Source of the DNA: Prasinococcaceae sp. CCMP 1430
Taxonomy: Eukaryota; Plantae; Prasinodermophyta
NCBI GenBank assembly: GCA_013416795.1
Contig: RQSC01001045.1
Location: 41,312 to 105,311, forward strand
Length of the DNA: 64,000 nucleotides
Direction of reading: 5' to 3'
Shown here: positions 1 to 64,000 of the stretch, in pieces
Numbering within the stretch: the stretch's first letter is position 1
Layout of the letters: every line of letters begins with the position of its first letter
Made by a program: the position numbers and the translations under genes
The notes under the pieces: generated by a model
What the model was told of the DNA's origin: nothing
Databases searched by the model: none
Seen by the model: the letters and a program-made list of their open reading frames with translations, nothing else

Positions 1-608
1 ACGTAGAGCCGCTCGGCCACATCGCCGCGGCCGATGCTCTCGAGCACGCCACGCGCGGCCTTGGTCGCCTCAGCGTCGCGCGCGGCGATCGCGTCGCTTA
101 GCTGCGGCGACACAATTGCCTCGAGGCGGTCCTCGTGCTGCGCCAGGCGTTGGCGCGCGTCGGCGAACTGCGGCACGTCCACCACCGCACCTATGGCGCG
201 GCGCATCTGGGAGAGTGCCGCGGCCGCGGCCGGCGCGTCCCCGCTCGCGAGCACTGGGTCGATGGTCACCAGTAGCTCGGAGAGTCCCGCAGCCTCTGCG
301 AGCGTGCCACGCGCGTCCTCCATGCGCTCGCGGATAGCGCCGACGGCTGCGAGGCGGGACACGCACGCGGCGGACTTCTCCACACTCTCGCCCAACCTCT
401 CCGACAGCGCGCTCGCCTTGGCCCGCAGCGACACGCTCTCGTCGCGCAACCTCCCGCTCTCGCGCGCGGCGCGCGGCACGCGCGCGAGCGCCGCGGCCGA
501 GTCGTCCTCGAGCGCTGCAGACGCATCCTCTGCCATGAGCTGCAGCTTCATCTCGAGCTCGGAGAGGTATTTGTCCACGGCCTCCTCCGGAGGGCAGCTC
601 GCGCAAGC
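1..608 (-). CDS. COG7: Conserved oligomeric Golgi complex subunit 7, internal exon (runs off the window; first exon not seen)
   Basis: Minus-strand translation DKYLSELEMKLQLMAEDASAALEDDSAAALARVPRAARESGRLRDESVSLR...RMEDARGTLAEAAGL...DRLEAIVSPQLSDA closely follows the plant COG7 N-terminus. CTGAC branch point and CAG acceptor at 609-611. The upstream intron runs into a single N at 688. Confidence 0.85.
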
Positions 609-900
609 CTGGAGCGCGCAGCGCAGCTCGGCGCGTCAGCGCCAGCGCCAGCGCCAGCGCGTGCGGCCGCGCGCGCGCGCTGATCGCNATGCACGCTGTG
701 CCCGCTGTGGCCACCGTGCCATCCATGCCCGTGCTGTGGCCCAGGTGCACCGCCCATTGATCCTCCGTAGCCCCCACTGTGCGTGGCGTGGGCGGGCGGA
801 GGTGGCGGCCCTGGCAAGGGCGCCTGCGATGGCAGCGGCGGCGGCGACGCCGCACGAGGGGGTGGCGGCGGCGGTGCCTGTGTTAGCGAGGGCGCGGTCG

Positions 901-1251
901 ATGCTCACATTCGCGGCACGGGCCGCTGCGTCGTCCCCTTGCTCGCCTGGCGTGGCCTCGGCGGCGGGTGCGCTCCCTGCAGCTGCGCCCGCGCGCTTCA
1001 TGTCGGCGGGAGGACACTTCAAGCGCAGGACGGCGAGCAGCAAGTACAAGATGCGTCACCCGACGGTCTTCAAGCGGCGCTTCAAGATGCTCGGCGGCGC
1101 TGGCGGCAAAGTGAAGCGCATGCGCGAGGGCAACCGCCACCGCGCCTTCCACAAGGGCAACACCCAGAAGAACCACCTCGCGCGGCCCGCGATGGCTGCC
1201 GCAGGCGTCGCCAGGTTGCTCAAGAAGTTCGGCTTCGCGAGCGGATTCTAG
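901..1251 (+). CDS. RPL35: Organellar (probably mitochondrial) ribosomal protein bL35 with transit peptide
   Basis: Ala/Ser/Arg-rich presequence, then KYKMRHPTVFKRRFKMLGGAGGKVKRMREGNRHRAFHKGNTQKNHLARP, the L35 pattern (K...KRF...G...R....RH...K). It resembles plant mitochondrial L35. Confidence 0.8.
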   Translation: MLTFAARAAASSPCSPGVASAAGALPAAAPARFMSAGGHFKRRTASSKYKMRHPTVFKRRFKMLGGAGGKVKRMREGNRHRAFHKGNTQKNHLARPAMAAAGVARLLKKFGFASGF

Positions 1252-1413
1252 CTACAGCCAAGCGCCTGGCTGGCGCATGTGGCCACGTCCAGTGCCCGTG
1301 GCACGCCGCGAGGCGCCGCGAGCCGCTCGCGGGCGACGGTGAAAATACCTCCATTCAATTTTGTCGACACAAACGTATATACAACTCGGGAAACGCGGCG
1401 CGTGCCCGCGGGC

Positions 1414-2682
1414 TCAGCTTGCGAACCCCTTGAGGTAGTTGATGGCGTCGAAGGCCACGGCATCGACCGCAGCCTCGTCGCCGAACGCGAAGCCGCTGCC
1501 AGCGCCGTCCCCGCCGAGGCCCGCCGCATCGGCGGCCTGCGCCGCAGCCGCGCCCAGATCCGCCGGCGTCACGCGCACGCACACCGGCGAGAGGTGCCCC
1601 AGCCCTGGAAGGATGGTGCTGCTCACCGATGCGCCCAACTGCGGATCGCCCGTGCCCTCACTGGCGTCGCCTTCGCTGCTTGTCCCCTTGAGCGCTGCCA
1701 GCAGACCCATGGACATGTCCAGGGTGTCTGCACCGAGGGTGCACACTCGCACGTCTGCGCGCGGGTCCTCGCCCAGGACGCCCGCGCGCCGGAGTGTGGC
1801 CTCTTCGTTCGGCGCGAACTCGACGCCCGCGGCGGCAGCTGCACGCCGCGCGACGCCTGCAAGAACGGGCACGGCCGCGCCGGCGGGAGTGCCTCGCAGC
1901 AGCGCCTCGCAGAGCTGCTCCAGGAGTCCAATTTGCGCCTGCGCGGTCGCGGACGTAAATGCACACAGGTAGACGCGCCCGCCTGGCCCGCCGCTCTCGT
2001 CGCTGCTGCTCCTGTCCGCCGCCGCAAGCAACGCCAGCTTGGCCCCCAGAGAGTGACCCACCACGTGCCTCGGCAGATTGGCGGCATCTACGCCGAAGGC
2101 GCCGCCACACGCACCGCACGCATCCGCAAACGTGCGCGCGCACTCGCGGGCGGCCGCGCCGTGGTCCAGTGCCGCCTCGTACGGCGTGGCCACCACCACG
2201 AAGCCACCAGCGTCGGCGAGGGCGCGCGCGAGGCGATCGTAGCACACGTGTGGGTAGCCACCGACGAGCGCGCCGCCGAGCAGGTGCACGATGCCAGCCG
2301 GTGTGCCGGGCGGGAGCAGCACCTGCGCGCGATGCCGGCGCGGCGGCGGCGTGTTAGGCGGGGTCATCCGCGCTCGCGCGCGCAGCTTCGGCGCCCTCGA
2401 CGGGGCGCGGCGTACCTTTGCTCCTGCGACATCGCGCCACGGCTCGCGCCCCCCCGCACGCTCGCCGCTGCGCTCCGCCACGAGCTCCGCCTGCACGAGC
2501 CGCGAGCGCAGCTCGATGGCGAGCGGGTTGTCGCCGCCCCGATCCTCGCCGCCGCCCGGGGCGACGCGCGCGCGCCTCGCGCGCCTCGGGGCCCGCCAAC
2601 CGCACGCGCCGCCGCCGCCGTCGACGCCATCGCAGCCCCCTTCCTCCCCTCACCCTCGGCTCCCCGGCAGCGCGTGCGCCAT
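1414..2682 (-). CDS. DUF1350-family alpha/beta-hydrolase-fold protein, probably plastid-targeted; intron 2323-2415; 5' end uncertain
   Basis: VLLPPGTPAGIVHLLGGALVGGYPHVCYDRL...VVATPY...DH, nucleophile elbow GHSLGAKL, VEFAP and GHLSP match the cyanobacterial/plant DUF1350 pattern. The GT-AG intron restores the phase-0 join WRDVAGAK|VLLPP. Confidence 0.8.
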
Positions 2683-2740
2683 GTGGCGCGCCGAAGCTGG
2701 CGGGCGCCACTCTAGATAAGAAGCTTCCGAGCAAAAACGC

Positions 2741-2748
2741 CATCAAAA
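2741..2748 (+). promoter_or_regulatory. CATCAAAA motif in the DUF1350/Rho_N divergent intergenic region
   Basis: One copy of a motif that recurs in several divergent intergenic regions (see findings). Confidence 0.5.
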
Positions 2749-2909
2749 CGAACGCGCGCGGGAAAACGCATTGAAATCGCCATCACAGCGGGGCGCGCCA
2801 CACCGCGCGCGCGCTACGCACGCATCCGCCCTCTCTCTCCCCCTTCCCCCTCCCCCCTCCGCGCGCGCGCGAGCGGGCGGGCGGCGTGTCGCGGCGGTCG
2901 CGCCGTGCG

Positions 2910-3894
2910 ATGAGCAAGCGCGCACCGAGCGGCGGTCGGACGCGGCGGACGCCGTGGTGGTGGGTGCTCGCGGCCGCGGGCGTGCTCGTGGTGGCCGCGC
3001 TCGACTCGCGGCCGCCGACCGACGACTGCGTGCGCCGTGCCGCTGGCGGCGCCGCTGGCGGCGGCGACGGCTGTCGGCGGCGCGCTGTACCTCTCCGCCC
3101 TGCAGCTCCGCTTCCGCGGCGAGCGCGGCGCCGGCGACGCCTCGCCGGACAGCACGCCCACCAAAACACCTGACGCGGGCGCGTTCGGCGAGGACGATAT
3201 CATGTGGGGCACGATGGGCGTCGTATCGGCGCTGCCGATCGCCAGCCCGCTCGCGTGGGCGTTCGGGTGGATCGCCACCGGTGAGCGCCGCTACCTGGCG
3301 TTCTGCGCCATGTACGCGGTGCCGTCGCTCGCGGCGTTCTCGAGCACGCTCACCGACGCCGCCGACGGCGGCGCCAGCGGCGGGATGGAGTTCCTGGCGC
3401 TCCTCGCGTGCGTGGCGCACGTGCAGCTGGAGCGGGTTGCCGCTACCGAGAACGTCGACGCCGAGCGGCCGCCGTGGCTGCCGCAGCTGCCCAACGACCG
3501 CGCGGTGACGCTGCCGTTCTTCGGCGGCGCTGAGGGCGAGGACGAGGGCGACCGCACGCAGGCGCCGCCGCCGCTGGAGCGCTCCGCCGCGGCCGGCCTC
3601 GCCAAGGGCACGTGGGGGCAGCAGTCGCTCAAGGCCAAGCTCGAGGCAGAGGACGCCGCCGAGCGCGAGGCGGAGGCCGCGCAGCGCGTGCTCGAAGAGC
3701 GCGCGCTCGGCGACTGGGACGTGCGTTTCTCGCGGCGCTCGGCCACCGTCAAGCAGCTGCGCGAGGAATGCAAGGAGCAGGGCATCGAGGGGTACAGCCG
3801 CTTGCGCAAGGCTGAGCTGGTGGAATTGCTCGAGTCCGTCGATCGCCGGCGGGCCGCGGAGAGGGTGCTTGATGAAGAAACGAGCGAAGGCTGA
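2910..3894 (+). CDS. Multi-pass membrane protein with C-terminal Rho-termination-factor N-terminal (Rho_N)-like helical domain; 5' end needs a 1-nt correction
   Basis: Hydrophobic helices (WGTMGVVSALPIASPLAWAFGWIATGERRYLAF...HVQLE), then TVKQLREECKEQGIEGYSRLRKAELVELLE, a typical Rho_N/HeH motif. Confidence 0.6.
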
Positions 3895-3967
3895 TGATGA
3901 GTACTAAAGTAGTTCGACACGGCGACGGTTCTAGTCTCAACGAGCGCCCAGCGCGCGCGGCGTCGCA

Positions 3968-4147
3968 TGAGCGCGCGCAAGCAACGCTGAGCGCGCGCAA
4001 GCAACGCTGAGCGCGCGCAAGCAACGCTGAGCGAGCGCAAGCAACGCTGAGCGAGCGCAAGCAACGCTGAGCGAGCGCAAGCAACGCTGAGCGAGCGCAA
4101 GCAACGCTGAGCGAGCGCATGCAACGCTGAGCGCGCGCAAGCAACGC
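3968..4147. repeat. Minisatellite: 9 tandem copies of the 20-bp unit TGAGCG(C/A)GCGCAAGCAACGC
   Basis: Counted directly: units start at 3968, 3988 ... 4128. There are no spacers. It lies between the 3' ends of convergent genes. Confidence 0.97.
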
Positions 4148-4451
4148 CTCGCTCACGGCAGAGGTGCTGGCGACGGCGTAGGGGCCTCGGAGGCGCGTTC
4201 CCACATGTCGAAGCCAATGACCGCCTCGCACGTGGGGTCGTCGCCGTTGCGAGGAGTCCTTCCGTGAAATGGTATTCTGACTCAGCGTCTACCCGGGCCC
4301 TGGCCACGTAGTAGCAGGTCCCCGTGGCCCCCCATCATATTGTCATGCTTCGGGCGTATGCTCGCCTACGCGACGCCGCTAACGCTGGGTGCTCATGGAG
4401 AGTAGACGCAATAGACAATGTTACATTCGAGCGACGCCCTGGCTTGCAGAC

Positions 4452-6167
4452 TCACACCGTCCGCCGCCACGTCCGCCAGGCGCGCCACTGCCGCGGCCTC
4501 GCCTCGCACGTTGCCTTGGCAAGCCCAGCGACGATCGCCACCACGCTGCTGAGCGCCAGCAGCCAACCGAGCGCCAACGCCCAAGACGGCAGCTTGCTTG
4601 CCTCGGCACCGGTCTCGTCGTCGGAGCCATAGAATCCGCTCGGGTCCATGGCGCTGAAGACGATCGCCAGGTTGAAGAGGCACAAGAGCGCGACGGGGAT
4701 GAAGTACTGCCACAGCAGTCGCCACAGCCTGCCGCCAGTTGCGCGGCCGCCGCGCATCTCTTGAATGGCCGCAAGAAAGTCGTCGCCATAGAACCACGTC
4801 ACGGCAATGCACTCGCAGGCGCAGACAGCAAAGGGGCCGAGAAGTAGACCCCAGCTGTCAAAGAATTGGACCCAGTACTCACCGGCGTCGGATGCCAGCC
4901 ACAGGTTGGTGCAAAACAATGTGACGCAGACGTACGCCGCCGCGATTGCGGTGCTCTTTGTGGCGCCGGATTCGACCGCCAGCCCCAGAAGCACCTCCAC
5001 CGTGCCCAGCTCGCTGTCAATTCCGAGCAGGAAGAGCGTGATGAAGAAGAGGATGCTCGCTACCTGCGCAAGACCAGTTGGCAGCGTCGCGAGGCCAGCA
5101 GGGTACACGACGAACGCCAGAGATACCGGATTCGACGTGATGACATCCTCAATCGGCACATCTTCTTCGTGCGCGAGAACGCCGAGCATGGCGAAGACAG
5201 TCACGCCTGCGAGAAGAGACGTCAGCGCATTGCAAAGGGGCACAGCGATGGCATCAATCACCACATCCTCCCTGCCGCCAAGGTGAGAGGCGAATACGAC
5301 CAGCGCGCCTAAACCAACCCCCAACGAGAAAAAAATCTGCGTCGCCGCCGCCTGCCACGTGGATCCGTCGGCCAACAACGCCCATTGCGGCTTGAAGAGA
5401 AACGCGACGCCCGCGCCCGCGCCCTTCTTGGTCACCGCAATTATCATCAGCGCGATGAGCATCACAAAGGGTACAGTGGCAGTCACCCACACCACTACAC
5501 CGACGGATTTGGTGCCTCGGCAGACGAAGAGAAAGCAGGCAGCCCATGCGACGGCCATCGCGCCAACGATGGGTCCCACTAGCATCGTCATGTCGCCGAT
5601 GCCCGCAGACAAGTGCAGCACATCGTCCTGGAGGAATTCGGTGGCCGCCTCAACGCGCGTCTGGGTCCCCGAGGGCGCCCACGGTAGCGGTGAGCGAAAG
5701 GAGTGCACCACGTATACGAGCGCCCACGCGATGATCGCCATGTAGTAGTACGAAATGATGCCCGCGAGGAGTACCGCTGCCCACCCTACGCCGACCAGGC
5801 GCGGGTCCACCGCTTGGAGTGCTTTCACGGGGCCGGCCTTGGCCGCTTGCCCCAGCGCCAACTCCAGCAGGTACAGCGGCACGCCCAGCAACACGAGGCA
5901 GACGAAGTAGGCGAGCAAGAAGGCGCCGCCGCCGTGCGCGTAGGCCACGTACGGAAAGCGCCACACATTGCCGAGTCCGATGGTGTAGCCGATGCAGGCC
6001 AGCAGGAAGCTCGCCCGAGACCGCCAGGTGCTGCGAATACAGAGCGCGAGCACAGGGTGTGGGGAAGGGGTCGCATTAGAATGTAGCAGCGTTCAGGCGC
6101 GAGCGATAACTGACGCTCTCGTGTGCTTGCACGCTGCCGCTGCAGCGACGCCATGCTTCGTCGGCAT
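4452..6167 (-). CDS. Sodium:neurotransmitter symporter (NSS/SLC6) family transporter; intron 6031-6114; C-terminus may have a further intron
   Basis: TWRSRASFLLACIGYTIGLGNVWRFPYVAYAHGGGAFLLAY...LELALGQ (TM1-2 signature), QIFFSLG (TM6), LGIDS (TM8). A short first exon MPTKHGVAAAAACKHTRA splices in phase. Confidence 0.92.
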
Positions 6168-6681
6168 GGTTTGCACACGCACCCTCTACGTCGCTCCGCG
6201 GCGCTCGTGAATATTGCTGCCGTCGCCCTCAACTCATCCACCGCCGCGGCATCGTCGACGCAGAGCCGCGCGCTGGGCACGGGCGCTAGCACGTCGGCTG
6301 ATTGCCGAGCCTCGCGCTGCTGGCGACCGTCCGCGGTCGAGGGGCTCGAGGTAGAGCCAACGCCCTCAATCTCGAACGTGCCAGCCGTTGCCGTCAGCGC
6401 GCTCTTGCCTCTGTCGGACATCAATGAGAACGGGCGGTAGCACACCGCCCGCGTGCCGGCGCGACCTGGCGCGCAGACGGCCCGCCAGCGTCCCACAACG
6501 CGTAGCTGTGCACCGACCACGCGACGGACGGCGTTCGCGCTGGCGCCACCGCGCCTGCGTCGTGGGGCGCGCCCTGCTGCGGCGCGCACGATGTGGCACA
6601 AATAAATGTGTGTCCTTTTCTCACACCGCGCCAGACTGCGCGCAACGCGCGCTGCGGTGGCATTTGCGAGATTCAATGCCC

Positions 6682-7741
6682 ATGACCGGCTCCGCAATCC
6701 GAGTCGTCGCCACAGTACTGCTACTCGCGCGCGCGGCAGCCTGCGTACGGTCTCAGCCCGACGCAGCGCAGCATGGAAACCCCATCGGCGAGGCACTGGC
6801 CAACCCGGCGACATGCGCGTTCGTGGGCAGCGGCCCAGGTGCGTGACAGTATTCTCAGCGCGCACGCTCTGACACGCGGTCTGCCGCGGCCGTGCGCGTG
6901 CTGGGGCTGCACCGACCCACTGACATCGGCGCCGGTGGGCACTGCAGGCAACAGCTCCGCCGCGCGCGAGGCCTGCTACGACGTGGACCCGTCGGACCTG
7001 CCGGCGGCGTTTTCCGTGCGCTTCGAGTTGTACTTTGGCGGCGACCAGCGCGCCTTCACCGTCCGCGTGAACACCTCGTGGGCGCCGCCGTTCGCGGCGC
7101 GCTTCTGGCAGCTTGCGCACCTGGGATTCTGGGAGGACGCCGCGCTGTTCCGCCCCGACTACCGCAACAGCTCGACATCCTTCGTCGTGCAGACAGGGCT
7201 GGCGGCTACTCCCATTTGGAACGCCCTTTGGACGCTGCTCAAGACCGACAACGCCACCGCCGTGCCCGTCGTGAGCAACACTCGCGGGTTCGTCTCGTGG
7301 GCGATGGACGCGGTTGGATGCTCATCGGGGTCGTCATCCGGGGACGACAATCCGTGCGCGCCGTACCGCCCCGCATGCACGTCTGACGAGTACTGCGCCG
7401 TCAACTTCACCTCTCAGTTCTTCGTCAATTACGCCGACAACTCGAGGTTGGACGCGAATGGGTTTGCGCCCTTTGGTCAGGTGGACGAGGAAGGCATGGC
7501 GACGCTAGAAGACATCGGCTTTGTCCTTGGCAACCTGTACGGCGAGCTGAGCGACATCTGCTGCTGCGACCCGCCGGATAGCCTGGCTCCCTACTGCATC
7601 TTCGACCCCGAGACTGGCCAGAGCCGCGGCGTCAACTCCACCAGATACGCCGCGCTGGGCTCGCCGTACCTGCGCTTGGGTGGCCAGTTCCAGGCCATGT
7701 ACGACCTGCGCATCCGCACGGTGGAGGTCGTCTCCACGTGA
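6682..7741 (+). CDS. Secreted cyclophilin-type peptidyl-prolyl isomerase; intron about 6839-6947
   Basis: Signal peptide MTGSAIRVVATVLLLARAAAC, then FTVRVNTSWAPPFAARFWQL...LFR...FVVQTG...SNTRGFVSWA...TSQFFVNYADNSRLDANGFAPFGQV, the cyclophilin core. Intron has a GTGCGT donor, CTGAC branch point and CTGCAG acceptor. Confidence 0.8.
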
Positions 7742-7871
7742 GGCTCGCTCGCTTTCTCGCTCGCTTTCTCGCTCGCTCGCTCGCGCATGCGCGGGCCCTC
7801 GCCGTCGACGTAAGTCCTCGCACCGCCCGCACAGATGCGCCACGCGCCCGTGCGATGCAATTCCCCCTTCG

Positions 7872-7944
7872 TTTTGATTGCGCATCGCTGCGATGCACAG
7901 CTCATTCTTTTTTCAAAATCGTGGGACTCGAAACGCCATCAAAA
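7872..7944. promoter_or_regulatory. TTTTGAT and CATCAAAA motifs upstream of OATP
   Basis: Copies at 7872-7878 and 7937-7944, in opposite orientations. Confidence 0.5.
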
Positions 7945-8088
7945 TGAACGCCATGACTTTTTTCGACGCCGCCGGCGTCGGCGCCGTTTGCGCGCGCAGC
8001 GGCGTACCGCGCCACACCGCGCGCGCAGCGGCAGCCGCGCGCGCTCGCTGGGCCCCTCGCGGCCGTCGCGAGGGCGCCAAGGATCACT

Positions 8089-11051
8089 ATGGGCTCTCCA
8101 GCGGCGGGAAGCCGCGCGCGGCGGGCGCGTGTGCTGCTCGCGTTGTCGAGCTTTGCGTTCGTCCAGGGGCTCACGCACTCGGGGCTTACTGCGGCGACGC
8201 TCTCCAGCATTACTCGGCGGTACGGCTTCAGCAATGTGCAGGCAGGCTTTCTGCTCGCCGGCTATGACTTTGCCGCGGCAGTTGCGGGCACCGTCATCGC
8301 GCTCGCCATAGCCGCGGCGCAGCGGAGGCGCCGCCCGCACGCAGACGCCCGGGGCATTCGCGACGAGGACGCAGGCACTCGCATGGCAGCGGAGGAAGAA
8401 AGCAGAGCCAACCGCGACCTGGGCGATAGCAATCCTTCGATCTCATTCGAGGACGGCGAGGGACCGCAAATGTCAGCTCCACGCGCGTTGCGTGCGCCCA
8501 CTGGGCGCCGGCAGCGCTTCGCCTGGGTGCCAATGGAGGGCGGGCACAGCAATGCCAAGCGTGGGCCGATTGGCCGCACGCTGGCACCTTTGCGAACTTT
8601 GGCGGCTTCAATTGCCAACTCATGCTGCTGTTGGTGCTCTGGCTGCGTGATGTGCGCACGCGCCTTCTTTTCCAGCAAAGAGGCAGTGCTGACCGTGGGT
8701 CTAGCGCTCTTCGCTCTGGGGTCGTTTATGTATGGCGCCCCACAGCTCGCACACGGGACGTATGGGGTGCCAGAGCAGACTGTGCACACGTGTTCCCCTT
8801 CTGCGCAGCTCGGCCTTGCACCAGCACCGGCGCCGGCACCCGCGCCGACGCCAGTCGCAGTTGGAGTCAACGCGAGCGGCAATGCGACGAGCAACGGCGG
8901 CGACGTCAACGAAGAGCAATGCGACAACGTCATCACAAGCGGCGGTGAGCTGTATGCGCTCTTCATGGTCGCGCAGATCATCCTTGGCATTGGTGCGTCG
9001 CCCCTCTTCACCGTCGGGCCGTCTTTCATCGATGACGTATACGAGGGCAGTGCCTCCGTGAACACGGCCCTCGGGCTCTTTTTCGGCGCCTCCGCCCTCG
9101 GCCCCGCCGTCGGTTTTGTACTCGGGGGCATCACACTCGCTACCTGGATCGATGGGGACAGCGCCCAGCCTCCTGGCATCCAGCAAGAATCACGCTTTTG
9201 GGTGGGCCAATGGTTCGTCGGCTTCTGGATTAGCGCGGTGGCCGGCGCGGCACTGCTTCTGCCCTTCGCGCTTGCTCTCTTTATAGGGCGACGGCGCGGG
9301 GCGCCTCAAGACAACACCGTAGCGCCGGAGGAGAACGGCATTGAGTTGCCGCCGTCCTTATATTCGAGTGCTGCCACTGCAGACCCTGAATCATTGGAGG
9401 CGCTGGCACGCAACGGCGTCTCTGCGTCCGTGCACGTCAATGGTGCCGCCGAGCATGATCGCGAGGACGACGACGACGCCACAAGGGCGAACCCACTAGG
9501 ACGTCAAACCAATGGCGATGAGCAAGATGCCGCACACATAGATACAAACGGTGGCGACGAGGGCTCTGCTCGTGCCGGCGGTGGAGCGGAGCAGATCGAT
9601 CGACGTGGACAGCAGCAGCCACAGAGCGACGATGGGTCGGGAGATCACGCGGGTGGCAGGCCCGGGCTCGTTTCAGGGACATTCATTGCGTTGATCGCCG
9701 CGCTCAGCTTTGAGGTGCTGGGGAAGAGTGCCATCGTCCCTTTCGTCCCTCTCGTCGTTCAGGAGACATTTGGTGTCTCGTCTTCATCTGCGAGCTACAT
9801 GGGTCCGTTTGTGTCGCTCGCCGTGTGCGATGAACGTATCGCCCATGCCGACTCATGCACACCCGCGCACGCCACGCCCGCGCTGCGAGACCTGTCGCTG
9901 ACGAACGGCGCTGCGTCGGCGCACCAACCTGCGCTCCTCTTGGTGACTGGCGCCTCAAATATTGACGCGTTGGGATGACACGCGCAGTGGGTGTGGTTCT
10001 TGTGCCCGCAGCCATCTTGGGGACAATCGCGGGTGGCGTGCTAGTCATGAAGACCAAAATGAGTATCAGATCGCAAATAATGTTGTGCGCAGTCACGGTC
10101 TTCCTGGGAGCGTGCGTCTTCACGGCAGCGTCCTTTACGATGGTAGCATGCGACGAGCTCGACTTCGCTGGCATCAACGCCCCCGCCGCATCTGACTCCG
10201 CAAACGGGACGCACGTGGGCCTGTGGCCGCACCTCCCCCACTTTGGCTCTCTCTTTGGCAATAGGACGAAGCCTGGTGACGAGCGTTTCGAGGACACGTG
10301 CAACGCTGGCTGCGATTGTGAGATCGAATATCAACCTGTGTGCTCGACCACAGACGGCACGACGTACTTGAACGGCTGCGTTGCCGGCTGCGAGAACGCC
10401 ACAGCAAATGACGAGGGGGTGCCGACTGCTTACAGCAACTGCACATGCGCCCCTTCGGACGGCCGCGATGCCGTCGTGCCAGGGGAGTGTTCGCGCACGT
10501 GCGCGGCACTCTATGGATTCCTGTCTCTGCTGTTCGTGGCAATATTTCTGGTTTTCCTCAACGCGTCGCCGGTCATGAAGGTCTTCATGGAGTGCGCCGG
10601 AGCCCCGCACACACGCACGCTGAGCCTCGCCTTGGGCGCTCTGGCCTACCGCTTGTTCGGCGCCATCCCCGGACCGGTACTCGAAGGGCTCCTGCTCGAC
10701 GACGCCTGCCGATACGAGTCGCCGTGTTCTAACGCCTGCTTGGTGCATGATCCGCACGGAGTGCGCGTTGCCATCACGTCCTTCCCGCTGTCCGCAATGG
10801 GGATGAGCGCGATTTTGTACGTTGTCGCGTGGCGCTTGCACGGCATGAAGCGGCGCCTTGACGTCGGGTGCCTGATTGTTGGTGCCGGTTGCGTGATCGG
10901 CATACTGGCGTCACTGCGCTCTCTCTTCAGATGGAAGCGGCGACGGGTCATCCCTCACGAGGGGGACGCCGAACAGCTGATACAAGGGGCAGGCGGCGCC
11001 AGCTCCGAGCGCGATCCAGAATTTGCCGGCGCAGATGTTTCGGAGGCATGA
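8089..11051 (+). CDS. Organic anion transporting polypeptide (OATP/SLCO family, MFS) with Kazal-like extracellular domain; intron 9803-9987
   Basis: ITRRYGFSNVQAG, AQIILGIGASPLFTVGPSFIDD, GPAVGFVLGG...WID, WVGQWFVGF, Kazal loop CNAGCDC...YQPVC..DGTTYLNGCVAGC...YSNCTC, and RLFGAIPGPVLEGLLLDDAC are all OATP hallmarks. Confidence 0.9.
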
Positions 11052-11190
11052 TTGGACTGGGAGGTTTTCTCGCCGTCAGCGGAGCACCAGCCAGCGCAGA
11101 GATAGCCACAGCGCACCGCGGATGCGCACACGCGCTCTCCGCCCTCCCCGCCACACCGAGCGCCGCCATGCACTAAAATTCCTTTGCGAC

Positions 11191-14100
11191 CTAGCGTTTG
11201 ATGATTACGTGTAGTCTACATGGCCGAGCCAACGCGCGACGCGTTGATGGGTGTGCCTGCGTAGTGGTTGGGAGGGAACAGCCAGTTCTCGTCGCCAGCA
11301 GGGTGCCGCCGACACCCCCCCGGCCACCAGCCCGCTCCCTGGCATTTTTGAGGGCCTCGGCCATCCAGAAGTCGGCCCTGCGCTGCGCCTCCTCGAACGC
11401 GCGCTTCGACGCATCTTCGCGCCCGACGGCGCGCTGCGCGAACGCGTGGCGTAGCACGGCGATCTCCTTCTCGAGCGCTGAGATGACGTCGAGTGCCTCC
11501 TCGAGCGTGGCCGGTTTCATACCGTGCCGCGGCACGCTCAGCGGGCTAGCCCGCGTTGCCGCTCGCTCAATCCCATTCATGGTCACAGGCAGTCCCAACG
11601 GCGCCATGCGCGCGTTGAAAGTGCTCGGAAGTCCCGCGATGCCCCGCGCCGAGCTCACATCGCGGTTGTTCAGCGCCGCTGCAGGAGAGTTCGAGTTCGG
11701 TGCCCGTGGACCAGACGCGTACAGCGACGTGCAAGTGCCCTCGAGCGCCCTGTCACCCTTAATCTTCTCATGCGGCATCGACTGGATGCCTGACACCACC
11801 GCGTTGGACACCGACGCAGCAGAATGAAGCGTGCCACTGATGACTGCAGCTGCCGCCTTTGGCCGTGGCGGCGTGCCGGATGCCGCCTGTGAGATCTTCG
11901 CCCCGCCGACTTCGCCGAGCGGGCTGAGCAGCGCAGAGCTTTGCTGCGTCGCCGCGGCCAGGCGGCGCACGAGCGCTGCGGGCGGCGGAGGGGGCACACC
12001 CACCACGGCGCCACCGCCTGCAGTTTCAGTTCCTGCGGTAGGTGCAGCAGCCTTTGCTTGGCCCCGAAAGCGCACTTCCGCCTCCTTGCGCTCGCGCTCG
12101 CGCTCGGCGTCACGCATCTTGATGTACTTTGCGCGCTGCATTTGGCCCCGCCAGCGCGTGGCAATACGCGTCACAGCCGCCGACTGCACTGCCAGCAGCT
12201 CCTTGTACACCTTGCGCTGGCGGTGCATGCGGTACGTGGAAGAGATCTTGGTGCACGCACGCACGCGGGTCATCAGGAAGCTCTGCAGCGCGTCACTCTT
12301 CATGAAGATCTTTGTTCGGCCGAGCAGATACTCGCTCTCCTCAATCTCGAGCATCTTAAGGAGTCCGAGTACGAGCTTCTTCCCTTGAGCGGGCGTCGTG
12401 ACCTTGCATCCGGATCCCTGGTAGACCTCAGCGATGGACACGTAAGTCGCGCGCACACGATACACTGAGAGCTGCTGGCGTACCACGATGAGGTCCTTGA
12501 TGCCCGAGTAGCGCATTTGGCGCAGCACGAGCGGGTGGTCGAAGGAATCTGCGGACCGCTTGAGGTTGGGCTTGATGCATCGCACGAAGTGCAGCGTTGC
12601 TGCTGAGAGCGTCGTGCGCAGCGACGCCAGCTGTTTGGTGAATCGGGCCGCTACCGTGACCATGCGTTTGCCTTTTGTTTCCACAGCCTCGCCCTCGTCA
12701 CCCTTGAAGACCATAGACACGAAGGCCTTCTCTGAGCCGACGATTGTCTCCACAAGATCACTGCTCAGGACGTCTACGTTCTTCACAATGAAATCCGTGG
12801 TGTCGTAAGTGACGTCCGCGGCGAAGTGCTGGAGCACGAATGCGCGGTGGCCCATCCGCGGGTGCGCTTTGGCGAAGTGCTTCGTCCCGGCGACCACCTC
12901 GTGTACCTTTTGCGCGTACGAGTCGTCGGTCCCCTTGCCGCCGGGCAGCGAGCACTCCTCATGCAGCAGCACAAGCAGGCCCTTCGGGCGCTTCTCGATG
13001 AGGTCAATGCACGCCTGATTGTCAGTGAAGCTTATGTTCGCGACTGGCAGGTCTTCTTCGTCGAAAGCTTTCAACTCCAACTTGAAGAAGGATTGCAGGA
13101 ACTGCTGATGCAACGCCTCGTTTGCGTAGTTGATGCACAACTGCTCGAATGAGTTTTGCGCGCCCGTCGATTCGTCCACGCTCTCGAAGCCGTAGATGTC
13201 GAGCACGGCGATCTGCCTGTTGGCGTCGGCGTTGGCGCGCTTGCGCACGCCAGCTCCGCCACCGCCGTCGAAGCCGTCGTTGATGCGATGCACCAGCCAG
13301 TCGAAGAGGCGCTTGTACAGCGCACGCGCGAGCGCGTGTATGCCATCCGACGCTTCACGCACGCCGAGCGCCACCGTGGCGAACGACTCGCGCCGCCCGC
13401 CCGAGATCTTCTTCCTGGTGAGCCCCTCGGCCAGCAGGTCTTGTGGGACGCCCAGTAACTCAGCGGCCTTCCTCAGGCTCTTCATGGAACCTCTGCAAAT
13501 CTCCGAGTCGCCCTTGTCGCACGCGCCCGTGACCTTGACGTTACCCAGGTGCATCACGGCACCCAGCAATGACCAACAGTGTTCGACCTCAGCGGGCTCG
13601 AAGCCGAGCGCTTCAAACGCTTTGCACACTCTCTTGAAGTCCGCTGCGTCATCAACGCCTTCGATGACGGTAGAAGCAGGAATCGCCGAGAGATAGACGA
13701 AGCCATCCACGCCGTCGGACGGCAGCTCGAGGCGCTGCCGCAGCGCGTCGTCCGCGCCCCGGCAGAGCTGGTACATGATGTGGTAGTTGCGGTCGCCAGG
13801 CTGCTGAGAGGTCACGCGGCTCGTCTCGAGCAGGTAGCGGTGGATGTTGGCACCAATCACGCGCGCGCCGGAGGCGTCGTACTGCAGCTCGAAGAGCTTA
13901 CCGAAGCGGCTGGAGTTGTCATTGACGTGCGTTTTGGCGTTGCCGAAGGCCTCCAACAGGGGGTTGGACTGCAGAATGCGCTCCTCCACGTTGGAGCCGC
14001 TTTGCGACGACGCGCCGCCGCTGACGAGCACGGATCGAGCCATCAGGTAGCGCAGCAAGTGTTTCGTGCCCTCGGTCTTTCCCGCGCCTGACTCGCCAGA

Positions 14101-14643
14101 GATAACGACGGCCTGCGGCTCGCGCCTCTCGGCCATAGCGGTGTAGGCCACGTCAGCGACGCCGAAGAGGTGGGGCGGAAGGACGCCATCGGTGATCGAC
14201 TCGCGCCGCCCCTCCTTGCCCGCGTCGCCCATCATCGTCGCCTGTGCTCGCCCGCCAGCAGGCGCTGACGAGTACTTCCCGCGCTGGATGCTCGTCGAGT
14301 ACTTCAAGATCGCGTCCTGGCCGTAGATGCCAAGGTTAGTGTATGGATTGACTGAGATGAGCAGCGCCGAACATAGCGTGTAGATCTGGCCTTTGCTGTA
14401 GCGCGCCGCGACGTTCTCGAGCAGGGCGCCCTCGTGCAGCTCGTCCAGCCCGGACATGTCGGCGACGCCCGTCGGCGCGAGCCTCGACGCGGGTGCAACG
14501 TCGACAGCTCGCACGCCGGTGATGCGACCGCCGGAGGCGAGCAAGATGTCGGCTGTGCCACCACTGGTGCGCACCACCGCGCCACGCGCCCACGTGCCCT
14601 CATGCAGCGCGTACACCTGCGCGCCCGCCTCGAGTGCCTCCAT
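11191..14643 (-). CDS. Myosin heavy chain: N-terminal SH3-like domain, motor, 2 IQ-like motifs, low-complexity/short coiled-coil tail
   Basis: DMSGLDELHEGALLENVAARY, LISVNPY, P-loop GESGAGKTE, switch I NDNSSRFGK, switch II DIYGFE, FEQLCINYANEALHQQF, FVRCIKPN, YLLGRTKIFMK. Confidence 0.96.
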   Translation of the reverse strand: MEALEAGAQVYALHEGTWARGAVVRTSGGTADILLASGGRITGVRAVDVAPASRLAPTGVADMSGLDELHEGALLENVAARYSKGQIYTLCSALLISVNPYTNLGIYGQDAILKYSTSIQRGKYSSAPAGGRAQATMMGDAGKEGRRESITDGVLPPHLFGVADVAYTAMAERREPQAVVISGESGAGKTEGTKHLLRYLMARSVLVSGGASSQSGSNVEERILQSNPLLEAFGNAKTHVNDNSSRFGKLFELQYDASGARVIGANIHRYLLETSRVTSQQPGDRNYHIMYQLCRGADDALRQRLELPSDGVDGFVYLSAIPASTVIEGVDDAADFKRVCKAFEALGFEPAEVEHCWSLLGAVMHLGNVKVTGACDKGDSEICRGSMKSLRKAAELLGVPQDLLAEGLTRKKISGGRRESFATVALGVREASDGIHALARALYKRLFDWLVHRINDGFDGGGGAGVRKRANADANRQIAVLDIYGFESVDESTGAQNSFEQLCINYANEALHQQFLQSFFKLELKAFDEEDLPVANISFTDNQACIDLIEKRPKGLLVLLHEECSLPGGKGTDDSYAQKVHEVVAGTKHFAKAHPRMGHRAFVLQHFAADVTYDTTDFIVKNVDVLSSDLVETIVGSEKAFVSMVFKGDEGEAVETKGKRMVTVAARFTKQLASLRTTLSAATLHFVRCIKPNLKRSADSFDHPLVLRQMRYSGIKDLIVVRQQLSVYRVRATYVSIAEVYQGSGCKVTTPAQGKKLVLGLLKMLEIEESEYLLGRTKIFMKSDALQSFLMTRVRACTKISSTYRMHRQRKVYKELLAVQSAAVTRIATRWRGQMQRAKYIKMRDAERERERKEAEVRFRGQAKAAAPTAGTETAGGGAVVGVPPPPPAALVRRLAAATQQSSALLSPLGEVGGAKISQAASGTPPRPKAAAAVISGTLHSAASVSNAVVSGIQSMPHEKIKGDRALEGTCTSLYASGPRAPNSNSPAAALNNRDVSSARGIAGLPSTFNARMAPLGLPVTMNGIERAATRASPLSVPRHGMKPATLEEALDVISALEKEIAVLRHAFAQRAVGREDASKRAFEEAQRRADFWMAEALKNARERAGGRGGVGGTLLATRTGCSLPTTTQAHPSTRRALARPCRLHVIIKR

Positions 14644-15723
14644 CGCGAGCGCTGGAGGCGGATGCCGGCGTCGGCGCGCGCTATCGTGCCTGCCTTGTGC
14701 GTGACCGCAAGCCCCACCCGCCCTCTCCGCCCGCAGTCCGCCCGCAGTTAGCCGCCTCCACCCCCCGCCCCACCCGACCCCACCCCACGCGTGCGCGCGC
14801 GGGATGGCGCTTCCGCCGCGCCCGCCGCGAACCGGGCACACAAGAGCCGAGGACGCACGCGCACACACACACACACACACAGAGGGCACGCACGCGCATG
14901 AGGCACGACCGCACCTCCCCACCCCCACCCACACGCGCACAGGCGCGCGCACGTGCGCACAGGCGCGCGCTCGCGCTCGTCCCGCGCGCGCGGGGGAACG
15001 CCGCCGCTGTGCCCCTTCGCGCCGCGTTTTTCTTTTTTGTGCGCGCGCATTTCGACGCGGAAAACGCGCCGAAAAGGCGCGGCGGAAAAAAACCGCGAGG
15101 CAGCTGGCGGTGCTGCGGGGGCGGGGCGGGTGTGAGGGGCGCCACACGGCGCGCGGCGGCGGCGCGGGCACGGGCCATGGTGCGTGTGCAGCGTGGGAGA
15201 TTGCGCCTTCTTGACCCCTCCCCTCTTCACCACCCACGGGGTTCTCTCCCTCTGTGTGCGCGCGCGGGCGCGCGCGCTCGTGCGCGCGCTCTCGTGCGCG
15301 CGCGCTCTGTGATTTTCGCCGGCGCGCGCGCAGGGGCTCGCGCGAGCGCGAGCTCTTCGACGGCGAAATCCCCGCGCATCGCGCCGTCGCGCCCCGCGCC
15401 ACCATCGACGCCACGCGCGCGGCCATCGCGGCCCTGAGGGCCGGGGACGGCCGAAGGATCGGGGGAGGAGAGGGGGGGAGGAGGGGGAGCGAGGCACGTG
15501 CGCGCACTGGCCAGCGCTCCCGCAACGCGAAACCGAAACGCGCAGAGGAGCGAATATCGCTTTTTCAAAACCTCGAACCCTTTTTTGGTAAGCAACCCTA
15601 AAAGTATGAACCCTTATTCCGCGCCGCGCGCGCCGGGTCGCGGCGCCTCGCCAGGGTCCGATCCGGGGAGCGGGCGCGCCCCCATTGAAAACGTTTCCGT
15701 CGTTTCGACTGAGACTATGCCAC

Positions 15724-16611
15724 ATGGCTTATTTTGCGGAATGCCACAATCAAGATCGAAATGCGCGTTTTTGTGGTGGGCGACGGCGGCGCGCCGCGGC
15801 GGCAGCCGCCGCGGCGACTGCCACGGCCATCGCCGCGGCCGATGCCGGCGCTGAGGCGTCTGCCGCAAGCGTGCAGGCCGCAGAGCCCCAGGCGCCCGGC
15901 ACGCCATCCGCTGCAGCCCGTGAGGCGGATGGGGCCGCTGGCGCAGGCGATGCGGACATCGGCGGGATGGACGAGCTGGCCAAGGGGCTGGCGCGGCTAT
16001 TCGAGGAGACCGCGGGCGGCGGCGGCGGCAGTGGCGGTGAGAGTGGCGATGGAGGCGGCGGGTTTGCGGAGGATGACCTGATGCGCACGCTGCAGCAACT
16101 TGCGGAGGGCGCCGGCGATGGCGCGGCTGGTGGCGGCTCAGCGGACGAGGCGGACGCGCGCGCACTCGAGGAGATGCTCGGTGCGCTCGGCGCAGGCCTC
16201 GAAGGCGGGGACGGCGGCGCCGGTGGGGATGGCGCTGAGATGGCGGGGCTAATGGAGTCGATGATGCATGCGCTGCTGAGCAAGGACGTGCTGCAACAGC
16301 CCATGTCGGAGATTGCCGACAAGTATCCGCGCTGGATCGACGCCAACCGCGACACGCTGTCGGCGTCCGAGGTGGAGATGTACGAGAAGCAGCTCGCACT
16401 CGTACGCGAGCTGCTCGTGGTGTACGACGAGGCTCCCGAGGACATGCCGCGCATCGCCAGGCTCATGGAGGAGATGCAATCCCTGGGCCAGCCGCCGGAG
16501 GAGATCGTGTCGGATCTCGTGCCCGGGGTCGAGTTCCAGGACGGTGCGCCAGTGCTGCCCGACCTAGGTGCGCAGGCGGGCATGCCGCCAGGCGCGTGCA
16601 CCATCATGTAG
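15724..16611 (+). CDS. PEX19: Peroxin 19 (peroxisomal membrane protein chaperone); start uncertain
   Basis: MMESMMHALLSKDVLQQPMSEIADKYPRWI...YEKQLALVRELL.VYD...MEEMQSLGQPPEEIV, with a C-terminal CaaX box CTIM. Confidence 0.92.
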   Translation: MAYFAECHNQDRNARFCGGRRRRAAAAAAAATATAIAAADAGAEASAASVQAAEPQAPGTPSAAAREADGAAGAGDADIGGMDELAKGLARLFEETAGGGGGSGGESGDGGGGFAEDDLMRTLQQLAEGAGDGAAGGGSADEADARALEEMLGALGAGLEGGDGGAGGDGAEMAGLMESMMHALLSKDVLQQPMSEIADKYPRWIDANRDTLSASEVEMYEKQLALVRELLVVYDEAPEDMPRIARLMEEMQSLGQPPEEIVSDLVPGVEFQDGAPVLPDLGAQAGMPPGACTIM

Positions 16612-16783
16612 GCACGAGCGCGGCGCACGCACGGCGGAAGCGTCCTAAGCATTTTTGCACCCCTCGGCGATGCGGCACGAGCGTACTGTAGCAAGGATGC
16701 GAACGCGCAGCTGCTGCCTGGCGCGGCGCGACGGCGCGGATGGCATCGCCGAGTTTTGGTGTCATTGTTTACGCGGGGCTCCC

Positions 16784-17691
16784 CTACACCGCCAGCTCGT
16801 CCCACATCAGCGGGAGCTCGGGGCCCTGCACAATCTTGCGCGTGGCGCCATTCTTGTCGACAGTGACCAGCCTGGCGATGCCGCCGGACGATCCGTCGCG
16901 GCTCATCGCGTGGGCCAGCGCGTCCCGCACGAACGTCTCGCACTCCTCCCTGTTCATCCCCTCCTTGAACGCTTTGTCGCAGAACCCCCAGATGTACGTC
17001 GAACCGCTGCCCTCAACGGCGTACGGAACCTTCACCATGCTGCCGCCGATCGGCAGCGCATACACAACCCCACCCTCGTACTTGTCCCACCCAGCCACGA
17101 TCATGCCCGCCATCAGCATGTCCTTGTTGTTGTAGTTGATCGCCGCGCAGAGGTTGGCGCCGGCCGACACCGTCGGCTTGGAATCGTCCAGCGTCAGCGC
17201 GTGCTGCTCCATGTAGTTACGTACGTGATCGCACACGAGCTGCGTGTCTGCTGCTGAGCCCGAGCGACACAGGTACACGCTGCCCTCGATCAGCGGCGTG
17301 ACCTTGTCGGACACGCGGTTCGACACGTACTGTGAACGCCGACGCACGGACGCGCGGCGCGCGAGTGCGACGGTGCATGCGCGTCAGCAGCTGTCCTCGA
17401 GCGCGAGAGCCGCACGCACAGGGGCCGAGGGCATGTCTGAGCGCTAGAGCACCGAGCGAGCGGATAGCCTCTCTCCCTCGCACGCTCTCGCTCTTGCGCT
17501 TGCTCGCTCGCTCGCGCGCGCCGCACCGTCCCGGTCGTCACCCGCGAGTCCGCGCCGAGCACCACGCCGCCATCGAACATGGCCGCGACGATGGTAGTCC
17601 CCGTGGAGACGGCATCGCCCACCTTGGGCTGCGGCGGGATGTGCGGGTTCTCCCTCTCCGCGCACTCGATGTTGTGCTCGTCGACGTTCAT
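16784..17691 (-). CDS. PBA1: 20S proteasome subunit beta-1; intron 17330-17526
   Basis: Propeptide ending VSTG|TTIVAAMFDGGVVLGADSRVTTGT|YVSNRVSDK, CRSGSAADTQ, GSGSTYIWG, AMSRDGSSGG. Confidence 0.97.
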
Positions 17692-17749
17692 CGCCGCCGC
17701 CGCTCGCCCGGCGGCGAGGCGCGCGCGCTCGGCTCGCGCGCGCTCGCGG

Positions 17750-18029
17750 NNNNNNNNNNNNNNNNNNNNNNNNNNNNNNNNNNNNNNNNNNNNNNNNNNN
17801 NNNNNNNNNNNNNNNNNNNNNNNNNNNNNNNNNNNNNNNNNNNNNNNNNNNNNNNNNNNNNNNNNNNNNNNNNNNNNNNNNNNNNNNNNNNNNNNNNNNN
17901 NNNNNNNNNNNNNNNNNNNNNNNNNNNNNNNNNNNNNNNNNNNNNNNNNNNNNNNNNNNNNNNNNNNNNNNNNNNNNNNNNNNNNNNNNNNNNNNNNNNN
18001 NNNNNNNNNNNNNNNNNNNNNNNNNNNNN
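17750..18029. other. Assembly gap (280 N) covering the PBA1/PUX divergent promoter
   Basis: Run of n. Confidence 1.
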
Positions 18030-19237
18030 GGGCGCAGGCCGACGCGCGGGCGGTCAGCGCCGAGGCCGAGCGCGCGGCCGCCCTCGACAGACACCGCAGG
18101 GAGCAGGCGCGGCGCGACGCCGTTGCCGGGGCTGGCGGACGGCCCGCGAATGGGGCACTTGCGGCTGCTGAGGCGCGCGCAGCAGGAAAGCAGCCCGCCT
18201 CCGCGCGGCACAAGTCGCTCCAAGCGCAGGCGGCGCCGGCGCTGCAGAGAACGCAGGCGCAGGAGCAGCAGGAGCGCCAGCAGGCGCAGGCGCAGGCGCA
18301 GCAGCAGCAGCAGCAGCAGCGGGACGCACTGGGCGAGCCGCCTGCCAGCCTGGTCTCCTTCATCGTCAGCGGTGGAGATGGCGCGTCGGTACAGACGCTG
18401 CACAAGGTCTTCGCGAACATTCTCGCGCACCCCTCTGAGGCCAAGTACCGCCGGCTGCGTCTCACCAACCCCAAGGTGAACGAGCTCGTTGTAGAAGTCG
18501 ACGGCGGGCTCGAGACGCTCACTGTGGAGGCAGGTTTCGATGTGACTTTCGAACCCGATCCAGGCGGTGATGGCGAGCAGGGCGTGGCCACGCTGGCCGA
18601 GGGTGCAGACCTCGCGCCGCTCGAAGTTCTGTGCCGACACATGGAGGCCGCTCAGCCAGCTCTTCCCAAGGCGGCGCCCGCGCCGAGGAAGAGCGCGCTG
18701 GAGGCCCTCTCTGGTGGCGTTGGGCCGCGCCACGCCCGCGTGTACCGCCCGCCCCTCGATGGCTCAATGCGCGTTCCCGAGCTTCCGGATGGTTTCTTTG
18801 ACCTGACTGTGGCCGAGGCGCGCGCGGCTGCTGCAGGCGCCGCCTCGCGCCGCGAGGAGGCGTCGCAGCTCACCACTCGGGCGTACAAAGAGAGGCTCGC
18901 TCGGGAGCGCGCGGGCGGTGGCGCCGTGGGCGGCAGTGGCAGGCCGCCTACCACTCATGCGCTCGTGCGCGTGCGCTTGCCCAGTGGCATGCTTTTACAA
19001 GCGGTGTTCGGCGCGAAAGAGCCAGCGTCCTCAGTGCGCTCGTTCGTCGCCGATGCACTCCTCGACCCGACCACAGAATTTGAGCTCTTCATGCAGCCTG
19101 GGCGGACCACGCTTCCTGAGAGCAAGACTATCCACGAGGCGGGCCTGTGCCCGGCCGCGTTGCTGAACATGAACGTTGTGCGCGGTGGCGCGGAGCTCAA
19201 TGCGGAGCTTGGCGCGGTTGCGGAGCAGATGCCGTGA
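18030..19237 (+). CDS. PUB + UBX domain protein (PUX2/UBXN6-like p97/CDC48 adaptor); 5' end in the gap; contains a Gln-rich CAG tract
   Basis: PUB: VQTLHKVFANILAHPSEAKYRRLRLTNPKV...LE..GF. Linker ELPDGFFDLT..E. UBX: ALVRVRLPSGMLLQAVFGAKEP...VRSFVADAL. Confidence 0.87.
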
Positions 19238-19362
19238 CCAACGCCCACTGTGCACATCGACGGCGGTCAGCGCACGCGCTCGCTCGCGCACACCACACAT
19301 ACTGTAGACTACCTTCCTGTACACTGCGTGCTGATGATCGATTGCGCAGTCGATGGCACAAA

Positions 19363-22182
19363 TTAAAAAGTTACGATGGTGATCCCGGCGTGATCCTCCT
19401 GTAGCCAGTACTGCTTGATCCACGAGGTCTTCTGAAGCTTCGCATGCACGGCCTGGCGCATCTTGCCGCTGCCCTGGCCGTGGTTGATGAACAGCGTGGA
19501 GCCGCCCGACGTCGCCACGTCGTTAAGCCATCGATCGATCTCGTCTGCGGCGTCGCTCGGATAGAGCCCGCTACCAGCAAGCATGAGCGTGTTTCGCGTG
19601 GTCCGCGCATCCAGTTTCAGCTCTGTCTCACCGACCCCCATGTCGAAGCCGTCGCCACTGCCGCTGCGCTGCTCGTTGCCGAACGCGCCTGGCGTGCTTT
19701 GCGTGCGCTCGCCCTTGCCCCTGCGGACGGCAGTGATGGCGCCCGACATCTTGCGCATACTCGCCGCGTTTCCATCGCGGGCCGCATTCTGCAGCGCGCG
19801 CCGCTGCTTCCGCGACAGGCCTGCGCCGCCGCCTCTCGCGAGAACTGCGTCCGGGTCCGCCTTCTCGAGCAAGATTTCGCCCATGATGGTGCGTTCGATG
19901 CCAAACTCCTTAGGAAAGAGCTGCCCGACCTCCGCGGCGAACTCATCCGAGGCAAACAAGGCACCGTCAGGGGCGGAGGAGCGAAACTCCTCCAGAACGC
20001 GGTCCACCTCTGCATTCCCCTCGTCTTGCCAGGCGCTGGCCTTGGCGGCGGTGACGTCCTTCATGGCCTCGATGAGCTCCTCGAGTGACGCCATGCCCTC
20101 CTCGAGCGCATACTCGGCCGACTCGCGCGTGCTGTCGGCGTTCGACGCTGACTCGTCACGGGCGCGCTCGGCGGCATCGGCGTCTGCCCGAGCGGCGTCG
20201 CGTGCTGCTGCTGCGGCGGCCGCAGCCTCCTCGGCGGCGTCCGCCAGCGCGCGCTCCTCATCGAGCTCGGCGCGCAGCGGCGCGTAGAGCGCCTCAGCAC
20301 GTCGCTCAGCGGCCTCGCGCGCGCCGACCCCGCCCGCCTCAGCCTCCGCGCGCATCGCCTCAAGCCCCGCCCGCGCATCATCGAGCACATCATCGGGAAG
20401 CACCCCAAGCGCGGCCGCCACAGCAATAGCGTTTGAGGCACCGGCGCCACCCCAGAGCAGCTTGTAGGTCGGGCGTAGCTCCGCGTAGTCGAACTCCACA
20501 GCGGCCGACGCAATGCGCCCTTGCAGCTCTGGCTCCGTAGATAGCATGCGCAGGCGGTCGAAGTGCGTCGTGGCGACGGCGAGACTGCCGCTACGCCCGG
20601 GTCCAGGGGTGCGCTCGCCGGCGGCGTCCCCGCCGGACGTCGACACCCCTGAGGCTCGCCTGCGCAGGAGCGCGTAGGCCAGCGCCGCACCCTCCACCGG
20701 GTCTGTGCCGGAACCGAGCTCATCGCAGAGCAGCAGCGAGGCCGGGACACGCGCAGCGTAGGCCTCCGCCGCCTTGTACCGCGCGAGCTGCCCGGAGAAG
20801 GTACTCAGGTTCTCCCCCAGCGATTGTGCGTCGCCTATCACTGCAAGCACTGCAGGCCATACCGGCACGCGCGCGGCGGCAGCCGGGACGAACATGCCGC
20901 TGCGGGCCATCAGCGCCGCCACCCCCACCGCCTTCAGGCAGGCAGTCTTGCCGCCGGCGTTGGGACCCGATATCACGACGGCGCTTACGTCGGAAGAGAG
21001 CTCCATGTCGAAGGGCACCGGCGGCTGCGGCAGCGCTGACGAAGACGCCGTGTCTGGCGAGTCAGACGCAGCCTCGTCCGCCCCCGCCGCTGGCTCGGAA
21101 GCGCTCGTGTCGCTGCCGCTGCCGCTCGTCGCGGCACGCGCGCGCGCGGATGGCGTGCCGGGCGGCGGCAGCGCCGCCGCTAGCATGAGCGGGTGACGCA
21201 TCCGCTCGAGCCGCAGTGCCTCTTCAGCGTTGGCGGGGTCCACGAGCATGGGCTCGATTGCGCCGACCCACTCTGCGTGCCGCGCGCGCGCCTGCGCGAG
21301 GTCACACAGCTCAATCCACCTTTGCGCGGCGCGCGCCGCGGGTGCGCACGCGTGCACGAGCGTGCCGAGCTCTCGCAGCACTCGCATCTCCTCGGCGTAG
21401 ATCTCGGCTCGCACGCGCTCGAGCGCGTTGTTTATGGCGGTGGCCTCGGCGGTTTCCACGAAGGCGGTCGCGCCTGAGGATGACATCGCCAGCACTGCCG
21501 CGTCGGGGAGCACCGCCCCGCGCCGGTCCTCGCGCACGGCGAGGCACGCGCGTCCGCGGCGCAGCACGACCTCCGCAGCGCGCCCGGGCGTCGCACTGAG
21601 AGGCGCGAGCTCTGCGTGGAGCGCGCGCAGCAGTGCGTCGACCTCGGTGTCGAGAGAGCGCTCCTCCGAGCGCAGCGCGGCGAGTGCCTCCGACGCGTCC
21701 AACTTCAGCGCGCCGCGCGAGTCACGCACCGCCGCGTGCACGGCGGACGCAGCTGCCGCGAGCGCGCTTGCCCCGCCTCCCCCCCCGCCACCGCTGCCGC
21801 CGGCATCGTCGAGGAGCTCCTCGCAGCCCATGCGCTCGAACTGGCGCAGCGCAGACTCGTCGGGAAGCGCCGCTAGGGTCTCGAGCGCGGCAGAGGCGGT
21901 CTCTGCCACGGCCCAAAGCTGCTCTCCCGCCGGCGGAGCGGGCAGGTCGTCGCCCTCCGCTGAGCCCTCCTGTGTTCCCTCCTCCAGCATCGCGCTCTCG
22001 GCGCACCTCTCGCACGCGCGGAGAGCTCCCCCGATGGGAAACGCGCGACTGAGCGCGTCTAACGCCTTAGGATCCGCGGCGAGGACGTCCCTGGCCGAGG
22101 CCGTCTCGCGCATGAGCGCGCGCGCGCCGGCGAGCTCGGTCGCGGCGGGGACGCGCGCCTCGAGCGCCGCGCGCTCGCCCAT
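19363..22182 (-). CDS. MUTS2: MutS2-family ATPase with C-terminal Smr domain (probably plastid); true start probably slightly upstream
   Basis: MRHPLM, VVISGPNAGGKTACLK, IGDAQSLGENLSTFSGQL, LCDELGSGTDPVEGAALA, ATTHF, PTYKLLWGGAGASNA, Smr HGQGSGKMRQAV. Confidence 0.93.
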   Translation of the reverse strand: MGERAALEARVPAATELAGARALMRETASARDVLAADPKALDALSRAFPIGGALRACERCAESAMLEEGTQEGSAEGDDLPAPPAGEQLWAVAETASAALETLAALPDESALRQFERMGCEELLDDAGGSGGGGGGGASALAAAASAVHAAVRDSRGALKLDASEALAALRSEERSLDTEVDALLRALHAELAPLSATPGRAAEVVLRRGRACLAVREDRRGAVLPDAAVLAMSSSGATAFVETAEATAINNALERVRAEIYAEEMRVLRELGTLVHACAPAARAAQRWIELCDLAQARARHAEWVGAIEPMLVDPANAEEALRLERMRHPLMLAAALPPPGTPSARARAATSGSGSDTSASEPAAGADEAASDSPDTASSSALPQPPVPFDMELSSDVSAVVISGPNAGGKTACLKAVGVAALMARSGMFVPAAAARVPVWPAVLAVIGDAQSLGENLSTFSGQLARYKAAEAYAARVPASLLLCDELGSGTDPVEGAALAYALLRRRASGVSTSGGDAAGERTPGPGRSGSLAVATTHFDRLRMLSTEPELQGRIASAAVEFDYAELRPTYKLLWGGAGASNAIAVAAALGVLPDDVLDDARAGLEAMRAEAEAGGVGAREAAERRAEALYAPLRAELDEERALADAAEEAAAAAAAARDAARADADAAERARDESASNADSTRESAEYALEEGMASLEELIEAMKDVTAAKASAWQDEGNAEVDRVLEEFRSSAPDGALFASDEFAAEVGQLFPKEFGIERTIMGEILLEKADPDAVLARGGGAGLSRKQRRALQNAARDGNAASMRKMSGAITAVRRGKGERTQSTPGAFGNEQRSGSGDGFDMGVGETELKLDARTTRNTLMLAGSGLYPSDAADEIDRWLNDVATSGGSTLFINHGQGSGKMRQAVHAKLQKTSWIKQYWLQEDHAGITIVTF

Positions 22183-22297
22183 GGGATTCCACCCTCAACA
22201 TTCCCCTCCCGACGCAACCCTCTGCGCACACACCCACCGCCTGCAGGGCGCCGGCTGCGCGCCGTGTGGCGCACCGCGAGTGCGCCGCAGATAACAC

Positions 22298-22403
22298 CAT
22301 CAAAATGCACGAAAAAACAACGCGTGCGTTTTGACCTCGGCCCTCAGCCTCAGACGCGGAGGCTCACGCAGTGCATTTTGACGTAGACGTGTGCTTTTTG
22401 ATG
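22298..22403. promoter_or_regulatory. CATCAAAATGCA and TTTTGATG motifs between MutS2 and the TALE gene
   Basis: Copies at 22298-22305 and 22396-22403, in opposite orientations. Confidence 0.5.
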
Positions 22404-22972
22404 GAGCGGTGGCTGTGGGTGGCCGGGGCCGAAGGGGTACACACACACACGCGCGGCGAGTCGCGGGCGGGCGCGCGCGGCTGCGCCGGCGCCGCCCGTG
22501 TGTGTGCGTGTGTGTGAGGGGGCGGGGGAAGGGATGGTCGTGGCTCGTTGTAGCGGGCCCGCGCGGGGATCCTGGCGGAAGGGAGAGATGATGGCGGAGG
22601 GGCGGCTTGTCGGCACGCGCGTTGCGCGTTGCGCGCTCCGGTGGGCGCGGTGGCGGTCCGAGCGAGGAGCGGCGAAGGGGCACGGCGCCGGGCGGCGCAC
22701 GCGAGGGCGGTGCAAGGGCGCCAGAGCCACACCACGCGCTGAGCGCGGCGAGATACGGGATCGCACTCGGCGAGGGGCTGCCGCCGCTGTGCGAGGGTGC
22801 GCGAGGGACACCCCAGGCCGCCTCTCGCGCGTAGTGCGCCCGGCAAGCGCCTCCGCAGCGTGTCGCGTGCGCGACGCGAACGTGTGCTCGCGTGGCTTGC
22901 CTGCTATAGCGCGCATTTGGCTCGCCCCTTCCGCGCGCGCGCGACGGAATCTGGCCGCGCTGTGCGCACACC

Positions 22973-24678
22973 ATGGCGGCCGCGATGGGATCTGATTCGC
23001 CCCTCGCGCTCGCGCCCGACCCCCTTGGGCCGCACGGCAGCGCCGAGGACTGCATCGCCCTCGACCCGACGTCCATCGACGTGATGATCTCGGGCGGCGC
23101 CGCCTCGTTCCCTGCGGGCACTTCGGGCGACCCGAGCTTTCTCAGGGACATCGAGGCTTGGCTGGCATCCGGCGGCACGAATGGTAGGCGGCTCATTGCG
23201 GCGCAGCGCACGCACAGTCCTGCTTCGTTCCTCGCATCACGATGTCGTCGTTCTGTGCCAGCTGTGCTTGCCTTGGCGAGCACCCATCCCCAACGCACGC
23301 GCTGACTCACTATGCGCCGCGCGAATTTCACTCCGGCCCGCCTGCAGGCGGCTGTAGCGGCCTGACGGACATGGTCAACGCCATGAGCACCGAACAGCTC
23401 ATCGGAGCGGACGTGGACGCGCTGTTGGCCGACGGTGACGGGCCGGGCGGCATGTCCCTCGCAGGCTGCGCCAAAAAGGGCCTCGGTGCTCCCCTAGCGC
23501 CGCCCACGCCGCCCACGCAGGCTGGAGGTGGCAGCCCCGGCAGCGCGCCCTGCCTGGCGGGCAGCATGCAGCAGCACAGGCCAGAGCACAGCCACAGCAC
23601 GCAGCCACTGACGAATGAGACCAACACCCTATCTGGAGGCGGAGCAACCACCAACAACGACACCAGCGCGCTGGTCGACGTCTCCCCAAACGCGCGCGAC
23701 AAGCCCCCGCCCGCCGACGGCGGCGCGACACGCGGCGAAGGCTCGCGCGCGCGCGCGTTGCTGTACGGGGCCGCAGCAGGCGAGCTTGGCGAGGCGTGCG
23801 TGCGCGAGGCCTCGCGCGTGGCGGCACGCGCGGCGGCGTACGCGGGCGTGGGGGACGCCGACACGGCACTGCGCAGCGAGATTTCTTCGGTGCTTTCGCA
23901 GCGCGGGGCGAGCGTGGCCGTCGCGGCGGCCGTGGGCGAGTGCGATCGCTCGCGCAGGTGCGAGGAGCTGGTGCCGCCCTCATTACGTCGTCCGCTACGA
24001 GCGCTGCACGCGCGGCGCGCCGAGTACATGGATCTGCTCTCGGCGGTGACCAACGCCCGGGAGCGCGCGCTGGCAGCCCTGCGCCACGGCACCTCCTCCG
24101 CGCCCGCGGTGGTCGTGAAGGCGCGCGGGGCGCGCGCGGCGCTGCGGCAGCGGTACGACGCTGTATGCGAGCGCCTGGCCGCACAGTTCCGGAAGCTGGC
24201 CAACGAGGTCCTGCCGACCGACATCGTGCGCATACACAGGAATGCCACGCCACCCGCACTGGAGAAGGCCGCTTACAAGAGGCTCCAGGCGAGCGCCTGG
24301 GCGTCGGCGGCTGAGGCGGCGTGTCCGCCCGCGGAGGGCACCCCTGCTGCCGGCGGCGACGCCCGCAGCACCACCCCTTCCGGACAGCACGGCACCGACG
24401 TGCTCAAGCGCTGGATGGTGGAAAACGTCATTGACCCGCACCCCAGTCGGCGGACCAAGGAGATGCTCGTCGAGCAGACCGGCCTCAGCGTGCACCAGGT
24501 GAGCGACTGGTTCGTCAACGCCCGCCAGCGCGTGTGGAAGCCCTTCATCGAGCGGCTGTGTGCGGAACTCGCCAGCGAGGGCTGCGTGGGCGGCGGGTCC
24601 GGTGCGGCTTCGCCCGGCGACGACAGCGCATACACGTGGGACAGCGCCGACGCGAGCGGCGGCCTCTCCGAGGAGTGA
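22973..24678 (+). CDS. TALE-class homeobox transcription factor (non-KNOX, BELL-like homeodomain); intron 23184-23347
   Basis: DVLKRWMVENVIDPHPSRRTKEMLVEQTGLSVHQVSDWFVNARQRVWKP shows the TALE three-residue loop and a WFxNARxRxWKP helix 3. An upstream amphipathic helical region is present. Confidence 0.88.
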
Positions 24679-24787
24679 TCGCCGCGTCGCAGCCGGGCAG
24701 TTGCTCCGCCCAGGCTTGCCTGCTCCGCGCACCAGCTGCTTCCAGCTCCGAACGAAGGGAGCGAGACTCTCTCTCTAGCTTAGCTAC

Positions 24788-25063
24788 CTAGAAGTGTTCG
24801 AAGGCCTTGAGCGCCTCGTCAGGCGTTTGTGTCGGCTCTGTGTCCTCGACGTCCATGCGGTCGATGTAGTAGCCATTGGATGTGCCAAGAGGGACCTTCC
24901 TCACCGTCCAGCACGGACCTGTGCTGTGCGTCGACGTCGCCGGCGACGAGCGCCACCGCGCCAGTGCATCCTGCTCTCGCACCAACCAAACGAGGTTCTG
25001 GTCGGGAGTGCTGAGGTCAGTCCCAGTCGTTACTTCCGAAGCTGAAGCCGGGGACAATAAACC
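24788..25063 (-). CDS. Terminal exon of an unidentified gene (upstream exons not found)
   Basis: T-rich ...TACAG acceptor at 25064-25066. Open frame with GC3-biased codons ending YYIDRMDVEDTEPTQTPDEALKAFEHF*. Confidence 0.45.
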   Translation of the reverse strand, partial: GLLSPASASEVTTGTDLSTPDQNLVWLVREQDALARWRSSPATSTHSTGPCWTVRKVPLGTSNGYYIDRMDVEDTEPTQTPDEALKAFEHF

Positions 25064-25195
25064 CTGTACGCAAAACCTTAAGTAAAATTGCGAGTGGCGT
25101 GTGCGCGCGCACGAACGGATCGCGTGTGCGCGTGTGGCATAGCGCGCGCGCGCACACACACACGTGCGTGCGTGTGCGTGTGTGTGCGTGTGTGC

Positions 25196-25226
<31 letters not shown>

Positions 25227-25411
25227 CGTGTGTGTGTGTGCGTGTGTGTGTGTGCGTGTGTGCGCGCGTGTGTGCGCGCGCGCGTTCGCGCGCGCGCGCA
25301 GGGGATCTCGCCATGCTCTCGCGTGCGCCCCCCTGCGCGCACACACACACGGGCACGCGCACACGCACGCGCACGCGCACACGCACGCGCACACACGCGT
25401 GCGCGCGCGCG

Positions 25412-25885
25412 CGCGCGGAGGCGCGCGACGCGTACGTCCTCTCTCAGATCCTCCGCCCCTTCCGCGCCTCCTCGGAAGGCGAGGTGGAGGAGCACCTGCT
25501 GCACCGCTTCGCCGCGGCGCGGCGGAGGGAGCTGCTGCCGCGCACGCCGCTGCTGTACGCGTACGAGTACACGGCGGGCAACGACGCGCTGGGCTTCAAG
25601 GGGGACCTGCTGCTGTGGGACGGGGGGAGGGAGGTGCGTGCGGGCGCGCATGCACACACACGTACACACACACACACACACGCGCGCACGCGCGCGCACA
25701 CACACACCGTCAGCGCAGCGGCTGACGCTCACACCGCCTCGTTCGCCCGTGCTGTTCGCGCAGTTCGTCGCGCTCGAGGTGAAGGTGGTGGAGGCGGGCA
25801 ACGCGAACTTCCGCGCGAAGCGCCTCGCCAAGGTCTGTGTGTATGTGCTCGTGTGTGTGTGTGTGTATGTATGTGTGTGTGTGTA

Positions 25886-25934
<49 letters not shown>

Positions 25935-26258
25935 GTGTGCATACGAGCGCGCGCGCGCGCCCGCGTGTGTTTGTGCACGCGCGTGCGCACACACACATAC
26001 GCTGACGCGAGCGGCGCGCCCCTCACTCCCCCAACATACACACACACACAGGTGGCGTCACAGGCGCGCGCCGCTGAGGTGATGGCGCTGCACTACCTGG
26101 CGCTGGAGTGCGAGGCCGAGGTGCCGCTGTGCGCACAGGACGCGCAGCGGCCGCCGGGCGCGGCGCCGCCAGAGGACGAGGGCGCGCTCGCAGCGTACGG
26201 ATACGAAGGTGCGCGCGCAAACACACACACACACACACACACATTGATGGCACACACT

Positions 26259-26317
<59 letters not shown>

Positions 26318-26318
26318 N

Positions 26319-26379
<61 letters not shown>

Positions 26380-26676
26380 GCTGACTCGCGCGCCGCAACG
26401 TGCCACACCACCACCACCCTGCGCCCCTCTTCCCCTCCCGCAGACGCCATGCCGCGCGTCCGCGCCGGCGTCCTCACCGACGCCTTCGCGCCGGAGCACA
26501 GCGGCTGGCTGCTGCCCGCGGCGGGGGGCCACGCGGACGACCTCCCGGCGCTCGCGGACGGCCTCAGGGCGGAGTACGAGGAGCACCGAGGCGGCATCAG
26601 GCTGCGGAAGAAGAGGCACAGATTCCACGTCTCCGGCGAGGGTTTCTTCGACGCGGACGGCGCCATATGCGTGTGA
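25412..26676 (+). CDS. PD-(D/E)xK restriction-endonuclease-like protein, at least 4 exons (about 25412-25633, 25764-25832, 26052-26208, 26444-26676); 5' end unresolved
   Basis: Spliced product PLLYAYEY...[14 protein letters not shown]|FVALEVK...KRLAK|VASQA. All three introns are canonical GT-AG and phases are compatible (0,0,1). Confidence 0.65.
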
Positions 26677-26832
26677 TTCCGAATCGCATCCATCCAACAC
26701 TCGCGCTCCGTGTACGCGCTGGCGTGTGTGTGTGTTGTGTGTGTGTGTGTGCATGCTCTTGTGCGTGTGCCTGTGTGTGTGCCTCTGTGTGTGTGTGTGT
26801 GCCTGTGTGTGTGCCTCTGCGTATGTGTGTGC

Positions 26833-26867
<35 letters not shown>

Positions 26868-26909
26868 TGTGTGCCTCTGTCTGTGTGTATGTGTGTGTAT
26901 GTGTGTGTC

Positions 26910-27018
<109 letters not shown>

Positions 27019-27436
27019 GTGTGTGTGTGTGTGTGTACGTGTAGGTGTGTGTGTGCGCGCGTGAGCGCACACCCGCGTGCGCGTACACACATGTGCGAAC
27101 CTTCACGTCTGCGAGCTAGCAACGCACGAGCGGCGCGAGATGGTTTTTGGGTACTGTGCAACCGCTGTTTTTTTTTTCTATTTGAGGTAGGGTTAATGAT
27201 TTCGTTGTGCCATATCAAAACGAATGCGCTGAGCGCGCGCGAGCGGCGGCGCGCGCCACACCGCACGCGTGGCACTCGCCCCGCCACCACCACCACCACC
27301 GCACGCACGCACGCACGCACGCGCGCGCGCGCGCGCGGGTGTCCCGCCCTGTGGCTGCCGGCGCAGGCGGGCAGATCGGCGCCGTGCCCACCACCGCCAC
27401 CCCGCGCGCGCTCCCTCGCGCGTGCGGCGGCGCGAG

Positions 27437-29403
27437 ATGTTCAAGAAGAGCACGCAGACCAAGGAGCAGGGGCGGCATAAGCTGGGAGGATCGGACGTCA
27501 AGCGGCTGCGCGCGGACCTCGCCAAGCAGTACCCCGACCTCGCGGCGGACGATAAGGCGGCGCTCGATGCGCTTCTCCCCAAGAAGGCCGACGGTGAGCT
27601 GCTCTCTCTCTCACTCACTCTCTCTCGCACTCTTTCTCACTCTCTCCTGCGCGCGCCCGAGCTCCCCCGCCGATGATCGGCGCTCCTGCCGATCGCGCGC
27701 TGACGCTGCCGACGCCCGCGCCCGTGGCCGCAGTCACCGTGCTCAAGCTTGCCAACAAATCGTACGTGTACGTCTGCGGCTACGGCACCCCCGATGCGAC
27801 GCCGCTCTTCTTCGATCCGGACGGCCGCGGCGAGCTCTACCCGACGCTCTACGCGTGCTGGCGCTTCGCCGACGCCGACAGGCGCGGCGCCCGGCCGCTG
27901 CTGCTGCCCCCGCTGCCGACGCACTCCGAGGTGTCCCCCAAGGTGCTCGGCGGCGCCGATCTGATGTTGCCGGGGCTCAAGCTCCCGGCCGCGGGCCTCG
28001 ATGCGCTCGGAGAGTGGGACGCCGGCTCCAAGCGCGTCGTGGTCATCCCAGAGAATCCGTACGCGTTCGCCGTCGGCCGCATGGAGGTCAGCTCGGAGGA
28101 CGCCGCGGGGTCGGGGCTCAAGGGGAAAGGCATCAAGACGATGCACTACTTCGGCGACCTGCTGTGGGAGATGGGCGACAAGTCGCGGCCGCACGAGAGC
28201 TTCACCATCGAGCGCGTCTTTCCCATCGACGCGGTGGCACCAGAGGCGGAGGCGGAGGCGGAGGCGGAGGCGGATGCCGGAGCGGGGCCAGGGGCGGGGG
28301 CGGGGCCGGAGGGTGGCGGAGCGGCGGACGAGGCTCGCGGCGGGGAGGCCGCGGAGGCGGGCCCCGGCGCGTCCCAGGAGGAGGAGGCCGCGCCCGCCGC
28401 GGACCTCGATGGCCGCGACCTGTGCGAGGTGATCTTCGTGCGCGCGCTCGCCGCGCTGCCCGACGCCGACCTCCCCGTGATGGTGTCGAACTTCTGGAGC
28501 AAGTCGGTGCTGCCCATGCGCCCCGAGGGCACCACGCTGGACATCAAGCAGTCGCCCTTCAAGAAGATCTCCAAGCTGGTGTCGGCGCTGCAAAAGAAGA
28601 AGGTGCTCAAGTGCAAGCTCGTGCGCAAGGAGGAGCACATCGTGGCGGTCGACCGCGCGCACCCGGACATCGCGCGCGCGCAGGCGGGCGCCGCCACCGC
28701 CGCAGCCGCGGAGGGCGCGGGCGGCGGCGCGAGGAAGGGCGCAGGGGGCGGCGGCGCGGCCACCATCGAGGTGGAAACGCTCTTCAAGCCGACCTCCAAC
28801 CTGCGGCCCATCTTCGCCGGCAGCGCGGCCACGGGCGAGGGCCGCGACGCGATGTACTCGGCCGAGCAAGTGAGGGCCGCGCTCGGCGCTTACTGCACGC
28901 GCGAGGAGCTTTTCACGACCGAGGGTTCGGAGAGGGAGCTCAAGCTCGACCAGCAGCTGGCGTCGCAGCTGTATGGCAAGAAGGAGCCGCAGGCGGCGGG
29001 CGACACCGAGGCGGAGGACAGGCTGCTGGAGCGCCTGATGGGCAAGCTGACCGTCCACAGCCGCGTGGTGCGCACCTTCGGCGCGCAGCGCGAGGAGAGC
29101 CTCCGCAAGGGCAGGCTCGAGCCCATCCTCGTGACGGCGGAGGACCGCCACAAGGGGCGCAAGTTCACCACCAAGGTCACCGGCCTCGAGGCCTTCGGCA
29201 TCGTCCCGAACAGCCTGGCGTCGGACCTCAAGTCCAAGCTGAGCATGGGCGCCAGCGTGGGCAAGGACCTCGCCAAGTCCAAGCACGACGACAGCATGGA
29301 GGTGGCGCTGCAGGGCAACGTCATCAACGAGGTGGTGGACTTTTTGCGCAAGGAGTACGGCGTGCCCACCAAGCACATCAAAACGCAGAGCCGATGCAAA
29401 TAA
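27437..29403 (+). CDS. EIF2D: Translation initiation factor eIF2D/ligatin (PUA, SWIB-like, SUI1 domains); intron about 27594-27733
   Basis: MFKK...KLGGSDVKRLR, LYPTLYACW, SEVSPKVLGGADLMLPG, LDIKQSPFKKISKL, and SUI1 EDRHKGRKFTTKVTGLEAFGIVP..LASDLKSKL...EVALQGN. Confidence 0.93.
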
Positions 29404-29522
29404 AGACATGGTACAGTTACACGAGGCGCCCGCGCGCGTGCGTGCGTGTGTGCATGTGTGCGCGCGCGCTCGCATACACGAATGTGTGTGTGCGTTTGCG
29501 CGCGCGCGCGTGCCGGCGCGCG

Positions 29523-29773
29523 TCAGCGCCCGGTCTGTATGTCCTTCATGTCGACCAGCCAGTGCGTGCCCAGCTCGGCGGCGAACGAGTCCACCGCCGC
29601 CAGCGCCAGCATCGTCACCCACCACGCCCAGTCGTCGGGGCACGCGCCCGACACCGCGCACGTGAGCGCCCAGTGCACCACGCACAGCGTGCACGAGTAG
29701 TCCCACGCGCGCCGCGAGGAGCGGCACACGTAGATGGTGAGCAGGTTGGACAGCAGGAAGGACAACACCAGGC
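29523..29773 (-). CDS. Terminal exon of a SYS1/TMEM244-like Golgi membrane protein (5' exons absent)
   Basis: VLSFLLSNLLTIYVCRSSRRAWDYSCTLCVVHWALTCAVSGACPDDWAWWVTM follows the WD(Y/F)...H....P..W.WW pattern. CCAG acceptor at 29774-29777. Confidence 0.65.
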
Positions 29774-29883
29774 CTGGCGCCGGGGCGCGCCGCGCGCGTG
29801 CACGTGGGGCGCGCGCGCGGAGACGACTCGGCGTGTCAGCGCGCCAGCATGTGTGTGTGTGTGTGTGTGTGTGCGTGTGTGTG

Positions 29884-29949
<66 letters not shown>

Positions 29950-30077
29950 TGTGTGTGTGTGCGTGTGTGTGTGTGTGTGGCGCTGTGTGTGCGTGTGCGT
30001 ATGTGTGCGCTCGCGCGCCAACGCTCATACATGCACGCACGCTCACGCACACGCGCGTGCATACACACACACGCGCC

Positions 30078-30359
30078 GCCGCGGGGGCAAAGGGGGCCGC
30101 CGCGGCCGAGCTTGTGCCGCTGGCGACGCTGGGCGGACACTCCGGCTGGGTGACGGCGCTCGACGCCGCGGCCGTCGCCGGTGCGGACGCGGACGAGGAC
30201 GCGGACGCGGACGCGGACGTGCTCTCCGAGACGGAGGCGGAGAGGGACGTGCTGCTGGTGTCGGCCTCGCAGGACAGGACGGCGCGCGTGTGGCGCATCC
30301 GCCGCGCGGAGCAGCGCGCGGAGCACGCGGGCATGCGCGCCGACGCGGGGGCGGAGGAG
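30078..30359 (+). CDS. Isolated WD40-repeat exon (resembles an ELP2 blade)
   Basis: LATLGGHSGWVTALD...LLVSASQDRTARVWRI has the GH...WD-type spacing. GTGCGC donor at 30360. Confidence 0.65.
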
Positions 30360-30593
30360 GTGCGCCCTCGCGGCGCGCCTCGGCAGCGCGCGCGAGCGTT
30401 CGCCGGTGTATGTGCGTGTGTTTGTCGGCTGCACACACACACACGCGGACTGACACACACGCACACACACACACGCACACATTCACAAACACAAACACAC
30501 ACGAACACACACACACACGCACACACACACACACGCACGGACCACACACACACACACACACACGCACAAATTCACAAACACACACACATACAC

Positions 30594-30665
<72 letters not shown>

Positions 30666-30733
30666 GCGAACACGCACGCACACGCATACGCGTTTCTCGC
30701 GCTCCCTCGCGGTGTGTCTCCCGCACGGCGCAG

Positions 30734-30892
30734 GTGCGCGTGATCGAGGCGGCGCAGCGCGTGGCGGTCTTCGACGACGCGCTGGGCGACGCGGCGGCCG
30801 AGGCGTCGCTGCGCGCGCTGGCGGACGCCGGCGCGGCGCGCCAGCCCGCGGCGGTGTACCGCTACGAGCTCAGGCTCACGCGACGCGCTTGA
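30734..30892 (+). CDS. Terminal exon of an unidentified gene
   Basis: CGCAG acceptor at 30733; [52 protein letters not shown] with strong GC3 bias. Confidence 0.5.
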
Positions 30893-30899
30893 GGCCCGC

Positions 30900-30933
<34 letters not shown>

Positions 30934-31046
30934 GCACGCGCGCACATACATGTAATACTCGCGCGCAGGAGCGCCTGCGTGCACACGTGCACCCACACCC
31001 ACACACACACGCGCCCGCCCGCACACCCGCGAGTGCTCACGCACAG

Positions 31047-31160
31047 CTCGCCGAGACCATGGGCGACGACGAGGTGGCGGCGCTGCTGCGCGAGCACGGC
31101 GCCGCCGGCGCGCTGCAGCTGGAGGGAGGGAGCGCGCGCGCCCGCACTCGCCCCGTGTGA
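31047..31160 (+). CDS. Terminal exon of an ankyrin-repeat-like protein
   Basis: CACAG acceptor; [19 protein letters not shown] fits the second half of an ankyrin repeat (LA...G..EVA.LL.EHGA). Confidence 0.55.
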
Positions 31161-31189
31161 GCGGTGCATCGCTTTTGTGTGACTGGTGC

Positions 31190-31245
31190 GCCTCTGCGCG
31201 CTTGCGCATACGAGTCGCGTCTGTGAGATGTGTATGCTCGGGTTT

Positions 31246-31305
<60 letters not shown>

Positions 31306-31317
31306 ACACACACACGT

Positions 31318-31357
<40 letters not shown>

Positions 31358-31432
31358 ACACACACACACACACGTGCCTCCGCGCGCTTGCGCATACGAG
31401 TCGCGTCTGTGAGGTGTGTATGCTCGGGTTTG
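31190..31432. repeat. Two ~57-bp direct repeats (31190-31246 and 31376-31432, 2 mismatches) flanking a (CA)n array
   Basis: GCCTC(T/C)GCGCGCTTGCGCATACGAGTCGCGTCTGTGAG(A/G)TGTGTATGCTCGGGTTTG occurs twice. Confidence 0.9.
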
Positions 31433-31546
31433 TCTGTGCGACACAGGTCCGCGTGTGCATGTGCGTGTGCGTGTGTGTGCGTGTGTGTCTGTGGTGCATT
31501 TGAGTGTGCGTGCGTGCGCAGCGTGCGCGCGCGCGCCGCGGCGCCT

Positions 31547-32165
31547 TCACTCTCGCACGACCTCCCCTGCGTCGGTCACGGCGACGCCGCCGCTGCTCGC
31601 GTCCGCCTTGCGCTGGATCCACGGCACCGTGGCGCCGCCCTCGCCTGTGACGCGCACGAAGTTTGTCTGCGCGGACGAGCGGCACGAGCCACACGCCGCC
31701 GCCGGCGTCGTGGAGGACTCGGAGCACTCCGTCGCGTTGTCGGGCAGGCCCACGTAGCCGCACTGTGCGCGCATGCGTGCGCGCGGGTGTGCGTATGCGC
31801 GTGCGCATGCGCGTGCGCGTGGGTTAGTGCATGCCTGCGCGTGCACGCGAGTGCGACCGCAGCGGAACACGCGAGCGCGCGAGCGCTGCTCCGAGGCGGC
31901 GCACCTGCCAGCAGATTGCCGCCCTGCCCACCGAGTGGCTCTGTTTGCCGTCCGGGCCGTCCTTGAGCACCGCGAACAGCGCGTTGGCGGAGCCGATGCA
32001 CGCGCGCGCGCACTCCGCCAGGCCGGCGCGCAGGAAGAGCTCCGCGGCGTTGTGGAGGTTCCTCGGGAAGTTGGCCTCCCGCTCCTCGTCGGCCGAGTTG
32101 GGCACCACCTTGATGCGCGCGAGCGTCGGCGTCGCGCTGCACACCTCGCGCGCGCCCGCGGGCAT
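31547..32165 (-). CDS. Small two-exon protein with a CxxC...CxxC zinc-ribbon-like motif; intron 31763-31904; start could be at 32258
   Basis: Phase-0 splice gives AICWQ|[27 protein letters not shown]. The intron has a GTGCGC donor, CTAAC branch point and CACAG acceptor. Confidence 0.7.
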
Positions 32166-32385
32166 GTATCTCTTCGGAATCCTTGGAATCCATCTGTGCT
32201 TCGCTCGCCTTCCACGCTGCCGCCCTGCCCGCGTCGTCGCGCGTCCGCCGCGCGGCATCCGCCCGGCCNGAGGCCTTTAAACACGGCAGGGAGAAGGTTT
32301 TCGTCAGATAAATTTTTTGAGGCGCCAGGGTTCAGCGGACGTGACGGCGGCGACCCACAGTGGCCGTCGGCGGCCGGGAGTCCTA

Positions 32386-32432
32386 TATCAAAATGCACCT
32401 ACCTCCCAGAAACCCTGATTACATCAAAATGC
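32386..32432 (+). promoter_or_regulatory. Two (T/C)ATCAAAATGCA motifs upstream of the sulfotransferase-GT8 gene
   Basis: Copies starting at 32386 and 32422. Confidence 0.5.
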
Positions 32433-32959
32433 AACTTACAATGCGTGCATGGCTTTTGCAGCTCCCTGCCAGCGGCATGTCTCCCGTTTTTATTGTGAGA
32501 AACGGGAGACACTCCCTTGGAAAACTCACGGTTTGATATACAAATGCATGCAATATGTAGAATGCAATTTGATGTGAAAGTGGCGGAGCTGAGCAGCCAG
32601 CGAGAGCTCCTGTGCACGCATTTGATCGTACGCGCGCAAATTCTTCGCCGGCCAGGCGGGGGCAGCCTAACAGCCATCACAGGCAGGGGGGCGCCATCGC
32701 TGCTGCCTGCGGTGGCACAAGGCGCGCGCGGCGCGCGGCGCCGCCGGCGCGCGCCTGCGGGGCGGGCAGCGCCGCTCGTGCGACCGTCGGCGCAGAGGGG
32801 GGAGGGGTGCTCGCTGCTGTTCAGTCTTTGCGGCGGGGCCTGCTGTTGCTGTGTTGCAAGCCCGCCACAGGCGCCCCTCATTTTAGGGAACGCAGTCCGC
32901 GGCACCGCGGCCCGCGCTACCGGCGAGACGAAGCTGTGCTGAGCGCCCGAGAGCATGAT

Positions 32960-35900
32960 ACGCGCGCCGCGCGGGCCCTCGTGTTCCTGCCGCTATGCTT
33001 CGTGCTGTGGACGGCGCTTACGCTATGGGCCGCCTTCGTTCGCAACTCAATGTCACTCAACCAAAGCGATGGTGGCATGACCACCCACGCCGGCTGCATC
33101 GACATCACTGCGGAGGCTGCTACGTCCGTGACCACTCGCGGCGGCGGCAACAGTAGCAGGGCACGGCACCTGTGAGATGGGGCGGGCCTGCACCGCGCGC
33201 GTTCGCAAAGGGAGGCCGAGCTCGGTCCAGGGACGCTGCGAGCGCTGGTGAACGGCCTCACGGTGGTGCGAATGGCCGAGAGGCAGCAGCTGTGGCAGAG
33301 ATCCCCGCGCGATGACAGTGATTCGACCAATGCGCGGCCTGGAGACGACGCGCGACCGCCTCATGCGCGGCTGCTGTTGGCGAGCGCCGAGGAAAAAGAG
33401 ATTACAGGGGAGGCGTCAGATCACGGGAGCGTCGCGTTTAGCCAGATGGAGAGCGCGGGGGCAACGGACACTACAAGGAAGCAGCTGCGGGCGTCTGAAC
33501 AGCTACAGACGCCCGCCACCAATGGTGACCCGGCAGCGCCTTCACGTCGCGCATGCGCGCCGACGTATTTCATTGTCGGCGCGCGCAAGGGCGGAACGAC
33601 CGCGCTCTTCCGATATCCCAATCGGGCGAGGCGATCACGACCTCTGGCGAACTCGGAAACCAAGGCCAGGGACGAGTTGCAAAGGCTCGTGCGTGAGTGC
33701 AACGGACACTGGTTCCCTGCAGAAGTGCAGCCGTCGGCGGGGGTCGATTTGGGCGATGCTGCCGACCAACTTGAAAGTGAAGCCGATGGGGAAGACGGCA
33801 CTGTGACCGGCGCTGCCCTGCATCATCGCGGTGACGTCCTATTGCCAATTGCAGGCGAGGCGTCAGTGGCGTATGCAGCGACGTGCGGCGCGATGGAGGC
33901 GTTGGCGGCAGCCTGTGGCAGCAGCGTGCGCATCATTTACATCTTACGCGAGCCGCTGGCGCGCGCACAGTCGCAGTTTCTCATGCGCGAGCGACTGTCG
34001 CCAGGCCTGACGTTGCCACGTCATGCCTCCTTCGAGGAAGTGTTCGCAGACGATGTAGAGCGTTTTAGGCGCTGGCAGCTCAGCACGTCCCGAAATGTGA
34101 CGCGAGCACGAACCGCGACGTCGGAGGCGGGCACAGAGGATGCGCTGCAGCAGCCGTGCTGGGGGGGAGCTTGGCCCAACAATTACGTGTGGGACGGCCT
34201 CTACGATCTCCATCTGCGGCGCATCATGCGTGCCTTTCCTGACGCTGGCAACGGAAGGCGCATGCTCGTGCTGCGCTCTGAGGACGTTTGGGCGCACCCT
34301 GAAGAGGCACTGGGGCACGTCTTGCAGTGGCTGGGGGTGGCCAACGAAACGCACGTGCAGCTGCCCTTCGGAAAGAAACGCGCGCAATCGCCTGCTCTTG
34401 TGAATGCTAGGCCATCCAAGCTGTCAGAGGCAACGCAACGAGCCGTGCGCATGTCATCGCGCACGAACCGCGCGCCCAGTGGGCAGCGCGCGGCGCAGCA
34501 GCTGGCGCCAGGAGAACTCGGAGCTGGCACGGAAAGTCAATACCAAGGTGACGAGCGGCTCCTCGTTACATCTGCCACGCGCTCGCTCGCCGAGGCAACC
34601 TTCGCGCCACACAACGCTGCGCTGCGTGCACTCTTGGAGGGACCTCTACGTGCTGCAGCATGGCGGCCCTCTTCGGCATCTGAGTCATCAGCCGCAACAC
34701 CAACATCGGTGCATCATGCTGCGGCTACTAGCAATGACACGAAGGAAGAGACTCAACATATGATGCATGATCAGCGTGACACTTTGACAGGAGATCGTGC
34801 TCTCGACCGCGGTGGCCGCAGGCAACTCCTCGCGCAGGGCGGAGGATCGAAGTGGGCATCGGGCAGCCGAATTCATGACAGGATCGTCAGCGGCACGAAT
34901 GGAGCAAGCTTTAAAGGCGCACGGTCGAAGAGAGGAAGAAGGGCCGATACCGCGTCATTCCTCACAACCAGTAGTAGCGACGAATCAGAGAAAAACAAAC
35001 CTTCAAGCTCGTGGGTAGAGACAGACACGCTCCCCGCCTCTGTACCCACCCTGCCGACGAGCGACATTTCTCTTCATTGCGTGCAAGGGGCACCTCCGGC
35101 TTCAGAATCACACGCGGTGGTCATGCCAGTCGACACATGGCCGGGTTTCCCCGCACCCGTATCATCCTCGGTGCCAGATGCAGGATCACTGCGCGTGTCT
35201 ACCGGCTCGGAGCAGAGGGCTGGCGCTGGCATCGCGCCCGCCACACACCGGCCCGTTGTGATGACTGCCGAGGAGGCGCAGTGGTGGCTCACACGCCCGC
35301 TCGCCCTGGCGTGGAGCCTGCGGTATGGAGAGGGTGCCACACGCGCGCGAGTGATTTTCCTGACAACGCGCGCAGGTGCCGAGCGCATTGACGCCCTGAG
35401 CTACCACCGTGGCAACGTCTCCACGCGGTCAAGCACAAACATCACAGACGTCGGGGGAACGGACCTGAGCTGGCTAGGTCGCGCGATGAAATGGCTGGAC
35501 ATGCGCGTAGTAGCCGCAGACATGCCTCTCGAAGAATCTGCCTTCGACGCCGACCACCTCGCCGACCTTCGCGCCGGTCCCAACTGCTGCTCTTGGCGTG
35601 AGTTCTTCATGCTGCGTGCGTGGGGTATGACGGAGTACGCGCGCGTGGCTGTGGTCGACACCGATCTCTTCTTCGTGGGCTCGCTCGACCCCTTGCTCAC
35701 TTCTAAGTGCTTCTCGGGCCAAACGTTGGCCTCCGCCGCGCGCGGTACTCCGCTGAACGCAGGCATGATTGTCATGGAGCCGTCGACGAGCGTCCTCGCG
35801 GAGATGATCGATGCCCTGCGCCGTGGGGCGTACGATCCTGCGTACGGCTGGAACGCCGAGGGGTGGCCGATGAGCCTCGCGCAAGTGCGTGCCAACAACA

Positions 35901-36918
35901 CGCGCACGTGCGCCCTGTGCGGCCGAAGGAAGGTGATGATAGGCGGCTCGTCTGTGGTCGTGCCGCACACGCACGGCGCAGAGGGGCCGCAGGGCTTTCT
36001 CTACTGGTTCTTCACCACCGCCGGGCGCTGGGCCGCGCAGGTTGACAGCGCTGGTGTTGGGGGGGCAGAGCTGTTCATACGCACTGGCACGGCTGGACAC
36101 GCGCGGCCGGCCACTCGCACGCTGGGCGCGCACGCGCAGACGTCCCGGCACACGACGCGCGCACGGGCGGTCCTGCGCGCGACGAGCGGTGGCGCGCATG
36201 GCGATATGCTCTATCATGGCGTCGGCAGCGCCTCAGAGTCGGAGGTGGGCCACGCACGTGGCGCACTGCGGCTGGTGGACGGCTGCGAGTGGAACCTGCT
36301 GTGCAACGGGGACTGTGCGTGCGCGCACGCCGCGCACGCGCCACCGCAACGCATGGCTCATTGCTCCGACTGACCTGCACCACCAACGACACTCTCCTTA
36401 CACGCGTGCCACGTACCGGCTGACGCCGTCCTACGCCGCCAACCAGACCGAGATCAGTGCGGCAGCGCCCCGCCCGCCCCGCGCGTGCTTCACAAGGTCC
36501 GCGCGCGCGGGGACACGACACACAGAGACATAGAACGGGCACTCATTACGAGCGCGCGCACGCTTTGCCGTGCCCCCCCCCCTCCCCCCCAACCCCAACC
36601 CCGCCCCACGTGCCACTGACATTCGCGAGCTCCTCCTTCTGCCGCCTCGTGTCCCCAACCCGCTTTCTCGCGAAGGCCTTCGATCGCTGCCCGCAGGAGA
36701 CTCGCGCGCCGTTGGCCGCCGCCAAGGCAGCGGCGCTTCGCGCGCTACGCGAGGCGCTTCCGGAGGGCGCTGCAATTGCGGCGTCCGCCGCCGCGGGCGG
36801 GGGCACGCAGGGAGGCGCGATCGGGGCGGGCGGCGCTCTGCTGGAGTCCTCAGCTGCGCGTGCTCAGATGGGCAGGAAGGAGTACCGCGGCGTACTCGGC
36901 GGTTCCCGTCGCGCCTAG
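32960..36918 (+). CDS. Golgi-type sulfotransferase (HS3ST/NDST-like) fused to a GT8 (glycogenin/PGSIP-like) glycosyltransferase; late introns about 36315-36446 and 36497-36696; 5' structure uncertain
   Basis: 5'-PSB FIVGARKGGTT, 3'-PB ILREPLARAQSQ, GLYDLHLRR, LRSEDV, FAPHNAAL. GT8 motifs FMLRAWGMTEYARVAVVDTDL (DxD), LNAGMIVMEPS, PQGFL. An in-frame TM helix (ALVFLPLCFVLWTALTLWAAFV) lies at about 32975-33040, upstream of a TGA at 33173 that sits in a GTGAGA donor-like context. Confidence 0.82.
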
Positions 36919-37018
36919 CAGTAGAGGAAACACATCTTCTCCACATGCTCGACGGCGTGCGCGCGCTACCTCCGCGAGCGCGCGTTTTGTCTCGGCGTTG
37001 ATCAGTGCGCGCGCACCC

Positions 37019-38272
37019 CTACGCGTCCTGCTCCGGCTCGAGCCGTAGCCTGCTGTAGATGGCGTACCGCACGGAGTCGCCCAGGTTTGGGCCACCAGCG
37101 TGCTGTAGCCACGGATGAAAAACAATGAGAGTTCCGGGCACCGGCGCGAGAATGGGCACGGCCTCGGGCGGCTCCGGCGGGCGGGCGCCACCCATTCCCG
37201 CGCGCTCGCACGCCCCTGCACCCGCGCGATGCTCGGGTCTGTGCGAGCCCGGTCGCACCCACAGGCAGCCGTCCCTCTCCGACCGGACCGGCGACAAGAA
37301 CACGCCCACCACAAAGTCCAGCCGCTTCTTGGAGTTGTACTTTTCCGCGTCGGTGTGCCAGTCCATGCGGCGCAGCAGCGGCGGCAGCGCGTCGCCGCCG
37401 CCACAGGCGTCCGCCGACGGGTAGAGCGGGTAGCGCAGCGCCACCTGCGCTCCCCACGGCTTGGTGCACATGCGCCGGCCGCCCAGGGCGGCCTCGGAGA
37501 GCGCCTGGACGGGCCCCCTCACCAGGTCGCGCAGCGCCGCCTGCTGTGCGAGCGAGCACGTACACCTGTGCCCACTGCCCAGCTTCACCAGCGGCGCGGC
37601 GCCCTCCTCGGCGAATTCCGAGCCTATGGCGCCCTCCTCCACGTCCTCGACGATGTTCGCCGAGCCGAGAAAGTGGTTGAGCACGCGCAGCGCCGCGGAC
37701 ACCTTGCCCTCGGGACATGCGCCCGGCACTACCACGTACCCGTCGCGCTCGTACGCCGCCGCGAGCGCGACAGCGTCAGCGCGGTCGAGCCCGCCAGCTC
37801 GCGTCTGCGCCTTCGCCTGAGCGCCTGCTCGCGCGTGCTCGCTCGCTGGCGTGCCGGCAAGCGAGTCTGCGCCACCGCCTGTGCCATCGCCGTCGTCGTC
37901 ATCTCTGTACCACACCGCCTCAGGCGAGCCCGCGCGCACCAGCCGCAGCGCGCCGCTGCTCGAGTCGAATGCGAGCGCGTGCGCGGGTGCGTTAGCAGGC
38001 CGTAGCTCCACGCCCGCGCGGACGGGCGCCGCCGCCGCCCCCTCGCCACCGCCACGCCTCGCCTCATCCTCGTCGCCGTCGCATCCGCCGCCGCCAGTGC
38101 CCTCGCAGGCTCGGGCGAGCGACCACAGGCTCACGCCCGCGGCGACGTCCGCTGCGAATTTGACCGCGCCAGCGGCGGACTGCGCTCGGCCGTGCACGAG
38201 CCGCGCGTACGGCGCGCCCGGCCGCGCGAGCAGTGGCGCCCCCACCCCCGCGCACACCCACGCAACACCCAC
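37019..38272 (-). CDS. Phytanoyl-CoA dioxygenase (PhyH)-family Fe(II)/2-oxoglutarate oxygenase; start uncertain
   Basis: YERDGYVVVPGA, WHTD (HxD), GCLWVRPGSH, PGTLIVFHPWLQHAGGPN...RYAIY. Confidence 0.87.
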   Translation of the reverse strand: MGVAWVCAGVGAPLLARPGAPYARLVHGRAQSAAGAVKFAADVAAGVSLWSLARACEGTGGGGCDGDEDEARRGGGEGAAAAPVRAGVELRPANAPAHALAFDSSSGALRLVRAGSPEAVWYRDDDDGDGTGGGADSLAGTPASEHARAGAQAKAQTRAGGLDRADAVALAAAYERDGYVVVPGACPEGKVSAALRVLNHFLGSANIVEDVEEGAIGSEFAEEGAAPLVKLGSGHRCTCSLAQQAALRDLVRGPVQALSEAALGGRRMCTKPWGAQVALRYPLYPSADACGGGDALPPLLRRMDWHTDAEKYNSKKRLDFVVGVFLSPVRSERDGCLWVRPGSHRPEHRAGAGACERAGMGGARPPEPPEAVPILAPVPGTLIVFHPWLQHAGGPNLGDSVRYAIYSRLRLEPEQDA

Positions 38273-38924
38273 CCCCCTTCAACACCCCTACCGTACACCA
38301 AACCCTACTTCATTCAAACCCTTAAAACCATGTCAAGCCGAAACCAACGGCGCCTGCGCCGCGCAGCCAGCCTCTGCACACGAGCAACGGAGGCTGATGA
38401 TGGCGCGCCGCAGTGCGTGCATCTGCGCGGATTTACCCGGGGTAGGCATCATTGTCCCCAATGCTCCCATCGCATCGTCCCAGGAATTCTTTTCTGATCC
38501 CGGGTCTACCCCCGGTGAGTTTCCCGCCTCGTGTGCGCGCTTTGAAAACGAGGATGGCCGCGCGCGAAAAGCGCTTTCGCGCGCAAACGCCCCCGGGCGG
38601 GGAGGGGTGGGGGGTAAGGGGGCGGGCGGGGCAGGGTGGGCGGGTGTGCCGCTGCCACAGCGCGCGTGGCAGGCGGGTGAGGGTAAGAGGGGGTGGGGAG
38701 AAGGGGGGGTGGGCAAGGGGCAAGGGGAGGGGAGGGGGAAGGGTTCTTGGGCGCTGGCAGGTTTGCGCGCACCGCGTGGTGGAAGGCGACGGCCGGGGAG
38801 AGGCGTTGGGCTGGGCCGCGGGGGCGCGGAGCCGCGCGGGCCGCGCGGGCCGGCCGCGCTGTGGATGGCGCGCTGAGCTGAGCGGCTGGGGGCTGAGTCG
38901 GCGACACGTGCGGAGGCGGTCGCA

Positions 38925-41900
38925 ATGCAGCCACGTTCGCCCACGTCGTGGTGGGCTGCGGGCGGTTTCGACGAGGAGGAGTTCGCGCGCGAGGCGAGCG
39001 CGCTCGCGAGCGCTGTCGCTGCAGGGCCGACGCCGGGGCCTCCGCCGCGCGGCGCGGTGGAACACACGGTGGCTGCGCAGAGTGAAGTAGTCGGCTTCAG
39101 CGACCGGCTCGAGCAAGCCTCGGGCGATGACCCATCGCCACCTGCGAGCGGGATTGAGGGCCACCTGCGAACGCCAGACAGCGGGGTGCAAGGAGGACAA
39201 GGTGGCAGCAACAGCAGCGGCGAAGCAGCCAGCTCCATCTCACCCGACGTCGCTGCTCCCACATCACAGAGTGAGGGCCGCGTGCGCAGCGTGTACAACA
39301 ACCTGCAATTCGACGCCGAGGTCAGCTCCGAGGGCGAGGCCGACAGCGTGAGTGGCGGCACAGACCCGGCCGCGGCCGACGCCGATGATTGCGGCGGCGA
39401 CCGCGCTGAAGCCGAAGCTGCCAGCCGGCCCAGCGGCGCGAGCGGAGACGGAGAGGCCACCGCCGCTCCGAGGCCAGCGGTAGGCGCTGCGACGCTCGTG
39501 CTGATGGCGGCTGCCGCGCAGAGCGCCCGCACCGTAGCATCGGCCAACACGATGCTGGCAGGCTTCACGCATGGCGTCGAGGAGGACGTGGAGGCGCTTC
39601 GCGACCACCGACACGCCATTGCTGATGGCGTAGCTGCGGCGGCGAAGGCGGCGGCCGCGGACGAGGTCAACGTAGATTCGAGCAGCGACGAGGAGGGCGC
39701 GCGCGCCCAATCCCGGTCCCGGTCCCTGCAGGAGCAGATGAAAATGGCTGGGGAGGCCGGTGAGGAGGAGCGCGCGCTACTGGTCGCCATCACCGAGGCG
39801 CGGGAACAGCGCGTGCTCTCGCAGCGGGAGCTCCGCGCGGACGCGTACGAGCAGGCCGGCGAGCTTGCGAGACGGAAAAAAGAAGCAACCGCTGGCGAAG
39901 ACAAAGAAAATGTCGGGCAGGGCCGACGCCACAAGCGACCCAAGTGCGAGCATGACACGGTAGTCGAGGCGTCCGTGTCGGGTGCTGCGATTGAAGACTC
40001 CGAGGATGCTGACCTTGCCGCTGATTCGGGCGGCGAGGTGCTGTCGACCGAGGTGTCCGCGGCGATGGCACGCGCGGAGCTCGCCGATGCCGATCGACAG
40101 CTACGAGCGGCCCAGGCCGAGCGCGATGCGGTGACGAGCGAGGTGAGGGACTTGCACAGCACGCGCTCGAGACTTCTCGACGAGTGCACTGCTCTGCGGC
40201 GGCTTGGAGCGCACGAGCGTGGTGTGGTCAGCACGTCCGCCCTTGCACCCGAAGATTGTGTTGAACAGGATCTAGTGGATGCACGAGGGCGTGATGCGTG
40301 CACGGGCACAGACCCCGTTCGTTCAGCGGATGCGTGCTCGCAGTGTGACGTGGACGACCCCTGCATGACAGGAGCGACGACAGGGGGTGTAGAATGCAGC
40401 GCGCGTGGGCCTCAATCCCCTGTCACGTCAGAGGCTTCTTCGGAGGCCGCGCTCGACTCGCTGCAGGCCGAGATTGACGCCGCTGATGCGTCACTCACGC
40501 ACCTGCGCGCCAAGGAGGCGGAACAGCGTGAGACGATCGTGGGGCTCGACCGGATGATAGCGACCATGCACATGGAACACGAACGCCTCAGCGCAGCGTT
40601 GTCGCACGAAAGCGGACCCGATCAGACGCCGGCGACGTGCGTAGACGTTGCTCTTGACGCATGGCCGCTTGTGGAGGGGCGGCGAGCGCTGGTACCCGAC
40701 CACGAGCTCTCTCAAGTCAACGCCTCCGTGCAGACATCCGATGCAAAGGAATCGGCGTGTGCGCCGTCGACATGTGACGTTGCTGTGGACGCGCTACCCA
40801 TGCCTGTTTTGACGACACCAACAGAGGAGGCGTCGGCCGTGATCGATGCAGATGTCGTGGTGGCAGAGGCACGCGCGGACGTTGCAGCTGCACTCGCCGA
40901 GGTCGCTTCACTACGCCGCACGCACGCCTCTGAGCTCGCGCTACAAAAGGCCGAGTTCGCAGAGGAGCGCGCGACTGCTTCCGCTCGCGTCGAATCGGCC
41001 ATGGCGAGGAAAGAGGCCGAACTACGAGCCTGCATCGCTGAGCGAGACAGTCTTCGCGCTAGCGTGGACGACACATCGGCGCTCCGTGCTGAGCTTGAGG
41101 CCTGTCATCAACGAATGAAGGCCGATAGCCTCGAAGTGTCCGCGCGTGTCACCGCATTTGCCATGGTTTCGTCGGCGGTGCGGGACAAGCACGCGGCTCA
41201 GGCCGTGGCCGATACCGAGAATGCACTTGCGGCTGCGAAAGTGGAAGCAGTCGACGCTGTTCGCGACCGCGATCTGGCCGTGCAACTGCAGAAGACAGCC
41301 GACAGACGGGCAGCGGAGGCCGTGGCGTGCGCGGAGGGCATGCAATCGCAACTCCATGTCGCTCAGACAGAGCTCGCCGCCCTTCGCGCTGTCGGGTTTG
41401 CGTCCCACTCTAAGCTTGAGACGGCCGAGGCCGTTCTTGGCGCTGCGCACGACAAGATGGCCGGGCTGAGGCAGAACGAGAGCGAGGCGATCATGCGACT
41501 GCAAGCGGCGGAGAAAGGGCTGGCAACTGCAAAGGAGGAAGTGCACAGCCTGCGAATGGCAAACGAGAGCGCCGAAGCGCGGCTGGCAAAGCTTGAGCAG
41601 GATCTTTCCCGCGCTCGGCAGGAGGCTCGCACGTGCAAGGAGGAAGAGAACAAGGCTCGGGCGCGTGCTGCGGACGCCGAGGCCGAGGTTGTGCGCGTGC
41701 ATGGATGCGATCTTCGGAGTATGCAGGGAGATGCTCTCGACCGAGTTGCCAAGGCTGAATCCGCGGCGGCAGCATCCGTGAGGAAGCTGCGCATTGCAAC
41801 GGCTGGCGAGGACGAGGCATTGCGGAGAGCAACCGAGGCGGAGGAGCGCCTTGCTACGGCGCGGCGCCAGGTCGAGGCCGCTGAGGAGGCCGCCGCCTCT

Positions 41901-44900
41901 GCGCTGGAGAAATGCATGCGCGCTGAGCGCGGGCGGGAAGCTGCCATAAATGAGGCCCGCGCCGCTGCTGCGGCTACCGAGCGCATCCGCAGGAGGCGCC
42001 AGGCTGACAAGACGGCGTCAAGTGAGCGGGAAGGCGCCGCTTTCGCCGAGATACAAGATCTACGTGCCAAGCTCGAAGCCGCACTCGACCGTGCGGCAGT
42101 GATCGAGGAAGACGCACGCCTCTATGCGTCGGGGGCAGTGGACTCAGGCGATGGCGGTGCCCGTCGTGCAGACGAGGTGATCACGCCAAGACTTTCGCGC
42201 GAGCTCGAGCAGCGTCGCGAGCTGTCTCAAAAGCGGCGAGCACTTACGCACGACTTTGTCGAGCTCCAGCATGAGGAGTCGCGAGCCGTTCGTGACAGCA
42301 TGGAGGCGGAGTTCAAGGCCAGGCTCGCTGAGGTCGTCACCAAGCACCGCAGCGCTGCTAAGGAGGGGGCCTCCAAGCAAAAGGCCGCTATCGAGAAGAT
42401 GCGCGCGAGGCTGGCTTCCGCGGAACGCCAGCGTGATGAGCTCGAGTTGACGCTTACACTTGCGCAGGATGCTCTAGACAGGGAGAAGGAAGCGGCCCTT
42501 ACGGCGCAGCGCCATGCAGAAGCCGCTGAACTCGCGGCTGCGCGTGCGGAGCGCGCACAGGACGCGGTCACTTCTGGCGTGGAGGCAGATGGTGCGCGCA
42601 CCGAGACGACGCTTGAGCACGTCCAAGACGCGATGGATGTCCTGGAGGCGCGACTCCAGGAGGCCGAGGCGCGTGCTAGGCAGGCTGAGGCCCACATTGA
42701 ATCCGTCGAGGAGCAAGCCCACGCGCACGAGCGTGCTCGACTGGAAGCCGAGTCCAACGCAAAGGGGCTTCAGGTGCGCGCCGGTATCGCTGCGGAGCAA
42801 GCGAAGGCAGCCGAGGGCCGAGCTGATGAGCTGCAACAGCGCCTCGATGTACTGAGCGCCCGGGAAAAGCTCGCAACCGCCAGCACTGTGGGTGCGCCCC
42901 CTGAATCCGTCGCGGTGGCGTACGATGGGGGCCCATCGAACGGGAGCGTTGCGCAGCTAGTACAGGAGCTTGCGGTGGCGCGGGCGGAGGTCGTGCGGCT
43001 ACAGGCAGAGCGCGCTGACCTTGAGAAGGCTGTGAACGAAGCAACGACGGCGGCGGCGGCTCTGAGCGCCCAGCGGATCGCGGCGACGGAGCATGCAGTG
43101 GCTGAGGCGACAGAGGCTGAGAGGCGAAAGGCGTCTGTGACTCTCCAAGAAGCGGCGGCTGAGCTCGAGGCGACGAAGGCGAGTGAGGCGGCGGCGGATG
43201 CTCGTGCTACCGAGTACGAGAGTGCCCTGGCTGGCGCGCGTGCTGAGGTGGAAAGGCTCGGAGCTATGCTACAAGCATCTGAGGACGAGGTGGAAAGTCT
43301 CCGAGTTCAGCTGAAAGAAGCGATAGCACAGGACATGCGTGCGAGCGCAGAGGCTGAAGCGTCCCTCCGCGCTGCCAAGGTGGAGGTGGCGGAGGCCCTC
43401 GCTGCGCTGGACTGCTCGGACGCGGAGGTGCTTGACCTTCGCTCGAAGTTGACTGCCGCCACCGCAGCGGCCAGCGATGCACGTGTGGAGGCTGACGAGC
43501 TCTCCCAGCAACTGGAGTCAGCGAGACAGGCTGCAGATGATGCGAGGGTCACGGCTGCTGACACTCTCGCAGAAGCTGCTAGTTGGTGCGAAAGTGCCGC
43601 CGCCGAGGCGCAGCTGCGCGGCGAAGTGGCGCGTCTAAACGGTCAGCTGGAGGATGCCGAAGTTGAAGCTCGGCAGGGCTCTGAGCGAGCGACGGAGCTC
43701 TCTGTCGAACTCAATGACGTGCGCGCGCGTGCCCATGGGATCGAGGAGGAACTCGCTCGTGCGAAGGGCGAGCTCAAACGTACTGAGGTGACCAAGGAAA
43801 GAGCTGAGGCTGAAAAACGAAGGGCGCAAGATGAGCTCACTCGCATGCAGGCCGCAGAGGACGGCTTGCAGTGCTCACTGGCGCAGGCGTGCGCTGCTAA
43901 GAAGGCGGCCGAAAGTGAGCAGAAACGAATCCGGATCGAGCTCGAGCAAGCGTTGTCTGCGCGGGACGACGCTGTCGGCAGGGTGACCGTGCTCGAGGCA
44001 GAAGTGATGCGCCTGAGCATTGAATGCAACGAAGCCATGGATGCGAAGGGGGAGCGCGCGCGCGCCCTTGTGGAGCAACAGGCGCTTCAAGCGGATCTTC
44101 ATCTGGCCAATCAGGCCTCGGAGTCGCTGAAGTCTGACTTGCTGGAGATTCGCGAGCGAGAGCGGAAGCTGCTAGGCGAAATTTCGGCCCTTCACACCCA
44201 GGCGGCCGAAGCGAGGAGCGCTGCTAGCGAGCAGCATGCAGAGCTCGTGCGCGAAAGGAATGAGGCCATCGATGCGGCGACGGCCACCCTCGAGACACTT
44301 CGCTACGAGCGAGCACGATGTTCGGCACTGCGCGCGTCGTATCTACGCCGCGGTGGTGCAATCCGACGACGGCTGCGTATGGAGCTTAGGTCTGCGTGTG
44401 AGGAGGCTCTTGCGGCCAGGCAGGCCATCGCTGTTGCTGACTCCATATCGAGCAAGGCCGAGCGTGCGGCGCGCGATGCCGAAGATGCGCAGCGTGCGCT
44501 GTCGGCGGAGCTTGCCAGCGTCCGCGAGGCGCGCGATGAGGCCGCTGCGCAGGCCGACGTCGCCCTCCGGCGTCTTGAAAGGGCCAACAAGAGCCACGAC
44601 AAGGCGCTGCAGGGTTTGCATCAGCGGCTCACGAAGGCCGATGCGGGTCTGCGGGCGGCGAATCGCGCAGCTGAGATAGCACGAGACGACAGCGCGAGGC
44701 TTGCTCGCGAGGCGCAGGACGCTCAAAGCTTGGCGACTGCTGCGAACGATGCGCGCGCATCGTCTGACCAGACGGCTGGCGAGGCGAGGCAGCGCGCTGA
44801 GGAGGCGGAGGCAAGATTGGCGCAGGCTGAGGCTGCGAGCGTTCAAGCTCACGCTGAGGTCGCATCTCTTCGCCTGCGCGTCGAGGAGCTGGAGAACTCT

Positions 44901-47216
44901 CTCCTGCGAGCCGACTCTGAGGCAGAGACCTTGCGGGAGAGCCTTTCGCACACCAAGGCCCAGCTCGCCAGGGTCCAGAACGATGCTGCGGCTATGGTTG
45001 CTGGTGCGAGCGAAGCTGCACAGCAGGCTGCCACCGAGATGCAAGAGATGTCTCTGCGGGCGGAAGATCGGCTCCACGCGCTCGAGAGGGAGCAAGAGTT
45101 GGAGGTCTCGGATCTGCGCAAGTCCATTGCGTCATTGCGAGACGAGCGAGCGAGGACAAAGACGGCGCTTGCTCGTGCAATGGAGGAGATTGAGGAGCAG
45201 AAACGCACCAACGCAGCCGCAGTGGCCACCCTTCACGAGCGCGTCCATGTCTCTGCAACGCAGGTAGCTGCGTCGAAGGCGGAAGTACGTGCGATCGAGA
45301 GACGCGTCGCCGAGGCGCAAGCGGACGCGCGTGACAGGCGTAGGGCGGCGGCCGAGGCAGTCGCCGCTGCGAAGGCTCGCCTTGATCGCGAGCGCGAGGG
45401 CGCGAAAGCCGCCGCATCGGAGGCTGAGGAGCAAGTGGCTGCACTGAGGCAGAAGTGCGATGAGCTTGAAAAGCAGATTGCCCAGCAGGTTGCTGAGCAT
45501 GTCGCCCTAAACGAGGCCTATTCCAACGAAGTTGCTCGCGCCGAGGATGCGGTGGCGGCTGCGTCGGAGGCAGAGGCACGCCATTCCGTTGAGTTGTCGG
45601 TGGCAAGTGCGACCGCAAAGGAGGCGGAGGCGGCTGTCGAGGCAGCCGTCGGGGACGCTGCAGTCGAGCGCAAGGAGTTGCGTGCGGAACTGGAGGGCGC
45701 GCAAGCGAGCCTGGAGGAAAGCAGGGCCGCGCTTGCGACCGCGCGACAGGACGTCGCTGCCGCCGAGGCGAGCAGGGAGCGTGAACGCGCCGCGCATGAG
45801 GCCTCGCGCCTGGCACTCGAGGAGGCGCTCGAGCAGGCTCGCGCGAGCGCGGCAGAGGAGCACGCGAGGGCTAAGACGCAGCTCGACAACATCGGGCGCC
45901 GGCTGAGCATCGCGAAGCTCGCGACTGACGCTGAGCGCGGCGATCTCGAGCAGAGGCTTGCAGAGGCGCTGGAGGCAGCTAAACGGCACGTCGAAACGAG
46001 CGACGTTGCTGTGCTCACGGACGTTTGTACGCTGGCTACGGCGGATGTGCCGCCCTACGCGCGAGATGCGAACCTTTCTGTATCCACGAACGCCGTGGGC
46101 GTTGGCACTGAGGGAAGAGACGCTTTCCTCGTTGGCACTGTCACCCGTGGCACTGCCATGCCGCCCGCCCCGACCCTCGTCAACGCGGGCTCGCACGCGG
46201 TCGCCACGGCCGTGGCCGATGTCGGCGTCAGCACGGACGCAGTGGACCGGACTGACGCGGGTGCGGATGCGCGCGTGGTCGAGATGGTGTCCAGGGGAAT
46301 GGACGCCCGCAGTCTGGCTGCGTCCGTCAAGAACGTTGGCACAGACGCCCCCGAGGCGACCAAGATGGCGAACGCGCTCATCGGGACGGTGGCCGTCGAG
46401 GTCGCCAGCACGGGCAGCGAGACCGATGTCGTGAAGCGTTCGGTGGCGGCAACTGCAACGGACCCTCCTCCTCTTTCGACGGACGAGGCCGTGCAGGTCG
46501 ACATTGGCGCTGCGCGCGACGAGGAGCGTGCTGCGCGTTCGGCCGAGCTGGAGCGCATGCTGCTTGCAAAGGCCAGGGAGAGCGCCGCGGCGAGCAGACA
46601 GCTCGCCACCATGGAGTCGCGGCTGGCGGCGGCGCACGGCATCCTGAGCCACGCGCGTGCCAAGCTGACGAAGCCGAAGCTGCAGGCTGCAGGCACGCAA
46701 ACGCCGGGGCCGCCGACGCGACCCTCGACGGACGCAACCCCTGTGCACGCGCTGGTGCAGGTCGGCGCGCCCTCCACGCCGACGGTAGACACTGCGGAAG
46801 TGGAGCGGCTGCGCGCGACGATCGCGTCGGTGCGCGAGCAGGCCCTTGCAGTGCAGGAGGTGGACGCTGACGGTACCAATCTGCTCGCCGAGCTGTCGTC
46901 GGTGGCCGCCTCCGCCGCGACGAGCCCGCTGGTCCCGACGACTCGCGCGCGCAGCGCCGGCAGCGTTGTTGGCACGCCGGCGAGCGCGGGAGGCAGCGCG
47001 ACTGGCAGGGTGCGTGACGGCGTGCGCTGGTCTGCTCGTTTCACGCCCGCGCAGCAGCCGCAGCCGGAGGCACAGGCACAGGGAGAGAATGACCACGGGC
47101 AGCGCACGCCGCCGCGGCAGCATCTGCCGGCAGTCGCTCCGACGCTCGCCAGCGCCGCGGAGGCGTCTGTGAGCAAGCTGCGCACGGCGCTTCGCCGCGC
47201 GGTTGGCGGCGATTGA
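38925..47216 (+). CDS. Giant (2763 aa) intronless coiled-coil protein with disordered termini
   Basis: Uninterrupted 8.3-kb ORF. Ala/Glu/Arg heptad-rich central region of about 1700 aa. No catalytic motif recognised. Confidence 0.88.
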   Translation: MQPRSPTSWWAAGGFDEEEFAREASALASAVAAGPTPGPPPRGAVEHTVAAQSEVVGFSDRLEQASGDDPSPPASGIEGHLRTPDSGVQGGQGGSNSSGEAASSISPDVAAPTSQSEGRVRSVYNNLQFDAEVSSEGEADSVSGGTDPAAADADDCGGDRAEAEAASRPSGASGDGEATAAPRPAVGAATLVLMAAAAQSARTVASANTMLAGFTHGVEEDVEALRDHRHAIADGVAAAAKAAAADEVNVDSSSDEEGARAQSRSRSLQEQMKMAGEAGEEERALLVAITEAREQRVLSQRELRADAYEQAGELARRKKEATAGEDKENVGQGRRHKRPKCEHDTVVEASVSGAAIEDSEDADLAADSGGEVLSTEVSAAMARAELADADRQLRAAQAERDAVTSEVRDLHSTRSRLLDECTALRRLGAHERGVVSTSALAPEDCVEQDLVDARGRDACTGTDPVRSADACSQCDVDDPCMTGATTGGVECSARGPQSPVTSEASSEAALDSLQAEIDAADASLTHLRAKEAEQRETIVGLDRMIATMHMEHERLSAALSHESGPDQTPATCVDVALDAWPLVEGRRALVPDHELSQVNASVQTSDAKESACAPSTCDVAVDALPMPVLTTPTEEASAVIDADVVVAEARADVAAALAEVASLRRTHASELALQKAEFAEERATASARVESAMARKEAELRACIAERDSLRASVDDTSALRAELEACHQRMKADSLEVSARVTAFAMVSSAVRDKHAAQAVADTENALAAAKVEAVDAVRDRDLAVQLQKTADRRAAEAVACAEGMQSQLHVAQTELAALRAVGFASHSKLETAEAVLGAAHDKMAGLRQNESEAIMRLQAAEKGLATAKEEVHSLRMANESAEARLAKLEQDLSRARQEARTCKEEENKARARAADAEAEVVRVHGCDLRSMQGDALDRVAKAESAAAASVRKLRIATAGEDEALRRATEAEERLATARRQVEAAEEAAASALEKCMRAERGREAAINEARAAAAATERIRRRRQADKTASSEREGAAFAEIQDLRAKLEAALDRAAVIEEDARLYASGAVDSGDGGARRADEVITPRLSRELEQRRELSQKRRALTHDFVELQHEESRAVRDSMEAEFKARLAEVVTKHRSAAKEGASKQKAAIEKMRARLASAERQRDELELTLTLAQDALDREKEAALTAQRHAEAAELAAARAERAQDAVTSGVEADGARTETTLEHVQDAMDVLEARLQEAEARARQAEAHIESVEEQAHAHERARLEAESNAKGLQVRAGIAAEQAKAAEGRADELQQRLDVLSAREKLATASTVGAPPESVAVAYDGGPSNGSVAQLVQELAVARAEVVRLQAERADLEKAVNEATTAAAALSAQRIAATEHAVAEATEAERRKASVTLQEAAAELEATKASEAAADARATEYESALAGARAEVERLGAMLQASEDEVESLRVQLKEAIAQDMRASAEAEASLRAAKVEVAEALAALDCSDAEVLDLRSKLTAATAAASDARVEADELSQQLESARQAADDARVTAADTLAEAASWCESAAAEAQLRGEVARLNGQLEDAEVEARQGSERATELSVELNDVRARAHGIEEELARAKGELKRTEVTKERAEAEKRRAQDELTRMQAAEDGLQCSLAQACAAKKAAESEQKRIRIELEQALSARDDAVGRVTVLEAEVMRLSIECNEAMDAKGERARALVEQQALQADLHLANQASESLKSDLLEIRERERKLLGEISALHTQAAEARSAASEQHAELVRERNEAIDAATATLETLRYERARCSALRASYLRRGGAIRRRLRMELRSACEEALAARQAIAVADSISSKAERAARDAEDAQRALSAELASVREARDEAAAQADVALRRLERANKSHDKALQGLHQRLTKADAGLRAANRAAEIARDDSARLAREAQDAQSLATAANDARASSDQTAGEARQRAEEAEARLAQAEAASVQAHAEVASLRLRVEELENSLLRADSEAETLRESLSHTKAQLARVQNDAAAMVAGASEAAQQAATEMQEMSLRAEDRLHALEREQELEVSDLRKSIASLRDERARTKTALARAMEEIEEQKRTNAAAVATLHERVHVSATQVAASKAEVRAIERRVAEAQADARDRRRAAAEAVAAAKARLDREREGAKAAASEAEEQVAALRQKCDELEKQIAQQVAEHVALNEAYSNEVARAEDAVAAASEAEARHSVELSVASATAKEAEAAVEAAVGDAAVERKELRAELEGAQASLEESRAALATARQDVAAAEASRERERAAHEASRLALEEALEQARASAAEEHARAKTQLDNIGRRLSIAKLATDAERGDLEQRLAEALEAAKRHVETSDVAVLTDVCTLATADVPPYARDANLSVSTNAVGVGTEGRDAFLVGTVTRGTAMPPAPTLVNAGSHAVATAVADVGVSTDAVDRTDAGADARVVEMVSRGMDARSLAASVKNVGTDAPEATKMANALIGTVAVEVASTGSETDVVKRSVAATATDPPPLSTDEAVQVDIGAARDEERAARSAELERMLLAKARESAAASRQLATMESRLAAAHGILSHARAKLTKPKLQAAGTQTPGPPTRPSTDATPVHALVQVGAPSTPTVDTAEVERLRATIASVREQALAVQEVDADGTNLLAELSSVAASAATSPLVPTTRARSAGSVVGTPASAGGSATGRVRDGVRWSARFTPAQQPQPEAQAQGENDHGQRTPPRQHLPAVAPTLASAAEASVSKLRTALRRAVGGD

Positions 47217-47397
47217 ATGGGGGTTGTAATCACACGCACTGGAATCGCAAGGCGGTGGGAGTGGCCGCAGTAGCAGAGCGCGCAAGAGCGCGCCTCGCTG
47301 CGCGCGGGTCAAAGGCAGGAGGTTGGTGGCTTGTGTGCCGGAGATGCTAGTGCACTTGTATGCATTTTACGGACGGAGGGCACGGCAAACCCAAGCT

Positions 47398-47400
<3 letters not shown>

Positions 47401-47451
<51 letters not shown>
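47401..47451. repeat. Poly-G tract (51 nt) between convergent 3' ends
   Basis: Direct reading; length is unreliable in short-read assemblies. Confidence 0.9.
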
Positions 47452-47452
<1 letters not shown>

Positions 47453-47565
47453 GCAGGGTACGGAGGTGGTGTAGATAGACTCTTCTTGGTGCGTGACCGA
47501 AGGGCGCGCGCTTGCTTGCGCTGCCTTGTTATTGATGCCGTTGCATGCAGTGCCGCCGTCTCCGC

Positions 47566-50100
47566 TCAGACGGCGGCGTGCTCGACAGAGACCAGCTCGG
47601 TGTTGATCCACTTGCGCGCTCGCCTGTCCGATAGATTCAGAGGCCCGAACGCGCGCAACCTCTCCGCCTCCTCCTCGGGGATGAGTTCCTGCGGAAGGAA
47701 AGCGAACAGCGGCGCCGCTTCTCGCTCGACCTTGCCAGAGATCCTGGTGGTCGAGCCCACGACGAACTCGCCGTCGGACTGCCACGTGGGCGCCTTCGAC
47801 GGCGCCTCGGCGTTCTCCACGACGAACTCGGTCACGTCAGGCAGGCAGTCGAAAGACGGGTGACGCGCGTGCTCGCCCCGGCCTGCGCTCAGCTGGGACA
47901 GGAAGCGCAGGAACGAGAACCGGCTCGTCTTGCGCACCATCACCAGATTGGTGGTACCCGGGCGGCGCATTGCTGGGGTGAGGCCCGCGGGGCTCTTGTC
48001 GTTCTTCGTCTCCATCGCAGCGCCAAGCAGGTGGAAGCTGCCCTCGGCGGTGCGCCACTGCTCGCAGTTCCCGCCCATGCTCGCCGAACGGTAGCGCACG
48101 CGCGCGGCGTAGCTGCGCCCGCGAAAGAAGCACATGGCGCCTGCGAGATTCAAACGGGCCTTGCCGAGCCACCGCAGGCCCTCGCTTGACTCGACGGTGT
48201 CAGCGAACAGCCCGAGGCCCGCGAAGGACAGCGAGCGAGTCACGGCACCGTCGGCGGACGCCAGCCTCACGGCGTCAAGCATGCGGAAGCGCCCCAGCGC
48301 GACGCACGCCGCCGCCACCCTGGGCTCGCGCGTGCCGAGCACGCCGCACGCGACCGCGTCGGTCGATCCCGCCGGAATGACACCCAGGCGCAGCGGCGGC
48401 AGCGGAGGTGGCGCGCTGTCATCGACCGCCTTCTGGTCCGCCGCGTGCTTCTTGCTGGCCTCGATGGCCTCCGCGTAGCCCTCCATGAGCCCAGCAAAGG
48501 CCTCGCTCAGAATGCCGTCGCCGCCCACGACGACGAGGCCATCCCAGCCTGCCAACCCTGTGAGGTCCGCTTCGGCGGCCTCGGCGGCGATCTGCTTCGC
48601 CGTCTCGCGCACCGAGCCCTGTATGGGCACCTCGATCGGCCCGCACTCAGCCGCGCAAAGCACCTCCTCGGCCTGGGCCCACGCCCGTGGCCCGCTGCCG
48701 TCCCCAGATCTGCGGCCGACGAGGACCGCCAGCCTGCGCGGGCGAAGCTCGTCCGCGCGCAGCTCGGCGCGCGCGCGCTCGGCCCAGCGGCGACAGGTGT
48801 CGGTCCCGCCTTCCAGCCTCAGCGTCTCCACCATCGGCGTCATGGGGTTGGTGAGCACTTTGGCCGCCGGCACGATCACCGTCAGGGCTACGTACGCGTA
48901 CTCGAGCTCGAGGCTACCTGAATGGCGCTGCACGGCATACTCGACGCTCACCACGTTCTCGCGGAGGTCAAACTCGATCGGATGCATCACGCGCCCGGCG
49001 AGCGCCGCCATCATCGCGGCGCGCGGACTCTTCCCGCGCTCGGCCTCGTCAGATGCGGCGCGGGCGTGCCTCGCCTGCTGCAGCCTGCGCTTCGCCTGCC
49101 TGGCGTCCTCAGTCCCTGCCTCGGCCTGGGGCCTGGCTTCGCCGGCGGGCGGCGCCGCATCGAGGGGCGGCTCTGCTGCCGCGGCCGCGAGGTCATCCGG
49201 GTGCGCGTACTGCGCGCGCGGCGGCGACTCCGCCCCGCGCGCGCACTGCCAGCACCACAGGCAATACGGGCAGCATCCCACGACAGCCTCGACGTCGTCG
49301 TCCTCGTCGCCGCCTCCAGAGGTCAGCACCACCTTGCCATCCACAATCGTGGCCTCGACCGTGCGATCGGGACACGCGCACAGGCCCCCGCGCTGGAGCA
49401 CGAAGCGCTCCTTGTACGCCACCCGGCGCTTGGCAGTGCTGCTCGCGTCGGAGAGGGTCGAACTTTGCCTGGAGCCGAGCCGCATCGGGGCGCGGCGCGC
49501 GCGCATCTTGGCCGGCACGGCGGCCTGGAACGTCGCGTCGTCCTGCAGCCGGAGCCCGAGCTGCGCGGGCCGGGCATCTGCTGGCACTCGTTGCGATGGC
49601 GCGGGCGCGCGCCCCACCGCTACGGGCTCTCCTCCGGGCGCGGCGTCCTCGCCGGGCATCGAAGCGGCGAGGACAGCATCGTCGTCCGCGCTCGCGTCGT
49701 CATCGCTCGGCGCATGCAGCGGCGAGTCCGGCGAGTTCCGCTCGGCCTGTCGCACGTCGGCCAGCGGGCGCGGTTTGCCGGCCGGCGTGCGCGGCGGCTG
49801 CTCCTCGGCGGCGCCTGTGGCCTCCCGAGTTGGCTGTCGTCCCGGCGACGCCCTCGGGCTCGCAGGCGGCGCCTCGTCGCTTTCCTGCCCCCCGACCAGC
49901 GGCACGGCGTCTGCTCCACCTTCGGATTCGTCCTCCCCGGCCGCGTCGTCCGTGCCGCTGCCGCTGTTATATAGCATCTCGCTCCATCGGGCGCCCTCCC
50001 CGCCGGCGCCCTCCTCCTGCCAGCCGCGCGGCGTGACGACCTCCTCGTCGAACAAGAAGTCCTCCGAGCTGTCCGCGTACTCCGTCGTCTCCCCCTCCGC
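47566..50100 (-). CDS. CERK: Ceramide kinase-like lipid kinase (DAGK catalytic domain) with long acidic N-terminal extension; start uncertain (an ATG is at 49977)
   Basis: DGLVVVGGDGILSE, LRLGVIPAGSTDAVA (CERK-type), SFAGLGLFADTVESSEGLRWLG, SPAGLTP, WQSDGE. Confidence 0.85.
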   Translation of the reverse strand, partial: AEGETTEYADSSEDFLFDEEVVTPRGWQEEGAGGEGARWSEMLYNSGSGTDDAAGEDESEGGADAVPLVGGQESDEAPPASPRASPGRQPTREATGAAEEQPPRTPAGKPRPLADVRQAERNSPDSPLHAPSDDDASADDDAVLAASMPGEDAAPGGEPVAVGRAPAPSQRVPADARPAQLGLRLQDDATFQAAVPAKMRARRAPMRLGSRQSSTLSDASSTAKRRVAYKERFVLQRGGLCACPDRTVEATIVDGKVVLTSGGGDEDDDVEAVVGCCPYCLWCWQCARGAESPPRAQYAHPDDLAAAAAEPPLDAAPPAGEARPQAEAGTEDARQAKRRLQQARHARAASDEAERGKSPRAAMMAALAGRVMHPIEFDLRENVVSVEYAVQRHSGSLELEYAYVALTVIVPAAKVLTNPMTPMVETLRLEGGTDTCRRWAERARAELRADELRPRRLAVLVGRRSGDGSGPRAWAQAEEVLCAAECGPIEVPIQGSVRETAKQIAAEAAEADLTGLAGWDGLVVVGGDGILSEAFAGLMEGYAEAIEASKKHAADQKAVDDSAPPPLPPLRLGVIPAGSTDAVACGVLGTREPRVAAACVALGRFRMLDAVRLASADGAVTRSLSFAGLGLFADTVESSEGLRWLGKARLNLAGAMCFFRGRSYAARVRYRSASMGGNCEQWRTAEGSFHLLGAAMETKNDKSPAGLTPAMRRPGTTNLVMVRKTSRFSFLRFLSQLSAGRGEHARHPSFDCLPDVTEFVVENAEAPSKAPTWQSDGEFVVGSTTRISGKVEREAAPLFAFLPQELIPEEEAERLRAFGPLNLSDRRARKWINTELVSVEHAAV

Positions 50101-50109
50101 CGCTGCGGC

Positions 50110-50494
50110 GGTCGGCGCCGGCGGCGCGGCCGCGTCGCGGCCGTCGGCGGCAGTCGCCGGCGTCGAGGAGCCCGCCGCCGCGCCCGAGGCCGCCGCCGCC
50201 GAGGCGCCCAAGGACCCGCTCGCCGAGCTGGAGAAGGAGGCGAAGATGCTGTCCGCCGCCGACCTCAAGGCGCTGTCGTCCAAGTGGGACTTCGACGAGA
50301 GCGAGTACGACACCGACGCGCTCTACGCCGAGTTCGACAAGCTGCTCGGCGCGCAGGAGCTCAACTTCTCGGTCGGCGACCGCGTCAACGGCGTCGTCTA
50401 CAAGGTGGACTCGCGCGGCGCATTCGTCGACATCGGCGCCAAGGCGCCCGCGTACCTTCCCATCCAGGAGGTCGCCATCACCAAGCCCGCCAAG
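50110..50494 (+). CDS. PRPS1: Plastid ribosomal protein S1, first-exon fragment only (no ATG and no downstream exons found)
   Basis: FDKLLGAQELNFSVGDRVNGVVYKVDSRGAFVDIGAKAPAYLPIQEVAI is the first S1 domain of cyanobacterial/plastid bS1. GTGCGC donor at 50495. Confidence 0.8.
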
Positions 50495-51916
50495 GTGCGC
50501 CCATCTCCCCGCGCCCTCTGCCGCGGAACGCCGGGACTCCACAGCGGCCCGCCGCGCCTTCCGGCTGCGAAATGCCATCAACGCGAATCGACGAAAAACT
50601 GGCCGCCGGCCCCAGCCAGCGGCCCACTCCGGCACTCCCCCGCGGATCGATGGGCCGATGGCGATTTTCGACGCCGCAGATTTGTGTGTGTTTTTCTTCG
50701 ATGCTCATTTTGTCTCTCCTCTGACTGACTGATCGGCGCTGCGGTGCGGTGCGGGCGCCCACCGAGGCGATTTTTTTTCCCTGGCGCCGCGTCTGCTCCA
50801 TCGCGCGCGGTAAAATCGGCGCGCCAATCAGTTCATTCATCCCATGCGTTTTTTCATTCTGTGTGCGCGCGCGTGCGCTGAAATGACAGGTGGATGAGCT
50901 GACTTTTTGATTTATTAAATTATTATGGAATTCTTCGAACGGACACGTGACAAATTCCGGAGGGCGGCGCGCGCCCGTCCGGAGAGTCGGGGGTGCGCGT
51001 GGGTGCGTTCCGATGGGCTCCGCCCGCTCCGCCGCGCCGCGCTCCGCGACCGAATCCGAATTCCGCGCGTCGCCGCGGCGGCTGCGGCGCGATCCGCCCG
51101 CGCGTCGAAAAAATGACAACCAAAAAAAAGAAGATTCCGTCCTGGCAGCAGCGGCGCGAGAGCGCGTGGCAACCATCCGTTTTCTCTAACGGGCGGCGTC
51201 AGCGCGTCCGCGGGAGCTGGCGTACGCGCACGGCAACGGGCAACAGACAACGGGCGGGGCGGGGCGGCGTCCGGGCGCAGCCCTGCACACACGTGGTGTT
51301 GCTGTGCCGATAGCCGTGCCTCCAGCTCGGAGTCCGGAGCCGTTGTGCGCGTGCCGCACGTGGTGCCGCCGCGCGCGAACAGGGGGGCGTGCAACGTTGC
51401 CGAGCTGCAGACGGAGCCGCAAACCGCGGACACATTTCGAAGCGCGCCGCTATCCGTTGGGGCGTGGCGACGGCGACCCGAGCCGTGCAAACGTGCCCCC
51501 GCGGGCCAGGGCGCCCGTTTTTGGTAGGGCGTTCCGCGAAATGGACCGAATTCCCAACAGGCGTGCTGCGGCTCCACGTGCACGCCACGTCACAGGGCGC
51601 GCTGATTGGATGGGGCACTGGCGCGCCGCACGTGTTTTTTTGTCTACTTTTTTAAATCGTTGATAAGATGATGGGCACGCGTGAGCATCATTGTTCCCTG
51701 TCGGGCCGGATTCTTCATCCCTTCTGGAAAAAAATTGCACGGACAGATCGGCAGGCTTAAGGCCGCAACCGCTATGTTCCATCCGCTTGATGGGGGGACC
51801 ACACGGCCCGTGCGCGGCTGTCGAGGCACGCCGTGCGCTCGCACGCCACCTGCGGGCGCTTCCCTTCCATGCCAGCCGGCGGACAGGGAGGAGGGCGGTG
51901 TGAGCTCGTCGCTCGA

Positions 51917-52757
51917 CTACTCCTTGGCCTCGTCGTCGTCGTGAACGAGCTCCTCGGCGACGAGGGTGGCGAAGCGCTCGAGCTTCTTGGCCTCGGCTTC
52001 GGTCATCTCCGGGTAGTGTAGAGGCACCTGTAGGTTGCCCTCGAAGAGCTCGTCCGGGACCTCGTCGTCCTTCGCGAATCGCGATGAGGGGCGGCGGTCA
52101 GGCTGCTGTCAGCGACGGGGCGCGTGCGCGACGCCGCGCGGCAGCGGTGCGAGAGCTCGGCGGCTCTCCGATAGCAACGTCGCAGGCGATGCGTCAGGCC
52201 TCCTCGCGCGCGTCATGGAATACCTTGAAGCGCCCCGCGACAGCGCGCACGGCTGACGCGACCACGCCGATCGGGGATGTGTTCGCCACGGTCTGCTCGC
52301 CGTGCTTCCCGAAGTCCTGCGTGATCTCCCCGGCCTCGCCAGAGCCCGAAGGGGTGGGCAGATCCGCTTCTGAGTCGCTGGTGGAAGCAACGAGCCCGTA
52401 GGCGGCGGCGCTGCGCACCGCGCCTGCCATGCGATCGATGCGCCTGCGATCGTCCTTCGAGAGCGGCGTGCCCGAGTATGGCTGCAGGGTAAACTTCACA
52501 CCCTTGTCATCCGGAACGCTGAAGATCTCCCACGCGGCCTCCAGGAGGTAGCGCACTGCGCCGCGCAGGCCACCCGCGGTCGCCTCAGCTTCCTTCGACT
52601 CGGAGGATGCGCGCGCGCGCACGCCCAAGCCGCGGGCGCTCTCAGCGGCCTGGCCAGTGCGCGCCGCCGCGCGCCGTGCGGACGAGCGCGGTGGCAGGCG
52701 CGCCGCGCGCTTGTGCGCGGCGGCGCAGCTCCTGGCGGTCGGTGACGCGAACGCCAT
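51917..52757 (-). CDS. Small plastid-targeted protein of unknown function; probable intron about 52070-52223
   Basis: Transit peptide MAFASPTARSCAAAHKRAAR...RARAS, core VRYLLEAAWEIFSVPDDKGVKFTLQPYSGTP, GTATTC donor, acidic last exon ending DDDEAKE*. Confidence 0.7.
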
Positions 52758-52934
52758 GCTGCCACTGCCGTCTGTGAGAATCGATGGGAGAGGAGGATGC
52801 GCGAGCAAGAGAGCGCGTCCGCGCAGCGTCGCAGCTGCGGCCTGGTGCGCAAGGCAGAGGCGCGTCGCCGCGGGCGGCTGCTCGGGCGGGCACGCAGGCG
52901 CGGTGGACGGGCGGCGGGGCGACCGGGCGGGCGC

Positions 52935-53505
52935 NNNNNNNNNNNNNNNNNNNNNNNNNNNNNNNNNNNNNNNNNNNNNNNNNNNNNNNNNNNNNNNNNN
53001 NNNNNNNNNNNNNNNNNNNNNNNNNNNNNNNNNNNNNNNNNNNNNNNNNNNNNNNNNNNNNNNNNNNNNNNNNNNNNNNNNNNNNNNNNNNNNNNNNNNN
53101 NNNNNNNNNNNNNNNNNNNNNNNNNNNNNNNNNNNNNNNNNNNNNNNNNNNNNNNNNNNNNNNNNNNNNNNNNNNNNNNNNNNNNNNNNNNNNNNNNNNN
53201 NNNNNNNNNNNNNNNNNNNNNNNNNNNNNNNNNNNNNNNNNNNNNNNNNNNNNNNNNNNNNNNNNNNNNNNNNNNNNNNNNNNNNNNNNNNNNNNNNNNN
53301 NNNNNNNNNNNNNNNNNNNNNNNNNNNNNNNNNNNNNNNNNNNNNNNNNNNNNNNNNNNNNNNNNNNNNNNNNNNNNNNNNNNNNNNNNNNNNNNNNNNN
53401 NNNNNNNNNNNNNNNNNNNNNNNNNNNNNNNNNNNNNNNNNNNNNNNNNNNNNNNNNNNNNNNNNNNNNNNNNNNNNNNNNNNNNNNNNNNNNNNNNNNN
53501 NNNNN
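52935..53505. other. Assembly gap (about 570 N)
   Basis: Run of n. Confidence 1.
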
Positions 53506-54601
53506 GGCGCGCGGCCGACGCGCTCGCGGCCCTCTCGGGCGAGCACGGCGCCGCCGCGAGCAAGGCGCGGACCTCCATGCTGCCCTCCAAGCAAGCGATG
53601 GCGTCCTTCGCGCTGCTCGGGCTCGTGGGCGTCGCGATGAATATGATGTGCTTCACCGCGGGGACTGCGCTCACTTCACCCGCTGTCGCCGCGTCCGTGC
53701 AGCCCACCGTGCCCGTCTTCACGTTCGTGCTCGCCATCTGCACGGGGCTCGACAGCGTGGCGCCACGCAAGGCGGGCGGCAAGCAGAAGCTGCTTGGCAT
53801 GATCGCGGCCACGCTGGGCGCATGGGTGAACGCCACCTGGCTCGGGCCCGAGCTCATCAGCGCGGGCGGCCAGCCTGACCTCGCCGCGGCGAGCCACAGC
53901 GCGGCGGCCGGCGGCAACGCCATCTACCAGCGCATGCTGCCCGAGGAGACGCAGCCATTTGCGCACGCCGTGGGTGTGCTCTCGCTGCTGCTCAATTGCT
54001 TCGCGATCGCCGCCTACCTGAGCCTGCAGGAGCGCCTGCCCGTGCAGGACTACTCGACGGTCGTGGTGACCGCGTGGACGTTCGCGCTCGGCCTCGTGCC
54101 GGTGGCGTGGCTCGCCCTGCTTCGCACGCCCGACCCTCTGAACTGGCTGCTCAGCTACAAGGAGCTCTTCGCGGTGATGTACGCGGGCGCGGGCCCCTCG
54201 GCCGTCAACTTCTTTCTGCTGAGCTACGCCACGAGGTGCGCTGCCTCTCTGGGGGCCTCTGCGCGATACGCTCTGCCGGCGCGCCGCATTCCCGCTGACA
54301 GTGCTGCGCCCACCTCCCTCCGCGTTGCTGTGTGGTTGCGCTCGCTCGATCGCTCGCCTCCAGAAATGTGGGCCCATCGATCACCGCGGCGTACCTACCG
54401 CTTCAGCCACTCGCTAGCAGCACGCTGCAGTTCCTGATCCTGGGCGCGCCCGTGCGTGCGGGTAGTGTTGCCGGGGCTACGCTCGCGCTCTTCGGCGTCT
54501 ACCTGGTGATGCGTGGCAAACGCATCGCCGAGAAAGCAGCAGAGGCCAGCGCAGCAAGGACCCAAGGAAGCAAGAGACTCGGCGTGCCGTCGCGCGTGTA
54601 G
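53506..54601 (+). CDS. EamA/DMT (WAT1/UMAMIT-related) transporter; 5' end in the gap; intron 54236-54363
   Basis: LGLVGVAMNMMCFTAGTALTSPAVAAS...PVFTFVLA, KLLGMIAATLGA, R|NVGPSITAAYLPLQPLASS...LG....GS..G..L..FGVYLV. Confidence 0.88.
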
Positions 54602-54838
54602 CATATGCCCAAACCAACCAATGCCGTGTACACAAGTCATTGTTCCATACCCTGAGCAGCAGGCACTGACGGAAGACGCGACGCGATGTTTCCTGTGATT
54701 TTACGGTGTCATGCGCGACGCCTGTGCGCGAGCAGCGCGAAAGGTGTGGGGGCGAGCCCCCCCGCCCCTCACCTCCTCAGCGGGCGGCACTTGCCTCCGA
54801 GGAGCGCGCTCGCTCACTACGTCTCGAGGTCGAGCTTG

Positions 54839-56869
54839 TCATTCCTCGACCGGCACGTCCTCGACCCCGGCCGTCTCAAGCTCGCGCTGCAGCGCCTCAA
54901 GCGCGCCGCCCTCGGCCTCGACAGGCTGCACTTTCGCGGTCGACTGTGCGGCCGCCGACGCGAGCGCCCCCGTTTCGCTGCCTAGCGCCGCGTGCAGCTC
55001 CCGCTCCATGTCCTCAAAGGAGCGGGTCTCTGCTGGTGCGGGCTTGGCATCAGCGGCCATCGCTACGGTCGCAGCCGACGCGGCCGACGGCAGAACGGCC
55101 CTGAGCTCGAGCGACCTCCGCAGCGACGCGGACTCCTTCGCTAGCTTCTCGGGCTTGAAGGTGCATGCCTGCCTCTCGAGTTCCTGCTGCTTGCGCTTGA
55201 GCGCGCTCAGCGCGCGCTCGCGTGCCTTTTGCTCGGCCATGAGCGCCTCGTGCACTGGCTGCCCGGGCACGCGCCGCCTGGCGGCGAGCTGCCTGGACCG
55301 CTCCGAGATGCGTGGCTTGAACGAGGGTTTGTGCACCTGCACACTGCGCTGCGACGGCGCAAGGTACTGACGCGGCGCGCGGCCTGGCTCGTCGGTGACG
55401 ACCGTCATGAGCTCCACAAAGGCCTCCTCACGGAGCGCAGATCCCGTCCCGGCTTCCGCGAGCGCCGTCGCAACCTCCTTGACGTCCTCGCGCACTTCGG
55501 CGTCGAGGCTGTCCAGGTCGGCCGTGGCGAGGTCCACCATGCCCGCGCCGCTCGTGTCGAGGCACTTGAAGATCTGCTTGAACCGCCGCTTGCGCGAGGC
55601 CGCGATCACCTCACGGGAATGGTCGGTCATGCCCATTATCTCGTCAACGGGTCCCTTTGCGACCTTGCTGAGGGCGCCCAGGCGCTCCTCGTGCACGCGC
55701 CCCGCCTCAAGTAGCCTGTCCTCTACGGGCGTGATCTCCTCGTCGTGCTCCCCGCCATTGCGCTCGCCGCCCGACGCCGCGCGCCCTTGGCCCTTCGAGC
55801 TCAGGTTGGGCCTGAATGTGACGTCCTCCGGGAACCACGAGGCGTACTCCTCGTAGCGCATTCGCCGGCGCTCGGCGTCCTGGTACAGCTGGTCGTGCGT
55901 CGTGGCCTGGGCGGCCTTCAGCATGTCGGTGCGCTGGCGCATGATCTCCCTGGAGCGCTGCGAGAGCTTGGGCTTGAAGGTGCAGTCGGCCACCTCGGCG
56001 GCCTCCTTTTCGCGGCGCAGCTGCTCGAGTCTGCGCGCCTGGGCGTGCGATAGCCTCGCGGTGGACGCGAGCCGTTGGGCGACATTCTCGTCCCCGAAGC
56101 GGCGTATCGCACGAGCATGCTCAGAAATCAGCGGCTTTGAGCGCAGCTCGGCCTCCTCCGCGCGCCGCTTCTCTTCGGCGGCCAGCTCCGCCCGCCGCTT
56201 GCGCGCCTGGGCCTGCAGCACGCCCTCAACATAGAGGCGCTCGCCATAGTTGCCGAACTCGCCAGCCGTGCGCCCGGCCATCATCTGCTGGCTGGCCTCG
56301 GTCATCTTGTTCTGCTCGCGCTCACGCTGCAGCTCGCGCTCTTCTGCCGCCGCCTTGGCGTTCGCCGCGGCCTGCCTGCGCGCCCGCGTCACCTCGGCGA
56401 GCGCGTACAGGCGATTGTGCACGCCGCGCGCCGCCAGCGATGGCGCAGACCCCGGGCGCGCCGAGACCGCGCTGCTCTGCCGGTTGGCGGCGCTCGAGCC
56501 GAAGGGCGTGCGCTCCGGCGCCCGTCCCGCAGCCACCTTCTTCTTCGGCGCGGCGCTCTTCGCCTTCTTCGTCACTTTGGTCTTCCGAGGGGCCGCCTCC
56601 GCCGGCGGGGGGGCGCTGTCGCGGCTGTGCGTCGATGACCGCGAGTTCGCGCGCGTGGCCGCCGCGAGGTTGTCGCGAATGTGCTGGGCGAGCGGCCCCG
56701 TCACGCCGTCCTCCAGCCCGTGCTCCGCCACGAACGCCCGCGCGACCTCCTCCGGGTCGTCGGCCTCGCGCATCTCGATGTGCCCCACGCGGCCGTCGCC
56801 GATCTCCACCGTCATGAGCAGCACGACCGGCGCGCCGCTGCCTCGGTGCGACGACGCGACGGCCGCCAT
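54839..56869 (-). CDS. Coiled-coil protein with an N-terminal small globular domain, repeated (T/S)F(K/R)P motifs and an EF-hand-like loop
   Basis: LLMTVEIGDGRVGHIEMREADDPEEVARAFVAEHGL; CTFKPKLS, VTFRPNLS, PSFKPRIS, CTFKPEKL; IFKCLDTSGAGMVDL. Confidence 0.75.
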   Translation of the reverse strand: MAAVASSHRGSGAPVVLLMTVEIGDGRVGHIEMREADDPEEVARAFVAEHGLEDGVTGPLAQHIRDNLAAATRANSRSSTHSRDSAPPPAEAAPRKTKVTKKAKSAAPKKKVAAGRAPERTPFGSSAANRQSSAVSARPGSAPSLAARGVHNRLYALAEVTRARRQAAANAKAAAEERELQREREQNKMTEASQQMMAGRTAGEFGNYGERLYVEGVLQAQARKRRAELAAEEKRRAEEAELRSKPLISEHARAIRRFGDENVAQRLASTARLSHAQARRLEQLRREKEAAEVADCTFKPKLSQRSREIMRQRTDMLKAAQATTHDQLYQDAERRRMRYEEYASWFPEDVTFRPNLSSKGQGRAASGGERNGGEHDEEITPVEDRLLEAGRVHEERLGALSKVAKGPVDEIMGMTDHSREVIAASRKRRFKQIFKCLDTSGAGMVDLATADLDSLDAEVREDVKEVATALAEAGTGSALREEAFVELMTVVTDEPGRAPRQYLAPSQRSVQVHKPSFKPRISERSRQLAARRRVPGQPVHEALMAEQKARERALSALKRKQQELERQACTFKPEKLAKESASLRRSLELRAVLPSAASAATVAMAADAKPAPAETRSFEDMERELHAALGSETGALASAAAQSTAKVQPVEAEGGALEALQRELETAGVEDVPVEE

Positions 56870-58093
56870 GTCGAGCGCGCCGCGTCGCGCGGCAGCAGGC
56901 GCCTCCCCCTCCCCGCGCCGCGCGCCGCCCCTTTTGACCCGTCCGGGCGCAAATCGGCGCTTTTTCGGCGCGCGAAGGCTGGGCGGCCGCACGATGAAAT
57001 GACGCCGCGGCGCGGGCGGCCGACGTTTTTCCGACGGGACGAAAACAGTCGTAACGCCGCCAGTCCAGTATGTGCATGCATGTGGATCTTTACGCACACG
57101 GCTCGAAAATTACGAGTGGAAGCAGTAAAAATGCCGCGGTCGGGTTGTAGGCGCGGGTGCCTCCGGGGGGCAAAAAAAAACGCAGAATTTTCGATCAGAC
57201 GTCCCTCCGTGATTTCTTTTCGGGGATCGCGAGGGGGGAAAACTGCTTTTTGGGGGGCCGGACGACACAATGAATGGCGCGGCGGCCAACAAAAAAATCG
57301 GTCGCCGCGCGACGCGTCGACAGACGGGCGCCGCGCGCGCCGAGATCGAGATCGGTCGTCTCCCCACGTGGGTGTGCAGAGAGGCACGGAGGTCCCACGA
57401 CCGCGGGATTTGGCAGCAGTCGGCTGCCTCGCGTCGAGCCCGAGCCATCGACGGGGGGCGGGGGGAGCGGGCGCGCGCGCGGCGACGTGCCAGCCAGCGC
57501 TGCAAGCCTGCTGCCCGCGGCGCCGGCGCGCGGCTCGCCCACCCTGCCAGCCCCCGGGGGAGAGGACGCCGAGGCAGAACGGGCCCGACCTCGTTCGCGG
57601 CCGGGGCTCGCACCGCACCGCACGGGCACAGCGCACGCTCCGGGCGACGCCGCCCCGACTTTCCGCTGGCTCGCGCGCTCGCGCTCGCGCCGCGATTCCG
57701 GGGAAAAGTCTCCCGGCCTTCCCTCCGCGCGGAAACCGCGGACGCGCGCGCGCGAAAAGCCCACGCCGCCCGAACCAAAAAAAAAAATGGGCTTTTCGCC
57801 TTTTTTTTTTTCCTCGCGGCGCCGCTTGTGTCCCCCAGCTGACGGCACGCACGCCGCCCCAACGGTTAAAAAAAAGTCGGGGTGGAATGTGATGTGGTCG
57901 GAGGCGCGCGCGGCCTTTTGATGCGAATTCGCATGGGATATTAACCCTGACGGCCGAATCGGGGCGACACGGAACCCCAAAAATGTCGTTTTGGAGTTCG
58001 GGTTGGTGTCGGCGGACCGAGCGACCGCGACGCGCTCGCGCTCGCCGGCCCCGGTGTGAAATCAGAAGATCAGGGTCATTCGGCAGAATGACC

Positions 58094-58218
58094 GGGGGGG
58101 GGGGGGGTGTTACCGCATGACATACCTGGTACGGAGATGGTCATCCCGGGTCTAGACGACTCACCGCACACGTGGCTCTTCCGCGAGCCACTTTATGCGC
58201 GCGCGGCGCCCGCCCGTG

Positions 58219-58255
<37 letters not shown>
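58094..58255. repeat. Poly-G (58094-58107) and poly-C (58222-58255) tracts; an 8-bp perfect hairpin GGTCATTC-GGCA-GAATGACC (58074-58093) directly precedes the G run
   Basis: Direct reading. Confidence 0.9.
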
Positions 58256-58258
<3 letters not shown>

Positions 58259-58429
58259 TGCCGCCCGCCCTGTCCTCCTCCGCCCTCCGCCTGACCCTCG
58301 AGGGGGGGGAGGGGGAGGCGCGATTGGGTGGAGAAGGGGTGCGGGGAAGGGGAAGGGGAGAAGGGATTGGGAGCGGCTCGCGGCGGCGGCGGCGCCGCCG
58401 CGCGCGGCTCGCTTGCGCGCGCCGAGGGC

Positions 58430-60931
58430 ATGAGCTTCCTGGCGGGCGGCGAGGACAGCGCTCGGGGGATCAAGCAGACGCGCAGCGTGTTCGCGCGCGT
58501 CGCGCAGTCGTTTTTGGTCAAGTCGCGCACCAAGGGCCGCCAGAAGCGCGCCAAGTCGGACGCCGTCGCGGCGAACCTGCTGCGCACGTTCGACGCGCAC
58601 GCCGACGATGGCCTGGGCCAGGCCGCTGCGAGGCCGGTGGAGTTTGACGATTTCACGGAGGAGGGGTGCGATGCCGATGCGCTCGTGGAGGAGCGCTGGC
58701 ACTCACACGGGGAGGCAGGGGTGCGAGCGCTGGCCGATGAGACGGCAGCGCTCGAAAAGGTGGGCGAAGAGCAGCTGCAGCGCACGATGCGCGCGCACTA
58801 CCCAGACTTCATACGGCTGAGCGAAGCCGTCGAGGAGGAGAAGGGCAACATGGCAGAGCTGCGCCGAGCGCTCGCGAGCGTCACCGCGGCGCTGCCGGCC
58901 GTGACGGACGAGGGCAGCCGCACCGCATCGCAGGAGAGGACGGCGTCGGGCGCCAGCGCGGGCGCGCCGACCCACGCATTCCCGCCGGACACGCCCGCGA
59001 GCAAGATGCGCCGCACGTCCACCTCGGAGGGGCCGCTTGCGTCGCCGGCGAAGCAGCGCTCGCGCAGGGCGCGGAACGGCGCTCCCACGCCGGCGGAAGC
59101 ATGGGAGGACACGCTGCGCAAGCTGGACATCATGCTGGGCTCGCGACAGCTCGGGGCAGCGCAGCGCGCGCTTACGAGCGCTGAAGCCCAGGCCGCACAG
59201 CTGGCTGAGGGCCTTCGTGCCGACGATCCGACCTCGTCGCGCGCTCCCGAGCGCGAGCTGGCCGCCCGCCGCGCTGAGCTCTTCAAGCTACGCGCGGCGG
59301 CGTGCCGCGCACCTGGCATACCGCGCGCGGAGCTGCGGGAGAACGTTGCCGCAGTGCTCGCGCTAGGCGGCGGCGCCGAGGCGGTGTCGCTGATGCTGAA
59401 CGCTCACACCCTCCGCCTGCACCAGGCTCTCGCCGAGGCGGCGAGCGGGCACGTGGCCGGCGGAGGGCAGCGCCACGGCCTCAACGCGAGATGCGCTGTC
59501 ATCTCGCGCGCTGCATTCGCTGCTATCAGCGATGCCACGGAGGACTGCACCCTTCCCTTCGGCGACGGCGGAGGCATGCACGCGTCAGCCCTGGTGAAGT
59601 GGGCACTATCGGCAGCCAAGGACGCCGCGAGCACCCTGGATCGAGAAGTCTTTGCCGAGGCCGCGGCGGTCGGTGGATTCTCTGTGGTGGCCGAGTCGTA
59701 CGCGGTGGTGATGGCGCACGCGGCGGTGCTGGAGAAGCGCAAGGGACTGTGCCTCGGCGGACCGCTGCGCACGGCCTTGTGGCCGCGGGTGCTGAGTGCG
59801 CTGGATGACGCCTTGGCTGCGCTGGATGCGTCTATACCCTCGCTGGTAATCGCCATGCGCCACGAGGCTCTGGGCGAGTCGGACGGCGTCAGCACAGATG
59901 CCCTGGAGAAGGCGCTGAGGACCATCTCAAACGCCACGCGCTTCGTCCCCGGGTCTGATGTGGTTGCCAAGCTGGCGGTTCTGCTCGGCGAAATCTGCAA
60001 GACATACTGCGAGAGGCTCGTGGAGGCGGTGGGAGAAATAGCCGATGCCAACCAGCTCCCGAGCGCCGCATCCCTGCTGCGCGGCGCCGGCGCCGGAACC
60101 AACAAAGTCGCGGTCGCCACAGGCGCGGAACTTGCGCTCGTGAATGCCGGCGTCAAGGGGTGCACCGCAACCATTCCCGACGCCCTGGTCGCGACGGGTG
60201 ACACCGCGCCTGAGAGCGCCGAGGGCGACGCCGTGCGCTGGGCGGTCAAAGTGCACATGGAGCGACTGCAAGGGCAGTGTTCCGAGGCCCGCGATCTACT
60301 GCAGCAGGCGGCTCGCGAGGCACGAGTGCGCGCGCTCGCACGAGCACACGTGCTGCTCAAAGCCGAGGCGTACGCGGCAGCCGACGGCGTCATAGCGACG
60401 GCCACGCCCGAGGCGGACGATGACAGCGCGGACGCCGGCGCCAGTGCCGACGATGGCCGGAAGGCAGCTGGCGGCGGCACTGATAGCGCCGAGTGTTACC
60501 CATCACCGTGCCTCAATGCGCTGGCCACCGCTCTTGCCGAGGTGGCGGCGGTGTCGACAGCGGCACCGCCGCTGGCTGGCGGGCGCCGCGGCACTGCGGC
60601 ATACATGGGCGACCTGCTCGCAGGGCTCATGACAGAGATTGAGGAAGATGAGTCGCTGTGGGCGCCATTCGAGGACGGTCGCCTGACGCTCGGTGCCAGG
60701 GGCCTCCAGCAGGTGTCGCTGGACGTACACTTCCTGCTCGCCGTGGCTGCGCTTCACGGCTGGGACCTCTCCAAGGGCGTGCGCGCGGCGCGGAAGGCAG
60801 CCAGCCGGATAACAGCGCGCGCACTCAAAGCCCACTGCAAGACCACCGGTGCAAACCCCAAGCTCGCGCTGCCGTCGGACTCCGCTGTCGACGCCATGGC
60901 CAAGAGCGCCGCGGAGCGCCTCGTGGCGTAA
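58430..60931 (+). CDS. EXO84: Exocyst complex component EXO84
   Basis: EFDDFTEEGCDADAL...EQLQRTMRAHYPDFIRLSEAV (Vps51-like N-terminus), LVKWA...F, LCLGGPL...W, LWAPFEDGRLTLGARGLQQVSLDVHF match plant EXO84. Confidence 0.87.
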   Translation: MSFLAGGEDSARGIKQTRSVFARVAQSFLVKSRTKGRQKRAKSDAVAANLLRTFDAHADDGLGQAAARPVEFDDFTEEGCDADALVEERWHSHGEAGVRALADETAALEKVGEEQLQRTMRAHYPDFIRLSEAVEEEKGNMAELRRALASVTAALPAVTDEGSRTASQERTASGASAGAPTHAFPPDTPASKMRRTSTSEGPLASPAKQRSRRARNGAPTPAEAWEDTLRKLDIMLGSRQLGAAQRALTSAEAQAAQLAEGLRADDPTSSRAPERELAARRAELFKLRAAACRAPGIPRAELRENVAAVLALGGGAEAVSLMLNAHTLRLHQALAEAASGHVAGGGQRHGLNARCAVISRAAFAAISDATEDCTLPFGDGGGMHASALVKWALSAAKDAASTLDREVFAEAAAVGGFSVVAESYAVVMAHAAVLEKRKGLCLGGPLRTALWPRVLSALDDALAALDASIPSLVIAMRHEALGESDGVSTDALEKALRTISNATRFVPGSDVVAKLAVLLGEICKTYCERLVEAVGEIADANQLPSAASLLRGAGAGTNKVAVATGAELALVNAGVKGCTATIPDALVATGDTAPESAEGDAVRWAVKVHMERLQGQCSEARDLLQQAAREARVRALARAHVLLKAEAYAAADGVIATATPEADDDSADAGASADDGRKAAGGGTDSAECYPSPCLNALATALAEVAAVSTAAPPLAGGRRGTAAYMGDLLAGLMTEIEEDESLWAPFEDGRLTLGARGLQQVSLDVHFLLAVAALHGWDLSKGVRAARKAASRITARALKAHCKTTGANPKLALPSDSAVDAMAKSAAERLVA

Positions 60932-60960
60932 CTGTATTAAATGTCATATTACGCGCACGG

Positions 60961-61758
60961 TCAGCCTCGCCGCGTCTTGTAGACCCGATTGGAGCCAGGC
61001 GGGCCCTTTTGCTTGGCGCGCTCGAAGACCTGCTTTTGGTAGTATTCGAGCTCGTCAATACTCTCCATGATATCGGCGAGGGCGCGGTGGCCAGCAGCCT
61101 TGCGTGGCTTGCGCCGTTCAACGGAGGGCAGGAAGCGCCGCGTCACTTCCATAATAGAAGTCACGTCGACGATGCGGTAGTGGAGATGGTCCGCCAGACG
61201 GGGCATGTATCGCCGCAGGAAGTAGAGGTCGGCGTGCACGGAATTGCCTGCGAGCAGACCCACTTTTGGTGTCGGGATGTGCTCCCGGACGAAGGCGAGG
61301 ACGGCATCCTCAGCCTCCTCCATCGACACCCTCGAGTTGCGCACCTCTTCCGTGAGGCCGCTCGCGCCGTGGTGCTCCACGCACCACTCGTTCATGCCGG
61401 ACAGAACCTCTTCCGGGTGGTGGATCACGAGATCCGGCCCTTTGAGGCGCTGGCGCAGCTTGCCGTCGGTGACGACGCACGCAATTTCGAGGATGGTGTG
61501 CTTTTCCACGTCTAGGCCGGTCATCTCCAGGTCGATCCACACGAGGGGCTGGACGAGCAGATCACCAGACTGGTCGATCTCACCGTCGTCGCGGGGCGAT
61601 ACCTCCTGCGCTGCCCCCTCGGTGGGGCTCCCACCGGCACACTTGCCCTCACCCCCCCCGCCGCCCTCGCCGCAACTCGCGGGCGAGAGCGACCGCGACC
61701 GCGCGCCGTCGCCGCCTCCTGCGGCTGTGAGCGCAGCGAAGTAGTTGCCGCAAGCCAT
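60961..61758 (-). CDS. ORN: Oligoribonuclease (Orn/REXO2, DEDDh exonuclease)
   Basis: LVWIDLEMTGLD, EIACVVTD, WCVEHHGASGL, LAGNSVHAD, HYRIVDVTSI, HRALADIMESIDELEYY. Confidence 0.97.
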   Translation of the reverse strand: MACGNYFAALTAAGGGDGARSRSLSPASCGEGGGGGEGKCAGGSPTEGAAQEVSPRDDGEIDQSGDLLVQPLVWIDLEMTGLDVEKHTILEIACVVTDGKLRQRLKGPDLVIHHPEEVLSGMNEWCVEHHGASGLTEEVRNSRVSMEEAEDAVLAFVREHIPTPKVGLLAGNSVHADLYFLRRYMPRLADHLHYRIVDVTSIMEVTRRFLPSVERRKPRKAAGHRALADIMESIDELEYYQKQVFERAKQKGPPGSNRVYKTRRG

Positions 61759-61775
61759 CTTCCGCGCCGCCGCCG

Positions 61776-61922
61776 CTCGAGCACGCCGACATTGCGGTCG
61801 CGCCCGAAAGGATTCTCGCTCGCCACCGAGCCGAGCCCGTCGGTCGCGTCCGATTGCTGGGCGAGCGCCGGCGTCGCCAGCGCACAGCCGCCGAGCAGCA
61901 GGGTCCAGGCCGCGCGCTTCAC
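61776..61922 (-). pseudogene. 5' fragment of a bacterial secreted/outer-membrane protein gene
   Basis: The GTG start overlaps the EEP stop (GTGA). MKRAAWTLLLGGCALATPALA-QQSD is a Sec signal peptide with an A-x-A cleavage site. It is truncated after FGRDRNVGVLER. Confidence 0.72.
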
Positions 61923-62140
61923 CGGCGCCCCAGCGTGACGAGCACCGGCCGGTGGTCCGATCCGGTCGCCGGCAGCTTCTCGGCCGAAACCAGCCCCCAG
62001 TCGGGCCCGGCATAGAGCTGGTCGATCGGCAGCATGGGAAGGGCGCGCGGCCAGCTCGGCAGCGCGCGGGTCATGCGGGTGAGCGGCGCGAAGCCTTGGT
62101 CTTGCGCATGCATCGCAGCGGCCCAGGGGGTGAGGTTCAT
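61919..62140 (-). pseudogene. 3' fragment of a bacterial endonuclease/exonuclease/phosphatase (EEP, YafD-like) gene
   Basis: MNLTPW...TRALPSWP...LPIDQLYAG...GSDHRPVLVTL*: the (D)xN, IDxxY and SDHxP motifs of the EEP C-terminus. The N-terminal two-thirds are absent. Confidence 0.8.
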
Positions 62141-62181
62141 GAGACGCGTGAGCGCGCGTCGCCGAGTGCGGGCGCGCAGCG

Positions 62182-63662
62182 ATGGCACGGCAAGCGCCGC
62201 TCGGAGAGGCTGCGGTGCGCCTGGTGGGCGGCGTGGCGGCGGGCGCAGGCGGTGGCGGCGGCGGAGGCGTCTTGGCCATTGGCGGCACGAGCGCTGCTGC
62301 AGGCGCGGAAGAAGGCCCGAGCACGAGCGGCCTAGGCGCTCTAGATGCCGCGCTGGAAGCCGCGCGGCGCGGCGCGTGCCTGCGCCGCGGCATGAGCGAG
62401 GTGGGCAGAGACCCGGGCTCGGACTCAGACTGCTCGGGCTCAGAGGCCGACGCCGATAATGCGCGGGCCGCAGCAGCGTGCGACGCCGCGCTGCAGCGCG
62501 TCATCTTGCGTGAGCGAGACCTGCCGCCGCGTGCCACGGGACGCTGCGCTGTGGGCCCGCTCACCGACGGCGGCGGCGCGCGTTCGGTGCTGCGCGCCGC
62601 TGCGCGCGCCAACGTGCAGGGCGCCGGCGAGAACGGCGGCGCCAATGTGGAAGCTGCCGACAGCGCTGACGGCGATGAGGACTCAGCCTACGAGGAGGGT
62701 ATTGCCGCCGACATCGAGCGGCAGGTGGCGTCTGTTCGGGCAACCGAGTGAGTCCTCTACACACCATACAGCCCCGCCCCATCTCGCTCGCGCGCTCAAC
62801 GTCTCACGATGGCGCTGACCGGACGCGCCATGCAACTTTCCGTGGCCACACGCGGGTGTCACACCGCCTCGCGCCGCGCGCTGCACCCACGTCCGGACTC
62901 GCGCCCGCCGCATTACGCTCTCACGCGCTACAGCCGCTCGCTGGCCCCGCCGAGCGCGCTGGTGTACCTGAAGATGGACGTGCTCGACGCCAGCGACCAC
63001 GCGGTCGGCCCACCGCACTTCAAGGCAGAGCCCGACGCACGCTTCGCCGACGACGACGGCGCGGGAGGCACCCTCAAGCTGTTGCACGGCGCGCGGTACG
63101 CGCTGCGCCTCAAGCTCGAGCCCGATCGCCTCGAGCCCGCGGGCAGCGGTGTCGAGGTGTGGGCAGAGGACGAGCTTGTGTGTGCGCTGCCACTGGTGCG
63201 AGGAAGGTGCGTGGCTAATGGCTGACCGCCGTGGCAGCGCCGCGACTGTCGCAGCGCACGCGCTTTGGCGCGCGTGCCGATGCGAGGCGCTGACAGGGGC
63301 CGATATGATGGCGCGACGCTCGTTTCAGGGCCAGCAATGACGGTGCAGGCTGGTGGGAGAGCGACGGCGCCTGGGTTTGCGCGCTGCTGCCGAGCGAGCA
63401 GGGCGCACGCGTACGGTTGCAGGTGCGCTGCGCTCTGACGCCGGCCTTCGGCGAGGCGGCGCTTCCGCTGCTCGCCAAGGTGTACGCTCCGGCGCACCCC
63501 CCCGTGGAGCGTGGGGGGCGCGCTGGCACGGAAAGCGCGCGCGCGCCCGGGCGCAGGGGGGCGCCGCTCGAGGCGGTGGCGGCACGCCTCACGCGAGCGG
63601 AGACTGCCGACCCCAGCGGCGAGGCTGGTGTCCAATGGTGCCATCTCATCGGCGCGACGTGA
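62182..63662 (+). CDS. Protein with a C-terminal CB1 cannabinoid receptor-interacting protein (CNRIP1/CRIP1a)-like domain; introns 62748-62933 and 63207-63328
   Basis: GTGAGT and GTGCGT donors, TACAG and TTCAG acceptors, both phase 2 and frame-restoring. Product: VYLKMDVLDA...GPPHFKAEPDARF...TLKLLHGARYALRLKLEP...LLPSEQGARVRLQV...LLAKVY...GAPLEAV. Confidence 0.72.
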
Positions 63663-64000
63663 TGCCACGAGCGCGGCACCAGTCGCAGCGGCAGCAGCAG
63701 CAGCAGAGGGAGCAGCAGCAGCTGAGGCGGCGGCGCAGCGGCGGCGGCGGCGGCGGCGGCAGCAGCAGGCGCACATGCGCGCGCGCGCAGTATAATAAAC
63801 CCTATATCATACTGTACCCTATTCGGCAATTCCGGATTCAGAAGAGTTTGGGTTCCATGCACTCGAATGCGAACGCAGCCAAAGTCCGATTTCGGCGCGC
63901 GCACGCAGGAGCAGGCGCTGGGCGCGCGGCGCCGCCACAGGGCGCGAGCGCCGCGCGGGGGGATCCCCTCCCCCGCGCGCGCTCGCGCGATGGAGCCGCG

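Follow-up and report, generated by a model that had tools for sequence, protein, structure and literature searches.

A single Prasinoderma coloniale gene on the forward strand of the window (33176–36918; the window is the whole 64,000-nucleotide stretch of DNA that was analysed) encodes, in this order, a PAPS sulfotransferase (ST) of the heparan sulfate (HS) type, a disordered linker of approximately 265 residues, and a glycogenin-like glycosyltransferase (GT) of family GT8. The assignment of both halves to their families is backed by family profiles and predicted folds. With a probability of roughly 0.6, this one nuclear gene encodes a secretory-pathway protein that combines two enzymes, in which both domains would be active in the Golgi and would act on a glycan; the activity of both domains, the Golgi location, and the product are what we infer from the sequence.

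According to the list of open reading frames (ORFs) and the translation, both domains are located on one ORF of 1041 codons (33248–36373, +), and the main frame, linker included, is free of stop codons from 33176 to 36314. The original prediction that the frame runs uninterrupted from 32960 to 36918 is not borne out, because an in-frame TGA (33173–33175) splits the anchor ORF from the main ORF and two introns precede the final stop codon. The unspliced frame stops at 36371–36373, inside intron 1, and both introns must be removed to reach the stop codon at 36916–36918, which is the splicing seen in RNA-derived contigs. As shown in Table 1, both introns have GT..AG borders, and both have been removed in the spliced RNA-derived contig (X1 contig 4). 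Over the main-ORF exon, an RNA-derived contig is contiguous from 33667 to 36314, and the JGI transcript contig L001 (5781 nt, spliced), which covers 32637–36314, carries the stem, ST, linker, and GT in one ORF of 1182 residues. The predicted presence of ST and GT8 in a single gene is borne out by their location on this one spliced transcript contig, where the evidence is at the level of contigs, which cannot prove one mRNA molecule. The spliced product is identical to UniProt A0A7R9TJ60, over the 904 residues of the latter, and to JGI protein P0153. In place of the joined spliced model, the natural proteins P0153 and P0152, which are identical to it, were used for database searches.

Table 1. 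Positions of the features of the ST-GT8 gene and its 5' surroundings in the window.
Feature	Position	Strand	Remarks
Non-native upstream stretch	32165–32579		Single N at 32269; from 32270 part of a unit repeated approximately 12 times
In-place complement (not reverse complement) of the real sequence, 55 nt	32886–32940	+	Four sequencing runs and transcript L001
Anchor ORF (MAALLRHES...SRARHL)	32918–33175	+	Short cytosolic tail; hydrophobic signal anchor 32975–33040; ends at in-frame TGA 33173–33175
Main-ORF exon	33176–36314	+	First ATG 33272; stem, ST, linker, and most of GT8; ORF list and translation
PAPS sulfotransferase domain	33560–34500	+	PSB loop 33560–33601; 3'-PB 33929–33976; 189 nt missing at 33614/33615
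Ser/Thr/Ala/Pro-rich low-complexity linker, approximately 250–265 residues	34501–35254	+	No Pfam match
GT8 (glycogenin-like) domain, first part	35255–36314	+	Motifs, profile, fold
NCC..E	35582–35623	+	GT8 motif
Met replacing family Lys	35609–35611	+	Alignment of relatives
DxD (DTD)	35657–35665	+	GT8 motif
NAG..PS	35753–35785	+	GT8 motif
EGPQGF	35972–36013	+	GT8 motif
Intron 1, 132 nt, GT..AG	36315–36446	+	Joint in contig X1 and L001; stretch present in DNA contig X5 and Tara scaffold
Exon 2, 47 nt	36447–36493	+	Last codon is the conserved GT8 His (36491–36493)
Intron 2, 179 nt, GT..AG	36494–36672	+	Cut possibly 3 nt more to the right, with the product unchanged; 165 nt in the Tara relative
Exon 3, coding part	36673–36918	+	GT8 end (KAFDRCPQ...), Ala/Gly-rich tail, stop 36916–36918

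For the sulfotransferase half, both PAPS-binding motifs and the HS 3-O-/N-sulfotransferase type had been predicted, and both points are upheld. The 5'-PSB motif PTYFIVGARKGGTT (33560–33601) contains GARKGGTT, and the 3'-PB motif RIIYILREPLARAQSQ (33929–33976) contains REPLARAQSQ. The catalytic Lys of the PSB loop and the Arg and Ser of the 3'-PB motif are present, and every invariant ST column is kept relative to 42 relatives. The Glu base (GETGFF) is found in the transcript, in the four runs, and in a genomic scaffold from a Tara metagenome. The ST profile built from the 42 relatives, all of which match Sulfotransfer_3 (PF13469), gives E-values of 3e-31 to 3rnl, 1e-28 to HS3ST3, and 3e-19 to NDST. 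The AF2 model of the domain (pLDDT 75.5) has 3rnl, NDST1, and HS3ST3 as its best folds.

The predicted GT8 domain with its DxD motif is likewise confirmed by the motif itself, by the GT8 profile of 42 relatives, which gives an E-value of 2e-16 to Gat1 and glycogenin, and by the AF2 model (pLDDT 70), for which the 50 matches listed were all GT8 (glycogenin, GlyE, Gat1, LARGE1, and XXYLT1). Compared with the 42 relatives, the domain keeps the DxD, the Q-G, two Cys, and the His, where the His, found in 41 of the 42, becomes visible only once intron 1 is removed. The family Lys of the (T)KL motif, which is Lys in 40 and Arg in one of the 42 relatives, is Met here and in the Tara relative; this position corresponds to glycogenin Lys86, which contacts the UDP-sugar. 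The conserved residues of ST are all retained; GT8 retains the DxD, Q-G, and His but not the near-invariant Lys. A disordered insert of approximately 85 residues, which is poorly predicted, follows EGPQGF, and both domains of the protein lie on very long branches in the domain trees.

As for the domain architecture in Pfam, the profile-based assignment of ST and GT8 stands, whereas the translation of the window alone yields a Sulfotransfer_3 match below the cutoff (E-value of 4.6e-4) and no GT8 match. No direct Pfam match to a GT8 family, including PF01501, was found with the P. coloniale protein, and glycogenin reached an E-value of only 0.27 in the PDB search of the window translation; PF01501 is matched by 18 of the 42 GT relatives. 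The window sequence alone gives weak Pfam and PDB matches, and it took the family profiles to bring the domain calls to significance.

The region from 32165 to 33727 of the window is a patchwork of the assembly. After 32164, the strain's own contig continues as the Tara relative does, unlike the window, and the depth over the repeated 5' unit is 344–547 compared with approximately 34 for single-copy DNA. In all four runs, the same letters differ from the window at 32886–32940, and rebuilding this stretch gives the window's letters complemented base by base, in agreement with L001. Because this segment was complemented in place, the ATG of the anchor ORF, whose true site is 32918–32920, is missing from the window. 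In addition, the window skips 189 nt (63 codons) between 33614 and 33615, a segment that is present in all four runs, the transcript contig, and the related genomic scaffold from Tara. It is in-frame coding sequence (...GETGFFARP...) with the family-invariant G-E, so that the absence of the catalytic Glu of ST from the window results from this assembly fault. At 33697 and 33699, the window carries variant letters of the approximately 12 repeated fragments; the single-copy sequence is marked by A at these two positions. The junction 30-mer of the repeated 5' fragment was found neither in the window nor in the JGI metagenome contigs. The reference assembly is unreliable at the 5' end of this gene, which affects any annotation or construct design built on it.

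A type-II membrane anchor ahead of the enzymes had also been predicted, and this prediction stands in part. The hydrophobic segment of 22 residues (32975–33040) is real and in frame with the main ORF, with a Kyte-Doolittle value of 2.1 over 19 residues. However, the TGA at 33173, which is found in the window, in all four runs, and in the transcript, cuts the anchor off in all sequences of this strain, and a hydropathy scan of the main ORF after the TGA found no hydrophobic segment. The anchor is joined to the catalytic domains only in the wild relative, whose Tara scaffold has CGA at this position; its ORF of 1294 codons is unbroken, with the ATG present, the anchor at residues 20–41, and the catalytic domains in the same ORF. 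The observed 5' sequences of the strain may derive from the approximately 12 repeated fragments and not from the gene's own copy, and because of this, to which the variant letters at 33697 and 33699 point, the gene's own copy may have CGA. Removal of the TGA by splicing was considered, as GTGAG starts at 33172, and was rejected: there was no acceptor that keeps the frame at a plausible intron length, and in the RNA contigs this stretch is left unspliced.

The Tara scaffold (L002), a genomic scaffold of a metagenome, is 98.4% identical, has the syntenic PhyH gene, and retains the ORF in full, the indels being multiples of three in length. The dN/dS values against this relative are 0.26 for GT, the lowest of the protein, and 0.45 for ST, although with 3–9 changes per domain and a dS of 0.0185 the comparison is underpowered. 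The linker is unspliced in the RNA contigs and stop-free in both the strain and the Tara relative, with 7 substitutions between them, where the chance of an open stretch of 265 codons is approximately 0.003 by our rough estimate from base composition.

Fusions of the ST and GT8 families in the opposite order (GT-ST) occur in at least six other 50%-identity clusters, one of which is from Ostreobium quekettii and which otherwise come mostly from environmental contigs. Most of the reverse-order fusions checked have an N-terminal hydrophobic anchor. For either half of the P. coloniale protein, these proteins rank among the better matches, and P0004 is the best match to the GT domain; in the trees of both domains, four of them group together in a clade that excludes the P. 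coloniale protein. A word-index search with the whole ORF as the query found only the gene's own cluster. Judged from these sequences, the pairing of ST and GT8 is not unique to P. coloniale. The prediction that no characterised enzyme has this pair of domains agrees with the literature searched, in which no enzyme with GT8 joined to a sulfotransferase is described.

The arrangement could instead reflect two neighbouring genes misread as one, with a GC-rich spacer open by chance and overlapping transcripts merged by the assemblers. Besides the limit of contig evidence given above, the RNA contig also extends into the convergent PhyH gene, which means that transcript merging does occur at this locus, and the GC3 of the linker is low (0.57), a measure without the power to call the linker coding or non-coding. 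However, approximately 265 linker codons are free of stops in two strains, where the indels preserve the frame, no GT8 ORF led by an ATG and with its own anchor is present, both families are fused in other algae, and the UniProt and JGI gene calls both span ST and GT8, so that this reading is highly improbable. If the gene is a single one, it may be decaying in strain CCMP1413: the change from CGA to TGA would have cut off the anchor, and the protein would be either unmade or made from the ATG at 33272, untargeted and useless, and intact only in wild relatives. The TGA in the window, the four runs, and the transcript, set against the CGA of the Tara scaffold, is consistent with decay, as are the main ORF lacking a hydrophobic segment and the 8 non-synonymous against 0 synonymous changes in the N-terminal part relative to Tara. 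Against this, the frame stays open and is expressed over more than 1100 codons downstream of the TGA, the strain's 5' sequences could stem from the repeated fragments, and contigs drop rare variants. We regard decay of the gene as unlikely.

Even with an intact gene, ST might be the sole active enzyme, with the GT8 half reduced to a worn module that has lost catalysis and serves only to bind a glycan or nucleotide sugar and to position or regulate ST. The Met that P. coloniale and the Tara relative share in place of the near-invariant Lys, the disordered insert that splits the GT8 domain, the long GT branch, and the missing Pfam match would all suit such a module. This reading is nonetheless improbable in our judgement, considering that the domain retains the DxD, Q-G, His, and both Cys, that GT has the lowest dN/dS of the protein, and that Arg replaces the Lys in one relative, which indicates that the position tolerates change. 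If both domains are active, the target could still be the glycan of a glycoprotein, a glycolipid, or a small glycoside instead of a wall polysaccharide. GT8 relatives also glycosylate sphingolipids, the nearest solved GT8s are directed at proteins (Gat1 at Skp1, and glycogenin at itself), and the sequence reveals neither the sugar nor the acceptor. On the other hand, ST is closest to glycosaminoglycan sulfotransferases, and the P. coloniale genome paper found the usual wall-polymer synthases absent and did not settle what the wall is made of (PMC7455551). A target outside the wall is a possibility to be kept in mind, albeit a rather doubtful one, and a wall or matrix glycan is most likely the target of the ST-GT8 protein.

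In the form of the wild relative, the intact protein of 1294 residues would consist of a cytosolic tail, a signal-anchor helix, a disordered stem, ST, the linker of approximately 265 residues, and a retaining GT8 of the GT-A fold. In the Golgi lumen, GT8 would bind a UDP-sugar via Mn2+ through the DxD and the His restored by splicing, and extend a growing glycan by an alpha-linked sugar. The Lys of the PSB loop, the Glu base, and the Arg and Ser of the 3'-PB motif of ST would then move sulfate from PAPS to the glycan, and the fusion could keep both activities together and in equal amounts. We infer that sugar transfer and sulfation of a wall glycan may be coupled in this way. As a tentative extension, single-chain enzymes that add the sugar and then the sulfate, namely ST-GT8 here and the reverse fusions of Ostreobium and uncultured algae, might be a general design for sulfated wall and matrix glycans in early-diverging and siphonous green algae, in which case the thick Prasinoderma wall would be a sulfated polymer. 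For the sulfated glycans of algae, few partnerships of GTs with STs are known, and each fusion would, if this holds, name a cognate GT/ST pair directly. Through the natural fusion, which occurs in both domain orders, one divergent GT8 subfamily is linked to a single HS-type ST subfamily, and this provides a defined protein for expression and assay.

UniProt already lists the gene, under the name 'Sulfotransferase' and in truncated form, as A0A7R9TJ60 (PRCOL_00007068, P. coloniale, 904 aa). This entry is the same gene and includes the spliced C-terminus; however, the model begins within ST, downstream of both the PSB loop and the Glu base, has neither stem nor anchor, and leaves the GT8 half unnamed. 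The reverse-order GT8-ST proteins, such as CAD7702191.1 of Ostreobium quekettii (658 aa), P0004, P0007, P0016, and P0024, share the same two families in one chain with an N-terminal hydrophobic anchor, but have GT before ST, short linkers, and lengths of approximately 600–1030 aa, and are uncharacterised.

Among characterised enzymes, HS3ST1/3/5 and the ST domain of NDST1 have the same fold as the P. coloniale ST, with the GxxKxGTT PSB loop, the Glu base in GE.FF, and R..P..R..S in the 3'-PB motif. The P. coloniale ST differs from them in being only approximately 17% identical, in its long inserts, and in its fusion to a glycosyltransferase, and we know of no report of heparan sulfate from green algae. 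Glycogenin-1/2 and Gat1, the Skp1 alpha-galactosyltransferase, have in common with the GT8 half the GT-A fold, the DxD, the Q of the DQ motif, and the C-terminal Mn-binding His (Foldseek E-value of 5e-10). In contrast to these enzymes, the family of the P. coloniale GT8 has its own signature of NCC..E..KL, EGPQGF, and two conserved Cys, and usually has Pro in place of the Asp before the Q; the P. coloniale protein itself further differs by the Met for Lys, the insert, and the lack of a direct PF01501 match. NDST (deacetylase and sulfotransferase) and LARGE1 (GT8 and GT49) are also type II membrane proteins that pair consecutive glycan-building activities, although their partner domains are unlike those found here, NDST providing the nearest ST fold and LARGE1 one GT8 fold.

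The product of the gene was identified in a cluster look-up as the Prasinoderma coloniale protein A0A7R9TJ60 (PRCOL_00007068), and the window has the composition of eukaryotic DNA with a GC content of 63–72%. The original prediction was that 32960–36918 is one uninterrupted frame encoding a fusion of a sulfotransferase (ST) and a GT8 glycosyltransferase (GT). This is literally untrue: the single-frame translation passes from a hydrophobic segment to a TGA at 33173–33175, then through a long ORF to a stop at 36371–36373, beyond which more stops follow, and the gene is spliced. When four public runs were compared with the window over 32100–37600, a 4274-nt contig of the RNA-derived run X1 was unbroken across 33667–36314 and then joined 36314 to 36447 and 36493 to 36673. 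Both skipped pieces bear GT..AG ends, and the DNA-like run X5 is contiguous through both places. Splicing brings the His codon 36491–36493 into the motif PRVLHK, and the spliced frame stops at 36916–36918, which shows that the predicted end point of 36918 was the true stop.

Features of the gene and its surroundings in the window
Feature	Position	Strand	Basis or remark
Main ORF, 1041 codons	33248–36373	+	ORF list
Non-native upstream stretch	32165–32579		No counterpart in Tara relative; lone N at 32269
High-depth region, ~1.5 kb (AT-richer leader and 5′ part of gene)	32270–33727		~12x depth versus rest
In-place complement stretch, 55 nt	32886–32940		Mismatch to all four runs
Missing segment, 189 nt (63 codons)	33614/33615		Present in all runs, L001 (1012–1200) and L002 (2460–2648)
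PhyH (phytanoyl-CoA dioxygenase family) gene	37019–38272	−	Convergent with fusion gene

The real gene structure is fixed by three stored proteins or loci. The UniProt model of 904 residues is identical to the spliced product, its start falling within the ST domain. L001, a 5781-nt transcript contig from JGI that encodes the 1182-aa protein P0153, lacks both introns and holds the stem, ST, linker and GT in a single ORF. The Tara metagenome scaffold L002 (10.5 kb; the Tara relative) is genomic, with 98.4% identity overall; it retains both introns and gives a 1294-codon ORF once spliced. At the level of contigs (L001, the X1 contig and the ORF of L002), the core of the fusion claim is therefore real, namely one gene with a heparan-sulfate (HS)-type sulfotransferase and a GT8 domain. 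The downstream neighbor in L002 is the PhyH gene (6039–7373), as in the window. The two genes share merged RNA contigs; therefore, their 3′ ends overlap or abut. Upstream of the gene, at 30500–31500, dense (CA)n/(TG)n microsatellites give rise, in several frames, to long spurious ORFs rich in Cys/Val/His/Thr codons.

The 5′ end of the gene in the window is an assembly patchwork with four visible faults: a complemented stretch, a missing segment, a non-native stretch and a repeated fragment. Together with the interrupted frame and the splicing, this faulty end is the third count on which the original prediction was wrong in detail. Outside these faults, a single base separates L001 from the window over 32637–33760. 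The version of 32886–32940 rebuilt from the runs is identical to L001 and complements the window base for base, without reversal of the order. No biological event yields an in-place complement, and it must be an artefact of assembly or processing. The real sequence supplies the ATG (32918–32920) of MAALLRHES..., which the artefact deletes from the anchor ORF. The 63 residues encoded by the missing segment include GETGFF, the catalytic-base motif of sulfotransferases. Past 32164, the strain's own contig follows the Tara relative, not the window, and 32166–32268 sits within a 378-nt contig of single-copy depth, with flanks that differ from those in the window.

The high depth at 32270–33727 is seen in DNA-like and RNA-like runs alike. 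The abundant version departs from the gene after 33727 and matches P0002, a truncated MMETSP transcript product (Transcript_1878); transcripts of the abundant copies carry this truncated ORF. The window reads G at both 33697 and 33699, positions at which L001, the Tara scaffold and the single-copy contig all have A; the G/G letters were taken as those of the abundant fragment because P0002 carries the matching Cys. The depth, the departure and these letters indicate that the window here follows a repeated paralogous fragment instead of the gene's own copy. P0003, from ENA metagenome contigs, adds a third type of 5′-region sequence, with a stem like that of the culture strain, Arg instead of a stop at the 33173 position, and another continuation beyond the PAPS-binding loop; this type hints at natural variation or more fragment copies.

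An anchor lies upstream of the enzyme ORF. The true 5′ ORF starts with a tail of 19 residues, followed by a hydrophobic helix of 22 residues at 32975–33040 (Kyte-Doolittle 2.1), and in the Tara relative it continues directly into the enzyme ORF via CGA. However, L001, the runs and the window all have TGA as the same codon (33173–33175), and the main ORF from the ATG at 33272 is without a hydrophobic segment. Contigs drop rare variants, hence the TGA read from them need not belong to the gene's own copy, and the visible 5′ sequences, TGA included, may derive from the repeated fragments.

Exhaustive HMMER searching with this ORF as query returned 204 representatives, with matches on query residues either ~100–400 or ~730–930. 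The predicted type of the ST half (HS 3-O-/N-sulfotransferase with PAPS motifs) is borne out by profile, fold and residues. Sulfotransfer_3 is matched in all 42 aligned relatives, whose profile matches the bacterial sulfotransferase 3rnl (3e-31), HS3ST3 (8e-28) and NDST (3e-19); the AF2 model (pLDDT 75.5) matches 3rnl, NDST1 and HS3ST3, and the invariant columns (G.RKGGTT, G-E, R.P..R..S....R) are all retained. The GT half is likewise confirmed as GT8: PF01501 is matched in 18 of 42 relatives, their profile matches Gat1 and glycogenin at about 1e-16, and the 50 structural matches listed for the AF2 model (pLDDT 70) are solely GT8. The mRNA also contains an ~85-residue low-confidence insert, which separates EGPQGF from the C..N motif.

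The GT family signature (NCC..E..KL...(x)DxD, NGG..PS, EGxQGF, C..N, C...HK) is wholly retained save for Lys to Met at 35609–35611, a position occupied by Lys in 40 of the 42 aligned sequences, Arg in one, and Met only in the P. coloniale protein. In the PDB alignment, it corresponds to the Lys of the glycogenin TKL motif, which presumably has a role in UDP-sugar binding. The ST columns and the GT DxD are kept, but this near-invariant Lys is not. Two specific features cast doubt on whether both halves are active: the Met and the TGA. Against the Tara relative, dN/dS is 0.26 for GT, 0.45 for ST and 0.47 for the linker, which suggests constraint on the enzymes, although the comparison is underpowered with a dS of only 0.0185. 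The N-terminal 110 codons show eight non-synonymous and no synonymous changes.

The pairing had been regarded as without a known precedent among characterised enzymes. No published glycosyltransferase-sulfotransferase fusion turned up in the literature search; however, six further representatives at 50% identity carry both families, with GT preceding ST in every one. One is CAD7702191.1 of Ostreobium quekettii, annotated merely as a sulfotransferase-domain protein, from which a word search gave 12 clusters of ~550–740 residues, most of them located on JGI and Logan contigs of ~2 kb. Most reverse-order proteins checked have a hydrophobic segment at the start. In separate trees for each domain, four GT-ST proteins form one well-supported clade in both trees, P0004, another GT-ST protein, stands apart, and the P. 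coloniale domains lie on long, unplaced branches; therefore, the origin or the rearrangement of the fusion was not a single event. Among other related proteins, P0005 (641 aa) has two different sulfotransferase domains, and P0014 and P0046 (1300–2100 aa) have four to six tandem copies of a divergent GT8 domain.

The Prasinoderma wall is thick and multilayered, with no gelatinous capsule (PMC4860620), and the P. coloniale genome paper counted 83 GTs, found the usual wall-polymer synthases absent and called for a biochemical wall study (PMC7455551). The nearest published case is a brown-alga ST fused with an alpha/beta hydrolase (PMC6418280). The gene sequence is already public under a generic name, the pairing is shared with other algae, and the P. 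coloniale ST-GT8 protein is a variant of known enzyme kinds, not a new kind.

What the first reader, a model, noticed from the sequence alone, without database searches (positions are those of the whole stretch)
61776..62140. A ~365-bp piece of bacterial operon DNA occupies the ORN / CNRIP1-like divergent promoter region
The segment holds the 3' end of an EEP-family gene whose TGA overlaps the GTG start (GTGA, bacterial translational coupling) of a gene with a Sec signal peptide, truncated after about 48 codons. Both genes break off abruptly at the boundaries. The signal peptide and FGRDRNV motif recall alphaproteobacterial (sphingomonad-like) outer-membrane proteins of exopolysaccharide loci; this is inference from memory. 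The fragment fills about 365 of the 423 bp between two divergent start codons. It is either a very recent bacterium-to-alga DNA insertion now acting as or disrupting a bidirectional promoter, or a gap closed with reads from a co-cultured bacterium.
Basis: partly seen in the sequence, partly recalled or inferred. Interest (0 to 1): 0.75.

Follow-up and report, generated by a model that had tools for sequence, protein, structure and literature searches.

The report
Sphingomonad DNA scrap between two algal genes
A 376-base piece of almost unchanged soil/water-type bacterial (sphingomonad) DNA sits between two back-to-back genes in the Prasinoderma coloniale reference assembly where wild relatives have algal sequence; it is more likely an assembly or sample fault than a true bacterium-to-alga transfer, and only the raw reads can settle this.

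Summary
Window 61766-62141 is 97% identical in DNA to a Sphingomonas/Sphingopyxis chromosome. The best match is 'S. kyeonggiensis' S00224. The piece holds the last 73 codons of an EEP-family gene. Its TGA stop overlaps the GTG start of a beta-barrel porin gene (PF10082), which is cut off after 52 codons.

The piece is pristine. It differs from S00224 at 11 sites (8 synonymous, 3 not), and only one base is private to the window among 16 sphingomonads.

It fills the 423-bp spacer between oligoribonuclease and PRCOL_00004117. Near-identical wild Prasinoderma contigs read ordinary Ala/Arg-rich algal sequence on both sides. At least 102 native bases are therefore missing from the window.

The left junction lies in a 20-nt GC-rich zone shared by alga and bacterium. 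The right junction is blunt.

Two other divergent-promoter spacers in this window hold N runs of 280 and 571 bases, and there are three single Ns.

The scan found this kind of thing before on other DNA of this genome: earlier unchecked notes list about ten bacterial, organellar and rDNA scraps at gene 5' ends.

My reading is an assembly or contaminant artefact (about 0.6) against a real strain-private capture of foreign DNA during break repair (about 0.35).

The parts
61766..62141 (-). Block of sphingomonad chromosomal DNA (376 bp), 97% identical to Sphingomonas kyeonggiensis S00224 (NZ_JACHLN010000003.1)
   Evidence: BLASTN 96.85% over 381 bp, bit score 630. Alignment. Only 1 base (62035) is private to the window among 16 sphingomonads. 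It is the top sphingomonad-like 300-bp window of the 64 kb in a Markov log-likelihood scan, z=2.6.
61919..62141 (-). 3' end of an endonuclease/exonuclease/phosphatase (EEP) family gene: last 73 codons plus the TGA stop (61921-61919)
   Evidence: Translation. PF03372 matches the C-terminal part of the profile (184-225 of 225), E=0.0066. 96% protein identity to L001:3305-4222, which is PF03372 at E=8e-23.
61766..61922 (-). 5' end of a beta-barrel porin gene (PF10082 BBP2_2; weak TIGR03016/EpsL): GTG start overlapping the EEP stop (GTGA), signal peptide, 52 codons, then cut off
   Evidence: Translation. Identical to the first 52 residues of L001:4219-5517 except ATG/GTG at the start. The full-length donor protein matches PF10082 at E=2.5e-76 and TIGR03016 at E=2e-12, below cut-off.
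61766..61785 (.). Left junction zone: 20 nt that are 100% bacterial and also encode, in the ORN frame, the same residues (RARAAAA) as the upstream ORF of wild Prasinoderma ORN genes. This is GC-rich (GCG)n similarity shared by donor and target.
   Evidence: Alignment of the window's upstream frame with P0002-P0004. The bacterial alignment ends at 61766.
62141..62142 (.). Right junction: blunt (0-2 nt shared). Native algal sequence resumes at 62142/62143.
   Evidence: The wild ORFs P0010, P0015 and P0019 read ...AAARDG-DARARVAECGRAA-M. The window reads ...GS*-DA*ARVAECGRAA-M. The bacterial match stops at 62141.
60964..61758 (-). Oligoribonuclease (ORN) gene, 265 aa; its ATG lies 8 nt from the end of the bacterial block
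   Evidence: PF00929 E=1e-31. NF003765 oligoribonuclease, 229 bits against a cut-off of 106. The exact protein is in EukProt.
62182..62748 (+). First exon ORF of PRCOL_00004117 (390-aa annotated protein, no known domain); its ATG lies 40 nt from the block
   Evidence: Cluster look-up names EP00793_Prasinoderma_coloniale_P005643 / PRCOL_00004117-RA. Alignment. No Pfam family.

Best explanation
The 376-bp block is contaminant-derived sequence that entered the reference assembly at a hard-to-assemble, very GC-rich divergent-promoter spacer. In this reading it is not part of the alga's chromosome and does nothing.

Shown: the DNA is genuine, essentially unmutated Sphingomonas/Sphingopyxis chromosomal DNA. 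It takes the place of native spacer sequence that wild relatives have. One junction sits in a 20-nt (GCG)n stretch shared by donor and target. The same window has unresolved N runs in two other spacers of the same kind.

Inferred: the native spacer was not resolved by the algal reads. A patching, gap-closing or consensus step then extended from the ORN side through the shared GC-rich stretch into reads of a bacterium present in the culture or the libraries. The patch was then butt-joined to the other flank.
For: (1) The donor is a sphingomonad whose nearest relatives in 185,579 species genomes are soil, root, cave and groundwater Sphingopyxis/Sphingomonas. Sphingomonas and Sphingopyxis are listed among water- and soil-type reagent and laboratory contaminant genera (PMC4228153).

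(2) The block is pristine. It has 8 synonymous and 3 non-synonymous differences from S00224. Ten of the 11 are shared with other sphingomonads, and only 1 base of 376 is private. It therefore shows no decay since it left a living bacterium.

(3) Both genes are truncated and the piece has no coding use in the alga.

(4) Wild Prasinoderma contigs are 97-100% identical in ORN and 94-98% in PRCOL_00004117. Gene-length matching (14,934 and 18,269 bp) places both genes on at least two of the same contigs. These contigs read algal Ala/Arg/Gly-rich sequence, not the bacterial block, for 102 nt (ORN side) and 141 nt (other side) upstream of the start codons. At least 102 native bases are missing from the window.

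(5) The window holds N runs of 280 and 571 bases. Both lie in spacers between divergently oriented genes, the same kind of site. There are also three single Ns. The published methods mention no gaps, so the assembly was treated in ways that are not described.

(6) The authors themselves screened for 'putative bacterial contamination'.

(7) Earlier scan notes on this genome are unchecked leads. They list about ten more short bacterial, mitochondrial, plastid and rDNA pieces at gene 5' ends, several of which remove start codons. That density and those targets are hard to reconcile with a viable genome and easy to reconcile with a systematic assembly fault.
Against: The published pipeline is NextDenovo on PacBio reads, then Arrow, then NextPolish. 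None of these steps, as I know them, can paste 376 foreign bases between two adjacent algal flanks. If the contig really is a long-read consensus, the reads must contain the piece.

The culture was reported axenic, so bacterial reads should be rare.

The right junction is blunt and has no N, which a k-mer-overlap gap closer would not normally produce.

The size (376 bp) and the junction types also fit real end-joining capture of 'junk' DNA as seen in Chlamydomonas (10.1101/464859).

The wild contigs are other genotypes, so absence from them does not show absence from CCMP1413.
Confidence: 0.6

Rival explanations
1. The insertion is real and private to the strain. A double-strand break in the nucleosome-poor, GC-rich spacer between ORN and PRCOL_00004117 was repaired by end joining. 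The repair captured a roughly 360-376-bp scrap of DNA from a sphingomonad living in the xenic CCMP1413 culture before it was made axenic. At least 102 native bases were lost. One end joined through (GCG)n microhomology and the other end joined blunt. The scrap is non-coding filler that now makes up most of the shared promoter and 5' region of both genes, and it may cut off an upstream Arg/Ala-rich extension of ORN.
For: The contig is said to come from long reads only. Both flanks are adjacent algal genes that are also neighbours on wild contigs. The size is in the range of the 'junk fragments' captured at end-joining sites in Chlamydomonas, which are mostly under 300-500 bp and up to 1 kb (10.1101/464859). 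The junction pattern, microhomology on one side and blunt on the other, is typical of end joining. At this alga's mutation rate of 2e-10 per site per generation (PMC11884799), a 376-bp insert would stay unmutated for millions of generations, so its pristine state does not argue against integration. Earlier notes report small target deletions (21 and 50 bases) at similar pieces elsewhere in this genome (unchecked).
Against: A walled coccoid alga has no known route for taking up bacterial DNA. The nearest donor relatives are non-marine. Many such pieces in one genome, some removing start codons, would be costly. N runs at sister sites point to assembly trouble. Replacing the core promoter of two genes, one of them the conserved ORN, should be deleterious. 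No independent assembly with the same junction was found, although the look-ups were weak tests.
Confidence: 0.35
2. This is an older natural horizontal transfer that has been co-opted, with the bacterial piece kept by selection as promoter or 5'UTR sequence of one or both genes.
For: It occupies the whole region where a bidirectional promoter should be.
Against: It is absent from all wild Prasinoderma genotypes sampled, on both sides. It shows no sign of adaptation or decay, with 1 private base in 376. The genes in it are truncated at arbitrary points. No expression data could be examined here.
Confidence: 0.03
3. These are chance open reading frames in GC-rich algal DNA that only look bacterial.
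For: Long ORFs in all six frames are common in this 70-75% GC region.
Against: 97% nucleotide identity over 376-381 bp to a bacterial chromosome with conserved gene order, and 79-84% identity to 15 further species.
Confidence: 0

Closest known systems
Contaminant-derived or mis-filled sequence in genome assemblies (gap closers often close gaps with sequence that does not represent the true sequence; 10.1101/2021.02.26.432990)
   Same: A short block of foreign, pristine DNA at a GC-rich, hard-to-assemble site. The donor genus is known as a laboratory and reagent contaminant (PMC4228153). Native sequence is missing at the same place. There are N runs at sister sites in the same window.
   Different: The published pipeline describes no gap closing. 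Both flanks are correctly adjacent. The right junction is blunt and carries no N.
'Junk fragment' / filler DNA capture during non-homologous end joining in green algae (Chlamydomonas insertional mutants; 10.1101/464859)
   Same: The size class (hundreds of bp), the random non-functional content, a target-site deletion, and a mix of microhomology and blunt junctions.
   Different: In Chlamydomonas the fragments come from the alga's own lysed cells and enter during electroporation together with a cassette. Here the donor would be a bacterium and the event spontaneous. Neither has been shown.
Young NUMT/NUPT-type insertions (organelle DNA captured at nuclear breaks)
   Same: The same proposed mechanism, and the same pristine, non-functional, strain-private state. 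Earlier notes report organellar pieces at other gene starts of this genome (s1-405982, s1-396461; unchecked).
   Different: The donor is an extracellular bacterium, not an organelle inside the cell.
Functional bacterium-to-alga horizontal gene transfer
   Same: Bacterial DNA flanked by algal genes on one contig.
   Different: There is no complete gene, no introns or algal codon adaptation, and no presence in relatives. It does not qualify as gene transfer.

Membership tests
EEP (endonuclease/exonuclease/phosphatase, PF03372) gene fragment of sphingomonad origin | Sequence match to the family profile and to a full-length member | tested here: met
   The fragment matches PF03372 at E=0.0066 on the C-terminal end of the profile. 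It is 96% identical to the S00224 305-aa protein, which scores E=8e-23.
EEP (endonuclease/exonuclease/phosphatase, PF03372) gene fragment of sphingomonad origin | Complete catalytic domain present | tested here: not met
   Only the last 73 of 305 codons are present.
BBP2_2 beta-barrel porin (PF10082) of polysaccharide loci | Match to a full-length family member; barrel domain present | tested here: not met
   The first 52 residues (signal peptide and N-terminus) are identical to the S00224 protein, which is PF10082 at E=2.5e-76. The barrel (residues 52-429) is absent from the window. The fragment alone gives no Pfam hit.
Functional horizontal gene transfer into a eukaryote | Intact transferred ORF | tested here: not met
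   Both genes are truncated at the block's ends.
Functional horizontal gene transfer into a eukaryote | Presence in related lineages or signs of residence (amelioration, decay) | tested here: not met
   It is absent on both sides in wild Prasinoderma ORFs. There is 1 private base in 376.
End-joining capture of filler DNA (real insertion) | Short foreign fragment with target deletion and short or no junction homology | tested here: inconclusive
   The block is 376 bp. At least 102 native nt are missing. The left junction zone shares 20 nt and the right junction 0-2 nt. The native spacer length is unresolved.
End-joining capture of filler DNA (real insertion) | Single DNA molecules of the host span both junctions at host depth | not testable with these tools
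Exact look-ups of junction-spanning ORFs found nothing.
Assembly / contaminant artefact | Donor is a plausible contaminant and the sequence is indistinguishable from a live bacterial allele | tested here: met
   PMC4228153.
Assembly / contaminant artefact | Independent signs of local assembly failure at the same kind of site | tested here: met
   N runs of 280 and 571 bases lie in two other divergent-gene spacers, and there are three single Ns in the same 64 kb.
Assembly / contaminant artefact | Depth drop or absence of host reads across the junctions | not testable with these tools

The most novel reading that the evidence does not exclude
The P. coloniale CCMP1413 nucleus really carries this and a series of other pristine scraps of bacterial (at least partly sphingomonad), organellar and rDNA sequence. 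They would have been captured at breaks in GC-rich promoter regions. This would be a directly observable first step of bacterium-to-alga DNA transfer, in which foreign DNA arrives as random, non-functional filler at gene 5' ends and rewires or beheads genes in one cultured lineage.
Probability: 0.33. Interest if true: 0.7.

Novelty: not a real feature. Interest (0 to 1): 0.3.

Why it matters
If it is an artefact, the reference genome of the only sequenced member of a whole green-plant phylum contains contaminant patches and N runs exactly at promoters and gene starts. That would corrupt 5' gene models, promoter analyses, HGT screens and mutation-rate 'callable genome' estimates. The patches can be listed by aligning the assembly to the S00224-like genome.

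If it is real, it would be a rare caught-in-the-act example of bacterial DNA captured by a eukaryotic nucleus, with promoters as the landing sites. Either way the piece is not a transferred gene and should not be counted as HGT.

Tried and rejected
- BLASTN of the block against 72,556 plasmids found no match, so the donor is chromosomal.
- The metagenome-contig scan with the wild ORN protein returned only distant ORNs (57% identity or less) and no Prasinoderma DNA. Wild DNA across the spacer could therefore not be read.
Wild contigs could be examined only through their called proteins.
- Exact look-ups of ORFs that cross the junctions (350-aa and 141-aa ORFs) found nothing. This is uninformative, because gene callers would rarely call them.
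- I tried to rebuild the native spacer by overlapping the wild upstream ORFs from the two sides. I also aligned them to the opposite flank with a frameshift-tolerant aligner. No alignment scored above shuffled controls, so the native length stays unknown.
- My own by-eye match of 'AALA/RxAPA' motifs in the right flank was rejected on that basis.
- The Rfam scan of the window found no rRNA or tRNA pieces.
- A self-comparison found no second copy of the block.
- In the Markov scan, no other segment exceeded z=2. The next-best segments (15.5 kb, 59.7-60.1 kb) are native genes or spacers.
- The file has no lower-case 'no evidence' marking.
- The idea that the single Ns are the signature of a particular short-read gap closer rests on my memory only; the paper I checked did not document it.

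Full report
**What is there.** The window is very GC-rich (70-75% around the finding). Earlier scan notes name the genome as Prasinoderma coloniale. I confirmed this: the right-hand neighbour gene is EukProt EP00793_Prasinoderma_coloniale PRCOL_00004117, and the ORN protein is an exact EukProt entry.

Read on the minus strand, 62141-61922 encodes the last 73 residues of an endonuclease/exonuclease/phosphatase protein. Its TGA stop overlaps a GTG start (GTGA). That start opens an ORF with a Sec-type signal peptide and the FGRDRNV motif.

A scan of one genome per bacterial species found 16 Sphingomonas/Sphingopyxis loci with the same two genes in the same order. The best, 'Sphingomonas kyeonggiensis' S00224, is 96.85% identical in DNA over 381 bp. 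The others are 79-84% identical.

In S00224 the locus reads GT2 glycosyltransferase, then EEP (305 aa, PF03372 E=8e-23), then a 432-aa beta-barrel porin (PF10082 E=2.5e-76, with weak PEP-CTERM/EpsL-type matches). The EEP stop and the porin start overlap.

**Exact limits and state.** Column by column, the window follows the bacteria from 62141 down to 61766 and departs from all of them at 61765. The block is therefore 376 bp.
- It differs from S00224 at 11 sites.
- Three of these change an amino acid and eight are synonymous. One of the eight turns the porin's ATG start into GTG, which is also the start in three other sphingomonads.
- At ten of the 11 sites the window's base also occurs in other sphingomonads. 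Only 62035 is private.

This is the pattern of a live sister-strain allele under purifying selection, not of a decaying insert. At this alga's mutation rate (2e-10 per site per generation, PMC11884799), a 376-bp insert would stay clean for millions of generations. The pristine state therefore does not by itself separate a real insert from an artefact.

**Setting.** The block lies in the 423-bp spacer between two divergent genes.
- Oligoribonuclease has its ATG at 61758 on the minus strand (NF003765, 229 bits).
- PRCOL_00004117 has its ATG at 62182 on the plus strand.
- I found no support for calling the latter CNRIP1-like.

**Comparison with wild relatives.** The ORN protein belongs to a cluster with eight members from ENA/Logan metagenome assemblies that are 97-100% identical over the shared part. 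The exon-1 ORF of PRCOL_00004117 has 14 such relatives. Matching contig lengths (14,934 and 18,269 bp) indicate that the two genes are neighbours in the wild too.

Three wild ORN calls run 34 codons further upstream. They agree with the window for only nine codons before the ATG (RARAAAARK) and then read Ala/Arg-rich algal sequence instead of the bacterial block.

Three wild calls of the other gene run 47 codons upstream. They agree with the window up to 62142/62143 (DA-ARVAECGRAA-M) and then also read algal sequence.

So the block is absent from every wild genotype sampled, on both sides. The window lacks at least 102 native bases. I could not overlap the two wild extensions with each other or with the opposite flank above shuffled controls, so the native spacer length is unknown.

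**Junctions.**
- On the left, 61766-61785 is 100% bacterial and also encodes the same residues as the wild algal sequence. The join therefore lies inside a roughly 20-nt (GCG)n-type similarity between donor and target.
- On the right, the join is blunt (0-2 nt).

**Signs of assembly trouble.** The window contains 854 Ns: single Ns at 688, 26318 (inside an AC repeat) and 32269, and runs of 280 (17750-18029) and 571 (52935-53505). Both long runs lie in spacers between divergently oriented genes. The first runs from 57 nt upstream of a proteasome subunit's start codon into the 5' end of a PUB/UBX-like gene. The second lies between an unnamed gene and a DMT-type transporter gene.

Three divergent-promoter spacers in 64 kb are therefore abnormal. 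The published methods (PacBio, NextDenovo, Arrow, NextPolish, screening of contigs against nr) mention neither gaps nor masking.

**Earlier notes on this genome.** These are unchecked, and I could not see those windows. They describe:
- a 332-bp Sphingomonas piece that replaces 21 bases upstream of cyclin C and is missing from five wild copies (s1-399960);
- further bacterial pieces of 77-726 bp at gene 5' ends (s1-400074, s1-400020, s1-389887, s1-393066, s1-389907, s1-396519, s1-403904);
- mitochondrial and plastid pieces at start codons (s1-405982, s1-396461);
- an rDNA piece in a patchwork seen only in this assembly (s1-409070);
- a patchwork gene start in this very window (s1-409060).

The scan has therefore met this phenomenon before on other DNA of the same genome.

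**Weighing the two readings.**

For an artefact:
- The donor's nearest relatives are non-marine, and the genera are classic laboratory and reagent contaminants (PMC4228153).
- The block replaces native sequence at a site class that elsewhere in the window is unresolved.
- One junction sits in a shared low-complexity stretch, of the sort that misleads overlap-based software.
- The many similar pieces, some of which behead genes, are hard to square with a viable genome.

For a real insertion:
- The described pipeline has no step that could paste 376 foreign bases between two correctly adjacent flanks.
- The culture was reported axenic.
- The size and junction types match end-joining capture of 'junk' DNA, which is documented in Chlamydomonas (10.1101/464859).

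I put the artefact at about 0.6 and a real, strain-private capture at about 0.35. A selected or co-opted transfer is very unlikely, and chance is excluded. In no reading is this a transferred gene.

**What I could not do.** The metagenome scan returned no Prasinoderma DNA. The decisive test is read mapping or PCR across 61766 and 62141, using the original reads or the independent CCMP1413 Illumina and Nanopore data of PMC11884799.

Noticed in passing
window 17750-18029 and 52935-53505: N runs of 280 and 571 bases. Each lies in the spacer between two divergently oriented genes: proteasome beta subunit / PUB-UBX-like gene, and an unnamed gene / DMT-type transporter. The start codon of the PUB-UBX-like gene seems to be lost in the first run. 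The published assembly methods mention no gaps.
   Followed up: partly
window 688, 26318, 32269: Single N characters. One is inside an (AC)n run.
   Followed up: partly
window 61756-61750 (ORN codon 3) and ORN codon 106: ORN codon 3 is Cys in the reference and in one wild contig, but Ala or Trp in the other wild genotypes, in a protein that is otherwise 97-100% conserved. Lys106 of the reference is Glu in all eight wild sequences, so it is either a private change or a reference error.
   Followed up: no
wild proteins P0002-P0004 (upstream of the ORN start, equivalent to window 61759 and beyond): Three wild gene calls extend ORN by 34 Ala/Arg-rich residues that look like an organelle-targeting presequence. 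If that start is real, the reference gene model, which begins right after the bacterial block, lacks it.
   Followed up: no
window 62149-62151: In the native right flank the reference has TGA where the wild upstream ORFs read Arg. This is a single-base difference that closes the upstream frame of PRCOL_00004117 in the reference.
   Followed up: no
window 26200-31400: A family of 130-270-bp direct and inverted repeats (76-93% identical) is scattered over about 5 kb. It includes the (AC)n tract with the single N.
   Followed up: no
L001 (NZ_JACHLN010000003.1) versus L011 (type strain DSM 101806): The two genomes named Sphingomonas kyeonggiensis are only about 84% identical at this locus. Most other close hits are named Sphingopyxis. 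Strain S00224 is therefore probably misnamed at species level, and perhaps at genus level.
   Followed up: no
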